Notes: generated by a model from the letters alone, not told the origin. A DNA stretch of 64,000 nt from Alphaproteobacteria bacterium (GCA_965249135.1 OZ252220.1:1856001-1920000); one strand, 5' to 3'. Shown: positions 1-64,000, counted from the stretch's first letter. Made by a program: numbers and translations.

Positions 1-440
1 TAAACCCGCTGGCTGGGTGTTTGCCGATGCTGGTTCAGCTGCCGGTCTTCTTTGCCCTTTACAAGGTGCTGTTCGTGACGATCGAGATGCGTCACGCGCC
101 TTTCTATGGATGGGTCAAAGACCTATCGGTGCCAGACCCGACCTCGATCTTCAATCTCTTCGGGTTGCTTCCTTATACGCTGCCGGATTTTCTCCAACTT
201 GGTATTTGGCCCATCTTCATGGGCGTTACGATGTGGGCGCAGTTCAAGCTGAACCCGCCGCCGGCGGATCCGATTCAGGCGAAAATCTTTCAATTCATGC
301 CTCTTATCTTTACCTTTCTGCTCGCCCGGTTCCCGGCGGGACTGGTCATCTATTGGGCATGGAATAACATTCTCTCGATTGCGCAGCAGTGGTGGATCAT
401 GCGCAGGACGGCTGCGGAGTCGAAATCCGCGACGTCCTAG
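1..440 (+). CDS. yidC: Membrane protein insertase YidC, C-terminal part (5'-truncated by window)
   Basis: Frame from position 3 reads [20 protein letters not shown]...EMRHAPF.GW..DLS.PD...[12 protein letters not shown], typical YidC motifs; followed by engB. Confidence 0.96.
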
Positions 441-470
441 CTGTGCGATCGGCCGATAGCGTGCAAAAAG

Positions 471-1157
471 ATGGCGGAAACGAAAAACGCGGCGGTGGGG
501 AGTGACGATCCCTTAGCAAAGGAAACGGAGGCATTGGAAGCCGGCCGGCGGTTGTTCACGGGTGTTTGCGATTTTCAGGCCGGTGTCGCCGCGCTCGAAG
601 GGCTGCCGGAATCGGATCTGCCTGAGATTGCCTTCGCCGGCCGGTCGAACGTTGGAAAATCCAGTTTATTGAACGCACTCACAGGCCGAAAGGCACTGGC
701 GCGGACCTCGAAAACGCCGGGAAGGACGCGGCAAATCAACCTGTTCCAGTTGAATGAAAAACTTTTGCTTGTCGATTTTCCTGGCTACGGCTATGCGCGC
801 GCCTCGAAACAGGACGTGCAACAGTGGACGGAACTCGTCGAGCTTTATCTGAAGGGAAGAACGACGCTTAAACGCGTGCTTCTGCTCGTCGATGCGCGAC
901 ACGGGCTGAAAGAATCGGATCGCAATCTCTCGAGTCTGCTGGATGTGGCGGGCGTTTCCTATCAAATTGTGTTGACGAAGGTGGACAAGTTGGAACCTCA
1001 GCAACTCGCAACCCGACTGCACGAAACCGAGCGGGAGACACAGACTCACGGGGCGGCACACCCGGAGATCATTGTCACGAGCGCCATGACCGGAAGCGGC
1101 ATTCCGCAACTTCGCGCGCGCCTGGCCATGCTGGTGCGGGCGGATGAATTCCAATAG
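471..1157 (+). CDS. engB: Ribosome biogenesis GTPase YihA/EngB
   Basis: [14 protein letters not shown] (G1), [19 protein letters not shown]. Confidence 0.96.
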
Positions 1158-1168
1158 AGTGCCGCGCC

Positions 1169-2077
1169 ATGAATAAAAAAGAATTCACGGTTGATCCCAA
1201 GTGGCTTGCCCAGGCGAAGACGCTTTCAGAGGCGCTTCCCTATATGCGGCGCTATGCCGGCGAAACGTTCGTCATCAAGTATGGCGGTCACGCGATGGGG
1301 GATGCGGCACTCGCGAAGAAATTCGCGCGCGACATCGTGCTGATCAAGCAGGTCGGTATTCACCCGATCGTCGTTCACGGTGGCGGGCCGCAGATCGGCG
1401 AAATGCTCGAACGTCTGAAGATCAAAAGCGAATTCGTGGACGGACTTCGGGTTACCAATAAGGAGACCGTCGATATCGTCGAGATGGTGCTGGCCGGGAC
1501 CATCAATAAGAAGGTCGTTTCGGCCGTGAACGCGGCAGGTGGCAAGGCGGTGGGTCTTTCGGGGAAGGACGGGCAGCTTATCCAAGCAAGGAAGCTGCAG
1601 CGGACGAAACCGGATACGGATTCGAACATTGAAAAGATCCTGGACCTGGGTTTCGTCGGCGAGCCGACGAACGTTAACCCGGACACCCTTACGTCCCTGA
1701 TCGAATCCGGGATCACTCCGATCATCGCGCCGATTGGTCTCGGGGAGAACGGGGAGACCTTCAACATCAATGCGGACACGGTGGCAGGCGCCGTGGCGGG
1801 GGCGGTGGGGGCGACGCGGCTCCTGCTGCTGACGGATGTGGTGGGGATACTCGATAAGAAAGGGGAACTCTTGCCGGAGATGACCGCGGCCACCGTCGAG
1901 GCCGCCATCCAGGATGGCACGATCCATGGCGGCATGATTCCGAAGGCAAAAACTTGCCTCGCGGCCGTGGGGAAGAAGGTGGATGCTGCCGTCATCCTTG
2001 ACGGTCGCGTGCCCCATGCCCTGCTGCTGGAGATCTTCACGGAGCATGGCGTCGGCACACTGATCCGCGACGGCTAG
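1169..2077 (+). CDS. argB: Acetylglutamate kinase
   Basis: [33 protein letters not shown]. Confidence 0.97.
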
Positions 2078-3723
2078 CCCGCCTCGTTTTCCTCTGCGTT
2101 GGGGCCTTCGTCCTCGGGCAAGGGCTCTGCAACCTCCGAGTCTTCTTCGGCCGGTTCGAACCCGGTCTCTGCGTCCGGCGTGTCTCCCGGCGTTGCGACA
2201 GGCTCCGGGTCTGCGATCTCCGAGCCTTCCTCGGCCGGTTCGAGCCCGGTCTCCGCGCCCGGCGTGTCTTCCGGCGTCTCTTCCCGGGCCCAATTCGGTT
2301 CCGCGAGCGCTTTGTCGGTGGGCGCCTCTTCCCGGGCCCAATCCGGTTCCGCGACCGCTTTGTCGATGGGTGTTTCTTCCGATGCCCAATCCGGATCGAC
2401 GGGTGCGGCCTTTCGCGTTTTTTCCGATGCCCAGTCCGGTTCGGCCATCGGGGTCGAGGGAATGTCCGAGGCCTCTTCCGTGGCGGTATGAAAGGAATCG
2501 AGATGCAGGCGCATCGCGTCTTCGTCCATCGGATAGGTGTCCGTCTCCGCGCTTAAGGCTTCCGTCGGCAGAATACGGGCGACGCGGGTTTGGATACGGG
2601 AGGCAAGCCGCGCACCAAGCCCGGCTTTCCAGGCAAGGGCCGCCACGGCGACGGCGTTGCCGGCGTTTAGGATGCGCTCCGAAATCCTTACCGGCATGCG
2701 GCCAAGCGCGGCAAGGGCTTCCGTGACGAAGAAGTGCTTGCCCTCGCCCAATGCTTCCGAGATGGCCTTTTCATCGAGCGCTCCCTTCGCCTGCAGGCGT
2801 TGGACCTCATCGGCGGCCTTCTCCCTTTCGTCGGCTTCCGTCGCCACCGCCTCCGATCCTTCCCGTTGAATCCGGTCGTGGAGCGCCTCCGCCACGGCCT
2901 TCGCCGTCTCGGGATCGAGGTCGCCGCGATTTTGCAGCGTTTGCAGCAGAGAGACGGCGAGGAAGTCGCTGAGTTTGTGGATGATGCGCGGCGGAAGCTT
3001 CGGACGTCGGGCCAGCGGTTCATGCCAGGGGCGAATCTCGGGCGCCTTCGCCACGATGCGGTCGAGGGTCTCTTCCCGGATATGCGCCACCGGATTCGCG
3101 AGAAGGGCAGCGATCGCCGGGATGCTTTCCGTCTCGACGATGGCGTCCGAGACGGGTTCGACAACGCCGTCACGGCGGGAGATCGCGGTGATTGATGCTT
3201 CCGCAGGGCCAGTGGCAATGATCGCAAGGAGATCAGCGTCCGTGAGGAGAGGCGAGAATTCCAAAACCGGCACCGCCACCTCGACCTCGCTGTCGCGGGC
3301 GAGTTTGCGGATCACTTCCGGCGGGGCGTGCGCCGTTGCCTTCAGTTCCTCGGCCAACATCTGACGCACGCGGGGCAGCCGGTCCTGCACGAGGACTTCG
3401 AGGGCCTCGAGCGCTAAATCGCGGACCCGGCTTTTCGCATCTTCCGGTAGATTCGGAACGAGACGGCCAATTTTCTGGGCGAGGCGATGACGCACTTCGT
3501 CGTCCGAATCGCGAGCGAGCAGAAGGTCGGCATGGGCAGGCGCCTGCTTGTTTGCGGCAATGGTTGCCCGAACTTCGACGTCATCGTCTTCCGCGAGGAA
3601 GTAGAGAATTTCCGGGCGAACGTCCTCGCGAGCCGCAAGCTTACGGCGGACGTTCGGATTCTCGTCGCGGGCGAGCACCTTCGTCTTCGCGTAGTCGACC
3701 TTGCTGCGTCGCTGGATGTTCAT
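2074..3723 (-). CDS. DUF2336 domain protein with acidic repetitive C-terminal tail
   Basis: HEAT-like N-terminus, [33 protein letters not shown]; stop overlaps argB stop, start overlaps stop of upstream DGC. Confidence 0.8.
2110..2447 (-). repeat. Intragenic tandem repeats: about 4 x 48 nt ([16 protein letters not shown]-type) and 2 x 84 nt ([28 protein letters not shown]-type)
   Basis: Repeated units visible in DNA (tcttcccgggcccaat.cggttccgcga.cgctttgtcg) and in protein; boundaries approximate. Confidence 0.85.
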
Positions 3724-5429
3724 CCCGCCTTTTCCCCCGACGTTTTGGCAAGGACGTAGCCGCTTTTACCGCGCTGCTTTGCCTCATACATGGCGGCATC
3801 TGCGCGGCCGAGGAGCACGTTTAATTCCTCCGGATGGTCCGGGTCGAAGACGGCGATTCCGATCGAGAAGCCGAGCGGACAGTCGGCCCCGCCCGAGAAT
3901 TCGGCAGGGGCCTTCGAATCCTTCAGAATCGCGCGCGCCTTTTCTTCTGCTGCTCTGGCATTCGTGTTTTCCAGCCAAAGGGCGAACTCATCACCCCCAT
4001 GCCGGGCGACGAGGTCAACGCTGCGCGTATTGTGGAAAAGAATCTCACTGACTTTCCGAAGCGCTGCATCGCCTGCTGAATGGCCGCCACGATCGTTTGT
4101 CTGTTTGAAATTGTCGAGATCGAGATAGAAAAGCGTCGCCTTTTCGCTTCCTTTTGTGACGCGCGCAAAGCGGCGATCCAGTTTCTCGTGAAAGGCGCGC
4201 AGATTGAGAAGCCCCGTCAACTCATCGGTTGTAGATAGGCGCAGCAGGCGCTGGTGAATGGCGATTTGCTCGTTCGCGATGCCAAGCTGATCCACAACAC
4301 TTGCCAAGAGTTCCAGTTCATCCTTGCCGAAGGGCTGTGCCTTCCGCCAAAGGCTCACTGCGCCATTCCGCCGTTCGCCGTAATGGGTTGGAAAGAGCAA
4401 ACCATGGCAAGGTTTCTCGAATTCGATGGGAAAGACGCGTTCCGGATCGCGAAGGGCCGCCTCTTCGGTCGCAAAGGAGGGGGGATTTCCGAATTCGGCT
4501 CCGATCACGAATTCCGCGTCTTCCGCAACCGTCACGATCCGACAACCATCTGCATTCGCCGCACGGGTGATGGCGGCGGCGGCGCGTGCGAACATCGCGT
4601 TTGGTTCGACCTCGTCCCGGATCGTACGCACGAGAAAAAGCAGAAGGCGCTCCCTATTCTGGAAACGGGCGAGGTCCATCTGGTGCATCCGGGCCTCCGT
4701 GATGTCCCGGCAAGCCCCCCTTGCCCCCTGCCAGGCGCCTGTTTCATCGAAAAGCGGCCGCGCCGATATCGAGAGACAGGCGGCGTTCCCTCCGGCGTCC
4801 CGAAACCAAAGCTCGACCTCTTCCATTTCGCGGGTGGCGCGGAAGGGGAGACTAAATTCCGTCTCCGCCACATCGAAAAGCAGGTTCGCGGGGTCCTTGC
4901 CGAGAAGCTCGTCCGCTTCAAAGCTAAGCGCGCCCTTCGATGAGACGAAGGTAAACGCTCCGTCCGCCGCCGTCTCCCAGACGAAATCACTCGCCGTTTC
5001 GACAAGATCTTTGTACCGCTGGCGGGACTCGATCAATGCTTCCCTTAAATTGCGATCGAGCGTCACGTCGTTTGCAAAAAGAAAGACGAACCCTTCTTCC
5101 TGGAAAGGCAGGAGAAAAAGATTGAGGGCCGCGCGCGGCGCGTCCTCACCGCTCGCCGATAAGACGACTTCGACATGCTGCGCCTCGTTCGAGGCAAGGG
5201 CTTCATGGATCTTTGTGGAAAGATTCAGGCTCGATGTCTTGTCGGGCCGGGCAAGCAAGGCCGTTGCCAGCGGATTCGCATGAAGGATCCGCCCCTTGCC
5301 GTCGGCAAGGAATGCCGGATAGGGGGCTGCGGCCAGCGCGCCGCCCGTGTCGAACAACCGATCGAAACGGGCGGGTGCCGGGACGTCCTTCGGCCCGCCA
5401 AAAAACGTGGATGCAAGCGGCCCGTTCAT
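3720..5429 (-). CDS. Sensor diguanylate cyclase (PAS-PAS-GAF-like-GGDEF)
   Basis: TDELTGLLN, YLDLDNFKQTND..GH..GD, RSVD I-site then LVARH-GGDEF, ADAAMYEAK; PAS signature SDFVWET...FTFVS. Confidence 0.93.
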   Translation of the reverse strand: MNGPLASTFFGGPKDVPAPARFDRLFDTGGALAAAPYPAFLADGKGRILHANPLATALLARPDKTSSLNLSTKIHEALASNEAQHVEVVLSASGEDAPRAALNLFLLPFQEEGFVFLFANDVTLDRNLREALIESRQRYKDLVETASDFVWETAADGAFTFVSSKGALSFEADELLGKDPANLLFDVAETEFSLPFRATREMEEVELWFRDAGGNAACLSISARPLFDETGAWQGARGACRDITEARMHQMDLARFQNRERLLLFLVRTIRDEVEPNAMFARAAAAITRAANADGCRIVTVAEDAEFVIGAEFGNPPSFATEEAALRDPERVFPIEFEKPCHGLLFPTHYGERRNGAVSLWRKAQPFGKDELELLASVVDQLGIANEQIAIHQRLLRLSTTDELTGLLNLRAFHEKLDRRFARVTKGSEKATLFYLDLDNFKQTNDRGGHSAGDAALRKVSEILFHNTRSVDLVARHGGDEFALWLENTNARAAEEKARAILKDSKAPAEFSGGADCPLGFSIGIAVFDPDHPEELNVLLGRADAAMYEAKQRGKSGYVLAKTSGEKAG

Positions 5430-5497
5430 CCCACTTCGCCGTGACCTTGTTTGTTTCGGAACTGCGGTTTATTTCTAGGTGAACTCTAAGAAGGGAA

Positions 5498-5514
5498 GGT
5501 TAAGGAATGCTTCA
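5498..5514 (-). promoter_or_regulatory. CtrA-like box (one mismatch): TGAA-N7-TTAACC on minus strand
   Basis: ggTTAAggaatgcTTCA at 5498-5514, about 70 nt upstream of the DGC start. Confidence 0.4.
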
Positions 5515-5525
5515 GGATTGGCCGT

Positions 5526-6227
5526 ATGGATCAGCCACTCTCTTTGCCTAAGCCGCCGTCTCTAAGGGAAGTCGAGACGTGGATTTTCGACTTAGACAAC
5601 ACCCTTTATCCGGCAAGCTGTGGGCTTTTTGCGCAAATCGATCGCAAGATGAAAGAGTTCATCTGCGATCTCCTTGAGGTCGAGGAAGACGAAGCGCACC
5701 GTCTGCAAAAGGACTACTTTCACCGTTACGGGACGACACTCCGCGGTCTGATGGAGCATCACGACGTGGATCCGGTCGGCTACCTCGATTACGTGCACGC
5801 CGTCGATTTCTCACCGGTGCTGGGCGACCCGGATCTGGATACGGCCTTGGGCAAACTCGGGGGGCGGAAATTCATCTTCACGAACGGGCCGATCGCCCAT
5901 GTGTCGGAGGTGCTGGCGCGGCTCGGCATCGCAGGGCATTTCGACGACGTTTTCGATATCGTGGATGCCGACTTCATTCCGAAACCGTCGCCGGAGATCT
6001 ATCGTCGGATGCTCGACGCGCATGGGATCGATCCTGCCCGGACGGCGATGATCGACGACTTGCCGAAGAACCTTGCGCCGGCAGCGGCGCTTGGCATGGT
6101 GACGGTGTGGTTGCGCTCGGAAGTGGGAGCTGCCGATTTCGGTGCGCGGGAAGCGCATATACACTACGTCGCGGACGATCTCGTCGAATGGCTGGAGGCC
6201 GCCGCCGCCGAAGGCGCGCGCGGTTGA
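5526..6227 (+). CDS. Pyrimidine 5'-nucleotidase (HAD family)
   Basis: WIFDLDNTLYP, YGTTLRGL, FTNG, PKP, DDLPKNL. Confidence 0.92.
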   Translation: MDQPLSLPKPPSLREVETWIFDLDNTLYPASCGLFAQIDRKMKEFICDLLEVEEDEAHRLQKDYFHRYGTTLRGLMEHHDVDPVGYLDYVHAVDFSPVLGDPDLDTALGKLGGRKFIFTNGPIAHVSEVLARLGIAGHFDDVFDIVDADFIPKPSPEIYRRMLDAHGIDPARTAMIDDLPKNLAPAAALGMVTVWLRSEVGAADFGAREAHIHYVADDLVEWLEAAAAEGARG

Positions 6228-6293
6228 CAGGGAGAAAGGGCTGGCTCATCTTCGCCGCCAACTCGGGTCTTGACCTGAAGGCAAGGCAACACA

Positions 6294-7151
6294 ATGGACA
6301 CCACGACCCTCGAAAGGGAAATCATCGCCGCCTGGGAGGTGCGCGAGACGCTGACGCCTGAGACGAAGGGCGCGGCCCGGAATGCCGTCGAGACGGCACT
6401 CGCCGCGCTCGACTCCGGCGCCCTGCGCGTCGCCGAACGGGGGGAAGATGGCTGGCAGGTCAATGCATGGCTGAAGAAGGCCGTCCTGCTTTCCTTTCGC
6501 CTGTCGGACATGTCGGTGATCCTCGGCGGGCCGGAAGATATGCCAAGGGGGGCCGCCAGCTGGTTCGATAAGGTCCCTTCGAAGTTCGCCGGTTGGGATG
6601 AGAAGCGATTCCGCGAGGCCGGTTTTCGTGCCGTCCCCACCTGTGTCGTGCGGCGCTCCGCCTATATCGCGCGCGGTGTCGTGCTGATGCCGTGCTTCGT
6701 CAATGTCGGCGCCTATGTGGACGAGGGAACGATGATCGACAGCTGGGCGACGGTCGGCTCCTGTGCCCAGATCGGCAAGAACTGCCATATCTCCGGCGGG
6801 GTCGGCATCGGGGGTGTGCTGGAACCCCTTCAGGCGTCGCCGGTCATCATCGAGGACAACTGCTTTGTGGGTGCGCGCTCCGAGGTTGCCGAAGGCGTCA
6901 TCGTCGAGGAGGGCGCCGTGCTCGCGATGGGAGTCTATATCGGCGCCTCGACGAAAATCGTCGATCGCAACACCGGTGAAATTACCTATGGGCGGGTGCC
7001 GGCCTATTCCGTCGTCGTGCCGGGGACGCTTCTTGGCAAGCCGGCTGGCGATGGCGGTGTTAGCCCATCGCTTGCTTGCGCGGTCGTCGTCAAGCGTGTC
7101 GATGAACGAACGCGGGCGAAAACCTCGATCAACGAACTATTACGCGAATGA
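6294..7151 (+). CDS. dapD: Tetrahydrodipicolinate N-succinyltransferase
   Basis: [47 protein letters not shown]. Confidence 0.97.
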
Positions 7152-8299
7152 CCGCTTCCATTGACGTCGTCGAACTCACCCGGGCGCTTGTCCGCTGCCC
7201 GAGCGTGACGCCAGAGGACGCAGGCGCGCTTGGCGTCCTGGAAGAGGCACTCGGCTCGCTCGGGTTTCGTTGCCGGCGGCTGCCCTTTTCGGACGAGACG
7301 GAGCGGGTCGAAAACCTCTATGCGCGCCATGGCGAGGCAGCGCCCGTCTTCTGTTTTGCTGGCCACACGGACGTCGTCCCGGTGGGGAATGCGGCGGCCT
7401 GGACGGTGGATCCCTTCGGAGCCGAAATCGTCGATGGGGTTCTCTATGGGCGCGGAGCGGTGGACATGAAAGGCGCGATCGCCGCCTTCGCAGCGGCCGC
7501 AGCGGCCTTTCTCGACGATCGGGGGGGCGCATTTCACGGGGCCATCGCGTGCCTGATTACCGGCGACGAAGAGGGCCGTTCCGTCAATGGCACCCGAAAG
7601 GCGCTCGAGCAATTGCATCGCGAGGGGGAGGGGTTCGATGCTTGTCTGGTCGGCGAGCCCACGAATCCGAAGACGCTGGGCGAGATGGTCAAGGTCGGAA
7701 GGCGGGGCTCGTTGAGCGGCACGCTCGTCGTGCACGGCGTGCAGGGCCATACGGCCTATCCCGATCTGGCCGAAAACCCGATCCCGAAGATACTGCGATT
7801 GCTGGAGGCGCTCATGAAGGAGTCCCTCGATTCGGGAACCGACCATTTCCCGCCCTCGAATCTGGAAATCACCAGCATCGATGTCGGAAACCCGGTCACG
7901 AATGTGATTCCGGGGGCGGTCGAGGCCACCTTCAACGTCCGTTTTGGTGATTCCTATACCGCGGCAAGCCTGGAGCGTTGGTTGCGGGAACGCCTGGATG
8001 CGGTGGGCCACGACTACGACCTTCGTATCGAGGTCACCGGTGAGGCCTTCCTCACGAAGCCGGAAGCGTTGACGGATCTCGTCGCCAATGCCGTTAAGAA
8101 GGTAACCGGCAAGACGCCTGAGCTCAGCACGACCGGCGGAACATCGGATGCGCGCTATTTGAAGGATGTGGCGCCAGTTATCGAGTTCGGGCTCGCCGGC
8201 TCGACGATGCACAAGGTTGACGAACGCGTCACCATCGCCGATCTTGAGGCGTTGACGGAGATCTACCGGCTAATCCTGGACAGCTACTTCGCCGAATAG
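7148..8299 (+). CDS. dapE: Succinyl-diaminopimelate desuccinylase
   Basis: [46 protein letters not shown]. Confidence 0.97.
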
Positions 8300-9042
8300 G
8301 CTGATCCGTAACGAACGGCGACGAGGTAAAGCCCTTCCGCCGGTGCCGTAGCACCCCCCTTCGTCCGATCACGTGCCGCAAGGGCCGCCTCGACATCCGC
8401 TTTCGTCCATTTGCCTTCGCCGACCAGTTTCAGCGTGCCGACAAGGATGCGAACCTGGTTGTGAAGAAAGGAGCGTGCGCTTGCCTCCACGCAAATTTCG
8501 TCATCCATCTTGACGACGGATAATCCATCCAGGGTCTTTACGGCGCTGGCCGCCTGACAATAGGTCGAACGAAAACTCGTAAAATCATGCTTGCCGACCA
8601 GCACGGTTGCGGCTTTTGACATCGCCGTCGCATTGAGTGGTGTTCCCACGTGCCAGACACGCCCTTCCTCGAGAGCGGGAGGTGAGCGCCGGTTCAAAAT
8701 CCGGTAGCGATAGATGCGCTGCTTTGCCGAGCGGCGCGCATCGAAAGAAGGATCCGCAACCGCCGCATTCAGAACCGAGATCGGGTGTGGACGGAGGTGC
8801 GCGTTCAATCCGTCACGGACCGTCTCCGCATCGAAGGCGCGTTCAAGATCGAAATGGGCGACCTGACCGAAGGCATGAACGCCGGCGTCCGTTCGTCCCG
8901 CACCGTAAAGGGTGACTTCTTCGCCGGCGAGATGCTGGATCGCATCCTCGATCGCCTCCTGCACCGCAAAGCCGTTTGTCTGGCGTTGCCAGCCGACGAA
9001 AGGGCGGCCGTCATACTCGATCGTGAGCACAAAACGGGTCAT
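8284..9042 (-). CDS. truA: tRNA pseudouridine(38-40) synthase
   Basis: [43 protein letters not shown]. Confidence 0.97.
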
Positions 9043-9992
9043 GGCTCGGCCGGTCCTTTTGGTAACGCGAGCTGCGTGCCTTCCGGTATGGCGTGACCGC
9101 GCAAAAATGTGTCCGTCGCCAGCATGGCGCGACCGGCGCGCTGGAGCTCGAGGATGCGGATCGCGTCATCGCCTGTGGCGATGGTCAGCCGATCGTCGAG
9201 CACGGTGCCCGGCGGCTTCGCGCTTTCCTGGCCCACGACTTCCACCTTCCTAAGCCCGATTCGCGTGCCCTCGAATTCGAACCAGGCACCCGGCCATGGG
9301 TCGAAGGCGCGGACCCGGCGCTCGAGCTTGGCCGCCGAAAGCCGCCAGTCCATCTCGCCCTCGGCGGGGCGAAGCTTCTCGGCATAGCTCACGCCTGCTT
9401 CGGCCTGCGGTTTGGGCGTGATCCGTCCGCTTGCCAAACCTTCCAAGGCCCTTCCCATCAGTTCCGCGCCCAACTCGGCGAGCCTTCCCTCAAGGCTTCC
9501 GGCCGTGTCGTCGTCGCGGATCGGGATTTCCTCTTGAAGGAGGATCGGCCCGCTGTCCAATCCTTCGTCCACCAGCATGATCGTGACACCCGTCGTCGCG
9601 TCGCCCGCAAGCAAGGCCCGCTGAATGGGCGCCGCGCCACGCCAGCGGGGAAGCAGTGAAGGGTGCAGGTTGAGGCAGCCGAATTTGGGAGCCTCCAGGA
9701 TTGGTTTTGGGAGGATCAGGCCATAGGCAGCGACGACCGCCGCGTCGAGATGGAGGTCTTGAAAGGCGCGTGCCTCTTCTTCCGTCTTTAGGCTTTGCGG
9801 TGTGCGGACGGGAAGGCCATGCCGTTCGGCAAAGCTTTGCACGGGCGTTGCCGACACCTTCTGTCCACGGTCCCGTGGCCGGGCCGGCTGGGCGTAGACG
9901 GCGGCGATCTCATGGCCTGCCTCGATCAGCCGGGCAAGCGTCAGAACGGCAAAATCCGGTGTGCCAAGAAAGGCAAGCTTAAAGAAGGCCAT
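9039..9992 (-). CDS. fmt: Methionyl-tRNA formyltransferase
   Basis: [42 protein letters not shown]. Confidence 0.97.
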
Positions 9993-10510
9993 CAGGCAAT
10001 CGCCTGCATCCTTTTCAGTTTTGAAAGCTTGCGCAGGATGATGTTGCGTTTCAGCATCGAAAGACGGTCGACGAAAAGAATGCCTTCAAGGTGGTCGATC
10101 TCGTGTTGAATACAGGTGGCCAGTAGACCCTCCACCTCGATTTCGCAAATCTCGTTTTCATAGTCGAGGTAGCGGATTCGCGCCTTCGCCGAACGGGTGA
10201 CCTCCGCGAACTGATCCGGGAGCGACAGGCAGCCCTCTTCGAAGGCGGCCTTTTCCTCGGAAGTCCAGAGGATTTCCGGATTGGCAAGTTTCAGGGGGTT
10301 TGACTTTTCTCCCTCCTTCACCACGTCGACGACAAGAACGCGCTTCGTGACCCCCACCTGCGGCGCAGCCAGGCCGATACCGGGCGCGGCATGCATCGTT
10401 TCGAGCATGTCATCCATGAGACGGCGGATCGCATCGTCCACCTTCTCGACCGGCTCGGACTTCAGCTTGAGCCGGGGGTCCGGTGCCGTAATGACCGGTA
10501 AAATCGCCAT
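9992..10510 (-). CDS. def: Peptide deformylase (start placed at MAILPV)
   Basis: GIGLAAPQVG, EGCLS, QHEIDHLEG. Confidence 0.97.
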   Translation of the reverse strand: MAILPVITAPDPRLKLKSEPVEKVDDAIRRLMDDMLETMHAAPGIGLAAPQVGVTKRVLVVDVVKEGEKSNPLKLANPEILWTSEEKAAFEEGCLSLPDQFAEVTRSAKARIRYLDYENEICEIEVEGLLATCIQHEIDHLEGILFVDRLSMLKRNIILRKLSKLKRMQAIA

Positions 10511-10562
10511 AAATTCAGCATACCCCTTTTGTGAAGACGCGCCAATCTGGGTAGGATGAAGC

Positions 10563-11636
10563 ATGGGTCCGACCTTGCAGCTTATCCTGTTCGTTGCCGC
10601 CGCCGCGGCACTCGTTCTTGGCGTGGGCCTTCTTTATCTTGTGGCCCAGCTGCGCGGGCGGTTTGACCAGCAGGCAAAGACGGAAGCCGAAGCGCAACAT
10701 CGGCTGGCCCAAAGTCTGCAGGCCCAGGAGCGCGCTATTAACGAGCGGCTGGAACAGGTTTCGCGCCGGCTGAATGACGGCCTTACGCAATCTACCGAAA
10801 AGACGACGAAAACGATGACGGATCTGCGCGAGCGCTTGGCCGTCATCGACGCCGCCCAGAAAAACATCGCCGAACTTTCAACCCAGGTCGTCGGCCTGCA
10901 GGACATCCTCGCGAACAAGCAGGCGCGCGGCGCCTTCGGCGAAGTGCAGCTTCAGGACCTCGTGCAAGGTGTGTTGCCGGCGTCCGCCTATCGCTTTCAG
11001 GCGACGTTAAGCAACAACAGCCGGGCGGACTGTCTGCTTGCCTTGCCCAACCCGCCGGGGCCGATCGTGATCGATGCGAAATTTCCGCTAGAAAGCTACC
11101 GCGCGCTCCGCGACGCCAAGGACGACGCTTCCTTACGCGATGCTACGCGGCGTTTCGGCACGGATATCCTGAAACACGTCCGCGATATTGCCGAGAAATA
11201 CATTCTGCCCGGCGAGACGGCGGAGCTGGCGCTTATGTTCCTGCCATCCGAAGCAGTTTACGCGGAACTGCACGCAAATTTGCCGGACGTCGTCGAGAAG
11301 GCGCACCGTGCCCGCGTCTATACCGTCTCGCCCAGCACACTTTGGGCGACCTTGAATACGATTCGCGCCGTGCTGAAGGATGTTCATATGCGCGAACAGG
11401 CGCACATCCTTCAGAAGGAAGTGATGATCTTGCTGGAGGACGTCGTCCGTCTCGACAAGCGCGTCGGTAGCCTGCAAGGCCATTTCCATCAGGCGGAGCG
11501 CGATATTGAAGAAATTCAGGTTTCAAGCCGCAAGCTAACGAAGCGGGCGGAACGCATCGGCGAGCTTGAAGTCGAGGAAGACACTGCAAAGGAAATCGCA
11601 TCTGCTCAACCCGCCAAGCCTCGCCTCGTGGAGTAG
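10563..11636 (+). CDS. rmuC: DNA recombination protein RmuC
   Basis: N-terminal TM, coiled coil, RGAFGEVQL, IDAKFPLE, MFLPSEAVYAE, VSPSTL. Confidence 0.94.
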   Translation: MGPTLQLILFVAAAAALVLGVGLLYLVAQLRGRFDQQAKTEAEAQHRLAQSLQAQERAINERLEQVSRRLNDGLTQSTEKTTKTMTDLRERLAVIDAAQKNIAELSTQVVGLQDILANKQARGAFGEVQLQDLVQGVLPASAYRFQATLSNNSRADCLLALPNPPGPIVIDAKFPLESYRALRDAKDDASLRDATRRFGTDILKHVRDIAEKYILPGETAELALMFLPSEAVYAELHANLPDVVEKAHRARVYTVSPSTLWATLNTIRAVLKDVHMREQAHILQKEVMILLEDVVRLDKRVGSLQGHFHQAERDIEEIQVSSRKLTKRAERIGELEVEEDTAKEIASAQPAKPRLVE

Positions 11637-11642
11637 GGCCAT

Positions 11643-12986
11643 ATGGCATCCCTGAAGGAGCCAGCCGCGCTTCTAGAAACCATCTTGAAGAAAGCAAGGG
11701 GCCTTGGTGCAAGTGCGGCCGATGCACTTCTTGTCGAGCATGTGGGCCTTTCCGTTCCGTACCGCCTTGGCCGTTCGGAAGGGATCGAGCGAGCGGAAAG
11801 CACGGATCTTGGTTTAAGGGTCTTTGTCGGCCACCGGCAGGCGGTCGTTTCGACGACGGACCTTTCCGAGGCTTCGCTCGACATGTTGGTGGAGCGCTCG
11901 CTTGCCATGGCGAAAACGGTGCCGGAGGATTCCTTTTGCGGCCTGGCCGACCCGCAAGAACTGGCCAACGAATTTCCGGATCTCGACCTCGCCGATCCGA
12001 CGGAGCCGTCCCCGCAAGAATTGATGCGGCGGGCAAAGACGGCAGAGGAGGCCGCCCTTGCCGTTAAGGGTGTCACGAATTCGGAAGGGGCGGAAGCCGG
12101 CTGGCAGCGCAATTGCGTGACGCTCCTCAGCACAAACGGGTTTAGCGGGCATTACACCGTGACGCGTTCGGGCATCGCTGCTTCCGTGCTGGCGGGCACG
12201 GGCACGGAAATGGAGCGGGATTACGAATACGCGAGCGCCCATCATACGCAAGACCTGGAATCGCCGGAAGTCATCGGCAGACAGGCCGGCGAGCGCGCGG
12301 TCAGGCGGCTGCATCCGCGAAAAGTGCAATCGGCCGCCGTCCCCATCGTCTATGAACCACGGGTCGCCAACAGCCTGCTGCATCATTTCGCTTCCGCGAT
12401 CAACGGCTCTGCGATTGCACGCGGCACGAGCTTCTTGAAAGATTGTCTGGGTGGGCGCGTCTTCCCGGAGGGCGTGTCCATCGTCGATGACCCCCACCGT
12501 CCGCGTGGTCTTGCCTCGCGGCCTTTCGATGGCGAGGGGGTGCAGAACCAGCGCCGCTATCTCGTCAAGGACGGCATGCTAGAAACCTGGCTGCTGGACG
12601 TCCGTTCGGCCCGTCAACTCGGCCTCCACTCGACCGGTCATGCGGCAAGAGGCATTTCCTCGCCGCCGTCTCCGGCCCCTACGAATCTCTATCTCGAGCC
12701 AGGAAGGGTGAGCCGTGAATCACTGCTTGGCGATATCGGGGAAGGCCTTCTCGTGACGGAGCTGATCGGCATGGGGGTGAACGGGGTTACCGGCGACTAC
12801 AGTCGGGGAGCAGCCGGTTTCTGGATCGAAAAGGGCGAAGTCGTCTATCCGGTAGGCGAGATCACGATTGCCGGGAATTTGCGCGAGATGTTTCAGAACG
12901 TAACGGCGGCCAACGACCTTGAATTTCGTCATGGGACAGATGCGCCGACGCTTCGGGTCGATGGAATGATGGTCGCCGGCGTCTGA
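11643..12986 (+). CDS. pmbA: TldD/PmbA family protein (PmbA/TldE type)
   Basis: MERDY, RGTSFL, SRPFDGEG, GVNGVTGDYSRGA.GF, EITIAGNL. Confidence 0.9.
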   Translation: MASLKEPAALLETILKKARGLGASAADALLVEHVGLSVPYRLGRSEGIERAESTDLGLRVFVGHRQAVVSTTDLSEASLDMLVERSLAMAKTVPEDSFCGLADPQELANEFPDLDLADPTEPSPQELMRRAKTAEEAALAVKGVTNSEGAEAGWQRNCVTLLSTNGFSGHYTVTRSGIAASVLAGTGTEMERDYEYASAHHTQDLESPEVIGRQAGERAVRRLHPRKVQSAAVPIVYEPRVANSLLHHFASAINGSAIARGTSFLKDCLGGRVFPEGVSIVDDPHRPRGLASRPFDGEGVQNQRRYLVKDGMLETWLLDVRSARQLGLHSTGHAARGISSPPSPAPTNLYLEPGRVSRESLLGDIGEGLLVTELIGMGVNGVTGDYSRGAAGFWIEKGEVVYPVGEITIAGNLREMFQNVTAANDLEFRHGTDAPTLRVDGMMVAGV

Positions 12987-13043
12987 GGGGACCGGTGGTG
13001 GTCGCCAGCGGGCGGGCATGCTATCTTCCGTGATACTTCGCAT

Positions 13044-14855
13044 GTGAATCACACGAAAATGGCCCCTCCACCCTTGAAGCTGGATGAAACGACGCTGGCG
13101 CTTGTGCGCCGGCTTTTTCGGGAAAGCATCCGGCCGTACGTCTGGCGGCTCACCGCCGCCACTTTCTTCATGGTCCTGGTTGCAGGAGCCACGGCGGCAA
13201 ACGCCTGGATCATGCAGCCGGTCCTGGACGACGTGTTCCTGAATCAGGATCAGCTTATGTTGATCCTTGTTCCGATCGCGATTCTTGTGATCGCGGCGGT
13301 GAAGGGATTCTCGACCTACGGTCAGGCGATCCTGATGAATTTCGTCGGCCAGCGGATCATCGCGAACATCCAGGTTCGGATGTATGCGCATTTGATTCGG
13401 GCGGACCTTGCTTTCTTTCACGACACGTCGACCGGCACGCTGGTTTCCCGTTTTACCCACGACCTGCAGTTGTTGCGCGTTGCGGTGGCAAACGCGCTTA
13501 CCGGCATGGTGAAGGATTCGCTGACGCTCGTCTTTCTCGTGGGGGTCATGTTTTATCAGGATTGGACCCTCGCGCTGATTACGTTCTTCATCTACCCGGC
13601 GGCCGCTTTTCCGATCATTCGCGTCGGCCGACGGATGCGCAAGATCTCGACCGGCATGCAACAGGCGGTGGGCAGGCTGACCTCGCTTCTGGATGAAACC
13701 TTCCAAGGCACGCGGCACGTCAAGGCTTACGGAATGGAGGACTATGAGACGGGGCGCGCCGCCGACATCGTCGAAGACGTCTTCGGGCTTACCTTCAAAT
13801 CGACGAAAGTCCGGAACGTCGTCCATCCGGTGATGGAACTCCTGGGCAGTTGCGGCATCGCCTTCGTCGTCTTCTATGGAGGGAGCCAGGTGATTTCGGG
13901 AACGACGACGCCGGGCGCCTTCTTCTCGTTCATCGCCGCGTTGCTGATGGCCTATCAACCGATGAAAAGCATTGCCAATCTGAACGCGACCCTTCAGGAG
14001 GGGCTTGCGGCGGCGACGCGGGTCTTCACGCTGCTGGATCTTGAGCCGGACATCCGGGACCGGTCCGGCGCCAAACCACTTGAGGTGAACGGCGGAACAA
14101 TCGCCTTCGAAGACGTCCACTTCGCCTATGGGAAGGAAAGCCCGGCGCTGCATGGGGTGAGCCTCCGCGTGCCGGCCGGCAAAACGGCCGCCCTTGTCGG
14201 CCCGTCTGGCAGCGGGAAATCCACCATCTTGAACCTGATCCCTCGTTTCTACGACGTCGATAAAGGCCATGTGCAAATCGATGGCCAGGACATTCGTGAG
14301 ATCACGGTTTCGAGCCTGAGGGGGGCGATTGCGCTCGTCAGTCAGGAAATTGGCCTGTTCGACGACACGGTGCGGGCGAATATCCTCTATGGTCGGCCGG
14401 ACGCGACGGAAGCCGAGATCGCGCAGGCAGCAGCGGGGGCGGCGGCCGACGAGTTTATTCGCAAGCTGCCGGAGGGCTATGACACGGTCATCGGGGAACG
14501 CGGCGTGAAGCTTTCCGGGGGTCAGCGCCAGCGCATCGAAATTGCCCGCGCCATGCTTCGCAATGCCCCGATCCTGCTCCTCGACGAGGCGACATCGGCG
14601 CTCGATACCGAATCGGAACGCCAAGTTCAGTCGGCATTGCAGCGGTTAAAGGAAGGGCGAACAACCATCGTCATCGCGCACCGACTTTCCACCGTCCAGG
14701 ATGCCGACATCATCTATGTGGTCACGGCGGGCCGTATCGTCGAAGAGGGATCGCACACCGAGCTTCTAGCTCGGAATGGAACCTATGCGCGACTCTACGC
14801 CCTTCAATTCGAAGGCGCAGCGGCGATCGAGAACCAGACCCTAGCGCAGGCGTGA
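13044..14855 (+). CDS. msbA: MsbA-like ABC exporter, permease plus ATPase (start may be ATG 13059)
   Basis: Multi-TM N-domain, GPSGSGKST, LSGGQRQR, LLLDEATSALD, IAHRLST; heads the waaA-lpxK cluster. Confidence 0.85.
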   Translation: MNHTKMAPPPLKLDETTLALVRRLFRESIRPYVWRLTAATFFMVLVAGATAANAWIMQPVLDDVFLNQDQLMLILVPIAILVIAAVKGFSTYGQAILMNFVGQRIIANIQVRMYAHLIRADLAFFHDTSTGTLVSRFTHDLQLLRVAVANALTGMVKDSLTLVFLVGVMFYQDWTLALITFFIYPAAAFPIIRVGRRMRKISTGMQQAVGRLTSLLDETFQGTRHVKAYGMEDYETGRAADIVEDVFGLTFKSTKVRNVVHPVMELLGSCGIAFVVFYGGSQVISGTTTPGAFFSFIAALLMAYQPMKSIANLNATLQEGLAAATRVFTLLDLEPDIRDRSGAKPLEVNGGTIAFEDVHFAYGKESPALHGVSLRVPAGKTAALVGPSGSGKSTILNLIPRFYDVDKGHVQIDGQDIREITVSSLRGAIALVSQEIGLFDDTVRANILYGRPDATEAEIAQAAAGAAADEFIRKLPEGYDTVIGERGVKLSGGQRQRIEIARAMLRNAPILLLDEATSALDTESERQVQSALQRLKEGRTTIVIAHRLSTVQDADIIYVVTAGRIVEEGSHTELLARNGTYARLYALQFEGAAAIENQTLAQA

Positions 14856-14859
14856 TTCG

Positions 14860-15567
14860 GTGCGGCTTCGAAAGCGGCTTTTAGATTTTGACTTCGTTCA
14901 GCGTCTGCTAGGCGCGTTGATTGCGTTTTACATTTTCTTCGTCTATCGGACGAGCCATTGGTCCGTCGAGGGAAGGGAACACCCGCAGCCCTTCTGGGAT
15001 TCCGGCAAGAATTTCATCGTGTGCTTCTGGCATGGGCGGATGCTGATGCTGGGGTATGCGTGGGAAAGCCAGCGTCCCTACACGCAGCTGAACTCCGGCC
15101 ATCGGGACGGAATCATCAGTATCCGGGCGCAGGCGCATTTCGGGGCACGCACGGTGATCGGATCGGCGACCGTCGCGGCGCTGACGGCGTTTCGCGGCCT
15201 CCTCAAGACGGTGCGTTCCGGCGAGACGATCGGCATCACGCCGGACGGCCCCCATGGTCCACGCATGCGTGCAAAGCCAGGCATCGTGACGATTGCCAGC
15301 AAGACCGGCGTGCCGATCCTGCCGCTCGCTTTCTCCGCCAAGCGGTCTAAGACGCTGTCAAGCTGGGACCGGTTCATCCTTCCCTATCCTTTTACCCGTG
15401 GCCATTTTGCATGGGGTGAGCCGATCCACGTGCCGAAGGACCTGGATGAGGAAGCGCTCGAAGCCACCCGGCAGCTCGTGGAGGATCGGCTCTATGCGCT
15501 TACGGTTGCGGCGGATGCAAAATATGGCCGCCCGCCGATTCCCCAAGCCGAGGAGGCGGACGTCTGA
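14860..15567 (+). CDS. DUF374 lysophospholipid acyltransferase family protein (LpxJ-like)
   Basis: FWHGR, S.HRDG, ITPDGPHGP, SWDRFILPYPF; lipid A gene context. Confidence 0.85.
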   Translation: MRLRKRLLDFDFVQRLLGALIAFYIFFVYRTSHWSVEGREHPQPFWDSGKNFIVCFWHGRMLMLGYAWESQRPYTQLNSGHRDGIISIRAQAHFGARTVIGSATVAALTAFRGLLKTVRSGETIGITPDGPHGPRMRAKPGIVTIASKTGVPILPLAFSAKRSKTLSSWDRFILPYPFTRGHFAWGEPIHVPKDLDEEALEATRQLVEDRLYALTVAADAKYGRPPIPQAEEADV

Positions 15568-15569
15568 CG

Positions 15570-16862
15570 GTGTTTTTCCTTTACCGCGCAGCGACGGTCC
15601 TTGGTGCTCCTGGCGTTCGCCTGTACCTGCGTTGGCGCCTCCGCAGAGGGAAAGAGGATCGCGCGCGGCTGCCGGAGCGCCTCGGCTTTGCCTCCATTCC
15701 GCGACCGGCCGGGCCACTCGTTTGGGTCCATGCGGCAAGTGTCGGCGAATCCCTTTCCATCCTGCCGCTTGTAAGCCGGCTTCGCAAGGAGGCGTCGGCA
15801 CCACGGGTCCTGGTGACGACCGGGACGGTGACCTCGGCGAAGCTGATGGCGGAGCGGCTACCGGAAGGAGCCTTTCACCAGTTCTCGCCGGTCGATCTGC
15901 CGACGGCAGTGCTGCGTTTTCTCGATCACTGGCGGCCCGACCTCGTGCTTTGGGTCGAGTCGGAATTTTGGCCGAACCTGCTTTCCGAGTTTCGGGGTCG
16001 CGGGCTTCCGGCGGTCCTTGTGAATGCCAGGCTTTCGGACCGTTCCTTTCGGGGTTGGCGACGGCTTGCCGGCTTTGCGGCGGAACTCCTCGCGAGCTTC
16101 CGGCTTTCCCTTGCTCAGAGCGAGGAGACAGCGGACCGTCTTCGCAGCCTTGGCGGCACGAATATCGAATGCGTCGGCAATCTGAAATACGCCGCCGATC
16201 CATTGCCGGCGAAGGGCGACGCGTTGGCAGCGGTCCAGGGCGAACTCAAAGGCCGGCCCTGCTGGCTTGCGGCAAGCGTCCATCCCAGAGAAGAGCAGGT
16301 GGCGGCACGGGTCCACCGCGGGCTTAAGGCCCGCTATCCGGGTCTTCTCACCGTTGTCGTGCCGCGTCATCCGACCCTGGGCCTGAAGATGGCAGCGAGC
16401 TTACATGCCCAGGGCCTCACGATTGCCCGACGGGCCGCCGGCGATGCCATCACGGCGGAGACGGACGTCTACCTCGCCGATACGCTGGGAGAGCTCGGCC
16501 TCTTCTATCGCCTCGCACCCGTCGTCTTCGTCGGCGGGTCCCTGGTGCCCCATGGCGGGCAGAACCTGCTGGAGCCGGCACGGCTGGATTGCGCGATCCT
16601 CCACGGCCCCCACATTGAAAACTTCACCCACATCGCCGAGGCGCTAGCTGGGGCAGAGGCGGCCTGGCAAGTTGCGGACGCGGACGGCCTGGCGACGGCG
16701 GTCGATTCCCTGCTGAAGGACCCCGAGCGGGGGCTACGCATGGCAGCGGCGGCGAAACGAGTGGCCGAAGGCGAGGCGGGTGTCCTCGACCGCATCCTCG
16801 AGAAACTCGCGCCCTTTCTCGAGACGCCGGCCGAGCGGCGGGGGGAAGGCCCCCATGCGTAG
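15570..16862 (+). CDS. waaA: 3-deoxy-D-manno-octulosonic acid (Kdo) transferase
   Basis: WVHAASVGE, ESEFWPN, NARLS.RS, VPRHP, DTLGELG, GGQNLLEPA. Confidence 0.96.
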   Translation: MFFLYRAATVLGAPGVRLYLRWRLRRGKEDRARLPERLGFASIPRPAGPLVWVHAASVGESLSILPLVSRLRKEASAPRVLVTTGTVTSAKLMAERLPEGAFHQFSPVDLPTAVLRFLDHWRPDLVLWVESEFWPNLLSEFRGRGLPAVLVNARLSDRSFRGWRRLAGFAAELLASFRLSLAQSEETADRLRSLGGTNIECVGNLKYAADPLPAKGDALAAVQGELKGRPCWLAASVHPREEQVAARVHRGLKARYPGLLTVVVPRHPTLGLKMAASLHAQGLTIARRAAGDAITAETDVYLADTLGELGLFYRLAPVVFVGGSLVPHGGQNLLEPARLDCAILHGPHIENFTHIAEALAGAEAAWQVADADGLATAVDSLLKDPERGLRMAAAAKRVAEGEAGVLDRILEKLAPFLETPAERRGEGPHA

Positions 16863-17829
16863 CCCCCGCTTCTGGGAGACGGAGGGCTGGTTCTCCGCGG
16901 TCCTTGTCCCCCTTGGCCTGCTCTGGGCAACTGGGGCCCGCCTGCATCGTACCCTCGCCAAGCCCTACCTGGCAGCCATACCCGTGATCTGCGTTGGCAA
17001 TCTGGTCGTGGGAGGGACCGGGAAAACACCCGTAACCATTGCAATCGCTGAGTATTTAAAGGATCAAGGCATGACACCGCATGTGCTGAGCCGCGGGTAT
17101 GGCGGTAGTGCCTGGGGCCCTACCCGGGTCGATTCCCAACGCCATGACGCCGCCGATGTGGGCGATGAAGCGCTGCTGTTGGCCGCCGTGGCGCCGACTT
17201 GGGTCGGCGGGGACCGGGCCGCCTCGGCGCGGGCCGCCGAAGCAGCGGGTGCCGCCTGCCTCCTTCTGGATGACGGTCTTCAGAACCCGACCCTGGAAAA
17301 GGATCTATCGCTGATCGTCGTCGACGGCGGCTATGGCTTCGGCAACGGCCGCTTGGTGCCGGCGGGTCCCTTGCGGGAGCCGATCAAGGAAGGCTTGAGG
17401 CGGGCCGGCGCCGTCGTGCTGGTAGGAAGGGACGAGGCGCGTGTCGAACAAACCCTCGCCAGCCGGGTGCCGGTTCTCCGTGGCCGCCTGGTGCCGACCG
17501 GCTCGCTGGAGGCGCTTGCCGACAAGCGCGTGCTTGCCTTTGCCGGCATCGGTCGGCCGGAAAAGTTTTTCGAAATGCTCCGCGAGGCCGGCCTAAGGGT
17601 CGCGCAGGCGCATGGGTTTGCGGACCATCACCCCTATCGCAAGGCGGAGATCGAGGCGCTCCTCGAGACCGCGGCGGCGCTGGATGCCGTGCCGGTGACG
17701 ACGGCAAAGGATGCCATGCGGCTGCCGGCCGGCCTTCGCGAACGCGTCCATGTCATCCCGGTTTGCTTCCTCTGGGAGGACGCCGACGCCATCGCGGCCC
17801 TACTGCGTCCGGTGCTGCCCAACGCTTAG
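16855..17829 (+). CDS. lpxK: Tetraacyldisaccharide 4'-kinase (start placed at MRSPRFW)
   Basis: VICVGNLVVGGTGKTP, SRGYGG, GDE, LDDGLQ, PAGPLRE, FADHH, TTAKD. Confidence 0.96.
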   Translation: MRSPRFWETEGWFSAVLVPLGLLWATGARLHRTLAKPYLAAIPVICVGNLVVGGTGKTPVTIAIAEYLKDQGMTPHVLSRGYGGSAWGPTRVDSQRHDAADVGDEALLLAAVAPTWVGGDRAASARAAEAAGAACLLLDDGLQNPTLEKDLSLIVVDGGYGFGNGRLVPAGPLREPIKEGLRRAGAVVLVGRDEARVEQTLASRVPVLRGRLVPTGSLEALADKRVLAFAGIGRPEKFFEMLREAGLRVAQAHGFADHHPYRKAEIEALLETAAALDAVPVTTAKDAMRLPAGLRERVHVIPVCFLWEDADAIAALLRPVLPNA

Positions 17830-18665
17830 AGGCGTTTCGGCATCGGCCCCGCGACGAGTTCGGGGTCGACATGGGTCCTGAACCAGTTGACCCCCCAATG
17901 GAGGTGTGGCGCGGTTGCGCGCCCGCTTGCGCCGACCGCACCGATCGGGTCCCCCTTCTTCACGCGGGCCCCCTTCTCGACGTCGATGCGGTCAAGATGG
18001 GCATAGACCGTGAACAGCCCATGGCCATGATCGAGGAGCAGGGTCTTGCCGGTGAAGAACATGTCCGGGTGGCGCCAGGCGACGATGCCGTCCGCTGGCG
18101 CCCGGATCGGGGTGCCCTTCGGAGCGGCGATATCCGTCCCGGAATGAGGGCTTCGCCGTTCGCCGTTCAGGATCCTCTCGCTGCCAAAGACGCCGCTGAT
18201 CCGTCCCACCACCGGCCAGTCGAAGCCGCTCGTGAAGAAGGGCTCGTCGGTGTCCGCTTGGCGGGCCTTCGCAAGGGCTGCGCCCTCGGTCCGGATGCGT
18301 GCGATGTCGGCTTGGGAGGGGGCTACCTTGCCGGCAGGCAGACCATCGATCTTCTCGACGGGGAATTCCCGCTGCTCGATCGGGATCCGCCGGAGCCCGC
18401 CTTTGCCGCTCGGGAAACGGTAGGTCATCAGGACGTGTTGCTTCGCCTTGCGGCCGAAGGCGATGACGAAATGGCCCTCCTTGGAAAGGTGGAGAAACTT
18501 GCCCTCGAAGCGAACCTTCGAGCCAGGCGGAACCTGCCCCGTCACCAGCCCGCCCTGGATGAAGTGCCCCTTGAAATGAAAATCGGGATCGCTATCACCC
18601 TCGGCGGAAGCGGGACCGGCGAATGGCAAAAGCAGAAGCGGCACGAAAAAAAACGCGCGTCGCAT
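17826..18665 (-). CDS. M23 family metallopeptidase with signal peptide
   Basis: HSGTDIAA (HxxxD), DHGHGL.TVYAHL, GRATAPHLHW (HxH). Confidence 0.92.
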   Translation of the reverse strand: MRRAFFFVPLLLLPFAGPASAEGDSDPDFHFKGHFIQGGLVTGQVPPGSKVRFEGKFLHLSKEGHFVIAFGRKAKQHVLMTYRFPSGKGGLRRIPIEQREFPVEKIDGLPAGKVAPSQADIARIRTEGAALAKARQADTDEPFFTSGFDWPVVGRISGVFGSERILNGERRSPHSGTDIAAPKGTPIRAPADGIVAWRHPDMFFTGKTLLLDHGHGLFTVYAHLDRIDVEKGARVKKGDPIGAVGASGRATAPHLHWGVNWFRTHVDPELVAGPMPKRL

Positions 18666-19957
18666 CAAAAAAGTTCTCCCTGTCCCGCCTTTCGCCGCGG
18701 GGATTTCTTCGTCACCTTCGCCTTTTTTGTTTTCGCCTTGTCGATGACGGCGCCCACCTCGCCGTCTTGGAAGCGAATCCCAACCCCCATCCCGGGCTTG
18801 GTTTCCTGTACCGAAGTCACCGGCTCGCCCTCAGGGTCGCGAACCAGCGCAAAGCCGCGTTCGAGCACCCGTGTGTAGGAAAGGCTTTCGATCAGGCGAT
18901 CGAGGCCATGGAGGCGGGTTTGTTGCGTGGCGAGGTTTTGGGTCATGGCGTTCTTCATGCGGTCCGTCCACTCGTCCAGACGTTGGGCCGCCATCTCGAG
19001 AAGGGATTTCGGGTCGATCAATCCGCGGACCAGCACCTTCAGATGCGTGCGGTGGGTTTCCAAATAACGCTCCATCGTTCCCACCAGGCGGCGCGCATGG
19101 TCAAGCACATCCTCCAGCAGTTCGGCGCGCACCGGGACCGCCATCTCGGCCGCCGCCGTCGGCGTCGGTGCGCGCACATCGGCGGCGTAGTCGATGAGCG
19201 TCGTGTCCGTCTCATGGCCGACGGCCGAGATCAGCGGGATCTTCGAGGCCGCCGTTGCCCGCACGACGATTTCCTCATTGAACGCCCAAAGGTCCTCGAG
19301 GCTGCCACCACCGCGTGCGACGATGAGCATATCGGGTCGGGGCAGTTTTCCGCCCTTCTTCAGCCGGTTGAATCCTGCGATCGCGGCGGCGATTTCTTTT
19401 GCCGCCCCTTCGCCCTGCACGAGCACGGGCCAAAGCAAGACGGGGCGGGGAAATCGATCGTTCAGCCGATGCAGGATGTCCTGGATGACGGCGCCGGTCG
19501 GCGAGGTGACGACCCCGATCCGCTCCGGCAAATAGGGAAGGGGTTGCTTGCGCGTGTCATCGAACAGGCCCTCTTCGGCGAGTTTCTTCCGCCGTTCCTC
19601 GAGCAGCTTCAGGAGCGCCCCTTCGCCGGCCACCTCCATCTCCTCGACCACGATCTGGTAGCGCGATCGCCCCGGATAGGTCGTGATCCGGCCGGTGCAG
19701 ATAACCTCGAGCCCGTCCGCCGGTTTCGTGGCGAGCGTGGTGCCCCGCCAGCAGACGACATCGAGCACCGCCTTTTCGTCCTTGAGTGCGAAGTAAAGGT
19801 GGCCGGAGGCAGCGCGTTTGAAACCGGAAATCTCGCCACGCACCCGGACCTGACCGAAGGCCTCCTCAACGGTCCGTTTGAGGGCCAGCGAAAGCTCGCT
19901 TACGCTGAATTCGACGAGGGTATGTTCGGGCGCGGATTCGGGCGAATTGTTCGTCAT
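18665..19957 (-). CDS. xseA: Exodeoxyribonuclease VII large subunit (start placed at MTNNSP)
   Basis: [55 protein letters not shown]. Confidence 0.96.
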
Positions 19958-20019
19958 GGGTTCCGATGATATCAAGAGGCCTGCCCCAGTGGAACGCGCA
20001 GGTCGAAGGACGAGGGAGG

Positions 20020-21315
20020 ATGACGGCAATACGTAGACTGCCCGGTCGCGTTCTTTTGGTGGGCGGCGGTGGGCGCGAGCATGCCCTGGCCCGGGCAATG
20101 GTGAACTCTCCGCTTTGTGAGGCCCTTTATTGCGCGCCAGGCAATGCCGGTATCGCGCAAGTGGCACGTTGTGTGCCCATCAAGGCGGACGATGTGGAGG
20201 GCATCGTGCGTTTCGCGAAAGAGGAGGAAATTGTCTTCGTCGTCGTCGGGCCGGAGGCGCCGCTTGTCCTTGGACTCGTCGATGTGCTGGAAGCGGCGAG
20301 CATCCCCGCCTTCGGTCCCGATCGCAAGGCCGCCCGGCTCGAGGGATCGAAAGGCTTCATGAAGGATATCTGCGAGAAATATGCGATCCCCACGGCGGCC
20401 TATGCGCGTTTTCAGGATGTCGTGGCGGCGAAGGCCTACCTTCACGCCCATGGCGCGCCGATCGTCATCAAGGCGGATGGGCTGGCCGCCGGGAAGGGAG
20501 TGACGGTTGCCCGGACGCTTAAGGAGGCGGAAGCCGCCGTCGAGAAAGCGCTCGTCAAAGGATGTTTTGGTGAGGCCGGCCGCGAAATCGTCATCGAAGA
20601 GCTTCTCGAGGGTGAGGAAGCGAGCTTCTTCGCGCTGGTCGATGGGGAACATGTATTGCCGTTGATTGCCGCTCAGGATCACAAGGCGGTCGGCGACGGC
20701 GATACGGGCCCCAATACCGGCGGCATGGGCGCCTACTCGCCGGTGCCAGTGGTGACGGCCGCTCTTGCCTCCGAGATCCTAGACCGAATTTTCCTGCCCG
20801 CCATTCACGGCATGGCGGCAGAAGGCTGCCCTTTCCGCGGCGTGCTCTTCGCCGGCCTGATGATCGGTGAAGCGGGAGTAAAACTTCTCGAATTCAACAT
20901 CCGTTTTGGCGATCCGGAATGCCAAGTCCTGATGGCGCGGCTCGATTCGGACCTCCTGGCCGCTCTTGTTGCCGCCCATGAGGGGCGGTTGAACGAGGTC
21001 ACCTTTCAATGGCGAAAGGAGGCGGCGCTTTGCGTCGTGATGGCCACGAACGGTTATCCGGGCGCCTATGAAAAGGGCACGCCCATTCGCGGGATCGCGG
21101 AGGCGGAAGCGCTTCCCGGCGTCGTCGTCTATCACGCCGGGACGAAAGCCGAAAATGACCAAATCCTCGCCTCCGGCGGGCGTGTGCTTGGCGTCACCGC
21201 GCTCGGTGAGACGATCGAGGCGGCCCAGCGCCGCGCCTATGAAGCGATCGATCGGATCGATTGGCCGGACGGATTCTGCCGTCGCGACATCGGCTGGCGG
21301 GCCGTCGGGCGGTAG
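20020..21315 (+). CDS. purD: Phosphoribosylamine-glycine ligase
   Basis: [53 protein letters not shown]; GGAGG immediately before ATG 20020, so start is approximate. Confidence 0.96.
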
Positions 21316-21325
21316 GGTGCGCCGG

Positions 21326-21739
21326 TCACGCCGCCTTCGCGGCGGCGTCCTTCATCGTCGAGGCAAGCAGCGTATAGGCCTTTGCCCAGGCCGCCTGGAC
21401 TTCCGGCGTGAAGGCATCGCCCAAGCCCTGTCCAAGGGTCCAAAGCAGCGCCTCACCGACCGTGTCGTAGTCTTGCGCCGTCGCGCCGTAACCCATATGC
21501 TGAGTGCCAAGGTCGCGCACGGCGGGTACGATATTATCGAGGTGGTCGAGCCCGTTCACCGCCGTCGCGAGCATCGCCATCAATTTGCGCCCCTGTTCCT
21601 TCATGTCTTGCTTGAAGAGCGACTTTAGCGCTGGGTTGAGTTCGAAGAGGCGCCCGTAAAACATGGCTGCCGCATCTTCGGCAATCGGGGTGACTTTGCG
21701 GAACGTGCTTTGCACGAGTTGGATTTCTTCCGGAGACAT
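21326..21739 (-). CDS. Single-domain globin (flavohaemoglobin-like fold), copy 1
   Basis: FYGRLFE.NP.LK.LF, QGRKLMAML, LGTQH.GYG, YDTVGEALL, AW.KAY. Confidence 0.92.
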   Translation of the reverse strand: MSPEEIQLVQSTFRKVTPIAEDAAAMFYGRLFELNPALKSLFKQDMKEQGRKLMAMLATAVNGLDHLDNIVPAVRDLGTQHMGYGATAQDYDTVGEALLWTLGQGLGDAFTPEVQAAWAKAYTLLASTMKDAAAKAA

Positions 21740-21888
21740 TTCCTCATACTCCTTATGCGTTGTTATTCCGGAAATTTATGGGAACGCACGTTAAAAAAGT
21801 GTAAGGAAAAAGGTATCGTTCGGTTAAGAAGGGATGAAAAAACAGACGATGGCGTGAATCCCATAAGCCTTTTGGCTAGATGCTTTTC

Positions 21889-22305
21889 TTAACGCACGAC
21901 GTCCTTTGCGGCTTCCTTCATGAGGCTCGAGATTTCCGTGTAGGCCTGTTGCCAGGCATCTCGTACCTTCGGCGTAAAGTCGGACCCGAGTTCCAATTCC
22001 AGCATTTCTATCAAGGCCTTACCAAAGGTATCGTAGTCCGAAGGCTTGACGTGGAAACGGACGTGCTGGAAAGCCAGGTTTTCGATGGCGGGCATGATTG
22101 CATAAAGCGCATCGATCGTCTTCGTGATCATTTTAAGCATCGCCATCAGTTTGCGCCCCTGCCTTTTGAGGTCGCCGATAAAAAGTTTGCGCAACGCCGG
22201 ATCAAGCGCAAAGAGCCGTTCGTAAAAGACGGCCGCGACGTGGTCCGTATCCGCCTCAAGTTGCTTGAAGGTTACTTGAACGAGCTTGGTTGCCTCGGGT
22301 GTCAT
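21889..22305 (-). CDS. Single-domain globin, copy 2
   Basis: FYERLFALDP.LRKLF, QGRKLMAML, LAFQHVRFHV, YDTFGKALI, DAWQQAY. Confidence 0.9.
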   Translation of the reverse strand: MTPEATKLVQVTFKQLEADTDHVAAVFYERLFALDPALRKLFIGDLKRQGRKLMAMLKMITKTIDALYAIMPAIENLAFQHVRFHVKPSDYDTFGKALIEMLELELGSDFTPKVRDAWQQAYTEISSLMKEAAKDVVR

Positions 22306-22342
22306 CGGCAGATTGGTTGTTGCCTTTTATTTTCGATGCGTA

Positions 22343-22813
22343 TCATGCTTTTTCCTCGCGGCGATCGGAAAAAAAAGTGGTGAGCAAGGTCTTGCACCGT
22401 TCCCCATCGATCCCGCCATAGACTTCCGGATGGTGATGGCAGGTCGGTTGTTCGAAAATACGGGGCCCGTGGTCGACGCCGCCGCCTTTCGGATCATATG
22501 CGCCAAAGTAAAGCCGACGGATGCGCGCAAAGGCAATCGCGCTTGCACACATCGCGCAGGGTTCGAGGGTCACGTAAAGATCGCAGAAGGAAAGCCGGGC
22601 GTTTCCCTCACGGCGGGCGCCCTCGCGAAGGCACAAGAGCTCCGCATGGGCGGTCGGGTCGATAAGTTCCTCCGTCCGATTGCCAAAGGCCGCCAGCAGC
22701 GTGTTCGTACGGCTGTCGACCAGAACGGCACCGACTGGGACTTCACCCCGTTTTCCAGCGGCCGCCGCCTGCTTCCGCGCCTCGTCGAAGAAAGGCGATA
22801 TTTTTTCCGTCAT
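22343..22813 (-). CDS. tadA: tRNA adenosine(34) deaminase / nucleoside deaminase
   Basis: GEVPVGAV, DPTAHAE, YVTLEPCAMC, GAYDPKGG. Confidence 0.9.
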   Translation of the reverse strand: MTEKISPFFDEARKQAAAAGKRGEVPVGAVLVDSRTNTLLAAFGNRTEELIDPTAHAELLCLREGARREGNARLSFCDLYVTLEPCAMCASAIAFARIRRLYFGAYDPKGGGVDHGPRIFEQPTCHHHPEVYGGIDGERCKTLLTTFFSDRREEKA

Positions 22814-22904
22814 GGGGCGACAGTGGAGAGCGGTCAAGCGGTCGTCAAGTGGTGGACGGGGATGAGTTGCCGCAGGCCCCGCTCACGTCCTACAGTCCTC
22901 TCCC

Positions 22905-23621
22905 ATGAGCTTGCCCATCATCGGCATGATCCTCGATTCGGAAGCTTCGGGGGGGTATTCGAAGCTGCCCTGGTACGCGTTGCGTGAAAACTACGTTCGT
23001 GCGCTTGCGGATCAGGGCGCGGTTCCGTTCCTCCTTCCGCACGAGCTGGCGTTGGCGGACGCCTATCTCGAGCGAATCGACGGGCTGCTTATTCCGGGAG
23101 GCGATTTCGACATTGATCCGGAGCATTTCGGCGTCAGCACTCGCCACGAGACGGTGGTGACGAAGGATCAGCGAACGGCCTTCGAACTCCTCATGACCCG
23201 GGAAGCCCATCGGCGGGACCTGCCGCTGCTTGGTATTTGCGGCGGCCAACAGCTTTTGAATGTCGCCCTTGGTGGCACGCTCATCCAGCACATTCCCGAC
23301 GAAGTGGAAAACGCGCTTGCCCATGAGCAACCGAATCCAAGGAACGAACCCGGTCACGAGGTGGCGGTCGAGGAAGGCACGCTTCTTCATCGCATCACCG
23401 GCGCGCGTCGCCTTTCCGTCAACAGCGCCCATCACCAGGCGGTGCGCGAGGTGCCAGATGGCGTGATCGTAAATGCCAGGGCACCGGACGGGATCATCGA
23501 GGGAATCGAGGATTCGGATCGCCGCTTCTGCCTCGGGGTTCAGTGGCACCCGGAATATCTGGTCAGCGAAGGAGATTCGAAAATCTTTACCGCCTTCGTT
23601 GCCGCCGCCGCGGAACGGTGA
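22905..23621 (+). CDS. Gamma-glutamyl-gamma-aminobutyrate hydrolase family protein (peptidase C26)
   Basis: DGLLIPGG.FDIDP, LGICGGQQ.LNVALGG.L, VNSAHHQAV, GVQWHPE. Confidence 0.92.
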   Translation: MSLPIIGMILDSEASGGYSKLPWYALRENYVRALADQGAVPFLLPHELALADAYLERIDGLLIPGGDFDIDPEHFGVSTRHETVVTKDQRTAFELLMTREAHRRDLPLLGICGGQQLLNVALGGTLIQHIPDEVENALAHEQPNPRNEPGHEVAVEEGTLLHRITGARRLSVNSAHHQAVREVPDGVIVNARAPDGIIEGIEDSDRRFCLGVQWHPEYLVSEGDSKIFTAFVAAAAER

Positions 23622-24370
23622 CGAAGGAAAAAACACCAAGGGTTACTTCCGGCGAACGGCTTGCGAAACGGATCGCCCGGGCCGGCCTTTGTTCACGACG
23701 CGAGGCGGAACGCTGGATCGAAGGGGGACGCGTTCGCATCGATGGCAAGGCCGTCGGGTCACCGGCCGTCAATGTCACGAACCGCCAACGCATCACGGTG
23801 GACGGTAAGGCGCTGCCAGAGGCGGCGCCTGCAAGGCTTTGGCGCTACCACAAGCCGAAGGGGTTGGTGACGACGCACCGGGATCCCCAGGGGCGTCCAA
23901 CTGTCTTTGGGCATCTGCCGTCCGCGCTGCCCCGGGTCGTCTCGGTGGGAAGGCTCGATCTCAACTCCGAGGGCCTTTTGTTGCTGACCAACGATGGCGA
24001 GCTTGCCCGCCGTCTCGAGCGGCCCTCGAATGGCTGGCTGCGGCATTACCGGGTCAGGGCCTTCGGCAAGGCCGCCCCGGCGCTCCTCGATCGATTGGCC
24101 AAGGGGATAACGGTGAACGGCACGCGCTATGGACCGATCCAGGCAATGGTTGAGAGGAAACAAGGGGCGAATGTCTGGCTTTCCGTCTCGCTCGCCGAGG
24201 GAAAAAACCGTGAGGTACGAAAGGCCCTCGAGCATCTCGGGCTGAAGGTGAACCGCCTGATCCGCGTGGCCTATGGACCCTTCCAGCTTGGTCGTCTACC
24301 CAGGGGGGACGTGCGGGAGGTTTCAAGAAGGATCATTGCCGAGGTGTTGGGCAAAGGGAAGAAGGCTTAA
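23618..24370 (+). CDS. rluB: rRNA pseudouridine synthase, RluB/RsuA family with S4 domain
   Basis: ERLAKRIARAGLCSRREAE, YHKPKG, VGRLDLNSEGLLLLTNDG, EGKNREVR; GTG start overlaps upstream stop. Confidence 0.88.
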   Translation: MTKEKTPRVTSGERLAKRIARAGLCSRREAERWIEGGRVRIDGKAVGSPAVNVTNRQRITVDGKALPEAAPARLWRYHKPKGLVTTHRDPQGRPTVFGHLPSALPRVVSVGRLDLNSEGLLLLTNDGELARRLERPSNGWLRHYRVRAFGKAAPALLDRLAKGITVNGTRYGPIQAMVERKQGANVWLSVSLAEGKNREVRKALEHLGLKVNRLIRVAYGPFQLGRLPRGDVREVSRRIIAEVLGKGKKA

Positions 24371-24377
24371 ATCCGGC

Positions 24378-24953
24378 ATGCTTCGAATCGTTGCGGGCAA
24401 GCATCGTGGACGGCGATTGAAACCACCACGGGATCGTCGCACCCGGCCGACGGCGGAACGGGTCCGGGAAGCGGTCTTCGACGTGCTTGCCCACGGCGTA
24501 CCCGAAACACGCTCCGCCCCGCTTCCAAAAGGTGCGCGCGTTCTCGATCTCTTCGCCGGGAGCGGGGCGCTGGGCTTCGAATCCCTTTCCAGGGGGGCGG
24601 CGTTTGTCACCTTTCTGGAGACGGATCCGGCCGCCCTCTCGCTGCTTCGGGAAAACGCCGAAGCCTTGGACGAGGAAGCAAGGGTTAAGCTCGTGCCAAG
24701 GGACGCGGCCCGGCTTGGCCCGGCCGGAGAGGCGGTTGGGCTCGTCTTCCTCGATCCTCCCTATGGCCGGGACCTCAGCGGGCCGACCCTGGCCGCCCTT
24801 CGCGAGGGGGGCTGGCTCGAGGCGAAGGCGGTCATCGTCGTCGAAGTGGGGGTGAAGGAAACACTTTTTCCGCCGGAAGGTTTCCGCGCCTTCGATGAGC
24901 GCCGCTATGGAGCGGCGAAGGTGGTTTTTCTGATTTACGAGGAAACGGTTTAA
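24378..24953 (+). CDS. rsmD: 16S rRNA m2G966 methyltransferase
   Basis: MLRIVAGKHRGR, RPT..RVREA.F, VLDLFAGSGALGFESLSRGA, FLDPPY, RRYG. Confidence 0.95.
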   Translation: MLRIVAGKHRGRRLKPPRDRRTRPTAERVREAVFDVLAHGVPETRSAPLPKGARVLDLFAGSGALGFESLSRGAAFVTFLETDPAALSLLRENAEALDEEARVKLVPRDAARLGPAGEAVGLVFLDPPYGRDLSGPTLAALREGGWLEAKAVIVVEVGVKETLFPPEGFRAFDERRYGAAKVVFLIYEETV

Positions 24954-24959
24954 GCGACG

Positions 24960-25256
24960 TCAGGCGCCGTACTGGTCCGTGTCATCGAATTCTTTTTCCG
25001 GCACGTCGGCCTCCTCGTGGCTTGGGCCCGCGGAGGGTTCTCCTTCCTTCCGGAGATAGGCCTTCAGATAGGGAAGCCACCAGGGCAGGGTGGCGATGCC
25101 GATCAGAAGCAGCGTCGTCGTGCGAATATCGAGGACCAGGAGATCGATGACGAGCAGGGCGATCGCGGCAAGGGCTACGAGCTCAAGCGGCGTGCGCGCC
25201 TTCAGAAAGTCCTGGATGGCTTCCTGATACCGGTTGCCGGGTTGTTCCGTTTCCAT
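24960..25256 (-). CDS. Small hypothetical membrane protein (two hydrophobic segments, acidic tail)
   Basis: ATG 10 nt downstream of mutL stop; hydrophobic core LVALAAIALLVIDLLVL and LLLIGIATLPWWL. Confidence 0.6.
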   Translation of the reverse strand: METEQPGNRYQEAIQDFLKARTPLELVALAAIALLVIDLLVLDIRTTTLLLIGIATLPWWLPYLKAYLRKEGEPSAGPSHEEADVPEKEFDDTDQYGA

Positions 25257-25266
25257 GTTTCGATTC

Positions 25267-27048
25267 TTAACGCCCTCCGAACAGGCGCTCAATATCTTGA
25301 AGTTTAAGCTCTACGTAAGTGGGGCGGCCATGGCCACACTGGCCGGCATGGGGCGCTTTTTCCATCTGACGGAGCAGCGCGTTCATCTCGTCCGCCGTAA
25401 GCCGGTGCCCCGCCCGCACGCTTCCATGGCAGGCCATCGTGGCTGCGACATGGTTTAGGCGATCTCGAAGGTTCGCGCCGTCATCGAATTCTTCGAAATC
25501 GTCCGCAAGGTCCTGGATCAGGCCTTGTGGGTTCACCTCACCAAGGACCGCGGGCACCTCGCGGACGGCCACCGCGCCTGGTCCGAAGGATTCGACGATC
25601 AGCCCAAGCTCGGCCAATTCCTCCGCCCGCTCAAGGATGCGCGCGGCTTTTCCTTCCGTCATTTCCACGACCTCGGGGATGAGGAGTATCTGGCGTCCGA
25701 CGTTCTTGGCGTGCAGGCCCTCCAACATTCGCTCGAGCACGATCCGCTCGTGGGCGGCGTGCTGGTCGACGACGACGATGCCGTCTTCGGTCCGGGCGAC
25801 GATGTAGGTCTCGTGCAACTGGGCACGGGCCGCGCCCAGGGGATGGGCCATCGCCGCATCCGCCGCGGCCGATTCGCTTCCCGCTTCCGGCGGCGCGTGC
25901 GGGACGTCCGTACCGGGCAGGCGGGGACGGTAGGCAGGCGCGCGCTCGTGAAGGGCGAAGGCCAGGGCCTTGCCCTCCGCCATGGCGGCCGCAGGTTCGG
26001 GCAGAAAGGCGCCAAGGGCGGCCTGACCAACGGTGGAAGCGGCCCGATGCCCCGCCTCATGCAGCGTGTGGCGAAGGGCGCCAACGAGAAGCCCGCGGAC
26101 GAGGCCTGCATCCCGGAAGCGCACTTCCGTTTTCGTTGGATGGACGTTCACATCGACGCGCTCTGGCGAGATTTCAAGAAAAAGGGCCAGCACCGGGTGG
26201 CGGTCGCGGGCAAGCAGGTCTTGGTAGGCTGCCCGCACGGCGCCGTGGAAGAGCGGGTCGCGCACCGGCCTTCCGTTGACGTAGAAATACTGCATCCTGG
26301 CATTGGCCCGGTTGAGCGTTGGCAGCCCGATATGGCCGGTGAGCGTGATCCCTTCCCGCGTGGCATGGATCGGCAACGCGTTCTCGGCGAAGTCACGGCC
26401 CAGAATCTGCGCCAGCCGGCCGACCCTTGCGTCGAACACTTCGCCAGGGGTGGCGTGAAACTGGAGCACGCTGCGTTTTTCATCGGAAAACTGAAAGGCG
26501 ATCTCGGGATGGGCTATCGTCAGTCTTCGAATGATGTCGACGGCATGATGAAGTTCTGTCTGCGGCGTTTTCAGGAATTTGAGCCGGGCAGGCGTTGCGT
26601 AGAAAAGATCACGCAGTTCGACGCGCGTTCCGAGCGGATGGGCGGCGGGCATCACCTCGCTTTTCTTCCCGCCCTCGACGCAAATACGCGATGCACTGGG
26701 CGCTTCCTGTGTTCGGCTGGTGATGGCCAATCTTCCGGCGGCACCGATGGAAGGCAGGGCCTCGCCTCGGAAACCTAGGGTCTCGATGTTCTGAAGATTG
26801 TCATCGGCAAGCTTCGAGGTTGCGTGCCGTTCGATGGAAAGGGCGAGTTCTTCTTCCGTCATGCCGGACCCGTCGGCCGTTACGGCAATGAGGTTGCGCC
26901 CGCCATTCGTAAGCACGACCTCGATCCGCCTAGTGCCGGCATCGATCGCGTTTTCGACCAGTTCCTTCACGACGGATGCCGGCCGTTCGATCACCTCGCC
27001 GGCGGCGATCCGGTTGACGATGGTTTCCGGAAGCAAGCGGATCGTCAT
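25267..27048 (-). CDS. mutL: DNA mismatch repair endonuclease MutL (Asp58 replaced by Ala)
   Basis: IAAGEVIERPASVVKELVEN, RHATSK, LGFRGEAL, DVNVHPTK.EVRF, DQHAAHERIVLE, ACHG, CGHGRP. Confidence 0.97.
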   Translation of the reverse strand: MTIRLLPETIVNRIAAGEVIERPASVVKELVENAIDAGTRRIEVVLTNGGRNLIAVTADGSGMTEEELALSIERHATSKLADDNLQNIETLGFRGEALPSIGAAGRLAITSRTQEAPSASRICVEGGKKSEVMPAAHPLGTRVELRDLFYATPARLKFLKTPQTELHHAVDIIRRLTIAHPEIAFQFSDEKRSVLQFHATPGEVFDARVGRLAQILGRDFAENALPIHATREGITLTGHIGLPTLNRANARMQYFYVNGRPVRDPLFHGAVRAAYQDLLARDRHPVLALFLEISPERVDVNVHPTKTEVRFRDAGLVRGLLVGALRHTLHEAGHRAASTVGQAALGAFLPEPAAAMAEGKALAFALHERAPAYRPRLPGTDVPHAPPEAGSESAAADAAMAHPLGAARAQLHETYIVARTEDGIVVVDQHAAHERIVLERMLEGLHAKNVGRQILLIPEVVEMTEGKAARILERAEELAELGLIVESFGPGAVAVREVPAVLGEVNPQGLIQDLADDFEEFDDGANLRDRLNHVAATMACHGSVRAGHRLTADEMNALLRQMEKAPHAGQCGHGRPTYVELKLQDIERLFGGR

Positions 27049-28334
27049 GGGGTCATCCTCGACAGGTATTCGCGTGCAAGCCGTTTTCCTTCCTCGACGG
27101 CCGGCTGGGTAAAGGCGTCGACGCCAAGTAGATCGGCGGCGAGGATCGTTTCCAACATAAAATGCATGAAAAGAGCGCCGAGAACCTCTTCATCGGCCGA
27201 GGCCACGCGGAAGGTGCGCACCGGACAACCGTGCCGGCCTAAGGTTTCGGCAGTGGCCTGGCCTTCCGCCTCCAGAAGGTCTCCCATCTTGCGATCGGCC
27301 AGCCAGTCAAGGGCCGGGTCGTCGGCAAGGTCCTTCGGCACCCTTGGCCCCTTGCCCTGGCTTTCCCCGAATAGGAGCGTGAAGAACTTGTCCTTTGGCC
27401 CATCGAGGTAAAGCTGAAGCTGGCTGTGTTGATCGACGGTGCCAAGGGCCTGGATCGGGGTCGTGCCATGCCCACCCTTGCCCAGGCTTTCCGCCCATAG
27501 TTGCCGGTACCAACGGCTCAAGCCGGCCAACCGGTCGAGATAGGGCATGAAGACGGCCTTGCGGATATCTTTCGTTTCGCTAAGGGCGACATGCAGCGCA
27601 GCCCCGACGGCGGCTTCCGACTCGGAAGGGTGTTTGGCAAGGAGCGTGCTTTCGAGAACGGCGGCCGCCCCTTGCCGAACGGCATGCGCGTCGAGACCGG
27701 CGATCATGGCAGGCAGAAGTCCCACGAGCGAAAGCACGGAAAAGCGACCGCCAATCTCCGGGTCATGATCGAGACAAGGGATTGTCCAGCGTTCGCCCAA
27801 GCGGCGAAGCGCGTTGTCGCTGGGTTCGGTGATGATCGTGAACTGCTCTTGGATGGCTGCGTCGTCCAGATTCGTGCGAATCCAATCGAGAGCGGCCAGA
27901 AACTGGGTGAGAGTCTCTGCCGTGCCTCCGGACTTCGAAATGACCAGGAATCCGGTTTTCTTCGGGGGTGCGGTGGCGAAGAGATCCTCGAAGGTTTGCG
28001 GATCCACGTTGTCAAGAAAGCGCAAGGTTGGTGAGCCTGTCTTTCCCCGAAGGGCGGTCAGGGTCTGGGCGCCAAGGCTCGATCCACCGGTTCCAAGGAT
28101 GACGACTTGTTCGAACCGTTCCCGGTAACGCGTGGCGATCGGCGCGAGTTCGGCCAAATCGTCACGGGCTTGAGGCAAGGTGAGAAGCGGCAGGCTGCCT
28201 TCGGCGTGCTGCTTGCGAAGACCCGCAATCCCCCGGGCCGTCTTCGCGAGCGCCTTTTCGAACGCCGCCTTGCGAAGCCCGCCTTCGCCAATTGCAGCGT
28301 CGAAGCAGGTTTCGATGGTTTGCTGGTAGGACAT
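27045..28334 (-). CDS. pgi: Glucose-6-phosphate isomerase (short type)
   Basis: GTGGSSLG, ISKSGGTAET, IGGRFSVLS, QLWAESLGK, GTVDQHSQLQLY, QPAVEEGK. Confidence 0.93.
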   Translation of the reverse strand: MSYQQTIETCFDAAIGEGGLRKAAFEKALAKTARGIAGLRKQHAEGSLPLLTLPQARDDLAELAPIATRYRERFEQVVILGTGGSSLGAQTLTALRGKTGSPTLRFLDNVDPQTFEDLFATAPPKKTGFLVISKSGGTAETLTQFLAALDWIRTNLDDAAIQEQFTIITEPSDNALRRLGERWTIPCLDHDPEIGGRFSVLSLVGLLPAMIAGLDAHAVRQGAAAVLESTLLAKHPSESEAAVGAALHVALSETKDIRKAVFMPYLDRLAGLSRWYRQLWAESLGKGGHGTTPIQALGTVDQHSQLQLYLDGPKDKFFTLLFGESQGKGPRVPKDLADDPALDWLADRKMGDLLEAEGQATAETLGRHGCPVRTFRVASADEEVLGALFMHFMLETILAADLLGVDAFTQPAVEEGKRLAREYLSRMTP

Positions 28335-28413
28335 CCTTTGGAAATACCCGAGACAGGCGTTCGTTCAAGTCAGATTAACAGAAGCCCGCCAAGCGGAACA
28401 GGGGCCACCCCGA

Positions 28414-29769
28414 CTAGTCAACCGGTGGTGTCGCGGCAAGGCCTTCGGGTTGTCCAACGACAACGACGCCAAGCAACTCAGGTTTAAGCAGCCGTTTTGC
28501 CACGCGTGCAATGTCCGCCACCGTGGTGGCTTCGATGTATTCGTTGCGGCGATCAATGTAATCGATACCAAGATCGTTCAGCTGGATGGCAACGAGGACG
28601 CCAGCGATTCGGTTCGTACTATCCAGCGTGAGAGGGAAGGCACCCGTAAGATAGGTTTTCGCGTCCCGAAGCTCCTCTTCGGTAACGCGTTCTTCCGACA
28701 GGCGTTTCCATTCGGCCCGAACGAGCTTCAGGGATTCCCCAACCCGGTCGTTCCGTGTCGCGACTTGGCCCACCAATAAGCCTGCTTGGTCAAGAGGATA
28801 GAGATAACTATAGACGGAATAGGCAAGGCCACGTTCTTCCCGGATCTTTTTCGACAATCGCGAATTGAGCCCGCCACCGCCAAGCAGGTAGTTCATTACA
28901 TAGGCTGCGTAATAATCCGGATCGTTCCGTTTTACGCCGGCCTGTCCAAAGACGACGATGCTTTGAGGGATTGGCTTTTCGATCACGACCACTTTGCCCT
29001 TCCCCTTTACCTCCGCCTTCTCAAGGGAGAAGGCCTTGGGCTGCCGTTTCGGAAGTGCGCCGAAGGCGTGGTCGAGGAGGGAGGCAAGCTCATCGGATGT
29101 AATATCCCCGGAAACTCCGATAACCAATTTCTCGCGCACAAGATTTTGATCGACAAAGCCTTGCAGGCCTTTTGTGGTAATCGCCTTCACGCTTTCTTCC
29201 GTGCCGCGCCGCGGTTGCCCATAGGTGTGATCCGGAAACACGGTGCTGAGCCAGGTACGTTGAGCGATGGCGTCCGGATCGTCAGCCCGATGGGCAAGGG
29301 TCGTCAGAACCTGATTGCGGATTCGCTCGACGGCCTCCGAATCAAAGCGTGGCTCCGAAAGCGCTAGGCGAAGCAAAGCGAAGGCTTTCTCATGGTTTTT
29401 TCGAAGCGTCTTCAGACTTCCGGTAAAAGCGTCCCGGCCGGCATCGAAACTTAACGAAATCACATCCTCTTCAAGCGCCTGCCGAAAGGCTTGCGAGTCG
29501 AGATCACCTGCTCCTTCGTCGAGAAGGCCGGAGGCGAGATAGGCGAGCCCTTCCTTTCCTTTCGGATCCATCGCACTGCCGCTTTCCCGAAAGGCGATCT
29601 CGACCGAGAGAACGGGAACGGAAGTGTTGCGTGCGAGCCAGGCTTCAATTCCACTGGCACTCACGACGCGCTCAATGGTAAGCGCCGAGGCCGCCGTCGG
29701 AAACAGCAAGATGCAAGTGAAGAAGAGCGTGCGACAGATTGCCGGCAACAAAAAACCTTTCGAGCTCAT
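28414..29769 (-). CDS. M16 family peptidase, non-catalytic subunit
   Basis: Signal peptide, GIEAWL, LLDEGAG, LGGGG..SRL...IREERGLAYS; lacks HxxEH. Confidence 0.9.
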   Translation of the reverse strand: MSSKGFLLPAICRTLFFTCILLFPTAASALTIERVVSASGIEAWLARNTSVPVLSVEIAFRESGSAMDPKGKEGLAYLASGLLDEGAGDLDSQAFRQALEEDVISLSFDAGRDAFTGSLKTLRKNHEKAFALLRLALSEPRFDSEAVERIRNQVLTTLAHRADDPDAIAQRTWLSTVFPDHTYGQPRRGTEESVKAITTKGLQGFVDQNLVREKLVIGVSGDITSDELASLLDHAFGALPKRQPKAFSLEKAEVKGKGKVVVIEKPIPQSIVVFGQAGVKRNDPDYYAAYVMNYLLGGGGLNSRLSKKIREERGLAYSVYSYLYPLDQAGLLVGQVATRNDRVGESLKLVRAEWKRLSEERVTEEELRDAKTYLTGAFPLTLDSTNRIAGVLVAIQLNDLGIDYIDRRNEYIEATTVADIARVAKRLLKPELLGVVVVGQPEGLAATPPVD

Positions 29770-31169
29770 GAAGCTGACCCGCTTTCCCTTGCAGCCGCTT
29801 CCTCGGGAAGAAGGTGGCCGGTTACCGAACGCTCGATGCGCAGGACTCTTTTTGCCGCCGCGTGGACGTCCTTCGCCGTGATCGCTCCGATGCGTTCCGG
29901 CCATTGCTCGACGTCTTCGATCTTATGGCCCGCGGCAAGGGCGGCACCAATCGTCTGAGCACCCGTATCCAGGCTGTCGCGGGCATAGGTAGCTGCTGCT
30001 TGTAGCCGGTTAATCGCGTGGGTCACTTCCGCTTCCTCCACCCCCTTTTCCACCAGCTTTTCGAGTTCGGCATCCACCGCGGCCTCGATCGCCTCGATGC
30101 CGACGTTCGGCGTCGGTATCGCATAGATCGAAAACGTCGCTGGCCCGCGCGCCAGGGGGTCGTAATAGGTGCTCACACCGGCGGCGAGTTTTTGCCTTAC
30201 AACCAGCTCCCGATATAGCCGGCTGGTCCCGCCGCTGCCCAGGATCGCCGCCAGTACTTCCAGGGCCTGGGCCTCCCTTGCCTCGGCCGTTCGCTGGTTT
30301 GGCGCTTCATAGCGGCGGAGGAAGGAAGGTTGGCGCACCTCCGTCGAACGCACCGTGGCCCGACGCGCCGCCTTTTCATACGGCTCTTCAAGGACGTGGT
30401 TCGCGTTCACCTTGCGAGGTGGAATGGGCCCGTAAATTTTCTCCGATAGGAGACGCAGTTTTTCCACCGTCACGTCGCCTGCGACCACCAGTATCGCGTT
30501 GTTCGGTGCATAGTAGCGGCGGTAGAAAGCGAGCGCGTCCTCCGTCGTCAGGGCTCCAACTTCGTGCGCCCACCCGATAATCGGTTTTCGGTAGGGATGA
30601 TTGAGGTAAAGCATTGCGCTCACTTCAAGGGAAAGCAAGGCAGCTGGGTCGTTCTCGAAACGCATCCGGCGTTCCTCCAGAACCACGTCGCGTTCCGGGA
30701 GCACGTTTGAATCGTCAAGAATTAGATTTTGCATCCGATCCGCTTCCATCTGCATGACGAGTTCGAGACGGTTGCTTGCGATGGTTTGGTGATAGGCAGT
30801 GAAGTCTTGGGAAGTAAAGGCGTTATCGGTTCCACCCTGGCGGGCGATGATTTTCGAGAAGTCGCCAGGGGCGATCTTCTTCGTTCCCTTGAACATCAGA
30901 TGCTCGAGAAAATGGGCAAGGCCGGATTTTCCCGGCGCTTCATCCATCGCCCCCACCTTGTACCAGACCATATGCGTGACGGCAGAGATTCGCGGATTCG
31001 AAATGACTACGACGCGAAGGCCGTTTTCAAGTGTGAAGGTTTCCGGATTGAAAACACCGGCAGTTGCAGATACGGAAGAAAGTAGAAAAGAAAAGATTGT
31101 GAGGACACCGACAAGGCGTGAAGTCCAACGGGAGAGAGGTGGACGCGCCGTGCCTAACCTGTAAAACAT
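29766..31169 (-). CDS. M16 family zinc peptidase, catalytic subunit
   Basis: FTLENGL, WYKVG..DE..GKSGLAHFLEHLMFKGT, NAFTS.D.T.Y, ERDVVLEERR. Confidence 0.93.
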   Translation of the reverse strand: MFYRLGTARPPLSRWTSRLVGVLTIFSFLLSSVSATAGVFNPETFTLENGLRVVVISNPRISAVTHMVWYKVGAMDEAPGKSGLAHFLEHLMFKGTKKIAPGDFSKIIARQGGTDNAFTSQDFTAYHQTIASNRLELVMQMEADRMQNLILDDSNVLPERDVVLEERRMRFENDPAALLSLEVSAMLYLNHPYRKPIIGWAHEVGALTTEDALAFYRRYYAPNNAILVVAGDVTVEKLRLLSEKIYGPIPPRKVNANHVLEEPYEKAARRATVRSTEVRQPSFLRRYEAPNQRTAEAREAQALEVLAAILGSGGTSRLYRELVVRQKLAAGVSTYYDPLARGPATFSIYAIPTPNVGIEAIEAAVDAELEKLVEKGVEEAEVTHAINRLQAAATYARDSLDTGAQTIGAALAAGHKIEDVEQWPERIGAITAKDVHAAAKRVLRIERSVTGHLLPEEAAARESGSAS

Positions 31170-31190
31170 CGAATCGGTGAAGGGTCCCGC

Positions 31191-31775
31191 TTACTCATAT
31201 CCGAAGGTCTGATCGTCTTCTTCGGTGCCTGTGCCAGGAGCGGAAGGAACGGGCTGACCATAGATTCGCCGGTATTCCTCGATCGGGTCGAGGGTTTCGT
31301 CGCTCGGTTTTTCCTGTTCATTCATGAAGAGCAGCTGCTCAGTAAGCGAGCGATCCTCTTCGGCAACGATCGTCCCTTCGGCATTCAGAATGCGGCGGAT
31401 ATCCGGATTTGCCTGGACGGTACTCGAGCGACCCAACAAAGCCCGCTCGCCGATCGTACGGTTCGCGACGCTGGTTCCGTCTTCGCGGGAAAGGTTCGGA
31501 TTCTCGATGCCGAAGACGGCTTGGCGAGCGCGCTCGTTCGGCTCGGTCGTATTCGGCCGCGCGGCGCCGGGCTTCGGCGGCCTGAGGCCATAGTCCGGAG
31601 GCATGCTTAAGGGCGGCTGGTTGACGACCTGGAATTCGTCCGGCGGCCTGCTTTTCGTGCCGTAGATGAGGTCATCGGCGAGCTGGCAGCCGGTTATCAC
31701 CGGTGCGAGGCCGAGAAGAAGGACCGATAAGAAGGCGCGAGTGCGTAGCACGGTAACTCTCTCTCGTCGTTCCAC
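31191..31775 (-). CDS. DUF3035 lipoprotein
   Basis: Lipobox ITGC, PPDEFQVV..PPL.MPPDY.LRPP.PGA.RP; lies between lspA and M16 genes. Confidence 0.85.
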   Translation of the reverse strand: MERRERVTVLRTRAFLSVLLLGLAPVITGCQLADDLIYGTKSRPPDEFQVVNQPPLSMPPDYGLRPPKPGAARPNTTEPNERARQAVFGIENPNLSREDGTSVANRTIGERALLGRSSTVQANPDIRRILNAEGTIVAEEDRSLTEQLLFMNEQEKPSDETLDPIEEYRRIYGQPVPSAPGTGTEEDDQTFGYE

Positions 31776-31777
31776 CC

Positions 31778-32251
31778 TTATTTAGGCAATTCTCGGCGCT
31801 CCAACAAGGCATCGATGAGGATCATCCCCACTCCAACGGTAATCGCCGTATCCGCCAGGTTGAAAGCTGGCCAATGGGCGCCGAAGGCATGGAAATCCAG
31901 GAAATCGAAGACGGCCCCATGGCGCAGCCGGTCGACGCCGTTGCCAAGCGCACCACCGATAATGAGCCCGATTCCCCAGCAAATCCAAGGTCTTCCCGTG
32001 CGACCAAGCCAAATCATGAGGACGAAGGCCACGCTGAAGGCAAGGAGGACGAGCAATAACGGGGAAAGGGCTTCTTCGCCGCCTAAGATTCCGAAACTGA
32101 TCCCCCGGTTCCAGACGCGGACGAGGTTAAGGAAAGGGGTGGGAGAAAGCATCGCGTCCGACCCCGTGAGCACGTAATTCAACACCCACCACTTGGTCGC
32201 CTGATCGAAGACCAGAAGGGTGGTGGCGATCCAAAGCCCAAGACGTATCAT
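31778..32251 (-). CDS. lspA: Lipoprotein signal peptidase II
   Basis: DQATKW, WNRGISFG, IIGGALGN.VDR, GAVFDF, WPAFNLAD. Confidence 0.96.
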   Translation of the reverse strand: MIRLGLWIATTLLVFDQATKWWVLNYVLTGSDAMLSPTPFLNLVRVWNRGISFGILGGEEALSPLLLVLLAFSVAFVLMIWLGRTGRPWICWGIGLIIGGALGNGVDRLRHGAVFDFLDFHAFGAHWPAFNLADTAITVGVGMILIDALLERRELPK

Positions 32252-35079
32252 GCCGACCTCGCACTCCCTTCTTGCGCAATTTTCGTGACGACTTCGGCGC
32301 AGCGGCGGCACAGATCGTCATATTCCTTCACGGTGCCGATCTCTTCGAGGACCCTCCAGCAGCGCTCGCATTTTTTTCCCTCGGCAACATCTGGGAGGAC
32401 GGTGATCTTGGGGTGCTCCGGAAGCCGGAAGCCATCTTCTGGAGACAGACCTTCTTCGAGTTCGGCGCTGGAGGTGATGAAAAGCTCTGCCGGGTCCACG
32501 TCTTTCATCGCCGTAATGTATTCGGCTTCTACAAAGACGCGGGGTGCTGCCTCAAGCGATGAGCCGATCCGTTTTTCGGCACGCTCGATCTCAAGTGCAC
32601 CCGTCACGACTCGTCGAAGGGTGCGAACTTTCTCCCACTTCGCGGCCAGCGCGTCGTCCCGCCAGCTTTCCGGCACGTCCGGGAAAAGACGCAGGTGAAT
32701 GCTTTCCCCTGCTTCCGGGAAGCGGGCAAGCCACGCTTCCTCTGCCGTGAAACACAAGACCGGGGCCAGCCAGGCGGTCAGGCAGCGGAAGAGATCGTCC
32801 ATCGCCGTTCGCGCGGAACGACGGCGCGGACTTTCGGCAGCGTCGCAGTAGATCGAATCCTTTCGAATGTCGAAATAGAAAGCAGAAAGTTCAACCGCAC
32901 AAAAATTATGAAGGGCGATCGTGATGCCGGTGTAGTCGTAATCGGCGGCGTGTTTTCGGATTTCCTGGTCAAGCTCCCAAAGCCGGTGGTGAACCCAGCG
33001 TTCGAGTTCGGGCATGGCGGCGGCTTCGATCCGTTCGGCCTCGTCGAAATCCTTCAGGCTGCCGAGGAGGTAGCGCAACGTGTTTCGGAAACGCCGGTAT
33101 ATATCGATCTGGTGTTTCAGGATTTCCGGGCCGATCCGCAAGTCCTCGGTGTAGTCGGACGTGCCGACCCATAGCCTCAGGATATCGGCGCCATATTTCT
33201 CGACGACGTCCTGGGGCGAGACGGCGTTGCCCAAGGATTTCGACATCTTGTGGCCGTCCTCGCCAAGGACGAAGCCATGGGTCAGCACGGCCTCGAAGGG
33301 GGCCCGCCCGCGCGCGCCGCAGGACTCCAACAGCGAAGATTGAAACCAGCCGCGGTGTTGGTCGGACCCTTCGAGATAAAGGGACGCCGGCGAGGAAAGG
33401 TCCTCCCGTGTCTCCAGGACGAACGCATGGGTTGCCCCGCTTTCGAACCACACATCGAGGATTTCGTGCACGGCCTCGAAGTCATCGGAAGGGTGATCGT
33501 TTCCCAAGAAACGTTCCAGCGGACTCGTAAACCACGTGTCCGATCCTTCCTCGGCGATCGCCTGGACGATCCGCTCCATGACCTTCGGATCGCGCAACGG
33601 TTCACCGGTTTTCTTGTTGACGAAAACGGCGATCGGGATTCCCCAGGCACGCTGGCGGGAGACGCACCAGTCGGGGCGCTCGGAGACCATCGCAAACATC
33701 CGATTGCGCGCTTGTTTCGGGATCCAACGAGTCGTCTCGATGGCATCGAGCGCCTTCTTACGAAGGTCGTTCGTTTCCATGCTGATGAACCATTGCGGCG
33801 TCGTCCGGAAGATAAGCGGTGCCTTCGAACGCCACGAATGAGGGTAGGCGTGGGTCGTCTTTCCGGCCCAGAGAAGGTTTTCCGCCATCTCAAGTGCCTC
33901 GACGACCTTTGGGTCGACCTTGAAGACGTGCTGGCCGGCAAACAGTGGGACGTGATCGTAGAAGCGGCCGTCGTCCGCCACCGTGTCTGGCACCTCGAGG
34001 CCATGGCGTTGGCCGAGCGTAAAGTCCTCGTCGCCATGACCGGGCGCGGTGTGAACGAAGCCACTTCCCCGTTCCACCGTCACGTGTTCCCCAGGCAGCA
34101 GCGGCACCTCGAAATCGTAGCCTTGACCGAAGAGAGGATGCCGGAGGGAAGACCCGGCAAGGGCCTTTCCCTTGAGACGGCTTAGGACCTTATGGCCGGT
34201 GACGGCGGCGTCGTTCAGGCTTGTCTCGAGCAGCGCCTCCGCGATGAGGAGCTTTTCGCCAATCCTTGCCAAGCTTTTCTCGGCGGTGCCCGTGACTTCG
34301 ATCAATGCGTAATCGATGGCCTCGCCATAGGCCACGGCACGGTTTCCGGGAATCGTCCATGGCGTCGTCGTCCAGATGACGACACTAGCCCCCTCAAGAG
34401 CGGGGTCGGAGGCTTGCGTGATGGGAAAGCGCACATAGATTTGCGTGGATGTGTGATCGTGGTATTCGACTTCCGCTTCCGCCAGCGCCGTCTTTTCGAC
34501 GACGGACCAGAGGACCGGCTTCTTTCCCTTGTACAGCCCGCCGTTCATCAGGAACTTGCCGAGCTCCTCGACGATCTTTGCTTCCGCATCGAAGGCGATC
34601 GTTGCGTAAGGGTTCGCCCAATCGCCCAGCACACCGAGGCGCTGGAATTCGCCGCGCTGGACGTCGATCCAGTGACGGGCAAATTCGCGGCACTCTTCGC
34701 GGAAGTCGATGAGCGGGACCGCGTCCTTGTCCTTGCCGTCCGATCGATACTTTTCCTCGATCTTCCATTCGATCGGAAGCCCGTGACAATCCCAGCCGGG
34801 AACGTAGCGGGCGTCCTTGCCCTGCATTTGGGCGAAGCGGTTGACGATGTCCTTCAGGATCTTGTTCAGCGCATGGCCGATATGCAGGTGGCCGTTCGCG
34901 TAAGGGGGGCCGTCGTGAAGCAGGAAGACCTCGCGGCCTTTTGCCTGCTCGCGAAGCCGATGGTAAAGGCCCATCGCCTCCCAATGCTTCAGCAATTCAG
35001 GCTCGTGTTCGGGCAGGCCCGCCTTCATTGGAAAGGCGGTCTTGGGAAGAAAAACGGTTTCCTTGTAGCGACTGACCAT
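32248..35079 (-). CDS. ileS: Isoleucine-tRNA ligase
   Basis: LHDGPPYANG.LHIGH, GWDCHGLPIE, WTTTPWT, DWCVSRQR.WG, EGSDQHRGWF, KMSKS, C-terminal CERC/CRRC. Confidence 0.98.
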   Translation of the reverse strand: MVSRYKETVFLPKTAFPMKAGLPEHEPELLKHWEAMGLYHRLREQAKGREVFLLHDGPPYANGHLHIGHALNKILKDIVNRFAQMQGKDARYVPGWDCHGLPIEWKIEEKYRSDGKDKDAVPLIDFREECREFARHWIDVQRGEFQRLGVLGDWANPYATIAFDAEAKIVEELGKFLMNGGLYKGKKPVLWSVVEKTALAEAEVEYHDHTSTQIYVRFPITQASDPALEGASVVIWTTTPWTIPGNRAVAYGEAIDYALIEVTGTAEKSLARIGEKLLIAEALLETSLNDAAVTGHKVLSRLKGKALAGSSLRHPLFGQGYDFEVPLLPGEHVTVERGSGFVHTAPGHGDEDFTLGQRHGLEVPDTVADDGRFYDHVPLFAGQHVFKVDPKVVEALEMAENLLWAGKTTHAYPHSWRSKAPLIFRTTPQWFISMETNDLRKKALDAIETTRWIPKQARNRMFAMVSERPDWCVSRQRAWGIPIAVFVNKKTGEPLRDPKVMERIVQAIAEEGSDTWFTSPLERFLGNDHPSDDFEAVHEILDVWFESGATHAFVLETREDLSSPASLYLEGSDQHRGWFQSSLLESCGARGRAPFEAVLTHGFVLGEDGHKMSKSLGNAVSPQDVVEKYGADILRLWVGTSDYTEDLRIGPEILKHQIDIYRRFRNTLRYLLGSLKDFDEAERIEAAAMPELERWVHHRLWELDQEIRKHAADYDYTGITIALHNFCAVELSAFYFDIRKDSIYCDAAESPRRRSARTAMDDLFRCLTAWLAPVLCFTAEEAWLARFPEAGESIHLRLFPDVPESWRDDALAAKWEKVRTLRRVVTGALEIERAEKRIGSSLEAAPRVFVEAEYITAMKDVDPAELFITSSAELEEGLSPEDGFRLPEHPKITVLPDVAEGKKCERCWRVLEEIGTVKEYDDLCRRCAEVVTKIAQEGSARSA

Positions 35080-35090
35080 GGTTAGGGTTC

Positions 35091-36041
35091 CTACGCGGGA
35101 TCGCCTGCCTTCGCAAGGATCGCGCGCGCCCGGGCCGCGTCCTCCTTCATCTGGTGTTTCAAGGCTTCCGCGTCTTCGAAGGTCGCATCCTCTCTCAGGT
35201 AGTCGATCAACTGCACCCGCAGGTGCTTCCCATAGAGGTCGAGGGTTTCATCGAAGAAGTAGACTTCGAAAAGCAGGGTCGTGCCCGCGAAGGTGGGCCG
35301 TGTCCCCAGATAGGCGACGCCTTCCTGCCAGGCCGTGTCCTTTCCTTCGTCGATGCCGGCACGAACGGCGTAGATGCCCGGTTTCGGCTGCAAATGGTCG
35401 CCAAGGGCGATGTTCGCGGTCGGAAAGCCGAGTTCGCGCCCAAGGCCACTGCCGGCCTCGACGCGGCCCTCGATTTCCCAATAGCGACCGAGCAGCGAGG
35501 CGGCCTCTGCCGGTGCGCCGTTCTGAAGAAGGGTACGGATCTTCGTGGACGAATAGGCCTCTCCCCCCTCCGTCACCGGGCCTACCGCCGTGTAAGCAAA
35601 GCCGAAGCGCTTGGCCAGCGTTTCGAGCATCGCTGAATCGCCTTTCCGTCCCTCGCCAAACCGGAAATCGTAACCGGTCACGACATGGGCGACCTTCAGG
35701 TCCTCGGCAAGGATTCGGCGAACGAAGGTTTCTGCCGACCAGGCAGCGAAGGTGGCTTCGAAATGCTGGACGATCAGGAAATCGATACCCAGCGACTCAA
35801 TGGCGCGTGCCTTGTCACGAAGGGACGTGAGTCGGAAAGAGGGTGCATCGGGGGCAAAGAAGCTTCGCGGGTGCGGCTCGAAGGTTAGAACGCCGGAAGC
35901 GGTGGAAAGCGATTGTGCCTGCCGTATCGTCTCTTCGAGGACGGCCCGATGGCCAGGATGCACGCCATCGAAATTGCCGAGCGCAATCGTGGACCCCAGA
36001 ACTTCGGATGGAACACCGGACGTGTGGCGTAGGATTCGCAT
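35091..36041 (-). CDS. ribF: Bifunctional riboflavin kinase / FAD synthetase
   Basis: GNFDGVHPGH, TFEPHP, GYDFRFG, SSTKIR, GRELGFPTAN, PGIYAV. Confidence 0.96.
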   Translation of the reverse strand: MRILRHTSGVPSEVLGSTIALGNFDGVHPGHRAVLEETIRQAQSLSTASGVLTFEPHPRSFFAPDAPSFRLTSLRDKARAIESLGIDFLIVQHFEATFAAWSAETFVRRILAEDLKVAHVVTGYDFRFGEGRKGDSAMLETLAKRFGFAYTAVGPVTEGGEAYSSTKIRTLLQNGAPAEAASLLGRYWEIEGRVEAGSGLGRELGFPTANIALGDHLQPKPGIYAVRAGIDEGKDTAWQEGVAYLGTRPTFAGTTLLFEVYFFDETLDLYGKHLRVQLIDYLREDATFEDAEALKHQMKEDAARARAILAKAGDPA

Positions 36042-36055
36042 CGACGGCCACTCCT

Positions 36056-36496
36056 CTAGGAGGCGCCAGACGCTTTCGCGTTTACCATGACGACGGCTTC
36101 GCCGTCGATGACAAGCGTTTCTCCGACCAGGCACTCCGTCTTCAGGTGAACACGTTTCTTTTCCGGCAGGATCTCCGTGATCGTGGCCTTTGCCAGAACG
36201 GTATCCCCGACCTTCACCGGTGCCTTGAATTTCATATTCTGGCTTAGATAGATACAGCCGGGACCGGGGAGCTTGGTGCCGATCACCGTCGAAATGAAGC
36301 TTGCCGAAAGCATGCCATGGGCGATGCGTTCTTTGAACATCGTCTGGCTGGCAAATTCCTGGTTGAGGTGGATCGGGTTCGTGTCACCGGAGATGCCGGC
36401 GAACAGGATGATGTCCGCATCGGTGATCGTCTTCGCGTAAGAAGCGGACATGCCGACGGAAAGGTCCTCGAGATAGTAGCCGTGAAATTCATCCAT
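36056..36496 (-). CDS. MaoC family dehydratase (PhaJ-like (R)-enoyl-CoA hydratase)
   Basis: FAGISGDTNPIH, RIAHGML, GTKLPGPG, FKAPV.VGD. Confidence 0.92.
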   Translation of the reverse strand: MDEFHGYYLEDLSVGMSASYAKTITDADIILFAGISGDTNPIHLNQEFASQTMFKERIAHGMLSASFISTVIGTKLPGPGCIYLSQNMKFKAPVKVGDTVLAKATITEILPEKKRVHLKTECLVGETLVIDGEAVVMVNAKASGAS

Positions 36497-36617
36497 ATAC
36501 CGGGTTCCTAGCGGGGGCCCTGGGCGTACCAGGACAGTTTATGACGCGGTGCAATATATCGAAGGCCCTTGGCTCCGGCAAGGCGAGCACCAGATCCGCG
36601 CCTGGCTGGCAAGCGCG

Positions 36618-36633
36618 GTTAACCCGAGGTTAA
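36618..36633 (-). promoter_or_regulatory. CtrA consensus box TTAA-N7-TTAAC (perfect)
   Basis: gTTAAcccgaggTTAA at 36618-36633, in the divergent intergenic region 45 nt upstream of ORF 36678. Confidence 0.7.
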
Positions 36634-36677
36634 GCGAGTGGGGCGTAAGCTTCTTGGCTTCAGGCAAGAGGCGTCGC

Positions 36678-36923
36678 ATGAACGAGATCAGCAAACATCA
36701 CGTGCCGAGGATCCCTCCGAGGATTCCGAAAGTTCGGGAATATGTCGAGATTACGATGCAGGATGGAACGGTCCTTAAAGGGCACGTCTTCATCGAGGCG
36801 ACGATGCGAATCCAGGATTTGCTGAACGACATCCATCACTTCTTTCCCTTCATGGACGATGGCGAAAAGGTTCATCTCATCAGTAAGGCTGCCGTCGCCC
36901 GTGTGCGTCCCTACGACGATTGA
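36678..36923 (+). CDS. Small conserved-looking hypothetical protein (DUF6812-like)
   Basis: VEITM.DG..L.G.VF.....RIQDLLND...FFPF.......LISK pattern; AGAGG upstream of ATG. Confidence 0.65.
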   Translation: MNEISKHHVPRIPPRIPKVREYVEITMQDGTVLKGHVFIEATMRIQDLLNDIHHFFPFMDDGEKVHLISKAAVARVRPYDD

Positions 36924-37744
36924 GATTCATCCCTTCGCCAGCTTCCCAGGCGGTTTTCCGCCACCTGTCTACGAAAAGGGATGGCAAGCAAGTTGCCAAG
37001 GTCGAGCTTCCGCGCCTCCCGATAGGGCGTAAGCCCGATCTCCATCGCGAGATGACCTTTCGCAGGGGACTGCCGGTAGGTGCCGCAGAGTCGATCCCAA
37101 ACGGAAAGCGAAAAACCGAAATTCGTGTTCGTTTCCGAAGCGTTCGTCGAGTGGTGCACACGATGCATCTCAGGCGTCACGATGAAGAAGCGCAAGACGC
37201 GTTCCAGTTTTGGAAAGATGCGCACGTTCCCATGATTGAAAAGGGATGTGCCGTTCAGAATCACCTCAAAGATAATAACGGCCCACGGGTCGGCACCAAT
37301 TGCCGCTACCAGCGCCACTTTATAGACAAGCGAGATAAGGATATCGATGGGGTGAAAGCGAATGCCAGTCGTCGTATCGAAATCCATGTCCGAGTGGTGG
37401 ACCTGATGCAACCGCCAGAAGATGGGAAGGGCGTGCGAGACGATGTGTTGAAGGTAAATCGCAAAGTCGAGGAAGACGACCGCCGCTGCGATCTCGATCC
37501 AACTGGGCCAGTTAAGAAGGTTCAGAAGACCCCAGCCCGCGCCTTGGGCATAGACGGCCATGGCGTAAGCCGCAGCCCCCAGAGTGAAGCGCACGACAAG
37601 GATGTCGATAAGTAAGATGCCCAGATTCGCCGTCCAACGTTTTCCCCTCGACTGGCTTAAGGGACGGCGCGGCGCGAGCACCTCCCACAACGCCATGACG
37701 GCGAAGATCGCAAAGAAGACACCGAGTCGGATCCAGCCTTCCAT
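36911..37744 (-). CDS. Sterol desaturase / fatty acid hydroxylase family protein
   Basis: His boxes YLQHIVSH, LHQVHHS, RFHP, FNHGN, MHRVHHS, NFGFSLS.WDRL.GT. Confidence 0.92.
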   Translation of the reverse strand: MEGWIRLGVFFAIFAVMALWEVLAPRRPLSQSRGKRWTANLGILLIDILVVRFTLGAAAYAMAVYAQGAGWGLLNLLNWPSWIEIAAAVVFLDFAIYLQHIVSHALPIFWRLHQVHHSDMDFDTTTGIRFHPIDILISLVYKVALVAAIGADPWAVIIFEVILNGTSLFNHGNVRIFPKLERVLRFFIVTPEMHRVHHSTNASETNTNFGFSLSVWDRLCGTYRQSPAKGHLAMEIGLTPYREARKLDLGNLLAIPFRRQVAENRLGSWRRDESQSS

Positions 37745-37879
37745 TGGTTTTAGCTCCAAGAACTCTTCCAATGTGGGTTTATCCTAGGTTCTTGGCAAGG
37801 TTTCACCGAAGGAAGGATGACGCCGAGAGGCAAAACAGGCAGACTGTCGTCCGGAACAGAGGGAAAAGAGCTTCCGCCT

Positions 37880-38920
37880 ATGACGGATTTACTCCGCAAT
37901 CTCTGGTACTTGGCGTTGCCGGCAAGGAAGGTGCGCCGCGGGGGCACCTTTGCGAAGGTGGTGCTGGGCGAGCCGATCCTGTTCGGACGCGATCGCGAAG
38001 GGAGTGTCTTTGCGCTTCATGACATCTGTCCCCATCGGGGCATTCCCCTAAGCGACGGCAGTTTCGATGGCCGTGAAATCATGTGCTGCTATCACGGCTG
38101 ACGATTCGATACGGAAGGCCGCTGCACGGAAATTCCCTCCCTCGTCGAAGGACAAAAACTCAATCTCTCACGCATCAGGGTTCGTCGCTATCCGTGTCGG
38201 GAGGTGCAGGGCAATATCTGAGTTTACATGAGCGATGGGGAGAAACCGAAGGACGACCTTCCGGAGGTGCCACGGGTTCCGGTTGTCGGCGAGGTTTTAC
38301 AGAAGGTGCAAATCGCCATGGATTTTGCTTGCAGCATCGACCATGCCGTCGTCGGGCTCATGGATCCGAGCCACGCACCTTACATTCATACTTCCTGGTG
38401 GTGGAAGTCAAAGAAACAGCACCAGCTTCAGTTGAAGGAAAAACGCTTTGAGCCGGCACCGATGGGATTCCGCATGGCGCGCCATCCAAATCCCCGTGGT
38501 GGTCAGGTCTATCGACTGCTGGGAAAGAACGTGACGACGGAAATCACCTATGCGCTCCTAGGTGTGCGGATCGAGCATGTGGAAGGGGATCGCCATTCGG
38601 TTCTTAGCCTGACGGCGGTCACGCCGTTGATGGACTCCGAGACCGAGGTGCACCAGTGCCTTTACTGGACGATGCCGCGGCTAACTCCCTTCACGCCGAT
38701 CGTTCGGAAGCTGGCACGGACATTCTTAGGTCAGGACCATGACGTCGTCGTGCAACAGCAACGCGGATTGCAATTCAATTCCTCTCTCATGCTGATCGAC
38801 GACGCGGATACCCAGGCGAAGTGGTACTACAAACTTAAAGGGGAATACCTTGAGAGCGAAGCGGAAGGACGCGCCTTCGTCAACTCGGTTGAAGCGCGGA
38901 CACTTCGCTGGCGAAGCTAG
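37880..38920 (+). pseudogene. Rieske non-haem iron oxygenase alpha subunit interrupted by two in-frame TGA codons (38099-38101, 38219-38221)
   Basis: One continuous frame: LRNLWY...DICPHRG...CCYHG*RFDTEGRCTEIPSL...VQGNI*VYM...GLMDPSHAPYIH...TLRWRS; both stops sit where Trp is conserved. Confidence 0.85.
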
Positions 38921-38929
38921 TCTATCTAA

Positions 38930-39457
38930 TTACGCCTCACCGGACGTTGCCACTCGCCGGTACGCCTCAAACGTAGCTTGGTCGAAACAAACGAGGCATA
39001 CCCTTTCAATCGCGCCTGAGCGGCGGAGATACTCGCTTACTACGCGAAGCGCGATCTTCGTGGCACGCTCCAGAGGAAAGCCGAAAATACCGGTGCTGAT
39101 CGCCGGAAAGGCCAGGCTTGCGAGGCCGTGGGCCTCGGCAAGCTTGAGGCTGGCCCGATAGGCTTCCTCGAGCAGGCGATCCTCGTCCGCCTCGCCCCCC
39201 TGCCAGACGGGCCCCACCGCGTGGATGACGTGTTTGGCGGGCAGGCGATAGGCATGTGTGATCTTTGCATCCCCCGTTGCACAGCCGCCAAGGGCGCGAC
39301 ATTCCACTCCCAGTTCCGGACCGGCCGCCGCATGGATGGCACCGCATACCCCACCGCCGCGGTGCAACTGGTTGTTCGCCGCGTTCACGATTGCGTCCAC
39401 GTCGAGCTTCGTGATGTCGCCCTCGATGATTTCGATCCGGCCATCGAGCAACTGCAT
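38930..39457 (-). CDS. Macrodomain protein (O-acetyl-ADP-ribose deacetylase, YmdB-like)
   Basis: GDIT, DAIVNAAN, GGGVCGAIH.AAG, VIHAVGP, AFPAISTGIFGFP. Confidence 0.94.
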   Translation of the reverse strand: MQLLDGRIEIIEGDITKLDVDAIVNAANNQLHRGGGVCGAIHAAAGPELGVECRALGGCATGDAKITHAYRLPAKHVIHAVGPVWQGGEADEDRLLEEAYRASLKLAEAHGLASLAFPAISTGIFGFPLERATKIALRVVSEYLRRSGAIERVCLVCFDQATFEAYRRVATSGEA

Positions 39458-39461
39458 GCGC

Positions 39462-41741
39462 TTAAGGAGAGAGCGTCGTTTTGTGAGGAAACGTGCGTTT
39501 CACCGTCTCGATGCGCAACGGCACGCGATGGGTGCGACCCGCCCGCCAAATCGGCACTTGGTCCTGGAAGGTCGAGCTCTGAAACCAGCCGTCCTGACCG
39601 CCAAGGAGAACAAAATCATTGTGATCGGGATCCGCAAGGTCCGAAACGTGCCGTGCGTTCGAGCCGTAACGCGCCTCATGGCGCTCGTTCGTGACGCCAT
39701 GGGCCGTCTTCATGATCGTTTGTGAACTCCCTGGTGCGGGCCAATCGGCAAAACGATACTTGCCGCCAAACAGCGGCAGGTAACGGAGCGGATGCGCAAG
39801 CCTGAGCCGATGCATCTCGCCCCACGTTTCGAATTGCTCGGCATCTTCGGTGGCACGGCGCAGGGCCTCACCAAGATCCGCTGCGAGTAGTTCGGGGTCT
39901 TCCTTATGGATGTCTTCTTCTAGCAAGGATTTCACGAGGACGAGGCGAGAGCAGTTTGCCTTTTCCTCATCCTTGAAACGGCGGCTATAGAAAAGATCCT
40001 GAAAATGATAAAGGAAGATTTCGAATGCGACCGCCCCTTTCGAATCCACATCGTAGTTTCCATCCCAGCCTCGGAGGCGTTCGATAAAGTTTTGCGCGTC
40101 CATTTTCAGTGATGCCGCGGCATTTAAGCGAGCAATCTTCTTAAGGAAGAGTTGGCGAAGGGCGATGGAAGATGTCATATGAACGTCGCGTTGAATGCGA
40201 TGAAGGTCTTCGGCGTCCAGTTTCTCGCTTGCGTTCAAGAGGCTGGTGATCCGGTCCACCCTGTCATCGGATGAAAAGAAATAGCCGACCGGTACGTTCG
40301 TTTTCGTCGGGCGGTTGTTCGCAGAAGCAAGGATTCCTGCGGGCGGGTCCAGGCTTGCCGGTAGATCCGACGCATCCCGAAAATCCTGCCAGGCCTTTAT
40401 CGCCGTACCCTTCGGATCGAGGAGAAGGTCCTTCGGCGCCTCCTTCGGCCGAACCGGCAGTTTCACCGCCATCACTTGACCGATATGGCCGTCGACGTCC
40501 GCATAGAGCATGTTCTGGCCCGAAACCGCGAGACCGGAAAGCGCGTCTCGGAACCCCTGAAAATTTTGAGCGCGATTTAGCTTGAGCATCGCAGTGACTT
40601 CGTCGCTCGGTGCATGTCCAACCCATTTCAGCGCAAAGGCGGGGCCATCGTCGTATTCGAGAATGGGGGCGTCTGAAAGTAAAGGTCCATAGGGCGTTTC
40701 TCGCAACACGACGTCGCGATCAAACCACCAACGCACGCGAATATGCTCGACGCGCTCCGTAATTTGCGATTCATCGAGAGCAGAAACGTCGAAAAGATCG
40801 CTGCTGGCGGCACGCATGTTCGTTCCGCCCCAAGCGATTCGCTCGTTTCGGCCGATGATCAGGAAAGGAAGTCCCGGCACCATCAAGCCGACGGCATGGT
40901 AGGAAGGGGACCGATAGCCGGCGATCAACCACAAATTCGGTAGCATAATGCCGAGATGTGGGTCGCTCGCAATCATCGCCGCACCCGTTTTGCTGCGCCT
41001 TGAAGAGACGGCGAAGCTGTTGCTGCCGGAACGGCTGACACTCTGTAATAGCTCGGAAAGCATATCAAAGGGGGCGGCCGTAAAGCTTGACCTTGAATCG
41101 CTGCCCTCCCCTAGCAGACGTGCCCATACCTGCGGCCAGTCTTCATGCGAACGAAGCTTTAAGAGTTGGAACCAGACGAACCAGTTCACATCACTGGCGG
41201 CAAGCCGTCCAATCGTCAGCACGTCACGGACCTTCCAGGGCTCGCGTGGTATCCCAAGGGCGGTGTATTCGTGCGGCAGTGTCTCAACGTTTACCTGGTA
41301 GTGATTGATGCCGTCGACGTAAGCCTCAAGCCAATGCTTCGTGGTCGCTGGCAGGCTCGCCTCGATCGTCGGGGCCGCCCGGCCGAAATTCAAGATGCGC
41401 AAGGAATGGTCGATGTCCGTCGCAATGGGGCCCACCATCTCGGCGATTCGTCCATGGGCGATCCGCCGCAAGACTTCCATCTGGCCCAGACGGAGATGGG
41501 CGTGCATCAAGCCAAGGGTGAAGGCAAGGTCCACGTCCGTCTTCGCCTCGATGAAGGGGATATGATGGTCGTTCCAATGGATGACGACCGTCTTCTCGAG
41601 AGGCAGGCCCTTCGTCGGGAAATGGGAGAGCCGTTCCTCAAGGGTGGATTCCGGCGGCAATGGCGCGAGCAGCGCACAACCGGCAAGAAGGCCGAAGGCC
41701 AAAATGAGACAGAAGAAACGAGAGAAGACCGTTTGCAGCAT
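39462..41741 (-). CDS. Penicillin acylase family Ntn-hydrolase, lipoprotein
   Basis: Lipobox LLAGC, HIPFIEA, RLGQME, GSNSFAV (nucleophile Ser), ASDPHL, QNMLYAD.DG.IG, SANN. Confidence 0.92.
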   Translation of the reverse strand: MLQTVFSRFFCLILAFGLLAGCALLAPLPPESTLEERLSHFPTKGLPLEKTVVIHWNDHHIPFIEAKTDVDLAFTLGLMHAHLRLGQMEVLRRIAHGRIAEMVGPIATDIDHSLRILNFGRAAPTIEASLPATTKHWLEAYVDGINHYQVNVETLPHEYTALGIPREPWKVRDVLTIGRLAASDVNWFVWFQLLKLRSHEDWPQVWARLLGEGSDSRSSFTAAPFDMLSELLQSVSRSGSNSFAVSSRRSKTGAAMIASDPHLGIMLPNLWLIAGYRSPSYHAVGLMVPGLPFLIIGRNERIAWGGTNMRAASSDLFDVSALDESQITERVEHIRVRWWFDRDVVLRETPYGPLLSDAPILEYDDGPAFALKWVGHAPSDEVTAMLKLNRAQNFQGFRDALSGLAVSGQNMLYADVDGHIGQVMAVKLPVRPKEAPKDLLLDPKGTAIKAWQDFRDASDLPASLDPPAGILASANNRPTKTNVPVGYFFSSDDRVDRITSLLNASEKLDAEDLHRIQRDVHMTSSIALRQLFLKKIARLNAAASLKMDAQNFIERLRGWDGNYDVDSKGAVAFEIFLYHFQDLFYSRRFKDEEKANCSRLVLVKSLLEEDIHKEDPELLAADLGEALRRATEDAEQFETWGEMHRLRLAHPLRYLPLFGGKYRFADWPAPGSSQTIMKTAHGVTNERHEARYGSNARHVSDLADPDHNDFVLLGGQDGWFQSSTFQDQVPIWRAGRTHRVPLRIETVKRTFPHKTTLSP

Positions 41742-41890
41742 CGTTGCTTGCCACCATCTCCCTTGGGCATGTCAGGCTTTTAAGGGTGTCATTATAGGAG
41801 GAAGCAGGTGGGGTGTTCGACCTTTCAACGGATTGTGAAAGCGGCCGTCCGCCATCTGGGAGTAGGCTTGAAGATGGAGAGAAAATAAAA

Positions 41891-43588
41891 ATGTTCCATC
41901 GGCTTTTCTGTCTCTTGGCCGTGCTTCTGCTGAGTGTTGGGTTTTCCGCCGCCATGGCTGGACCCCTTGACGCCCTTTTCGCACCAAAGGTGGAACCGTG
42001 GGGGCAGCGGGAGGCCTTTGATCCGGATTCGAAGACCCGGGTCAAGCACCTGCCATGGGCCCGCTTCCTTGCCAGCTACGTCGAGCTTGGCCCGGACGGG
42101 ATCAACCGCCTCGCCTATCACAAGGTCACCGAAGCCGATCGTGCAACGCTTGAGAATTACCTTGCCGCACTCGGGAAGACGCCCGTGAAGGTGCTTAATC
42201 GTAACGAGCAACTCGCCTATTGGATCAATTTTTATAACGCACTCACCGCGAAAGTCGTGCTCGATCACTATCCGGTCGAAAGCATTCGTGACATCGACAT
42301 TTCACCGGGCCTCTTCGCAGACGGGCCATGGGATGCGAAGCTGGTTACCGTGGATGGGGTCGAGCTTTCTCTGAACGATATGGAGCATCGTATCCTTCGC
42401 CCCATCTGGAAGGACCCCCGCGTTCATTACGGGGTCAATTGCGCATCGATTGGGTGTCCGAATCTTCAGACGTTTGCTTTCGAAGGCGACAAGATCGACG
42501 GAATGCTGGAAGACACGGCGATTGAATACATCAACCACCCACGCGGGGCGCGGGTCGAGAACGGTAAGCTGATTGTTTCCAGCATCTATTCCTGGTTCGA
42601 AGAGGACTTTGGTGGCGAAGAAGGCGTGCTTACGCACCTTCGCACCTATGCAGGCCCGGAGCTGAAGGAAAGCCTTGCCGGGATTCGTTCGGTTGACGGT
42701 AACGAATACGACTGGTCGTTAAACGACGTCGCTGCTTACGAAGCGGCGGTAGGGGGCCTCGTGCCACCGGAGGGCTTCACGGTGCCTACGGCCGTCGCCC
42801 TCAAGCAATGGGAGGCACATGAACCCAAGGCGACGGAAAAGATCGACCACGCCGCCTGGGCCGCATTCCTCACCAAATATGTCGCGCCGGGGGAAGATGC
42901 GATCAACCGCGTCGATTATGGCGCGGTGACAAAGGCAGACCGCAACGCGCTTGTGGCCTATATCAAAGGGCTGGAGGCGATACCGATTCGACGCTACAGC
43001 CGGGCCGAGCAGTTCGCTTACTGGGTCAATCTCTATAACGCAGCCATCGTCAAGCTTGTTCTCGACCATTACTGGTTGAGCAGCATTCTCGACATCGACG
43101 GCGAAGGAGACCTCGCCACCGATAGCGGACCATGGGATGCGAAGCTTGTAACCGTCGAGGGCGTGAAACTCTCGTTCAATGACATCGAAAGCCGCGCCTT
43201 GCGTCCCATCTGGAAGGATCCGCGAATCCACTACGCCTTAAGCTGTGCCGCATACGGGTGTGCCGATCTCCAGCCCGTTCCCTTCACGGCGGCGAACACG
43301 GAAGCCTTGCTGGCCAAAGCCGCCGAGGTCTATGTGAACCATCCGAGCGGCGCGCGCATCCGCAAGGGCAAGCTGATCGTTTCCGCCATCTATGCCTGGT
43401 ATCTGGAGGATTTCGGTGGGAATGACGAAAGCGTGCTGCGTCACCTTCGGCAATATGCGAAGCCAGCGTTCAAACGAGAACTCTCCGAGATCGAACGCGT
43501 CGCCAAGGTCGATTACGACTGGACTCTGAACGACGCCTCGCGTTCGCCATGGTCGGAAACGAAAAAACGCGGGAGCTTTACGAAATAA
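41891..43588 (+). CDS. Secreted protein with two tandem DUF547 domains
   Basis: Signal peptide; twice (Q.AYWIN.YNA, SI.DI, PWDAKLVTV.GV.LS.ND.E...LRPIWKDPR.HY...CA..GC, S.IY.W..EDFG, YDW.LND). Confidence 0.9.
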   Translation: MFHRLFCLLAVLLLSVGFSAAMAGPLDALFAPKVEPWGQREAFDPDSKTRVKHLPWARFLASYVELGPDGINRLAYHKVTEADRATLENYLAALGKTPVKVLNRNEQLAYWINFYNALTAKVVLDHYPVESIRDIDISPGLFADGPWDAKLVTVDGVELSLNDMEHRILRPIWKDPRVHYGVNCASIGCPNLQTFAFEGDKIDGMLEDTAIEYINHPRGARVENGKLIVSSIYSWFEEDFGGEEGVLTHLRTYAGPELKESLAGIRSVDGNEYDWSLNDVAAYEAAVGGLVPPEGFTVPTAVALKQWEAHEPKATEKIDHAAWAAFLTKYVAPGEDAINRVDYGAVTKADRNALVAYIKGLEAIPIRRYSRAEQFAYWVNLYNAAIVKLVLDHYWLSSILDIDGEGDLATDSGPWDAKLVTVEGVKLSFNDIESRALRPIWKDPRIHYALSCAAYGCADLQPVPFTAANTEALLAKAAEVYVNHPSGARIRKGKLIVSAIYAWYLEDFGGNDESVLRHLRQYAKPAFKRELSEIERVAKVDYDWTLNDASRSPWSETKKRGSFTK

Positions 43589-44997
43589 CGATTCCTCGCA
43601 CCGACGTGGTCGTCCGTGCCGCCTGGATCGCGCTCGGGCTTGCGTTGGTCGGGGCCCAGTTTTTTCTGCTAGATCTTTCGGCGAGTTTTGAGAGTGTGTA
43701 TCGACTCCCCGTGCCGGCGACGTTACGCCTCGTCGCGCTCGGCGTAACGGCAGGGGCTCTCTTCCTTACCCTGCCATCTCTCATCCGACGGACGGCAAAC
43801 AGACGAGCGCTTTTCTTGTGGATGCTTGGCGTCGGTCTTGCCATGCGCCTCGTCCTTCTTCCTTCGACACCCATATTGGAGGACGATTACCACCGCTACC
43901 TCTGGGACGGCGCCGTCGTTGCGACGGGTCACGATCCCTACCTCTATGCACCGGCCGACGTGTCGGAAGGTGCGGCACCGGAAAGCCTGCAGCAACTTGA
44001 GGCTAGCGCCGGTGAAGTCCTTGAGCGCATCAACCACCCGGAGGTACGAACCGTTTACCCGGTCTTGGCGCAAGCCTTCTTTGCGGGTGCGCATGCGCTT
44101 TTGCCATTCAGTTTGGAGGCCTGGCGGGGGGTCCTGTTGCTTGCCGACGTCACTTCCCTGGCGTTGCTGCTGTTTCTGTTGAAAACCCTTGGGCGCTCGC
44201 CGCTTTGGGCCGCACTTTTCTGGTGGAACCCACTGCTTGTAAAAGAGCTCATCAACTCCGCCCACATGGATGGCCTGCTGCTTCCATTTCTGATTGGCGC
44301 GCTCCTCCTTACGCTACGCGGACGGCATTGGTTTGCGAATTTCGCCCTGGCTTGTGCGGTCGGTGTGAAATTATGGCCCATTGTGCTGTGGCCGTTCTTT
44401 CTTCGCCCAGGTTTCGGAAAACGAGGCGCTTACCTCCTCGCAGTTCTTTTCTTTTCGATTCCATGCGGTCTTTTTCTTCTGCCTCAGTTCCTAGCGGGTC
44501 TCGATGAGGGGTCCGGCTTGGCCGTCTATGGCCGGCAATGGGAGATGAACGATGCCCTTTTCCTTCTCGTGCTTGAATTTGCAAAAGGGATACTCGCAGC
44601 CCTTTCGCTCGTTGGGTCGGCACCGGATGCGGCGCGCGGGCTGGTTCTTTTCGCCGTTCTTGGCGCGAGCCTATGGCTGGCGCGTTCGCCAGGCGAAGCG
44701 GCCCTTTGTCGCGGTATGCTTCTTGTCACCGCGCTTCTTTTCCTTCTGAGCCCGGCGGTCTTTCCATGGTACTACGCGTGGCTTGTCCCTTTGCTTGTGC
44801 TTAGTCCTAAGCTTTCGCTGCTCACGCTGACGGTGACGCTCCCGCTCTATTATTTACGCTTTGTGTTTGCCGATGCCGGACGTGCCGATATTTTCGATTT
44901 CGGGATCGTCTGGATTGAGGTGGTGCCTGTCCTTTTGCTATTCGCATGGGAGGAGCGTGGGAGATGGAGAGAGAAGCGGGGCTTTCATGCGACATGA
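43549..44997 (+). CDS. Polytopic GT-C fold glycosyltransferase (GT87/DUF2029-like); start uncertain
   Basis: EDDYHRYLWDG.V...G.DPY.YAP, INHPEVRTVYP, WWNPLL..E...SAHMD, VKLWP, WEMN, SPAVFPWYY.W. Confidence 0.82.
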   Translation: MVGNEKTRELYEITIPRTDVVVRAAWIALGLALVGAQFFLLDLSASFESVYRLPVPATLRLVALGVTAGALFLTLPSLIRRTANRRALFLWMLGVGLAMRLVLLPSTPILEDDYHRYLWDGAVVATGHDPYLYAPADVSEGAAPESLQQLEASAGEVLERINHPEVRTVYPVLAQAFFAGAHALLPFSLEAWRGVLLLADVTSLALLLFLLKTLGRSPLWAALFWWNPLLVKELINSAHMDGLLLPFLIGALLLTLRGRHWFANFALACAVGVKLWPIVLWPFFLRPGFGKRGAYLLAVLFFSIPCGLFLLPQFLAGLDEGSGLAVYGRQWEMNDALFLLVLEFAKGILAALSLVGSAPDAARGLVLFAVLGASLWLARSPGEAALCRGMLLVTALLFLLSPAVFPWYYAWLVPLLVLSPKLSLLTLTVTLPLYYLRFVFADAGRADIFDFGIVWIEVVPVLLLFAWEERGRWREKRGFHAT

Positions 44998-45709
44998 TGC
45001 ACGAATCGGCGTTGTCATACCGGCGCTTGATGAAGCGTCGGCCATCGGTAAGGTGATTGCGGCGATCCCTTCTTGGCTGGATGAGATCGTCGTTGTGGAT
45101 AACGGATCGACCGATGGCACGGTTGCGGTTGCCAGCGCGGCGGGCGCGCGTGTTGTCAATGAGTCACAACGCGGTTATGGTAAAGCCTGCCAGCGCGGCT
45201 TGCACGCACTCGAGCGCGTGGATGTCATCGTCTTTCTTGACGGGGATTTCAGCGACTATCCTGAGGAAATGGCCGATCTCGTCGATCCGATTCTGGAGGG
45301 CCGCGCGGAACTTGTCATCGGCTCCCGTGTCCTGGGCGAGGCGGTGGCGGGTGCGCTTACCTCGGTCCAGCGGTGGGGAAATCGGCTCGCCGTATCGCTT
45401 ATCCGGTTTTTCTATGGCGAACGCTTCACGGATCTTGGTCCCTTCCGGGCGATCCGGCGAGAAGCACTGGAGCGCCTTTCCATGATGGACCCCGACTATG
45501 GGTGGACGGTCGAAATGCAGGTAAAGGCAGCAAAACTTAAACTCGCCTCGATGGAAGTTCCGGTTCGCTATCGCCCGCGGATCGGTGTTTCGAAAATCTC
45601 AGGTACGGTTCGGGGAAGTTACCAGGCAGGAAAGAATATCCTTTTCCTTATACTTCGTGAGCGCTTTCGTTCTTCGCCGTTTCCGCCGCCCGCTTCAGAA
45701 GATCGATGA
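44987..45709 (+). CDS. Glycosyltransferase family 2 (DPM1-like polyprenol-phosphate type)
   Basis: VVIPALDE, VVDNGSTDGT, GYG.AC, FLDGD.SD.P, IGSR, TDLGPFRAI, YGWTVEMQ, SKISGT. Confidence 0.92.
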   Translation: MRHDARIGVVIPALDEASAIGKVIAAIPSWLDEIVVVDNGSTDGTVAVASAAGARVVNESQRGYGKACQRGLHALERVDVIVFLDGDFSDYPEEMADLVDPILEGRAELVIGSRVLGEAVAGALTSVQRWGNRLAVSLIRFFYGERFTDLGPFRAIRREALERLSMMDPDYGWTVEMQVKAAKLKLASMEVPVRYRPRIGVSKISGTVRGSYQAGKNILFLILRERFRSSPFPPPASEDR

Positions 45710-46316
45710 CTTCCTCATCGCGCGTTTGGCGAAAGTCCGCGTAATAGTAGCCGATCGCGCCAAGATCGAACGGTCGTTCCAAACAGACGACCTCATCCAC
45801 CTCTTTTTCTAAACGCTCGATCGTATCCGGCGGCGCCACGGGAACGGCAAGGATGAGCCGTGTTGGGTTTTTCTTACGGATCACCTTCAACGCGGCCCGC
45901 ATCGTTGCCCCCGTCGCGATCCCGTCGTCCACGACGATTGCCGTTAGGCCCTTGACGGAGGTTCGAGGTTTCCCGCCACGGTAAAGCTCCCTGCGTTTTG
46001 CGATTTCTTCGCGTTGGCGGCTCGCCTCCCAGCTCAGGAAGGCCTCGGAGATACCAAACGCGCGAACGATCTCCGGATTCGTCACCGTTTCCGGTTCCTC
46101 GCTCTCGACGATGGCGCCGATGGCGAGTTCCGACTGGCCCGGTGCCCCGAGCTTGCGCACCAGGACTACGTCGAGGCGGGATTTCAATGCCTTTGCGATT
46201 TCGTGAGCGACGACGACGCCCCCTCGGGGCAATGCCAGCACGACCGTCTTGTCACCGGCCAGGTGGTGAAGCTTGGCGGCCAGTCTTGCACCTGCATCGC
46301 TTCGATCTTCGAACAT
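45648..46316 (-). CDS. Phosphoribosyltransferase family protein
   Basis: F.DR.DAG..LA, LALPRGGV, VRKLGAPG..ELAIGA, IVVDDGIATGATM, AVPVAP. Confidence 0.92.
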   Translation of the reverse strand: MFEDRSDAGARLAAKLHHLAGDKTVVLALPRGGVVVAHEIAKALKSRLDVVLVRKLGAPGQSELAIGAIVESEEPETVTNPEIVRAFGISEAFLSWEASRQREEIAKRRELYRGGKPRTSVKGLTAIVVDDGIATGATMRAALKVIRKKNPTRLILAVPVAPPDTIERLEKEVDEVVCLERPFDLGAIGYYYADFRQTRDEEVIDLLKRAAETAKNESAHEV

Positions 46317-46496
46317 GGCCGGCCTCTTTTCATGGATCTCTGACGAATGGCCATTTCAGCCTTCGGCGCACGTAATGGTAGCCTTGGAAGGGTTCGGACT
46401 TCCACCTTCGAACGGGCCGCGCCGTTCCTCCTAGCTAGGGCAAAGATGGCAAGGAAACCAGCAGTTCCCGCGCTTAATCGCACGGCCTTCGGCCAG

Positions 46497-46513
46497 GGTT
46501 AACCTTTGATAAA
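46497..46513 (-). promoter_or_regulatory. CtrA-like box (one mismatch): TTTA-N7-TTAACC on minus strand
   Basis: ggTTAAcctttgaTAAA at 46497-46513, upstream of the membrane DGC. Confidence 0.5.
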
Positions 46514-46575
46514 TCGCACGGGTGCTATAGCCAAGGTCAGAAACGATTGCCAGCGGCAGGCGGGAGGAACGAAAC

Positions 46576-47782
46576 GTGCCATCGTTGCAGACCTTATTTG
46601 CAAACCTGCGCCCGTTGGTGCTGGGTGGACTTTACCCGCGATCAGCTTGCCGAGCTGCTTTCTTCGCGACGTCATTCGCCACTCGTGCAACGGCGCCGCG
46701 CCGTCATGGTCGCCTCGCGCGTGCGCATGGTGGCGGCGATCCTCGCCATACTCACGCTTTTGTGGATCCCGATCGACCCGTTGGTTTTCGAGTGGCCGCT
46801 CTGGAGCATTCTGACGGCGGGACGCGTCTTCGCAGGCGCCGGCTTCCTTGTGGTCGTGTGCATGTATCGGGACGTCGAAAGCATGCCGGTCGCCTATCGG
46901 GCGCTTGCGATTCTATTTACGATACCGACCGCCTTCTATTTGTTTTCCTATCCGTTCCTCGAGTTCGACGCAATGGCGAGCCTCGCCATCATATTAGCGA
47001 GCAGCTATGCGTTTCTTCCCTTCATCATGGTCACGGGCCTTGCGATCTTCCCATTGACTGCCCTGGAAGGCGTGTGTTTCGCGATTCCGCTCATTGGCAT
47101 CGCGCTTTTCGCGGCCTTATCGGAGTTCCATGGAATGCTCTGGAGCAACTACATGGGCGCAATGTGGTTACTGGGTCTGGTAGCGATCGTGGCGGTCGTG
47201 GCGGCCATGAGCCAGCTTCGCTTCTTGTTGGCGATCGTCACGGAAGCGGCGCATGATAGCCTGACGGGAACCATCACCCGTGCCTATGGCGAAGAGCTTC
47301 TGACCACCCAATACTACCAATCGGAACGGCATGGTGTGCCGCTGGCCATTGGCTTCGTGGATCTGGATGATTTCAAATCCGTCAACGACACCTTCGGTCA
47401 TGAGGAAGGCGACCGTCTTCTGAAGGAGGTAGCGGGTTCACTGCGCCGCAGTTTACGTGGCGGCGACATGATCGTGCGTTGGGGTGGGGAAGAGTTTCTC
47501 CTCATCCCTCCCCATACGGATGCGGCAGGTGCGGAGACCCTGGCGGCACGTTTGGGTCGGGTCGGGTTCGGTGTTCGCCCCGATGGCGAGCCGATCACCG
47601 TCAGCATGAGGATCGCCGAACGCAAGCATGACGTCACGCAAAACCTGCTGCAATTGGTCGAGATCGCCGATGACCGCATGTATGCGGCGAAGGAGGACGG
47701 GAAGAATCATATCGTGAGTTGCGGCGATCGCGTGATCCGTTGGGGGGATGCGGGGCCGAAGAAGGTCGCCCTGACGGCTTAA
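46576..47782 (+). pseudogene. Membrane-bound diguanylate cyclase (GGEEF), probably frameshifted near its 5' end
   Basis: GGEEF domain (DSLTG, DLDDFKSVNDTFGH.EGD, RGGD I-site, RWGGEEF, ADDRMYAAK). GGAGG plus GTG at 46576 is out of frame with the body; removing one T at 46631-46633 joins them. May instead be intact from a later start. Confidence 0.6.
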
Positions 47783-47840
47783 GGAAAAGCAAAAGGCTTT
47801 TAAGCGGCATCGCGTTCACGGGCGTCATTGGAATAGATCG

Positions 47841-47927
47841 TGGTGCCCCCAGGGAGACTCGAACTCCCACGTCCTTACGGACAACAGATTTTGAGTCTGC
47901 CGCGTCTACCAGTTCCGCCACAGGGGC
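47841..47927 (-). tRNA. tRNA-Leu, anticodon CAA
   Basis: Minus strand GCCCCTGTGGCGGAACTGGTAGACGCGGCAGACTCAAAATCTGTTGTCCGTAAGGACGTGGGAGTTCGAGTCTCCCTGGGGGCACCA: D-loop GG, anticodon loop CT-CAA-AA, long variable arm, GTTCGA, encoded CCA. Confidence 0.97.
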
Positions 47928-48044
47928 AAGGGAACCCATCCTAGCCTTCCGACAAACCCGGTCAATGGCCGGGGCTTGCTTCTCCGCGTCGCACACGGTC
48001 TATTGGCGGGAACCCCCTTCGTCATGCGCGAATGGTCGTCAAGG

Positions 48045-48626
48045 ATGCTGAAAGGACTCTACGACGGAACGATGCGTCTTGCCGCGGGCCCTCGGGCACC
48101 GACGGCGCTCACGGCCATCTCCTTTGCAGAAAGCTCCTTCTTTCCGGTGCCGCCGGACCTGCTGCTCATCCCCATGTGTCTGGCCGCCCGCGAGCGGGCC
48201 TTTTTCTATGCCGGCCTTTGCACGCTGGCGTCCGTCGCCGGCGCGTTGCTCGGTTATGGGATCGGCTATTTCTTCTATGAAACGATCGGCCATCCTCTGC
48301 TCGAGCTCTATGGCTTCATGGAAGCGTTTGAAACCTTTCGGCATCGCTACTACGCGTGGGGAATCTGGATCGTCGCTGGTGCCGGTTTCACGCCGTTTCC
48401 CTACAAGGTGATCACGATCGCAAGCGGCGTCGTCGGCATGGCCCTGTTGCCTTTTCTGCTTGCTTCGCTCGTGTCGCGCGGCATTCGTTTCTATCTGGAG
48501 GCGGGCCTTCTTTGGTATTTCGGCCCGTCGATCCGTGGCTTCGTCGAGAAGAACCTAGCGCCGCTTTCCATCCTCGCCTTTCTGCTAGCGATCGGGCTTG
48601 TCGTCCTTCTAAGGTATGTCCCATGA
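48045..48626 (+). CDS. YqaA/DedA family membrane protein
   Basis: SFAESSFFPVPPDLLLIPM, ASV.GA..GY.IG, GFTPFPYKVITIASG, SRGIRF. Confidence 0.92.
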   Translation: MLKGLYDGTMRLAAGPRAPTALTAISFAESSFFPVPPDLLLIPMCLAARERAFFYAGLCTLASVAGALLGYGIGYFFYETIGHPLLELYGFMEAFETFRHRYYAWGIWIVAGAGFTPFPYKVITIASGVVGMALLPFLLASLVSRGIRFYLEAGLLWYFGPSIRGFVEKNLAPLSILAFLLAIGLVVLLRYVP

Positions 48627-49117
48627 CGATGGCCCCAAGGACGGTGTGGTTCGGCTTTCTGGCCGCAAGCCTGGCCGTCCTTGCGACGGCCTATGGGTTG
48701 GAGTTCTTAGGCGGGCTTAAGCCCTGCGTACTTTGTCTCTATCAGCGCATCCCCTATGGTCTGGTGGCCGGCCTCGCGCTTGGTGCGCTTTTCTTCCATG
48801 GGAGTCCGAAAGGTGCCGCCGCGCTTTGCCTCGGCTTCGCCTTCATCTTTGTCGGGGGGGCGGCGCTTTCCTTCTATCATGTCGGCGTCGAACAGGACTG
48901 GTTTGCACTTCTGGAGGCCTGCGGCGAAGGGGGAGCCAGTCAAGGCATTGACGCACTTCGCGAATCCCTTGCCGCCACCCGGCCCGTGCGTTGCGACGAG
49001 GTCGCCTGGTCCTTCTTCGGGATTTCGCTCGCGGGCTTTAATCTGCTGGTCTCCGTTCTCCTGATGGCGCTGGCCATCGCCGCCGCCAGGACCTTAAGGA
49101 AGGAGCCAACGCCGTGA
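48623..49117 (+). CDS. Disulfide bond formation protein B family
   Basis: PCVLCLYQR.PY, YHVGVE..W, second Cys pair AC...VRCD, GISLAG.N. Confidence 0.9.
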   Translation: MTMAPRTVWFGFLAASLAVLATAYGLEFLGGLKPCVLCLYQRIPYGLVAGLALGALFFHGSPKGAAALCLGFAFIFVGGAALSFYHVGVEQDWFALLEACGEGGASQGIDALRESLAATRPVRCDEVAWSFFGISLAGFNLLVSVLLMALAIAAARTLRKEPTP

Positions 49118-49689
49118 CGGAAAAGGCGAAGGAGAAAGTGAATGAGACGGCGCGAGCACGACTGCCGGGCGATCCTCCTCGGGGGGAGTCGGTAAAAAGG
49201 ATGATCCGTGTCGATCACGCCGGTGAGTACGGGGCCGTGCAGATTTACAAGGGCCAGATGGCGGTGCTGGGCCGCTCCGGCCAGCGGGACGTCTTGCAGC
49301 AGATGCTCGATCAGGAGCGAGCGCATCTGGATACCTTCGAGGAATGGATCGCGAATCGCCGCGTGCGTCCAACGCTCCTTACCCCTTGCTGGCGTGTCGC
49401 CGGTTACGCATTGGGGGTGGCGACGGCGCTTCTGGGGGAACGGGCCGCGATGGCTTGCACGGTCGCCGTCGAAGAAGTGATTGCCGAACACTATGAGGGC
49501 CAGCTCTGCCAGCTTGGCGAAGAGGAGTCGGAATTGAGGGAGACGATTGCGGCCTTCCGGGCCGATGAATTGGCGCACAAAGACCTCGCCATCGAACATG
49601 GCGCGGAAGCGGCGCCTGCGTACACGCTCCTGAACGGTGCGATCAAGGCGGCGTCACGACTGGCAATCTGGCTTTCTACGCGGGTGTGA
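49114..49689 (+). CDS. coq7: Demethoxyubiquinone hydroxylase, Coq7 family
   Basis: RVDHAGEYGA..IY.GQ, E..H, AMACTVAVEEVI.EHY, DE..H. Confidence 0.93.
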   Translation: MTEKAKEKVNETARARLPGDPPRGESVKRMIRVDHAGEYGAVQIYKGQMAVLGRSGQRDVLQQMLDQERAHLDTFEEWIANRRVRPTLLTPCWRVAGYALGVATALLGERAAMACTVAVEEVIAEHYEGQLCQLGEEESELRETIAAFRADELAHKDLAIEHGAEAAPAYTLLNGAIKAASRLAIWLSTRV

Positions 49690-49710
49690 TGGGCCTCGCC
49701 GGCCACGGCT

Positions 49711-50289
49711 TTAAGACTGCTCGAGCTCCGTATCCCAGTAGAGATAGTCCCGCCAGCTTTTGTGAAGATAATTCGGCGGAAAGGCGCGGCCGTTTTCACG
49801 AAGCTCATAGGTGTTTGGCCGCAAGGGCTGGGCCATCGGGTACATGCCGCTTTGTCCCGGCGTGCGTCCGCCTTTACGAATGTTGCAGTGACCACAGGCG
49901 GAGACGACGTTCGTCCACGTCGTCCGACCGCCACAGGAACGTGGCACGACGTGATCGAAGGTCAGGTCTTCGGAGGCGAACGGCCCCCCGCAATAGAGAC
50001 ACTGGAAGCGATCCCGCAAGAAAACGTTGAACCGCGTGAAGGCGGGATAACGGTTGATGGGGATGTATTTCTTGAGCGCGATCACGCTTGGAAGCCGAAA
50101 CTTGCAGCTTGGCGAATGGATGAAGAGATCGTATTCGGAAAGGATGCTGACCCGGTTCAGCACGATCGCCTTGATCGCGCTCTGCCACGACCAAGTCGAC
50201 AGCGGAAAATAGTTCAACGGCTGAAAATCCGCGTTCAGCACGAGGGCCGGATAGTTCTTCAGTTGCGCTTCCACGCCTTCCTCTCGCAA
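49711..50289 (-). CDS. HNH endonuclease (start may be GTG 50274)
   Basis: ALVLNADFQPL, LPSVI.L, FTRFNVFLRD.F.C.YCG, TFDHVVPRS.GG.T.W.NVV.AC..CN..K. Confidence 0.92.
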   Translation of the reverse strand: MREEGVEAQLKNYPALVLNADFQPLNYFPLSTWSWQSAIKAIVLNRVSILSEYDLFIHSPSCKFRLPSVIALKKYIPINRYPAFTRFNVFLRDRFQCLYCGGPFASEDLTFDHVVPRSCGGRTTWTNVVSACGHCNIRKGGRTPGQSGMYPMAQPLRPNTYELRENGRAFPPNYLHKSWRDYLYWDTELEQS

Positions 50290-50422
50290 GCCGTTTCTGG
50301 TTTCCGCTCCGCCTCCATGAGCATGAGGCGGGCCGATTGTGCCCCGCTAAAGGAAAAAAGACCAGCAAAAACCGTATGTTGGAAGAAATTCCCGGACTTC
50401 CGGAGGAGCGGGTGGGGGGCGG

Positions 50423-51103
50423 CTAGTCCTGCTCGCTTGCCGCGAAGACGTCGGAGAGGAATCGTCCGCCAAGGGCTAGGCCGACCGTATCGATGCCGTG
50501 TCCAAGCCCTTGCGAAACATAGGACTTCACGGACACGTCCACGGTGACGAGCACGTTCTCCGTCATAATGAGGGCGGCAGCGGGGATCAAGGGGTCCGCC
50601 GCACCATGGACAAGAAGAACCGGCGGCCGAACCCGGATCTCATCGGCCAGTTGCTCAGGGCCAACGATGACGCCGGAATAACCGATGATGCCGGCCGGCG
50701 CACGGGAGCGGCGCAGTCCGACGTGAAGGGCCATCATCGTGCCTTGCGAGAAACCAATCAGGACGAGATTTTTCTCGGTGAGTCCGCGCTTTGCGAGTTC
50801 GTTATCGAGAAACCGATCCAAGAGCGGAGCCGCAGTTAAGACGCCGGCGTGCATATGCTCGAGATCAAGATTCTCCACCGGAAACCATTGGCGGCCGACC
50901 GGATGTTCGGCGCAAATCTGAGGCGCGTTTGGCGAAAGAAATTCCGCATCCGGAAGCAGGTCCGCCCAATGTGGCGTTAATCCGATGAGATCGTGCATAT
51001 CGGCTCCGTAACCATGCAAAAGCACGACGAGTTTTTTTGCAATCTCGCCCGAAGCCGGCGGATGGCAGACAGTCTCAAGTTCAACGGATTGGGGTTCGGT
51101 CAT
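50423..51103 (-). CDS. Phospholipase/carboxylesterase (alpha/beta hydrolase)
   Basis: LLHGYGA, GRQWF, GFSQG, VHG.AD, GLGHGI. Confidence 0.92.
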   Translation of the reverse strand: MTEPQSVELETVCHPPASGEIAKKLVVLLHGYGADMHDLIGLTPHWADLLPDAEFLSPNAPQICAEHPVGRQWFPVENLDLEHMHAGVLTAAPLLDRFLDNELAKRGLTEKNLVLIGFSQGTMMALHVGLRRSRAPAGIIGYSGVIVGPEQLADEIRVRPPVLLVHGAADPLIPAAALIMTENVLVTVDVSVKSYVSQGLGHGIDTVGLALGGRFLSDVFAASEQD

Positions 51104-51148
51104 GGCATTCGTGCCGTGCCTCTCGAAGAAAGTGGAAGCTATTCAACC

Positions 51149-52192
51149 TTACGTTTGGCGTATTTCGTAGTCTGCCCAAAGGGCGAGGGTAAAAAGAAGG
51201 ACCGCGCCCGCTTGGTGGGCGACCCCAAGCGGCAGTGGTACGACAAGCAACAAGGTGGCGATTCCAAGACCGACTTGAAGGATTGCTATTCCGAAAAGAA
51301 AAGTGAACGCTGAACACGCACGTTTTGAAAGCGTTGTCTGCCAGGAGACAAGCCAAAGCACCCCGACGCCAAGAAGGCTAGCGATGCCTAAAAGCCGGTG
51401 GTTGAACTGCACACTTGCAATGTTCTCGAAGAAATTCCGCCAGCCGGGCTCCAATGCCCAGTAATCTTCCGGGATAAAGCCAGCGCCCATCCGCGGAAAG
51501 GTGTTGTAGGTGAGGCCGGCATCGGTTCCGGCGACGAAGGCGCCGGCAATCGCGGTAAGGAAAATCAGCAGAAGCATCCCACGCGTCGCACCTCGAAAAA
51601 GAGCCGCGGGGCCGGTACTTTTTGGCGGATGGAGCAGCCCAAGGCCCAAACGAAACAAGAGTGCAAAAATAAAAAGGGCCAGTGCGAGATGGGCCGCAAG
51701 GCGATAGGGACTTACGTCCGGACGATCGACCAGCCCGCTTTTTACCATGTACCAACCAAGCCAGCCTTGTAGTGCGCCGAGAAGAAACACTCCGAGCAGT
51801 TTTGGGACAAGCCTTCGGTCGATGGCGCCGCGAAACCAAAAATAAAGAAATGGAAAAAGGAAAACGATGCCGATTAATCGGCCCCATAGACGATGCAGAT
51901 ATTCCAGCCAGAAGATCGGTTTGAATTCGGCAAGCGCCATGTCGGCATTGCGCTTCTGATACTCGGGAAAGGATTGATATTTCGCGAAGACTTCCTTCCA
52001 TTCCGTTTCCGATAACGGCGGCAGAATGCTGACTAGCGGTTTCCATTCGACAATCGAAAGGCCGGCGTGGCTAAGCCGCGTCGTGCCTCCAAGGAGGATC
52101 ATGACGAAGACGAAACCCGCGCAGAGGAAAAGCCAAGTCACGAGTTGCCGTTCGTGCGCGGTATGCCGAATGGGGGTTTCTCTTGTCGTCAT
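51149..52192 (-). CDS. ctaA: Haem A synthase, COX15/CtaA
   Basis: GGTTRL..AGLSIVEW.P, FWLEYLHRLWGR, QGWLGWYMVKSGL, VSPYRLAAHL, VQFNHR, HQAGA. Confidence 0.95.
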   Translation of the reverse strand: MTTRETPIRHTAHERQLVTWLFLCAGFVFVMILLGGTTRLSHAGLSIVEWKPLVSILPPLSETEWKEVFAKYQSFPEYQKRNADMALAEFKPIFWLEYLHRLWGRLIGIVFLFPFLYFWFRGAIDRRLVPKLLGVFLLGALQGWLGWYMVKSGLVDRPDVSPYRLAAHLALALFIFALLFRLGLGLLHPPKSTGPAALFRGATRGMLLLIFLTAIAGAFVAGTDAGLTYNTFPRMGAGFIPEDYWALEPGWRNFFENIASVQFNHRLLGIASLLGVGVLWLVSWQTTLSKRACSAFTFLFGIAILQVGLGIATLLLVVPLPLGVAHQAGAVLLFTLALWADYEIRQT

Positions 52193-52401
52193 TCGTTTCC
52201 GTTCAAAACGTCGCTTTCGGTCGTTTCAGTTTTCCTATTCCATGCTTATATAGTTGGGCAAGCATCCGGCGGGCGTTTCTTGACGGGGCCGGATGGGCAG
52301 AGGATGATGACAAAAAGCCCCAAAATAAAAGCAGCAGCAAGAAAGTTTAAAGAAAATCGGTTCATTATGCCGCCGGTTTTCGGGTTGGAAGGGATGGCAG
52401 G

Positions 52402-52791
52402 ATGACGTCAAAGCGTCTCCTTATTATTGACGACGAGCAGGAAATCTGTGAGCTCATTCGCGATGTCGCCGAAGGCGAGGGCTTCGAAGTTTATTCGACG
52501 GTCAGTCCGGAGGAGTTCAAGACCGCCTATAAGAGCTTCAAGCCGACGGTCGTGATCCTCGACCTCGTGATGCCCGAGACGGACGGGATCGAGTGCCTGC
52601 GCTACCTTGCGGATCTCGGATGCACGACCCCGATCCTGGTGATGAGCGGCTATAGCGGCAAGCTTCTGGAAAGTGCCCGCAGTCTGGGCGATGCCTTCGG
52701 CCTTCCCTTCGTACGAAGCCTGGAGAAGCCGATTCGCGTGAAACTCCTCCGAACGGCCCTCGCCTCCGCCTCCCAAACTCAAGAATCGTAG
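52402..52791 (+). CDS. Single-domain response regulator (receiver only)
   Basis: LLIIDDE, ILDLVMPETDG.E, MSG, EKP. Confidence 0.92.
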   Translation: MTSKRLLIIDDEQEICELIRDVAEGEGFEVYSTVSPEEFKTAYKSFKPTVVILDLVMPETDGIECLRYLADLGCTTPILVMSGYSGKLLESARSLGDAFGLPFVRSLEKPIRVKLLRTALASASQTQES

Positions 52792-52844
52792 AGCCGACAC
52801 CGGTGCCGATGGATGCTGAAAGCCCCAACTTTCTGAGAGCCTGG

Positions 52845-52968
52845 CATATTATACATAAAGAGTTTGTTATAAATATCAGAATTACATAGAAACTTGTCAT
52901 CATCCGACTAAATAACGTAATATAGGCGTATATCTAAGCTATTTAGCGAATAATAATTGTTAAATAGG
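52845..52968. promoter_or_regulatory. Strongly AT-rich promoter region upstream of the cys operon
   Basis: attatacataaagagtttgttataaatatcagaattacatag...taataattgttaaatagg contrasts with GC-rich flanks. Confidence 0.55.
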
Positions 52969-53000
52969 CGCCCCGGTGGAATCGCTAGGATGGTGGCCGA

Positions 53001-53729
53001 ATGACGAAGGTTGCGAAAATCGAGGAACGGGTGGCGGCTCAGGCGGCGGCACTAAACGCAGCGTATGGCCACCTCGATGGGCGGGAGCTTCTTCGCGTCA
53101 TAATCGAACGCGAGTTCCCGGGACGGATCGCACTTGCTTCTTCCTTCGGGGCAGAGGCCGGCATCTTGCTCGACCTTGTCGCAGAAGTCGCCCCGAAGAC
53201 GCCGGTGCTCTTTCTGGATACGCTGAAGCTTTTCGATGAGACGCTTCGCTACAAGGACCAGCTTGTCGAGCGCCTCGGGTTAACGAATATCCGCGTGCTT
53301 CGCCCCGATGCGGCCGAGCTTGCGGCGGAGGACCCTGACGAGACGCTGTGGTCGCGGGACTACGACGGCTGCTGCGACCTTCGGAAGGTGCGGCCGCTCG
53401 ACCGCGCGCTCGCCGATTACGAGGCTTGGATCACCGGCCGGAAGCGTTTCCATGGAAACAACCGCGCTACCTTGCCGATGATCGAGGCGGAAGACGGAAA
53501 AATCAAAATCAATCCGCTCGCCCGATGGACCCCGGCCGAGATCGCCGCGGCGTTCAAAGCCAAGGACCTGCCGCTCCATCCGCTGGTCGCGAAGGGTTAT
53601 CTTTCCATCGGTTGCACCACCTGCACACGGCGGGTCAATCCAGACAAGGCGGTTCGCGCCGGCCGTTGGACGGAAAACGAAAAGACGGAGTGCGGAATCC
53701 ATAAGGCGCGCTGGCACGGGAATCCATGA
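53001..53729 (+). CDS. cysH: (Phospho)adenylylsulfate reductase with Fe-S cysteines (APS reductase type)
   Basis: SSFGAE, FLDT, CC.LRKV.PL, KINPLA.W, HPL...[22 protein letters not shown]. Confidence 0.95.
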
Positions 53730-54526
53730 ATCATCTCGACGCCTTAGAGGGCCAAAGCGTCTACATCTTTCGGGAAGCCTTCAACAAGATCGACAAGCTG
53801 GCGATGCTATGGTCGATCGGGAAAGACAGCAACGTGCTGCTGTGGCTGGCACGCAAGGCCTTCTTCGGCCATGTGCCCTTTCCGGCCGTTCATATTGACA
53901 CGTCTTACAAGATTCCCGAGATGATCGAGTTCCGGGACCGTATGGCGAAGGAATGGAATTTGAATCTGATTGTCGGCCAGAACAAGGAGGCCTTGAAGGC
54001 TGGCATGGGGCCTGAGAAGGGACGCGTCGTATGCTGCGGTGCCTTGAAGACGGAAGGGCTGAAACAGACGATCGCGGCACATGGTTTCACGGGTATTTTT
54101 GTCGGCATTCGCCGTGATGAAGAAGGAACGCGCTCGAAGGAACGCGTTTTCAGCCCCCGGGGCAAACATGCGGAATGGGATTTTCGCGACCAGCCGCCAG
54201 AATTTTGGGATCAGTTCAAGACGGATTTTGTGCCGGGCACACACCTTCGGATCCATCCTTTGTTGCACTGGACGGAAGTGGATATCTGGCGCTACATCCG
54301 GCGCGAAAAGATCCCGGTCGTGGACCTCTACTTCGCGAAGAATGGACAGCGTTACCGCTCGTTAGGATGCGCCCCTTGCACGGGAACGATCGCCTCGACC
54401 GCTTCGACGGTTGACGAAATCATCGAGGAGCTCGAAACGACTAAAATCTCGGAACGCTCCGGCCGTGCACAGGATAAGGAATCCGAGGACGCCTTCGAGC
54501 GGCTCCGGGTCGAAGGATATATGTAA
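53726..54526 (+). CDS. cysD: Sulfate adenylyltransferase subunit 2
   Basis: [31 protein letters not shown]...WTE.DIW.YI, YRSLGC.PCT, GYM. Confidence 0.95.
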
Positions 54527-56469
54527 TGTCCGACCAGCCACTCGAGCCGAGTCGCGAAGATGAACTGCTTCGTGTCGTTATCGTCGGCCATGTCGATCAT
54601 GGAAAATCGACGCTCGTCGGGCGTCTCTTCTACGACACAGGCTCGCTTCCCGAAGGAAAGTTCGAGGCAATCCAGGCGATGTGCGAAAGCCGTGGTATGC
54701 CCTTCGAGTGGGCGTTCCTTATGGACGCGCTGCAGGCGGAGCGCGACCAGGGCATTACGATCGATAGTTCGCAGATTTGGTTTAAGACGACGAAGCGGGA
54801 CTACGTCATCATCGATGCGCCGGGGCACAAGGAATTCCTGAAAAACATGGTCAGCGGCGCCGCCAGCGCGGATGCCGCCCTTCTTGTGATCGACGCCCAC
54901 GAAGGCGTTCAGGAGCAGTCCCGTCGACACGGTTATCTTTTGCACCTCCTTGGTGTCCGTCAGGTCGTCGTCGCGATCAACAAGATGGACCTCGTGGGCT
55001 ATTCCCGCTCCCGTTTCATGGAGGTCGAGGGGGAATTCCGTAATTACCTTGCTGATATTGGCGTTGAGGCCCAGCACATCGTTCCCGTTTCCTCCCGTGA
55101 AGGCGATTGTATCGTCCACCGCTCCGAGAAGATGGACTGGCACGAAGGTCCGACCATCGTCGAGGCGTTCGACGCCTTCCAGCCACCGATGCCGTCGACG
55201 GAGCTGCCGCTTCGCCTTCCCATCCAGGACGTCTACAAGTTCGACCATCGCCGGATCATCGCCGGCCGGATCGAAAGCGGCCGGCTTCGCGTTGGCGATC
55301 GTCTGGTTTTGTCGCCCTCGAACAAGTCGGCCCGGGTGACCAGCATCGAGGACTGGAACGTCGCCACGCCGGTCCTTGCCACCAGCGCCGGTCAATCCGT
55401 CGGCATCACCCTTCAGGAGCAGATTTTCGTTGAGCGTGGCCAGATCGCAAGCCATACCGAGAATCTGCCCATCGAGACGAACGTCTTTCGGGCAAACCTT
55501 TTCTGGCTTGGCAAGAACCCCTTGCGGGTCGGCAAGCGCTACACGCTGAAGCTTCACACCGGCGAGCACAGGGCCCAGGTGCAATCAATCGATCGGATCG
55601 TTGACGTGACCGACCTTTCCTCCAGAGAGGGCGCGGAGGTTGGCAAGAATGCGGTGGCAGAAGTGACCCTGCGTACCCGTGGCCTCGTCGCGCTGGACGA
55701 ATTCTCCGACAACGCTCGAACCGGCCGCTTCGTCCTGGTCGAAGACTACACCATCGTCGGTGGCGGCATCATCAACATGAAAGGCTATCCGGATCAGCGG
55801 CCAAGCGTGACGCGTAAAACCACTTACGTTTTTCATGAAGATCACCAGGTGGCGGCGAACGCACGCTGGACCCTGAATGGACATCGCAGCGGGGTGCTGT
55901 GGCTGACCGGCCTTTCGGGTGCCGGCAAATCGACGCTGGCGCTTGAACTCGAAAGCCAGCTCTTCCGCAAGGGCTACCAGGTCTATGTCCTCGACGGCGA
56001 CAACTTGCGGAACGGGCTCAACGTGAATCTTGGATTCTCGCCGGAGGATCGGGCGGAAAACATTCGTCGGGCAGGCGAGGTGGCGGCCCTCTTCGCGGAA
56101 GCCGGCTTCATCGTGATCACCGCCTTCATCTCTCCCTATCGCGCCGATCGCGACCGCGTGCGAGCCATCGGCCCGGATAGTTTCCACGAGGTCTATGTGA
56201 AGGCGAGCCTCGAGACCTGCGAGAAGCGGGACCCGAAGGGGCTCTACCACAAGGCGCGGACCGGTGAGATCCCGGAATTCACCGGCATTTCTTCACCCTA
56301 CGAAGCGCCCGAGGAACCCGAGCTGGCCGTCGACACGGACCGGCTCACCGTCGAGGAGTCCGTCGCGCTTTTGCTTGAATATGTTGAGAAGAACCTGGTC
56401 TCGGGCAAAGGTTGGGAGGATCCGAACCGCCTTGGCTCCGTCAGCCAACTGGCCGCCCCGGGCCTCTGA
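54526..56469 (+). CDS. cysNC: Bifunctional sulfate adenylyltransferase subunit 1 / APS kinase (CysN-CysC, NodQ-like)
   Basis: [28 protein letters not shown]; C-terminal [41 protein letters not shown]. Confidence 0.95.
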
Positions 56470-56483
56470 CGGCACGGTTTTCC

Positions 56484-56512
56484 TTGACACCATCCCAAGG
56501 CTTACTTAGATC
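56484..56512 (+). promoter_or_regulatory. Probable groESL promoter (TTGACA -35)
   Basis: cTTGACA at 56483-56489 followed by an AT-richer -10 region immediately before CIRCE. Confidence 0.55.
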
Positions 56513-56513
56513 G

Positions 56514-56540
56514 TTAGCACTCGCTTACGAGGAGTGCTAA
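56514..56540 (+). promoter_or_regulatory. CIRCE element (HrcA operator)
   Basis: Perfect TTAGCACTC-gcttacgag-GAGTGCTAA upstream of groES. Confidence 0.97.
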
Positions 56541-56598
56541 GAAGCACCCTGCCGAGCGACGAATCGCCAGAGGCAAAAGGCAGTTAGGGAGAATCACC

Positions 56599-56907
56599 AT
56601 GAAATTCAGGCCGCTACACGATCGGGCATTGATCCGGCCGCTCGAGTCTGATGAGAAGACGGCTGGCGGTATCATTATACCCGATACGGCGAAGGAAAAA
56701 CCTCAAGAGGGGGCAGTCATTGCGGTAGGCCCGGGCACCCGAGACGAAACGGGAAAGCTCGTCCCGCTCGACGTAAAGGCGGGAGATCGCGTGCTCTACG
56801 GGAAGTGGTCCGGCACCGAAGTGAAGGTCGACGGCGAGGACCTTTTGATCGTGAAGGAGTCCGACATCTTAGGTGTCGTGACGGGCGCAAAGGGCAAGAA
56901 GAAATAA
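56599..56907 (+). CDS. groES: Co-chaperonin GroES
   Basis: [47 protein letters not shown]. Confidence 0.98.
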
Positions 56908-58569
<1,662 letters not shown>

Positions 58570-58592
58570 GACATCGAAGGCTTTTGCATAAT

Positions 58593-58620
58593 GGGCCGCC
58601 TTTAAGGCGGCCCTTTTTTT
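58593..58620 (+). terminator. Rho-independent terminator of groESL
   Basis: GGGCCGCC-TTTAA-GGCGGCCC hairpin followed by T7. Confidence 0.92.
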
Positions 58621-58640
58621 GGATAAGCGAAAACGGAAAG

Positions 58641-59735
58641 CTATGCGCGATGGTCGGCGCCGATCGCTTCTCCCACCTTCATGAAGCCGTCGCGGTGGAG
58701 AAGGATAAGAAGGTCCTTCTTGATGCGCGGAACGAGGCTGGGTCCTTCGAAGATCAACGCCGTATAAAGTTGGACAAGGGAGGCGCCGGCCCGAATCTTC
58801 GCGTACGCGTCCTTTCCGTTTGCGATCCCGCCGGTGCCGATCAGGGGCACGTTTCCTTCCGTCCGGCGGTAGAAATCGGCCAGAAGCTGCGTAGAAAGCG
58901 CAAAAAGCGGCCGGCCACTCAAGCCCCCTTCCTCGCTTTGCCGCTTACTGGCAAGTCCCCCAGGCCGGCTTAGCGTCGTGTTGCCGACGATGAGGCCGTC
59001 CGCCAGCCCTTCGAGCGCCACGTCCGCAATGCCTTGGCGTTGCGCCTCTTCGAGGTCGGGGGCGACCTTAAGGAAGAGCGGCGTCTTCGCGCCATCCGCT
59101 TTCGCCATCGCAGCCCGGGTTTCGGTAAGGATGTTTCCGAGCGCCTCTTTTGCCTGCAGGTCGCGAAGCCCTGGCGTGTTCGGTGAGGAAACGTTAAGGA
59201 CGAGGTAGTCGGCAAGATGCACGAAGGTACGCGCGCCGGCTGCGTAATCCGCCGCGGCGTCCTCGCTTTCGCGGTTCTTGCCAAGGTTAATGCCGATGAC
59301 ACCCGCGGCACGGCGTTCATTCTCGTGCGTGTGACGAAGCCGTGTCACCACGCGGGTCATCCCTTCGCTGTTGAAGCCCAATCGGTTGATGACGGCGCCG
59401 TCCTTTCCAAGGCGGAAAAGACGCGGGCGCGGATTCCCCGCTTGCGGCTGTGGGGTCACGGTGCCGGCTTCGACGAAGCCGAAGCCGAAACGAAACATGG
59501 CATCCAAAGTTTCCGCGTTCTTGTCGAAACCGGCTGCCAGACCGATTGGGTTTTGAAAACGGAGGCCCAAGAGCTCGGTGGCAAGGGCGGGATCATCCGC
59601 CTCTTTCACCCTGGGTGCGAAGCCCCGGGCCAGGGCGCGGATGGTAAGCGTATGCGCCGTCTCCGGCGGTAGGAACCGCAAGAAAGGCGCGATTACATCA
59701 AAAACCGCAGCGAATCCGGAAACATGTGAGCCCAT
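58641..59735 (-). CDS. pyrD: Quinone-dependent dihydroorotate dehydrogenase (start approximate)
   Basis: PETAH, NPIGLAAGFDKN, GTVTP.PQ.GNPRPRLFRL, NRLGFN, NVSSPNTPGLR, KVAPD, GGLSG, AGASLVQLYT. Confidence 0.96.
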   Translation of the reverse strand: MGSHVSGFAAVFDVIAPFLRFLPPETAHTLTIRALARGFAPRVKEADDPALATELLGLRFQNPIGLAAGFDKNAETLDAMFRFGFGFVEAGTVTPQPQAGNPRPRLFRLGKDGAVINRLGFNSEGMTRVVTRLRHTHENERRAAGVIGINLGKNRESEDAAADYAAGARTFVHLADYLVLNVSSPNTPGLRDLQAKEALGNILTETRAAMAKADGAKTPLFLKVAPDLEEAQRQGIADVALEGLADGLIVGNTTLSRPGGLASKRQSEEGGLSGRPLFALSTQLLADFYRRTEGNVPLIGTGGIANGKDAYAKIRAGASLVQLYTALIFEGPSLVPRIKKDLLILLHRDGFMKVGEAIGADHRA

Positions 59736-59806
59736 GGCGGGATCAAACCTAGCGGAAAGCACGACCTCTGAACAGCAAGCGCGCTTGCACAAGGTTTCGG
59801 TAAGGA

Positions 59807-60034
59807 ATGTCTACTATGCTTGATGGCGTCATGGCGAAAGCATTCGACGACATCGATCGGGAAGATCCCTTCCACCTGTCGCTCAACTTACTCGAGGCGT
59901 ATCATCGCATGGGCTTGCTTCTCGTGCCGATCGAACCCTCTGAGGAAAAGGTCGAAGCCGGTGTTCTGGCCGGCGCACCGTCGGCGGAACTCGCCGAACG
60001 AATCTACAAGGCGATGACGCGCTCGACGGATTAG
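59807..60034 (+). CDS. Small hypothetical protein
   Basis: AAGGA directly upstream; LVPIEPSEE.VEAG...IYKAM pattern recalls small phage-type proteins; stop overlaps holin stop. Confidence 0.55.
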   Translation: MSTMLDGVMAKAFDDIDREDPFHLSLNLLEAYHRMGLLLVPIEPSEEKVEAGVLAGAPSAELAERIYKAMTRSTD

Positions 60035-60582
60035 CGATTAGTGCTTGCACTAAAACGCCGGGCAAGTTCACTCAGGAAATTCGGCGCTGAATGGCTGTTC
60101 GAAGTCTTTTCCTGGCTTCGCTTGTACACGTAAATCCCAAGAACGCTTAAGCCCACGATCCAGATCGCGCTTAACTGCCCAAGCGCGCCAATGACGCCGC
60201 CGGCGCGTGCCGGTTCAAAGGCGATCACATAGGCCACGGCTAGCATCTGGGCGAACCAGGTAAAGGCCAGGATGTAGCCGAAGGTCGGGCGCATCCGCCG
60301 CACATAGCCATCCTCCGAGCGCGCCTCCGCACGGATCGTTTGATTGATCTCGCTTAGGATCTTTGCTTCCCGTTCCGCATCGATCGCCACCATCCGTTCG
60401 ACGTGGCGGTTCGCTTCGCTTACGACTTCCGGGGAGATCGTTCCTTTTTCGATCGCCGAGCCGACCCCGTCGAGGGCATCGGCCGCCGATTTCGCGATCG
60501 GATGATCGAGCCTGCCAAGGGCGCTGCCTACCGTTTTTACGAGCAGCGGCAGGCCGATCTGGGCGAGAAGGGCCGCCAGCAT
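60031..60582 (-). CDS. Holin of 3TM type (GTA_holin_3TM-like)
   Basis: IN.TIRAE..S.D.YVRRMRPTFGY, two hydrophobic helices, LSVLGIYVYKRS.EK. Confidence 0.82.
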   Translation of the reverse strand: MLAALLAQIGLPLLVKTVGSALGRLDHPIAKSAADALDGVGSAIEKGTISPEVVSEANRHVERMVAIDAEREAKILSEINQTIRAEARSEDGYVRRMRPTFGYILAFTWFAQMLAVAYVIAFEPARAGGVIGALGQLSAIWIVGLSVLGIYVYKRSQEKTSNSHSAPNFLSELARRFSASTNR

Positions 60583-61015
60583 CTAGGCATCCTCCCGGTA
60601 GTAGAGGTGGCTCCCGAAGGTGACGGCGGGCGTTCGCCCCTGGGCCCAGACGGGAAACGCATCCTCGGAATGAAAGCGCGTCGCACCTTGGGTCGGGTCC
60701 CTTAACACGCCGGCAAGCGCCCGCCTGGCGATACGGGAGGCAAGCCTGAAAAGGGCACGCGTCCTTGTGGGCGTCGGGCGGGGTCCGGGCCTTCCCGATC
60801 CGTTCCTCGCAAAGGATTTCAAAGTTTTTTCCGTCCGTTCGGTTCGTCATTTCCAGTTGGGCTCGGTTCAGGATCGCGGCGGCGATCGCCTCCATGTTGC
60901 GGACGTTTCCCCGCTTTCCTTGACACCCCTTCGCGCTTTCCGCGTAGATGGCTTCGGCGAGCAAACGGGTAAGCCGTTGGCGCTCGCTTTCCGGAAATTT
61001 GCGTCTTCTTTTCAA
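60583..61015 (-). pseudogene. Cell wall hydrolase (SleB/Hydrolase_2-like endolysin), frameshifted
   Basis: N-half LAEAIYAE...MEAIAAAILNR in one frame, C-half FRLASRIARRALAG.LRDPT.GATRFH...P.WA.GR.P..TFGSHLYY in the +1 frame; TTG start overlaps upstream TGA. Confidence 0.8.
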
Positions 61016-61332
61016 CGGTGCCTCTGAATTTGATTGTCGAGCTTGTCTTCGATCCGCTGCAGATGGCGCGTGAGCCGAATCTCCACGTCCTTGAGGCACG
61101 CCATCGAGGCATAGGATTTCGCGACTTCCAGCTTGAAGGCGGAGAGACTCTCCCGGTGCTCGTCGATTCCTTCCTCGAGCAAGTGATGGAACCGAAAAAG
61201 AGATGCCTGCCCTTCGCTCCGGGCGCGCCAGATAAGCCAGAAGAGTCCGGCAAACGTTGGGATCTCGACACCGGTAATCCACCAGATGAGATTGATATCC
61301 CAGTGAAACCCCATCCCAGTCTCCCTGTTCAA
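61012..61332 (-). CDS. Phage-associated small membrane/coiled-coil protein
   Basis: WWITGVEIP..AGLFWLIW TM segment, then L..FKLEVAKSYAS...LKDVE.RL..HL.RIE.KLD; overlaps both neighbours by 4 nt. Confidence 0.7.
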   Translation of the reverse strand: MNRETGMGFHWDINLIWWITGVEIPTFAGLFWLIWRARSEGQASLFRFHHLLEEGIDEHRESLSAFKLEVAKSYASMACLKDVEIRLTRHLQRIEDKLDNQIQRHR

Positions 61333-62801
61333 ATTTCGAAATTCGTCTTTGCAACGACACTTTGTGCGCCTCGCCAGTCCCGCCGGGTTGGTGCCGGCGT
61401 CACGGGAAGGCGGACCGGTTCGGCGAGTAGGCAGCCACTCACCGCATCCAGGCCGTCATCCTGAACGTCGATGCCGGGCTGCCATTCCCGCATTTCCGTG
61501 ATGAACGGGCTTGCCCAGACGCTGCGGTGGGCATGCAAGGCCCCCGCCGCGAGTACGGCGTCGAACACATCCAGGATTCGAAAATCCTTGGCATGGGTCG
61601 AGACCGCCTCAAGAACGCTCGTGCCGAGGTCGGCCATCGCAAGCTCCCGGCGCAGCAATCCGGGCAGAAAGCGTCCAAGCCCATTCGTTTCCAGCGATAG
61701 GCTTGGGAGATAAAGCCCCTTAAGAAATTCAACGACCTGACGGCAGAGTTGTGTTGCCTCATCGAGCTCGGAATCCGGATCCCAGGCAAAGTAGTGAACG
61801 CGATGCAGCCAATACCCGCCATCCTCATCCGTATAGACGGCAGCGACGACGTTCCTGTCCCCGCGCGCCGGCGCGCCGAAGGCTGGATCCCACCAGCAAC
61901 TCGCGGAAACGAGGCGCTTTCCTTCGAGGGTGAGGCTCGCCACCTTGTTTGATTCGCGATAATCGAGCTCGCCTTCATAAAGACGCAATCGGTCGGGATC
62001 GAGACGGCTCTCCATCGCGTTTACTTCCTCGAGCATCATTTGACTCGCGAACTTGTTCGGTCCGCTTCGTCGCTCGATCGCCGCGATTTTCTGCTTCGAG
62101 AAACGCTTCGGCCAACGGCTTCTTCCATTTTCGTCGAATAGAGGAAGCTCCAGACGCTTGAAGCCGTCGAGGTAGGGTTGCGTCTCCTCGGCTTCCGGCC
62201 GCGCTTGTTCGGCATAGATCGTGTAATAGGTGTGCGGCGTACCGACGTATAGTTGCAAACCACCGGGTACGAGTACGTAGTCGATCTCGGCGAGTTTCGT
62301 ACGCAGATTGGCCCGCTTGGGAACGGAGTCGGAAGTGTTCGGTACTTCAACATCGTCACAAAGAACGATGTCTGCCCGGCTTCCGGTCACGTTCGCATTG
62401 ATTCCGCGCCCCAACATGGAAGGATCACGAAGTCGCATACGACGATTAACGGTAAATTGCGAGGCTGCCCACTGATCTGCGCGTTTTGGTTTTAGGCCCC
62501 GCGTAAGGGGATGGCGCTCGATGATCTGTTTGACGTTGCGGACCATCTTGTTTGCCAGCTCCTGCTCGGCAGCAAGGACCAGAATCCGCAAGTTTGAATT
62601 TTTGGCGAGCAGCCAGGCGGAAAAAAGTCCGGCGATTGTCGACTTCCCACTGTCTCGAAAGGCAAGCAGTAGAAGCTCGCGATCCCCATTTTTCCAGCGT
62701 GCGTCCAGCCAGTTTGCAATCTCCAGATGCAGCTTTGGGGTGGATAAGGATTGAAGGCGATTCCAGAGCCAGACGAATTCCGGAAATGTCGGTCCGCTCA
62801 T
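61329..62801 (-). CDS. Phage terminase large subunit (T7 gp19-like)
   Basis: Walker A AFRDSGKST, TGSRAD, Walker B IVLCDDVE, VGTPH..TIY, F.SQMML, nuclease acidic motifs WWDPAFG, LETNG, DDGLDA. Confidence 0.9.
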   Translation of the reverse strand: MSGPTFPEFVWLWNRLQSLSTPKLHLEIANWLDARWKNGDRELLLLAFRDSGKSTIAGLFSAWLLAKNSNLRILVLAAEQELANKMVRNVKQIIERHPLTRGLKPKRADQWAASQFTVNRRMRLRDPSMLGRGINANVTGSRADIVLCDDVEVPNTSDSVPKRANLRTKLAEIDYVLVPGGLQLYVGTPHTYYTIYAEQARPEAEETQPYLDGFKRLELPLFDENGRSRWPKRFSKQKIAAIERRSGPNKFASQMMLEEVNAMESRLDPDRLRLYEGELDYRESNKVASLTLEGKRLVSASCWWDPAFGAPARGDRNVVAAVYTDEDGGYWLHRVHYFAWDPDSELDEATQLCRQVVEFLKGLYLPSLSLETNGLGRFLPGLLRRELAMADLGTSVLEAVSTHAKDFRILDVFDAVLAAGALHAHRSVWASPFITEMREWQPGIDVQDDGLDAVSGCLLAEPVRLPVTPAPTRRDWRGAQSVVAKTNFEI

Positions 62802-63097
62802 TCCTCCTCCACCATCTTGACGAGCGCGGCTCGTGCTTCGGCGATCAGTTGCGACATGTCTTCGGTGGCTGCCTCGTCGTCGTCCCCGTTCACCTCCGCC
62901 CAGCGGGCCATGCGGATCAACAGCTCCATATGGGCGAGCGCCGCTTTACAGGCAACGTGGTGGGCCGCAAAGCCTTTTGGGTCCTTCGGCTGCTGTTCGG
63001 TGGCGAAATGACGATAGCCACTCAGCGCCTTATCCAGCAGGCTGGGAAGCGCGGCGTGAACCCGCTTCCGCAGGGCCGCCATGTCTTTCACCATCAC
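62798..63097 (-). CDS. Hypothetical helical protein directly upstream of terL (possible small terminase)
   Basis: 99 aa, KGFAAHH.ACKAALAH.ELL; 4-nt overlaps with tail fibre gene and terL; function inferred from position only. Confidence 0.6.
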   Translation of the reverse strand: MMVKDMAALRKRVHAALPSLLDKALSGYRHFATEQQPKDPKGFAAHHVACKAALAHMELLIRMARWAEVNGDDDEAATEDMSQLIAEARAALVKMVEEE

Positions 63098-64000
63098 ACT
63101 GGCGCCGTGGCGAACAACAGGATCGCGATGTCACGGGTGCTGGCGAGCCGGTTCTCGATATAAAGCTTGCCGTCCGTATGGGCTGAATAGGTGATCGTGT
63201 TGGGATTTCCCGTCGTCCCGGTCAAGGCGCCGGTCGTCGATTCGACGCCGGTGATGTTCGCAATCAGGTCACAAAAGGGGAAGGTCGCCACCCGCCAAGA
63301 GAAGAGCGCACCTGCCGAATCCCCCAACTGGTTGAGTCCAAAGGCAAGCGTGATTCCACCATTGGCAGGTGGCGTAAAGCTGGTTGCCGTATCCGTCGCG
63401 AGGGAAAATGTCTGGAAGTCCACCTTGGTCCCCGCCAGCGTCTTCAGGATTTCCCAGCCAAGGTCGGTACCGGCGGCATTGACTTTCAGCACCTGATCCG
63501 CCGTTCCAAGCGCCAGTCGCTGGGCGGCCGAAGCGCCTCGGGCAACAAGATCTCCTTGCGTCGTAAGAAGATCGAGTTCGTTACCGGAAACCGTGATTTC
63601 GTTCGCATCCGAAGAAAGACCGACACCACTGCCGGCGACAAGGGATTTGAAGCGAAGGGTAACCCCGGATTTTTGCGCGAAAACTCCCTCGCCGCCGCCC
63701 AGGTTGAGACCGTCGTTCGACTCACCGCCAAGATCGGGATCGGCTTGCGTCGCGGCCCGGTCATAAACCGCCGGTTCACCGAACTGTCCGAAGCTAAGCA
63801 GCTTGTCTGCCCGGGTTGCGACCGGTGGCAAAGACATATCCGTGTCGATGTCGTGTACATCTTGGTGAAGCGCGTCCTGGGCAACGCTTTCCACCGTTTG
63901 TACAAACATCGTAAGTTTATCGAGCTCCTCGTTGATGATAGAGGCACGGAAATCTCCCCCTTCCTGAAAATCCGTGCTGCGCGCGACCGGCATGTCCCGG
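63094..64000 (-). CDS. Phage tail fibre protein (T7 gp17-like N-terminal region), 5'-truncated by window
   Basis: R.TDF..GG.FRA..IN.ELD.L...VQ anchor-type motif; fibre motifs N.GGGEGVFAQKSG..L.FKSL.AG and TTQGDL...QRLALGT..QVLKV.......W. Confidence 0.8.
   Translation of the reverse strand, partial: RDMPVARSTDFQEGGDFRASIINEELDKLTMFVQTVESVAQDALHQDVHDIDTDMSLPPVATRADKLLSFGQFGEPAVYDRAATQADPDLGGESNDGLNLGGGEGVFAQKSGVTLRFKSLVAGSGVGLSSDANEITVSGNELDLLTTQGDLVARGASAAQRLALGTADQVLKVNAAGTDLGWEILKTLAGTKVDFQTFSLATDTATSFTPPANGGITLAFGLNQLGDSAGALFSWRVATFPFCDLIANITGVESTTGALTGTTGNPNTITYSAHTDGKLYIENRLASTRDIAILLFATAPV

Follow-up and report, generated by a model that had tools for sequence, protein, structure and literature searches.

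A podovirus-type gene cluster between lysS and pyrD in Alphaproteobacteria, probably a domesticated particle-forming element

Gene content and organization of the locus

The window analyzed here, a stretch of 64,000 nucleotides from an alphaproteobacterial chromosome (genome G000), holds only the final third of a locus of ~13.2 kb (G000:C1:1916031-1929187) flanked by the host genes pyrD and class-I lysS. The gene order is an S24/CI-type repressor, two early genes, a terminator, portal, scaffold, capsid, tail tube A, tail tube B (nozzle), one small internal protein, fibre, TerS, a T7-type TerL, a membrane protein, a SleB-like hydrolase and a holin. Beyond the window, the portal (PF12236, E 4e-138), the scaffold (PF05396, the T7 scaffold family), the capsid or MCP (PF19821, E 2e-81) and both tail tubes were assigned from Pfam/PHROG matches; the sole gene between nozzle and fibre encodes 157 aa and matches the phrog_418 internal virion protein family (E 0.008).

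Within the window, pyrD (dihydroorotate dehydrogenase; 58641..59792, minus strand; PF01180, E 7e-85) is the host flank on the lysis side. Between it and the holin lies a 75-aa ORF (59807..60034, plus strand, opposite to the late operon), with 51-72% identity beside pyrD within the genus, weaker similarity to loci of other families (L046, L049, L058, L101, L153) and no match in a Pfam profile search. The next six genes lie on the minus strand and, as the initial annotation had proposed, form an operon coupled by 4-nt ATGA/TTGA overlaps, with every gene where it had been placed. The holin (183 aa, 3-TM type; 60031..60582) matches PF11351 (E 4e-12) and phrog_3427 holin (E 1.5e-10). The label “GTA-type,” which had been read as evidence for a GTA, proves to be only the Pfam name of PF11351, a family that also matches the PHROG holin and occurs in true phages; a full-text literature search for the name listed two preprints only, both on phages, one of them a freshwater SAR11 phage.

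The adjacent SleB/Hydrolase_2-like cell-wall hydrolase gene (60583..61015) is broken, and its C-terminal piece corresponds to PF07486 (E 1.3e-5). A 106-aa membrane/coiled-coil protein follows (61012..61332; phrog_29007, E 1.5e-26, a function-unknown family); it is retained 3′ of TerL in most related loci, and its position suggests a spanin- or Rz-like protein. TerL itself (61329..62801) is a single intact frame of 490 aa, in agreement with the earlier description of the terminase, and matches NCBIfam NF033889 termin_lrg_T7 (E 1e-126; 423 bits, cut-off 150) and phrog_38 (E 3e-70). The 99-aa helical protein encoded beside it (62798..63097; phrog_31793, E 1.4e-26, again a function-unknown family) overlaps each neighbor by 4 nt and takes the position of T7 gp18, from which it is probably TerS, the small terminase. 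The tail fibre (63094..64000 in the window) continues to G000:C1:1920230 (window-equivalent 64230) for 378 aa in full. Its N-terminal 120 aa form a T7-type fibre adaptor domain (phrog_1640 tail protein, E 1.3e-36, residues 4-116), and conservation in other families is limited to the N-terminal ~150 aa.

Searches around the locus found no tRNA and no flanking direct repeat or att repeat, and no integrase lies at it, the nearest PF00589 recombinase being ~270 kb off. The genes filling the 13.2-kb pyrD-lysS interval include no polymerase and no large ejection protein of gp15/gp16 size; a genome-wide search of G000 with PF00940 gave no match, and the control likewise matched nowhere. GC content of the window genes is 0.57-0.61, similar to the flanks. 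The initial annotation had described an element of host-like composition beside pyrD, lacking integrase, tRNA and att repeat, and had suggested that it may not be a recent prophage. Locus and genome searches confirm the description, and the sequence past the window bears out the suggestion: portal, scaffold, capsid and tail tubes are followed by host lysS, with no replication module.

Regulatory region and early genes

Beyond the window, the locus carries its own CI/LexA-type repressor, a trait of temperate prophages (HTH plus Peptidase_S24, PF00717, E 1e-25; phrog_4 transcriptional repressor, E 5e-30). Motifs of the AGGAA/TTCCT type number 103 against 17 in shuffles. Of 60 distinct promoter regions, 25 contain LexA boxes; G000's genus has none in its promoter region. 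A promoter-like site and a terminator with a 12-bp stem separate the early from the late genes, and 34 of 84 distinct related loci have a similar hairpin.

The 121-aa early protein matched no sequence family, nor anything in a PDB-sequence profile search. Its structural model (pLDDT 87) recalls phage 21 Q (Z 5.9), AlpA (Z 5.3) and sigma region 4 (~Z 5), scores that fall below the safe level for helical proteins. The 154-aa early protein, with no Pfam, PHROG or PDB-sequence match, yields a model (pLDDT 80) resembling TseH (Z 7.2), YiiX (Z 5.8) and 3kw0 (Z 5.6), all at Z<8, where chance resemblance is possible; the His41/Cys114 pair is shared by all 47 sequences compared. Permuted NlpC/P60 hydrolases (YiiX/TseH, Peptidase_C92) are defined by a papain-like fold whose catalytic His comes ahead of the Cys. 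Atlas leads for the early proteins are weak and concordant with these folds, the lead for the 154-aa protein scoring 0.78.

Distribution, inheritance and selection

Synteny from lysS through the locus to pyrD-groEL is complete in two congeneric genomes (G002, G005) and partial in two more (G004, G001). Outside the family, pyrD or lysS adjoins 7 of 20 loci (pyrD in 6/20); 18 of 80 loci from named genomes have pyrD beside them, at the lysis end, and 10 have lysS, and in Telmatospirillum (L108) the locus is flanked by both. Relatives of TerL at E<=1e-60 were found in 57 of 401 sampled Alphaproteobacteria genomes, nearly always as a single copy, with one uninterrupted frame in 53 and a broken gene in four (G097, G189, G375, G092). 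The capsid gene is carried by more than 583 species genomes. Between families sharing the same chromosomal site, TerL is only 40-67% identical, and a TerL tree of 54 rows recovers 12 of 14 multi-member host families each as one clade. The tree shows 13 host-label changes, equal to the lowest number possible, against a mean of 27.0 after shuffling (0/200 shuffles as low).

Values of dN/dS are 0.04-0.05 for MCP, 0.07-0.09 for TerL, 0.066 for the portal, 0.09-0.13 for the nozzle, 0.08-0.22 for the holin, 0.03-0.17 for the 106-aa protein and 0.11-0.26 for the 99-aa protein; most locus genes fall within 0.03-0.17, with the hydrolase the fastest-evolving (0.28-0.43). The flanking genes give 0.07-0.10 (groEL), 0.05-0.08 (lysS) and 0.16-0.24 (pyrD), and dS of the locus genes equals that of the flanking host genes. 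The portal, TerS and TerL genes rank with the most conserved of the locus. Synteny within the genus and in distant families, a TerL tree arranged by host family, and flank-like dN/dS and dS therefore uphold the vertical inheritance that had been suggested from the window alone. Two hallmarks of the GTA class are thus seen here: vertical inheritance under purifying selection, and chromosomal structural, packaging and lysis genes free of replication or integration functions.

Decay in the strain and the genus

The gene set in G000 is not completely open. Its hydrolase gene, which had been described as one ORF, has acquired one extra base at window position 60735, which shifts the frame after ~codon 93 and divides the gene between two frames; in G001, G002, G004 and G005 it is a single ORF of 141-144 aa. 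Its nozzle gene has lost two bases in a GT run and stops after 173 codons, versus 634-635 in relatives. Contig X1 is the same as G000 at both sites, and contigs X4, X6 and X8 differ at both: they lack the extra hydrolase base, which restores 143 codons, and carry instead CAA>TAA at codon 53, so that none of the four examined strains of the species retains an intact hydrolase gene. In X8 the 99-aa gene is also missing one base, giving a stop at codon 59. The two frameshifts are private to G000's strain, while three near-identical strains bear other lesions. Among the 40 within-species substitutions listed, out of 142, 24 are non-synonymous and 15 synonymous.

Across the genus, the locus looks intact in only two of six species: G005 has no portal gene, the middle of the locus is absent from the G001 assembly, and the structural genes are absent from that of G003. 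As its reading frames stand, the G000 copy most likely cannot build a tail and is no longer a working system, and loss of the system is under way throughout the genus. New here are the frameshifts private to this strain and the repeated decay across the genus. The proposal of a domesticated particle system accordingly holds for inheritance and selection, but not for the G000 copy, with its frameshifted nozzle and hydrolase, or for a genus in which decay recurs.

Interpretation of the locus

We consider it probable that the locus descends from a short-tailed phage and represents, rather than a prophage, a domesticated particle-forming element passed on vertically between lysS and pyrD. It would have been in place since before many alphaproteobacterial families split, and purifying selection would have kept it; its head and tail-tube module is of the Pelagibacter-phage Hodr/HTVC010P type, and its TerS-TerL pair and gene order are T7-like. 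In intact loci, the divergently transcribed CI/LexA-like S24 repressor would shut the promoter through AGGAA-type operators, and DNA damage would release the two early genes through RecA-stimulated self-cleavage of the repressor. The first, the 121-aa protein that weakly resembles Q/AlpA antiterminators and sigma region 4, would let RNA polymerase pass the strong terminator into the late operon; the second may be a permuted NlpC/P60-like Cys/His hydrolase. TerS and TerL would fill heads, short tails would join them, and holin and hydrolase would lyse the cell. If DNA is delivered at all, the absence of the two large podovirus ejection proteins would leave this step dependent on the recipient, as it is for RcGTA.

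The same genes could instead form a particle which the host keeps for another purpose than gene transfer, and we regard this as unlikely. It might be an SOS-induced killing or lysis device, with pyocin- or AlpA-type programmed lysis freeing DNA or public goods; alternatively it might act as a decoy against phages, packaging their incoming DNA or blocking it. The arrangement of an S24 repressor with a Q/AlpA-like early gene after it (AlpA fold Z 5.3) recalls the AlpR-AlpA and PrtR-PrtN switches, and the missing ejection proteins make DNA delivery doubtful; but a conserved portal, TerS and TerL make sense only with DNA packaging, and the fibre and complete tail tube have been retained. Still less probable is a functionless cryptic prophage remnant in slow decay, which would seem conserved as deletions have yet to arrive. 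The decay in the genus is as compatible with a dying element as with a domesticated one. Two frameshifts in G000, the lesions in X4, X6 and X8, the portal deletion in G005, the parts missing from G001 and G003, the four broken TerL genes in the wider sample and the absent ejection proteins can all be read as signs of such a remnant. A remnant would not, however, hold ~15 genes open across such divergence, with TerL uninterrupted in 53 of the 57 genomes, dN/dS and dS like those of its housekeeping neighbors, and one chromosomal site shared by families whose TerL proteins have diverged so far.

Repeated insertion of a mobile temperate phage or satellite beside pyrD or lysS, with a recombinase supplied in trans, would explain the CI-type repressor and the ~18-kb versions listed as proviruses in IMG/VR. 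We find this very hard to credit: the locus has no integrase, att repeat or tRNA, the IMG/VR pieces run from repressor to hydrolase with no further module, and the TerL tree tracks host families, with dS equal to the flanks and a single copy in nearly all genomes.

Starting from the domesticated element, a more specific reading is possible, if rather doubtful: a second, independently domesticated GTA lineage of podovirus (Hodr/T7-like) origin at lysS-pyrD, far older than the families carrying it, with a DNA-damage switch made of the S24 repressor and the Q/AlpA-like antiterminator, its ejectosome shed, entry by way of recipient ComEC/DprA, and the class divided between it and the RcGTA type. 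If this were true, the genus would show strain-by-strain loss of the kind expected if non-producers win within populations. We found no description of this lysS-pyrD podovirus-type locus family in the literature.

Comparison with known systems

Homologous genes occur in Pelagibacter phage EXVC031P Hodr and the HTVC010P-type podophages (~34-35 kb), with identities of 48.5-50% for the capsid, 37-38% for the portal, 33-36% for the nozzle, 40% for p113, 38% for p95, 30% for tail tube A, 27% for the hydrolase and 23% for the scaffold. Hodr is a full 34-kb phage with replication genes, whereas the locus keeps ~13 kb between host genes; after the nozzle, Hodr has genes for 159, 784 and 1247 aa, where the locus has only the 157-aa gene. 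The locus TerL does not match that of Hodr at E 0.01, and its best identity to phage records is only 28%. Since these nearest phages have ~34-kb genomes, a full-size head could hold the whole 13-kb locus, unlike classical GTAs.

With the late region of T7 (genes 8-19) the locus shares the order portal, scaffold, capsid, tube A, tube B, (core), fibre, TerS, TerL, together with the T7-type TerL (NF033889), the PF05396 scaffold family and the N-terminal domain of the fibre. The T7-type terminase and late-gene order are those of T7-like phages (Autographivirales), and the initial description of a T7-like module stands for TerL and gene order but not for the head and tail, which are Hodr/HTVC010P-like. 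The locus differs from T7 in lacking RNA and DNA polymerases and gp15/gp16-size core proteins, and in having its lysis genes at the end. It does not fit a T7-like phage or prophage, with no polymerase or primase-helicase of its own in 13.2 kb and no gp14/gp15/gp16 core set, or a temperate prophage, with no repeat or tRNA to mark att sites and the recombinase so distant. A phage satellite (PICI or capsid-forming PICI) is likewise rejected, as there is no integrase or replication gene and the locus has its own tail tubes and fibre, where a satellite takes tail genes from a helper phage; so is a tailocin, which is a tail only, since the locus has conserved genes for capsid, portal, scaffold, TerS and TerL.

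AlpR-AlpA and PrtR-PrtN of Pseudomonas are SOS-controlled lysis and tailocin switches. They resemble the locus, weakly and by fold only, in setting a LexA-like S24 repressor beside a small positive regulator of a lytic gene set, but form no DNA-filled heads.

The GTAs of the RcGTA type (Rhodobacter capsulatus, Caulobacter; Rhodogtaviriformidae) share with the locus a set of genes of phage origin for head, tail, packaging and lysis, free of replication or integration genes, a fixed chromosomal place with vertical inheritance under purifying selection, a holin from the same Pfam family and the lack of large ejection machinery; the G000 genome encodes ComEC and DprA. The two are not homologous: the locus has a podovirus-type PF19821 capsid, PF12236 portal, tail tubes and T7-type TerL, against a siphovirus HK97-type set. 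RcGTA is controlled by CtrA/GafA, whereas the locus bears its own S24 repressor. GTA_TIM (PF13547) and PF05065 are both absent from G000 (98.75% complete), with a Caulobacter control positive for both, and none of the 401 sampled genomes has both GTA_TIM (33 genomes) and the locus TerL (57 genomes). In the GTA class, particles take up host DNA at random, in fragments that cannot hold the entire locus, and deliver it to recipients; for the present locus this would be a candidate activity.

In FpGTA of Faecalibacterium prausnitzii, a system of two operons in a Firmicutes host, particles and packaged DNA of 8-9 kb have been demonstrated (Nat Commun 2026, PMC12946183). FpGTA thus provides a precedent for a GTA-like system of podovirus origin.

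Organization of the locus between pyrD and lysS

The six-gene minus-strand module placed at window 60031-64000 by the initial annotation is real: all six genes are found there, with overlaps, pyrD as neighbor and a GC content like that of the flanks, but in G000, the genome under study, the hydrolase gene is split over two frames. Beside pyrD (window 58641-59792), which adjoins the holin end, lie a holin (window 60031-60582; PF11351, E 4e-12), the split SleB/Hydrolase_2-like gene (60583-61015), a gene for a 106-aa membrane/coiled-coil protein (61012-61332), the large terminase TerL (61329-62801; NCBIfam termin_lrg_T7, 423 bits, cut-off 150), a 99-aa helical protein (62798-63097), by its position the probable small terminase TerS, and a fibre gene (from window 63094; G000:C1:1919094-1920230), of which the first 302 codons are inside the window. 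All six are on the minus strand, with gene junctions that are either 4-nt overlaps or abutting TAG-ATG, and a GC of 0.57-0.61 that matches the flanks and agrees with the host-like composition proposed for the module.

G000 is a one-contig genome of 2.12 Mb in which the window occupies G000:C1:1856001-1920000, and beyond the window end the portal, capsid and tail-tube genes are all present upstream of the fibre. Again on the minus strand (positions on G000:C1), these are a 157-aa gene (1920279-1920752; phrog_418 internal virion protein, E 0.008), tail tube B, or nozzle (1920752-1922657), tail tube A (1922657-1923226), a 95-aa gene (1923299-1923586), the capsid (1923571-1924389; PF19821, E 2e-81), the scaffold (1924527-1925309; PF05396), a 113-aa gene with a weak Bbp19-like match (1925291-1925632), the portal (about 1925619-1927223; PF12236, E 4e-138) and a 72-aa ORF (1927226-1927444), followed by a terminator with a 12-bp stem (1927530-1927501), a promoter-like site (TTGACG-17-TATATT; 1927587-1927559) and two early genes of 154 aa (1927584-1928048) and 121 aa (1928045-1928410) that share an ATGA overlap. 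Divergent from the 121-aa gene, on the plus strand, is a 210-aa repressor (1928555-1929187; HTH and Peptidase_S24, E 1e-25), with class-I lysS as the next gene; mapped from the pyrD side to the repressor, the whole locus thus covers ~13.2 kb. Two further ORFs were rejected: “p103” is an opposite-strand shadow of the repressor, and “p306” is really the 121-aa and 154-aa genes joined by their overlap.

The reading that integrase, tRNA and att repeat are lacking holds for the full ~13.2-kb locus: the nearest PF00589 gene is ~270 kb away, there is no tRNA, and a repeat search gave only short chance repeats. Nor is there a polymerase gene within the locus; a search of G000 for T7 RNA polymerase (PF00940) gave no match, and its control likewise matched nowhere. 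Beyond the window end, in the gap that separates the 72-aa ORF from the terminator and lies upstream of the portal gene, sits a perfect 17-nt tandem duplication (CTTTCCCGAAAGCCGAT x2; L001:13456-13489 in the stretch holding the locus, G000:C1:1927456-1927489), each unit of which contains one small palindrome. The DNA upstream of pyrD (window 54526-56469 and 56599-58569) holds ordinary host genes, including a 647-aa ORF whose translation, with a GTP-binding N-terminal part and a loop motif near the C-terminal part, points to a putative fused CysN/CysC-type sulfate adenylyltransferase/APS kinase, and groES and groEL, named by their translations and lengths.

The terminase had been called T7-like, and TerL is indeed of the T7 type, but its best identity among 50,697 phage records is just 28%. 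For the capsid, portal and tail module, the nearest relative is Pelagibacter phage Hodr (48.5-50% identity for the capsid, 37-38% for the portal, 33-36% for the nozzle and 30% for tube A), followed by HTVC010P-type phages. Where Hodr has genes of 159, 784 and 1247 aa after the nozzle, however, the G000 locus has the 157-aa gene alone, and the large ejection proteins are therefore missing; no alignment was obtained between the 157-aa protein and the 159-aa protein of Hodr.

Distribution and inheritance

The order consists of one genus with six species genomes, five of which have TerL. The full GGDEF-lysS-locus-pyrD-groEL order is found in G002 and G005, two other species of the genus, and parts of the lysS-locus-pyrD synteny are seen at contig ends in G004 and G001. 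In the class sample, TerL (E<=1e-60) is present in 57 of 401 genomes and 47 of 307 genera, almost always as a single copy. Gene order is unchanged in most of 20 loci from other families, with pyrD adjoining the lysis end in six of them and lysS the repressor end in one. Among the best 80 named genomes (Azospirillum, Skermanella, Niveispirillum, Oleisolibacter, Telmatospirillum, Caenispirillum, Defluviicoccus, Roseospira, Terasakiella and many MAGs), 18 have pyrD next to the locus, 10 have lysS there and 38 carry the repressor; the Telmatospirillum locus has both pyrD and lysS flanks, like that of G000. Matches to the capsid gene occur in more than 583 species genomes, a lower bound, and IMG/VR “proviruses” of ~18 kb have the repressor at one end and the hydrolase at the other.

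In a TerL tree of 54 rows, 12 of the 14 host families with at least two members each form a single clade, and the 13 label changes are the minimum (shuffled mean 27.0; none of 200 shuffles that low); since relatives are not independent, this is clustering by host family and no formal test of co-speciation. Synonymous divergence in the locus is about that of its flanks (for G004 and G005, dS 0.30-0.51 versus 0.25-0.39). Nei-Gojobori estimates over four genus pairs gave dN/dS of 0.04-0.05 for the capsid, 0.066 for the portal, 0.07-0.09 for TerL, 0.06-0.10 for tube A, 0.09-0.13 for the nozzle, 0.07-0.17 for the fibre, 0.05-0.06 for the repressor, 0.09-0.15 for the 121-aa gene, 0.14-0.31 for the 154-aa gene and 0.28-0.43 for the hydrolase; the flanking genes groEL, lysS and pyrD gave 0.07-0.10, 0.05-0.08 and 0.16-0.24. 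Synteny, the family-wise TerL tree, flank-like dS and low dN/dS together bear out the vertical inheritance proposed at the outset, and we conclude with high confidence that a podovirus-derived particle locus has here been domesticated and passed on vertically.

Other layouts were encountered among the relatives. Many have 1.8-4.7 kb of extra DNA between scaffold and capsid (L051:2563-7309, L055:13393-15913, L056:13489-15300, and Azospirillum loci such as L071, L095 and L098), which is absent in the genus of G000. A capsid without preceding portal and scaffold is seen in L059 and L060 (from class-sample genomes G284 and G131, where pyrD abuts the capsid gene) and in Azospirillum L067, L070 and L072-L074, suggesting split or rearranged versions of the same gene set. 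Contig C7 of the sister species G001 (L228, L233, L237) carries a second, different T7-like gene set, spread over ~35 kb and 32% (portal), 34% (capsid) and 32% (nozzle) identical to the studied locus; it may be a true podovirus prophage.

Decay within the genus

The nozzle frame of G000 ends after 173 codons, with the remainder in another frame (634-635 aa in relatives), and the hydrolase is likewise frameshifted. Contigs of four public runs covering the locus in near-identical strains were aligned on L001:2500-8800. That of X1 is identical to G000, of which X1 may be the source; those of X4, X6 and X8, from three other studies, are ~98.4-98.7% identical. All three have two extra letters behind L001:8282, in a GT run, which restore a 635-codon nozzle ORF, and are without the base at L001:2735 (window 60735), which restores a 143-codon hydrolase; differing from G000 at both sites, they show the two frameshifts to be private to the G000 strain. 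X4, X6 and X8 share a CAA>TAA change at hydrolase codon 53, and two independent lesions have thus inactivated the hydrolase in all four strains. Two further single-base losses occur in X8: that in TerS brings a stop at codon 59, that in the nozzle gene a stop at codon 185. Of 142 substitutions, the 40 listed comprise 24 non-synonymous, 15 synonymous and one intergenic. The copy in the G000 strain is most likely disabled.

Among the other species, G002 and G004 appear intact in every gene seen. G005 (99% complete) has cleanly lost the portal and most of the 113-aa gene, and no portal turned up in the rest of that genome; it also has ~1.4 kb extra between pyrD and a 75-aa ORF (L016:2885-4260), with two short ORFs (121 and 152 aa) that may be an inserted two-gene cassette. 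In G001, one contig end holds the repressor, the 121-aa and 154-aa genes and the terminator, another runs from the fibre (from residue 99) through the holin to pyrD, and the assembly has no capsid, portal or nozzle of the studied family; the missing middle fits an internal deletion, with an assembly gap as the alternative. G003 (88% complete) shows only the repressor and a partial holin, at contig ends, and a different small ORF takes the place of the 121-aa gene. The genus thereby offers a rare view of a particle system being lost, and the inactivating lesions, which differ between strains of one species, bear on how a lethal “altruistic” trait can persist.

Regulation and proposed mode of action

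Genes for a short-tailed particle filled with DNA and for lysis are present, together with an S24 repressor, and selection acts on all of them. The 144-nt divergent promoter region has AGGAAT palindromes flanking a TTGATA/TTGACA box. In a set of 60 distinct related promoter regions, 103 copies of AGGAA/TTCCT were counted (17 in shuffles), and 25 of the regions have a perfect alphaproteobacterial LexA box (GTTC-N7-GTTC; shuffled mean 0.22); from this enrichment and these boxes, it is likely that DNA damage would induce the locus through self-cleavage of the repressor. The LexA box of other families was not found in the genus of G000: L001 has 28 matches with one mismatch where 21 are expected, with no perfect match and none in the promoter region.

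For the early proteins, profile searches of PDB sequences, Pfam and PHROGs gave no match, nor did Foldseek against the PDB at E<=0.001. The best folds for the 121-aa model (pLDDT 87) are phage 21 Q (Z 5.9), AlpA (Z 5.3) and sigma region 4 (~Z 5), and a weak Atlas lead (score 0.80) points to a Phage_antitermQ cluster; the promoter-like site and strong terminator sit just ahead of the late genes, and a similar hairpin is present in 34 of 84 distinct related loci. Each piece is weak alone; taken together, they suggest that the 121-aa protein may act in Q-type antitermination. The 154-aa model (pLDDT 80) has TseH (Z 7.2), YiiX (Z 5.8) and 3kw0 (Z 5.6) as best folds, His41 and Cys114 do not vary across 47 sequences, and an Atlas lead (score 0.78) goes to YiiX-like viral hydrolases; the protein may be a cell-wall peptidase for lysis or entry. 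DNA delivery without gp15/gp16-type proteins would presumably need uptake genes of the recipient. ComEC and DprA are present in G000, which weighs little as they also match in 10-11 of 14 control genomes.

Comparison with known gene transfer agents

To our knowledge, few lineages of gene transfer agents (GTAs) have been recognized, and all those described from Alphaproteobacteria are siphovirus-derived. The studied locus resembles GTAs in its genomic signature but is no member of the RcGTA family: neither GTA_TIM nor the HK97-type capsid family was found in G000. In the class sample of 401, GTA_TIM is present in 33 genomes, the podovirus-type TerL in 57 and both in none, with the two lists overlapping in one family code only (f112); with one marker and related genomes behind it, this exclusion is a pattern and no test.

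Our literature search, with bioRxiv supplements outside its scope, found no paper on a T7- or Hodr-like GTA in Alphaproteobacteria. FpGTA of Faecalibacterium has been described as a podovirus-like, GTA-like element (PMC12946183). Azospirillum is reported to produce particles with ~10-kb DNA that are regarded as GTAs and to which genes have been assigned only tentatively (PMC3899980, PMC3245306), and for the small mitomycin-induced particles of Azospirillum lipoferum the responsible genes were reportedly never pinned down (PMC3899980). A. lipoferum Sp59b has the studied locus, and a link between it and the mitomycin-induced particles is possible. The Azospirillum particles are reportedly siphovirus-like; if so, they are something other than the product of the studied locus.

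We consider a GTA-like function a real possibility, to which we give the smaller share of our belief. Carriers include Azospirillum, Telmatospirillum, Caenispirillum, Defluviicoccus and Terasakiella, and culturable, plant-associated hosts would become available for its study. Long kept and present in hundreds of species, this podovirus-derived locus would mean that a phage has been tamed a second time, independently, within the Alphaproteobacteria.
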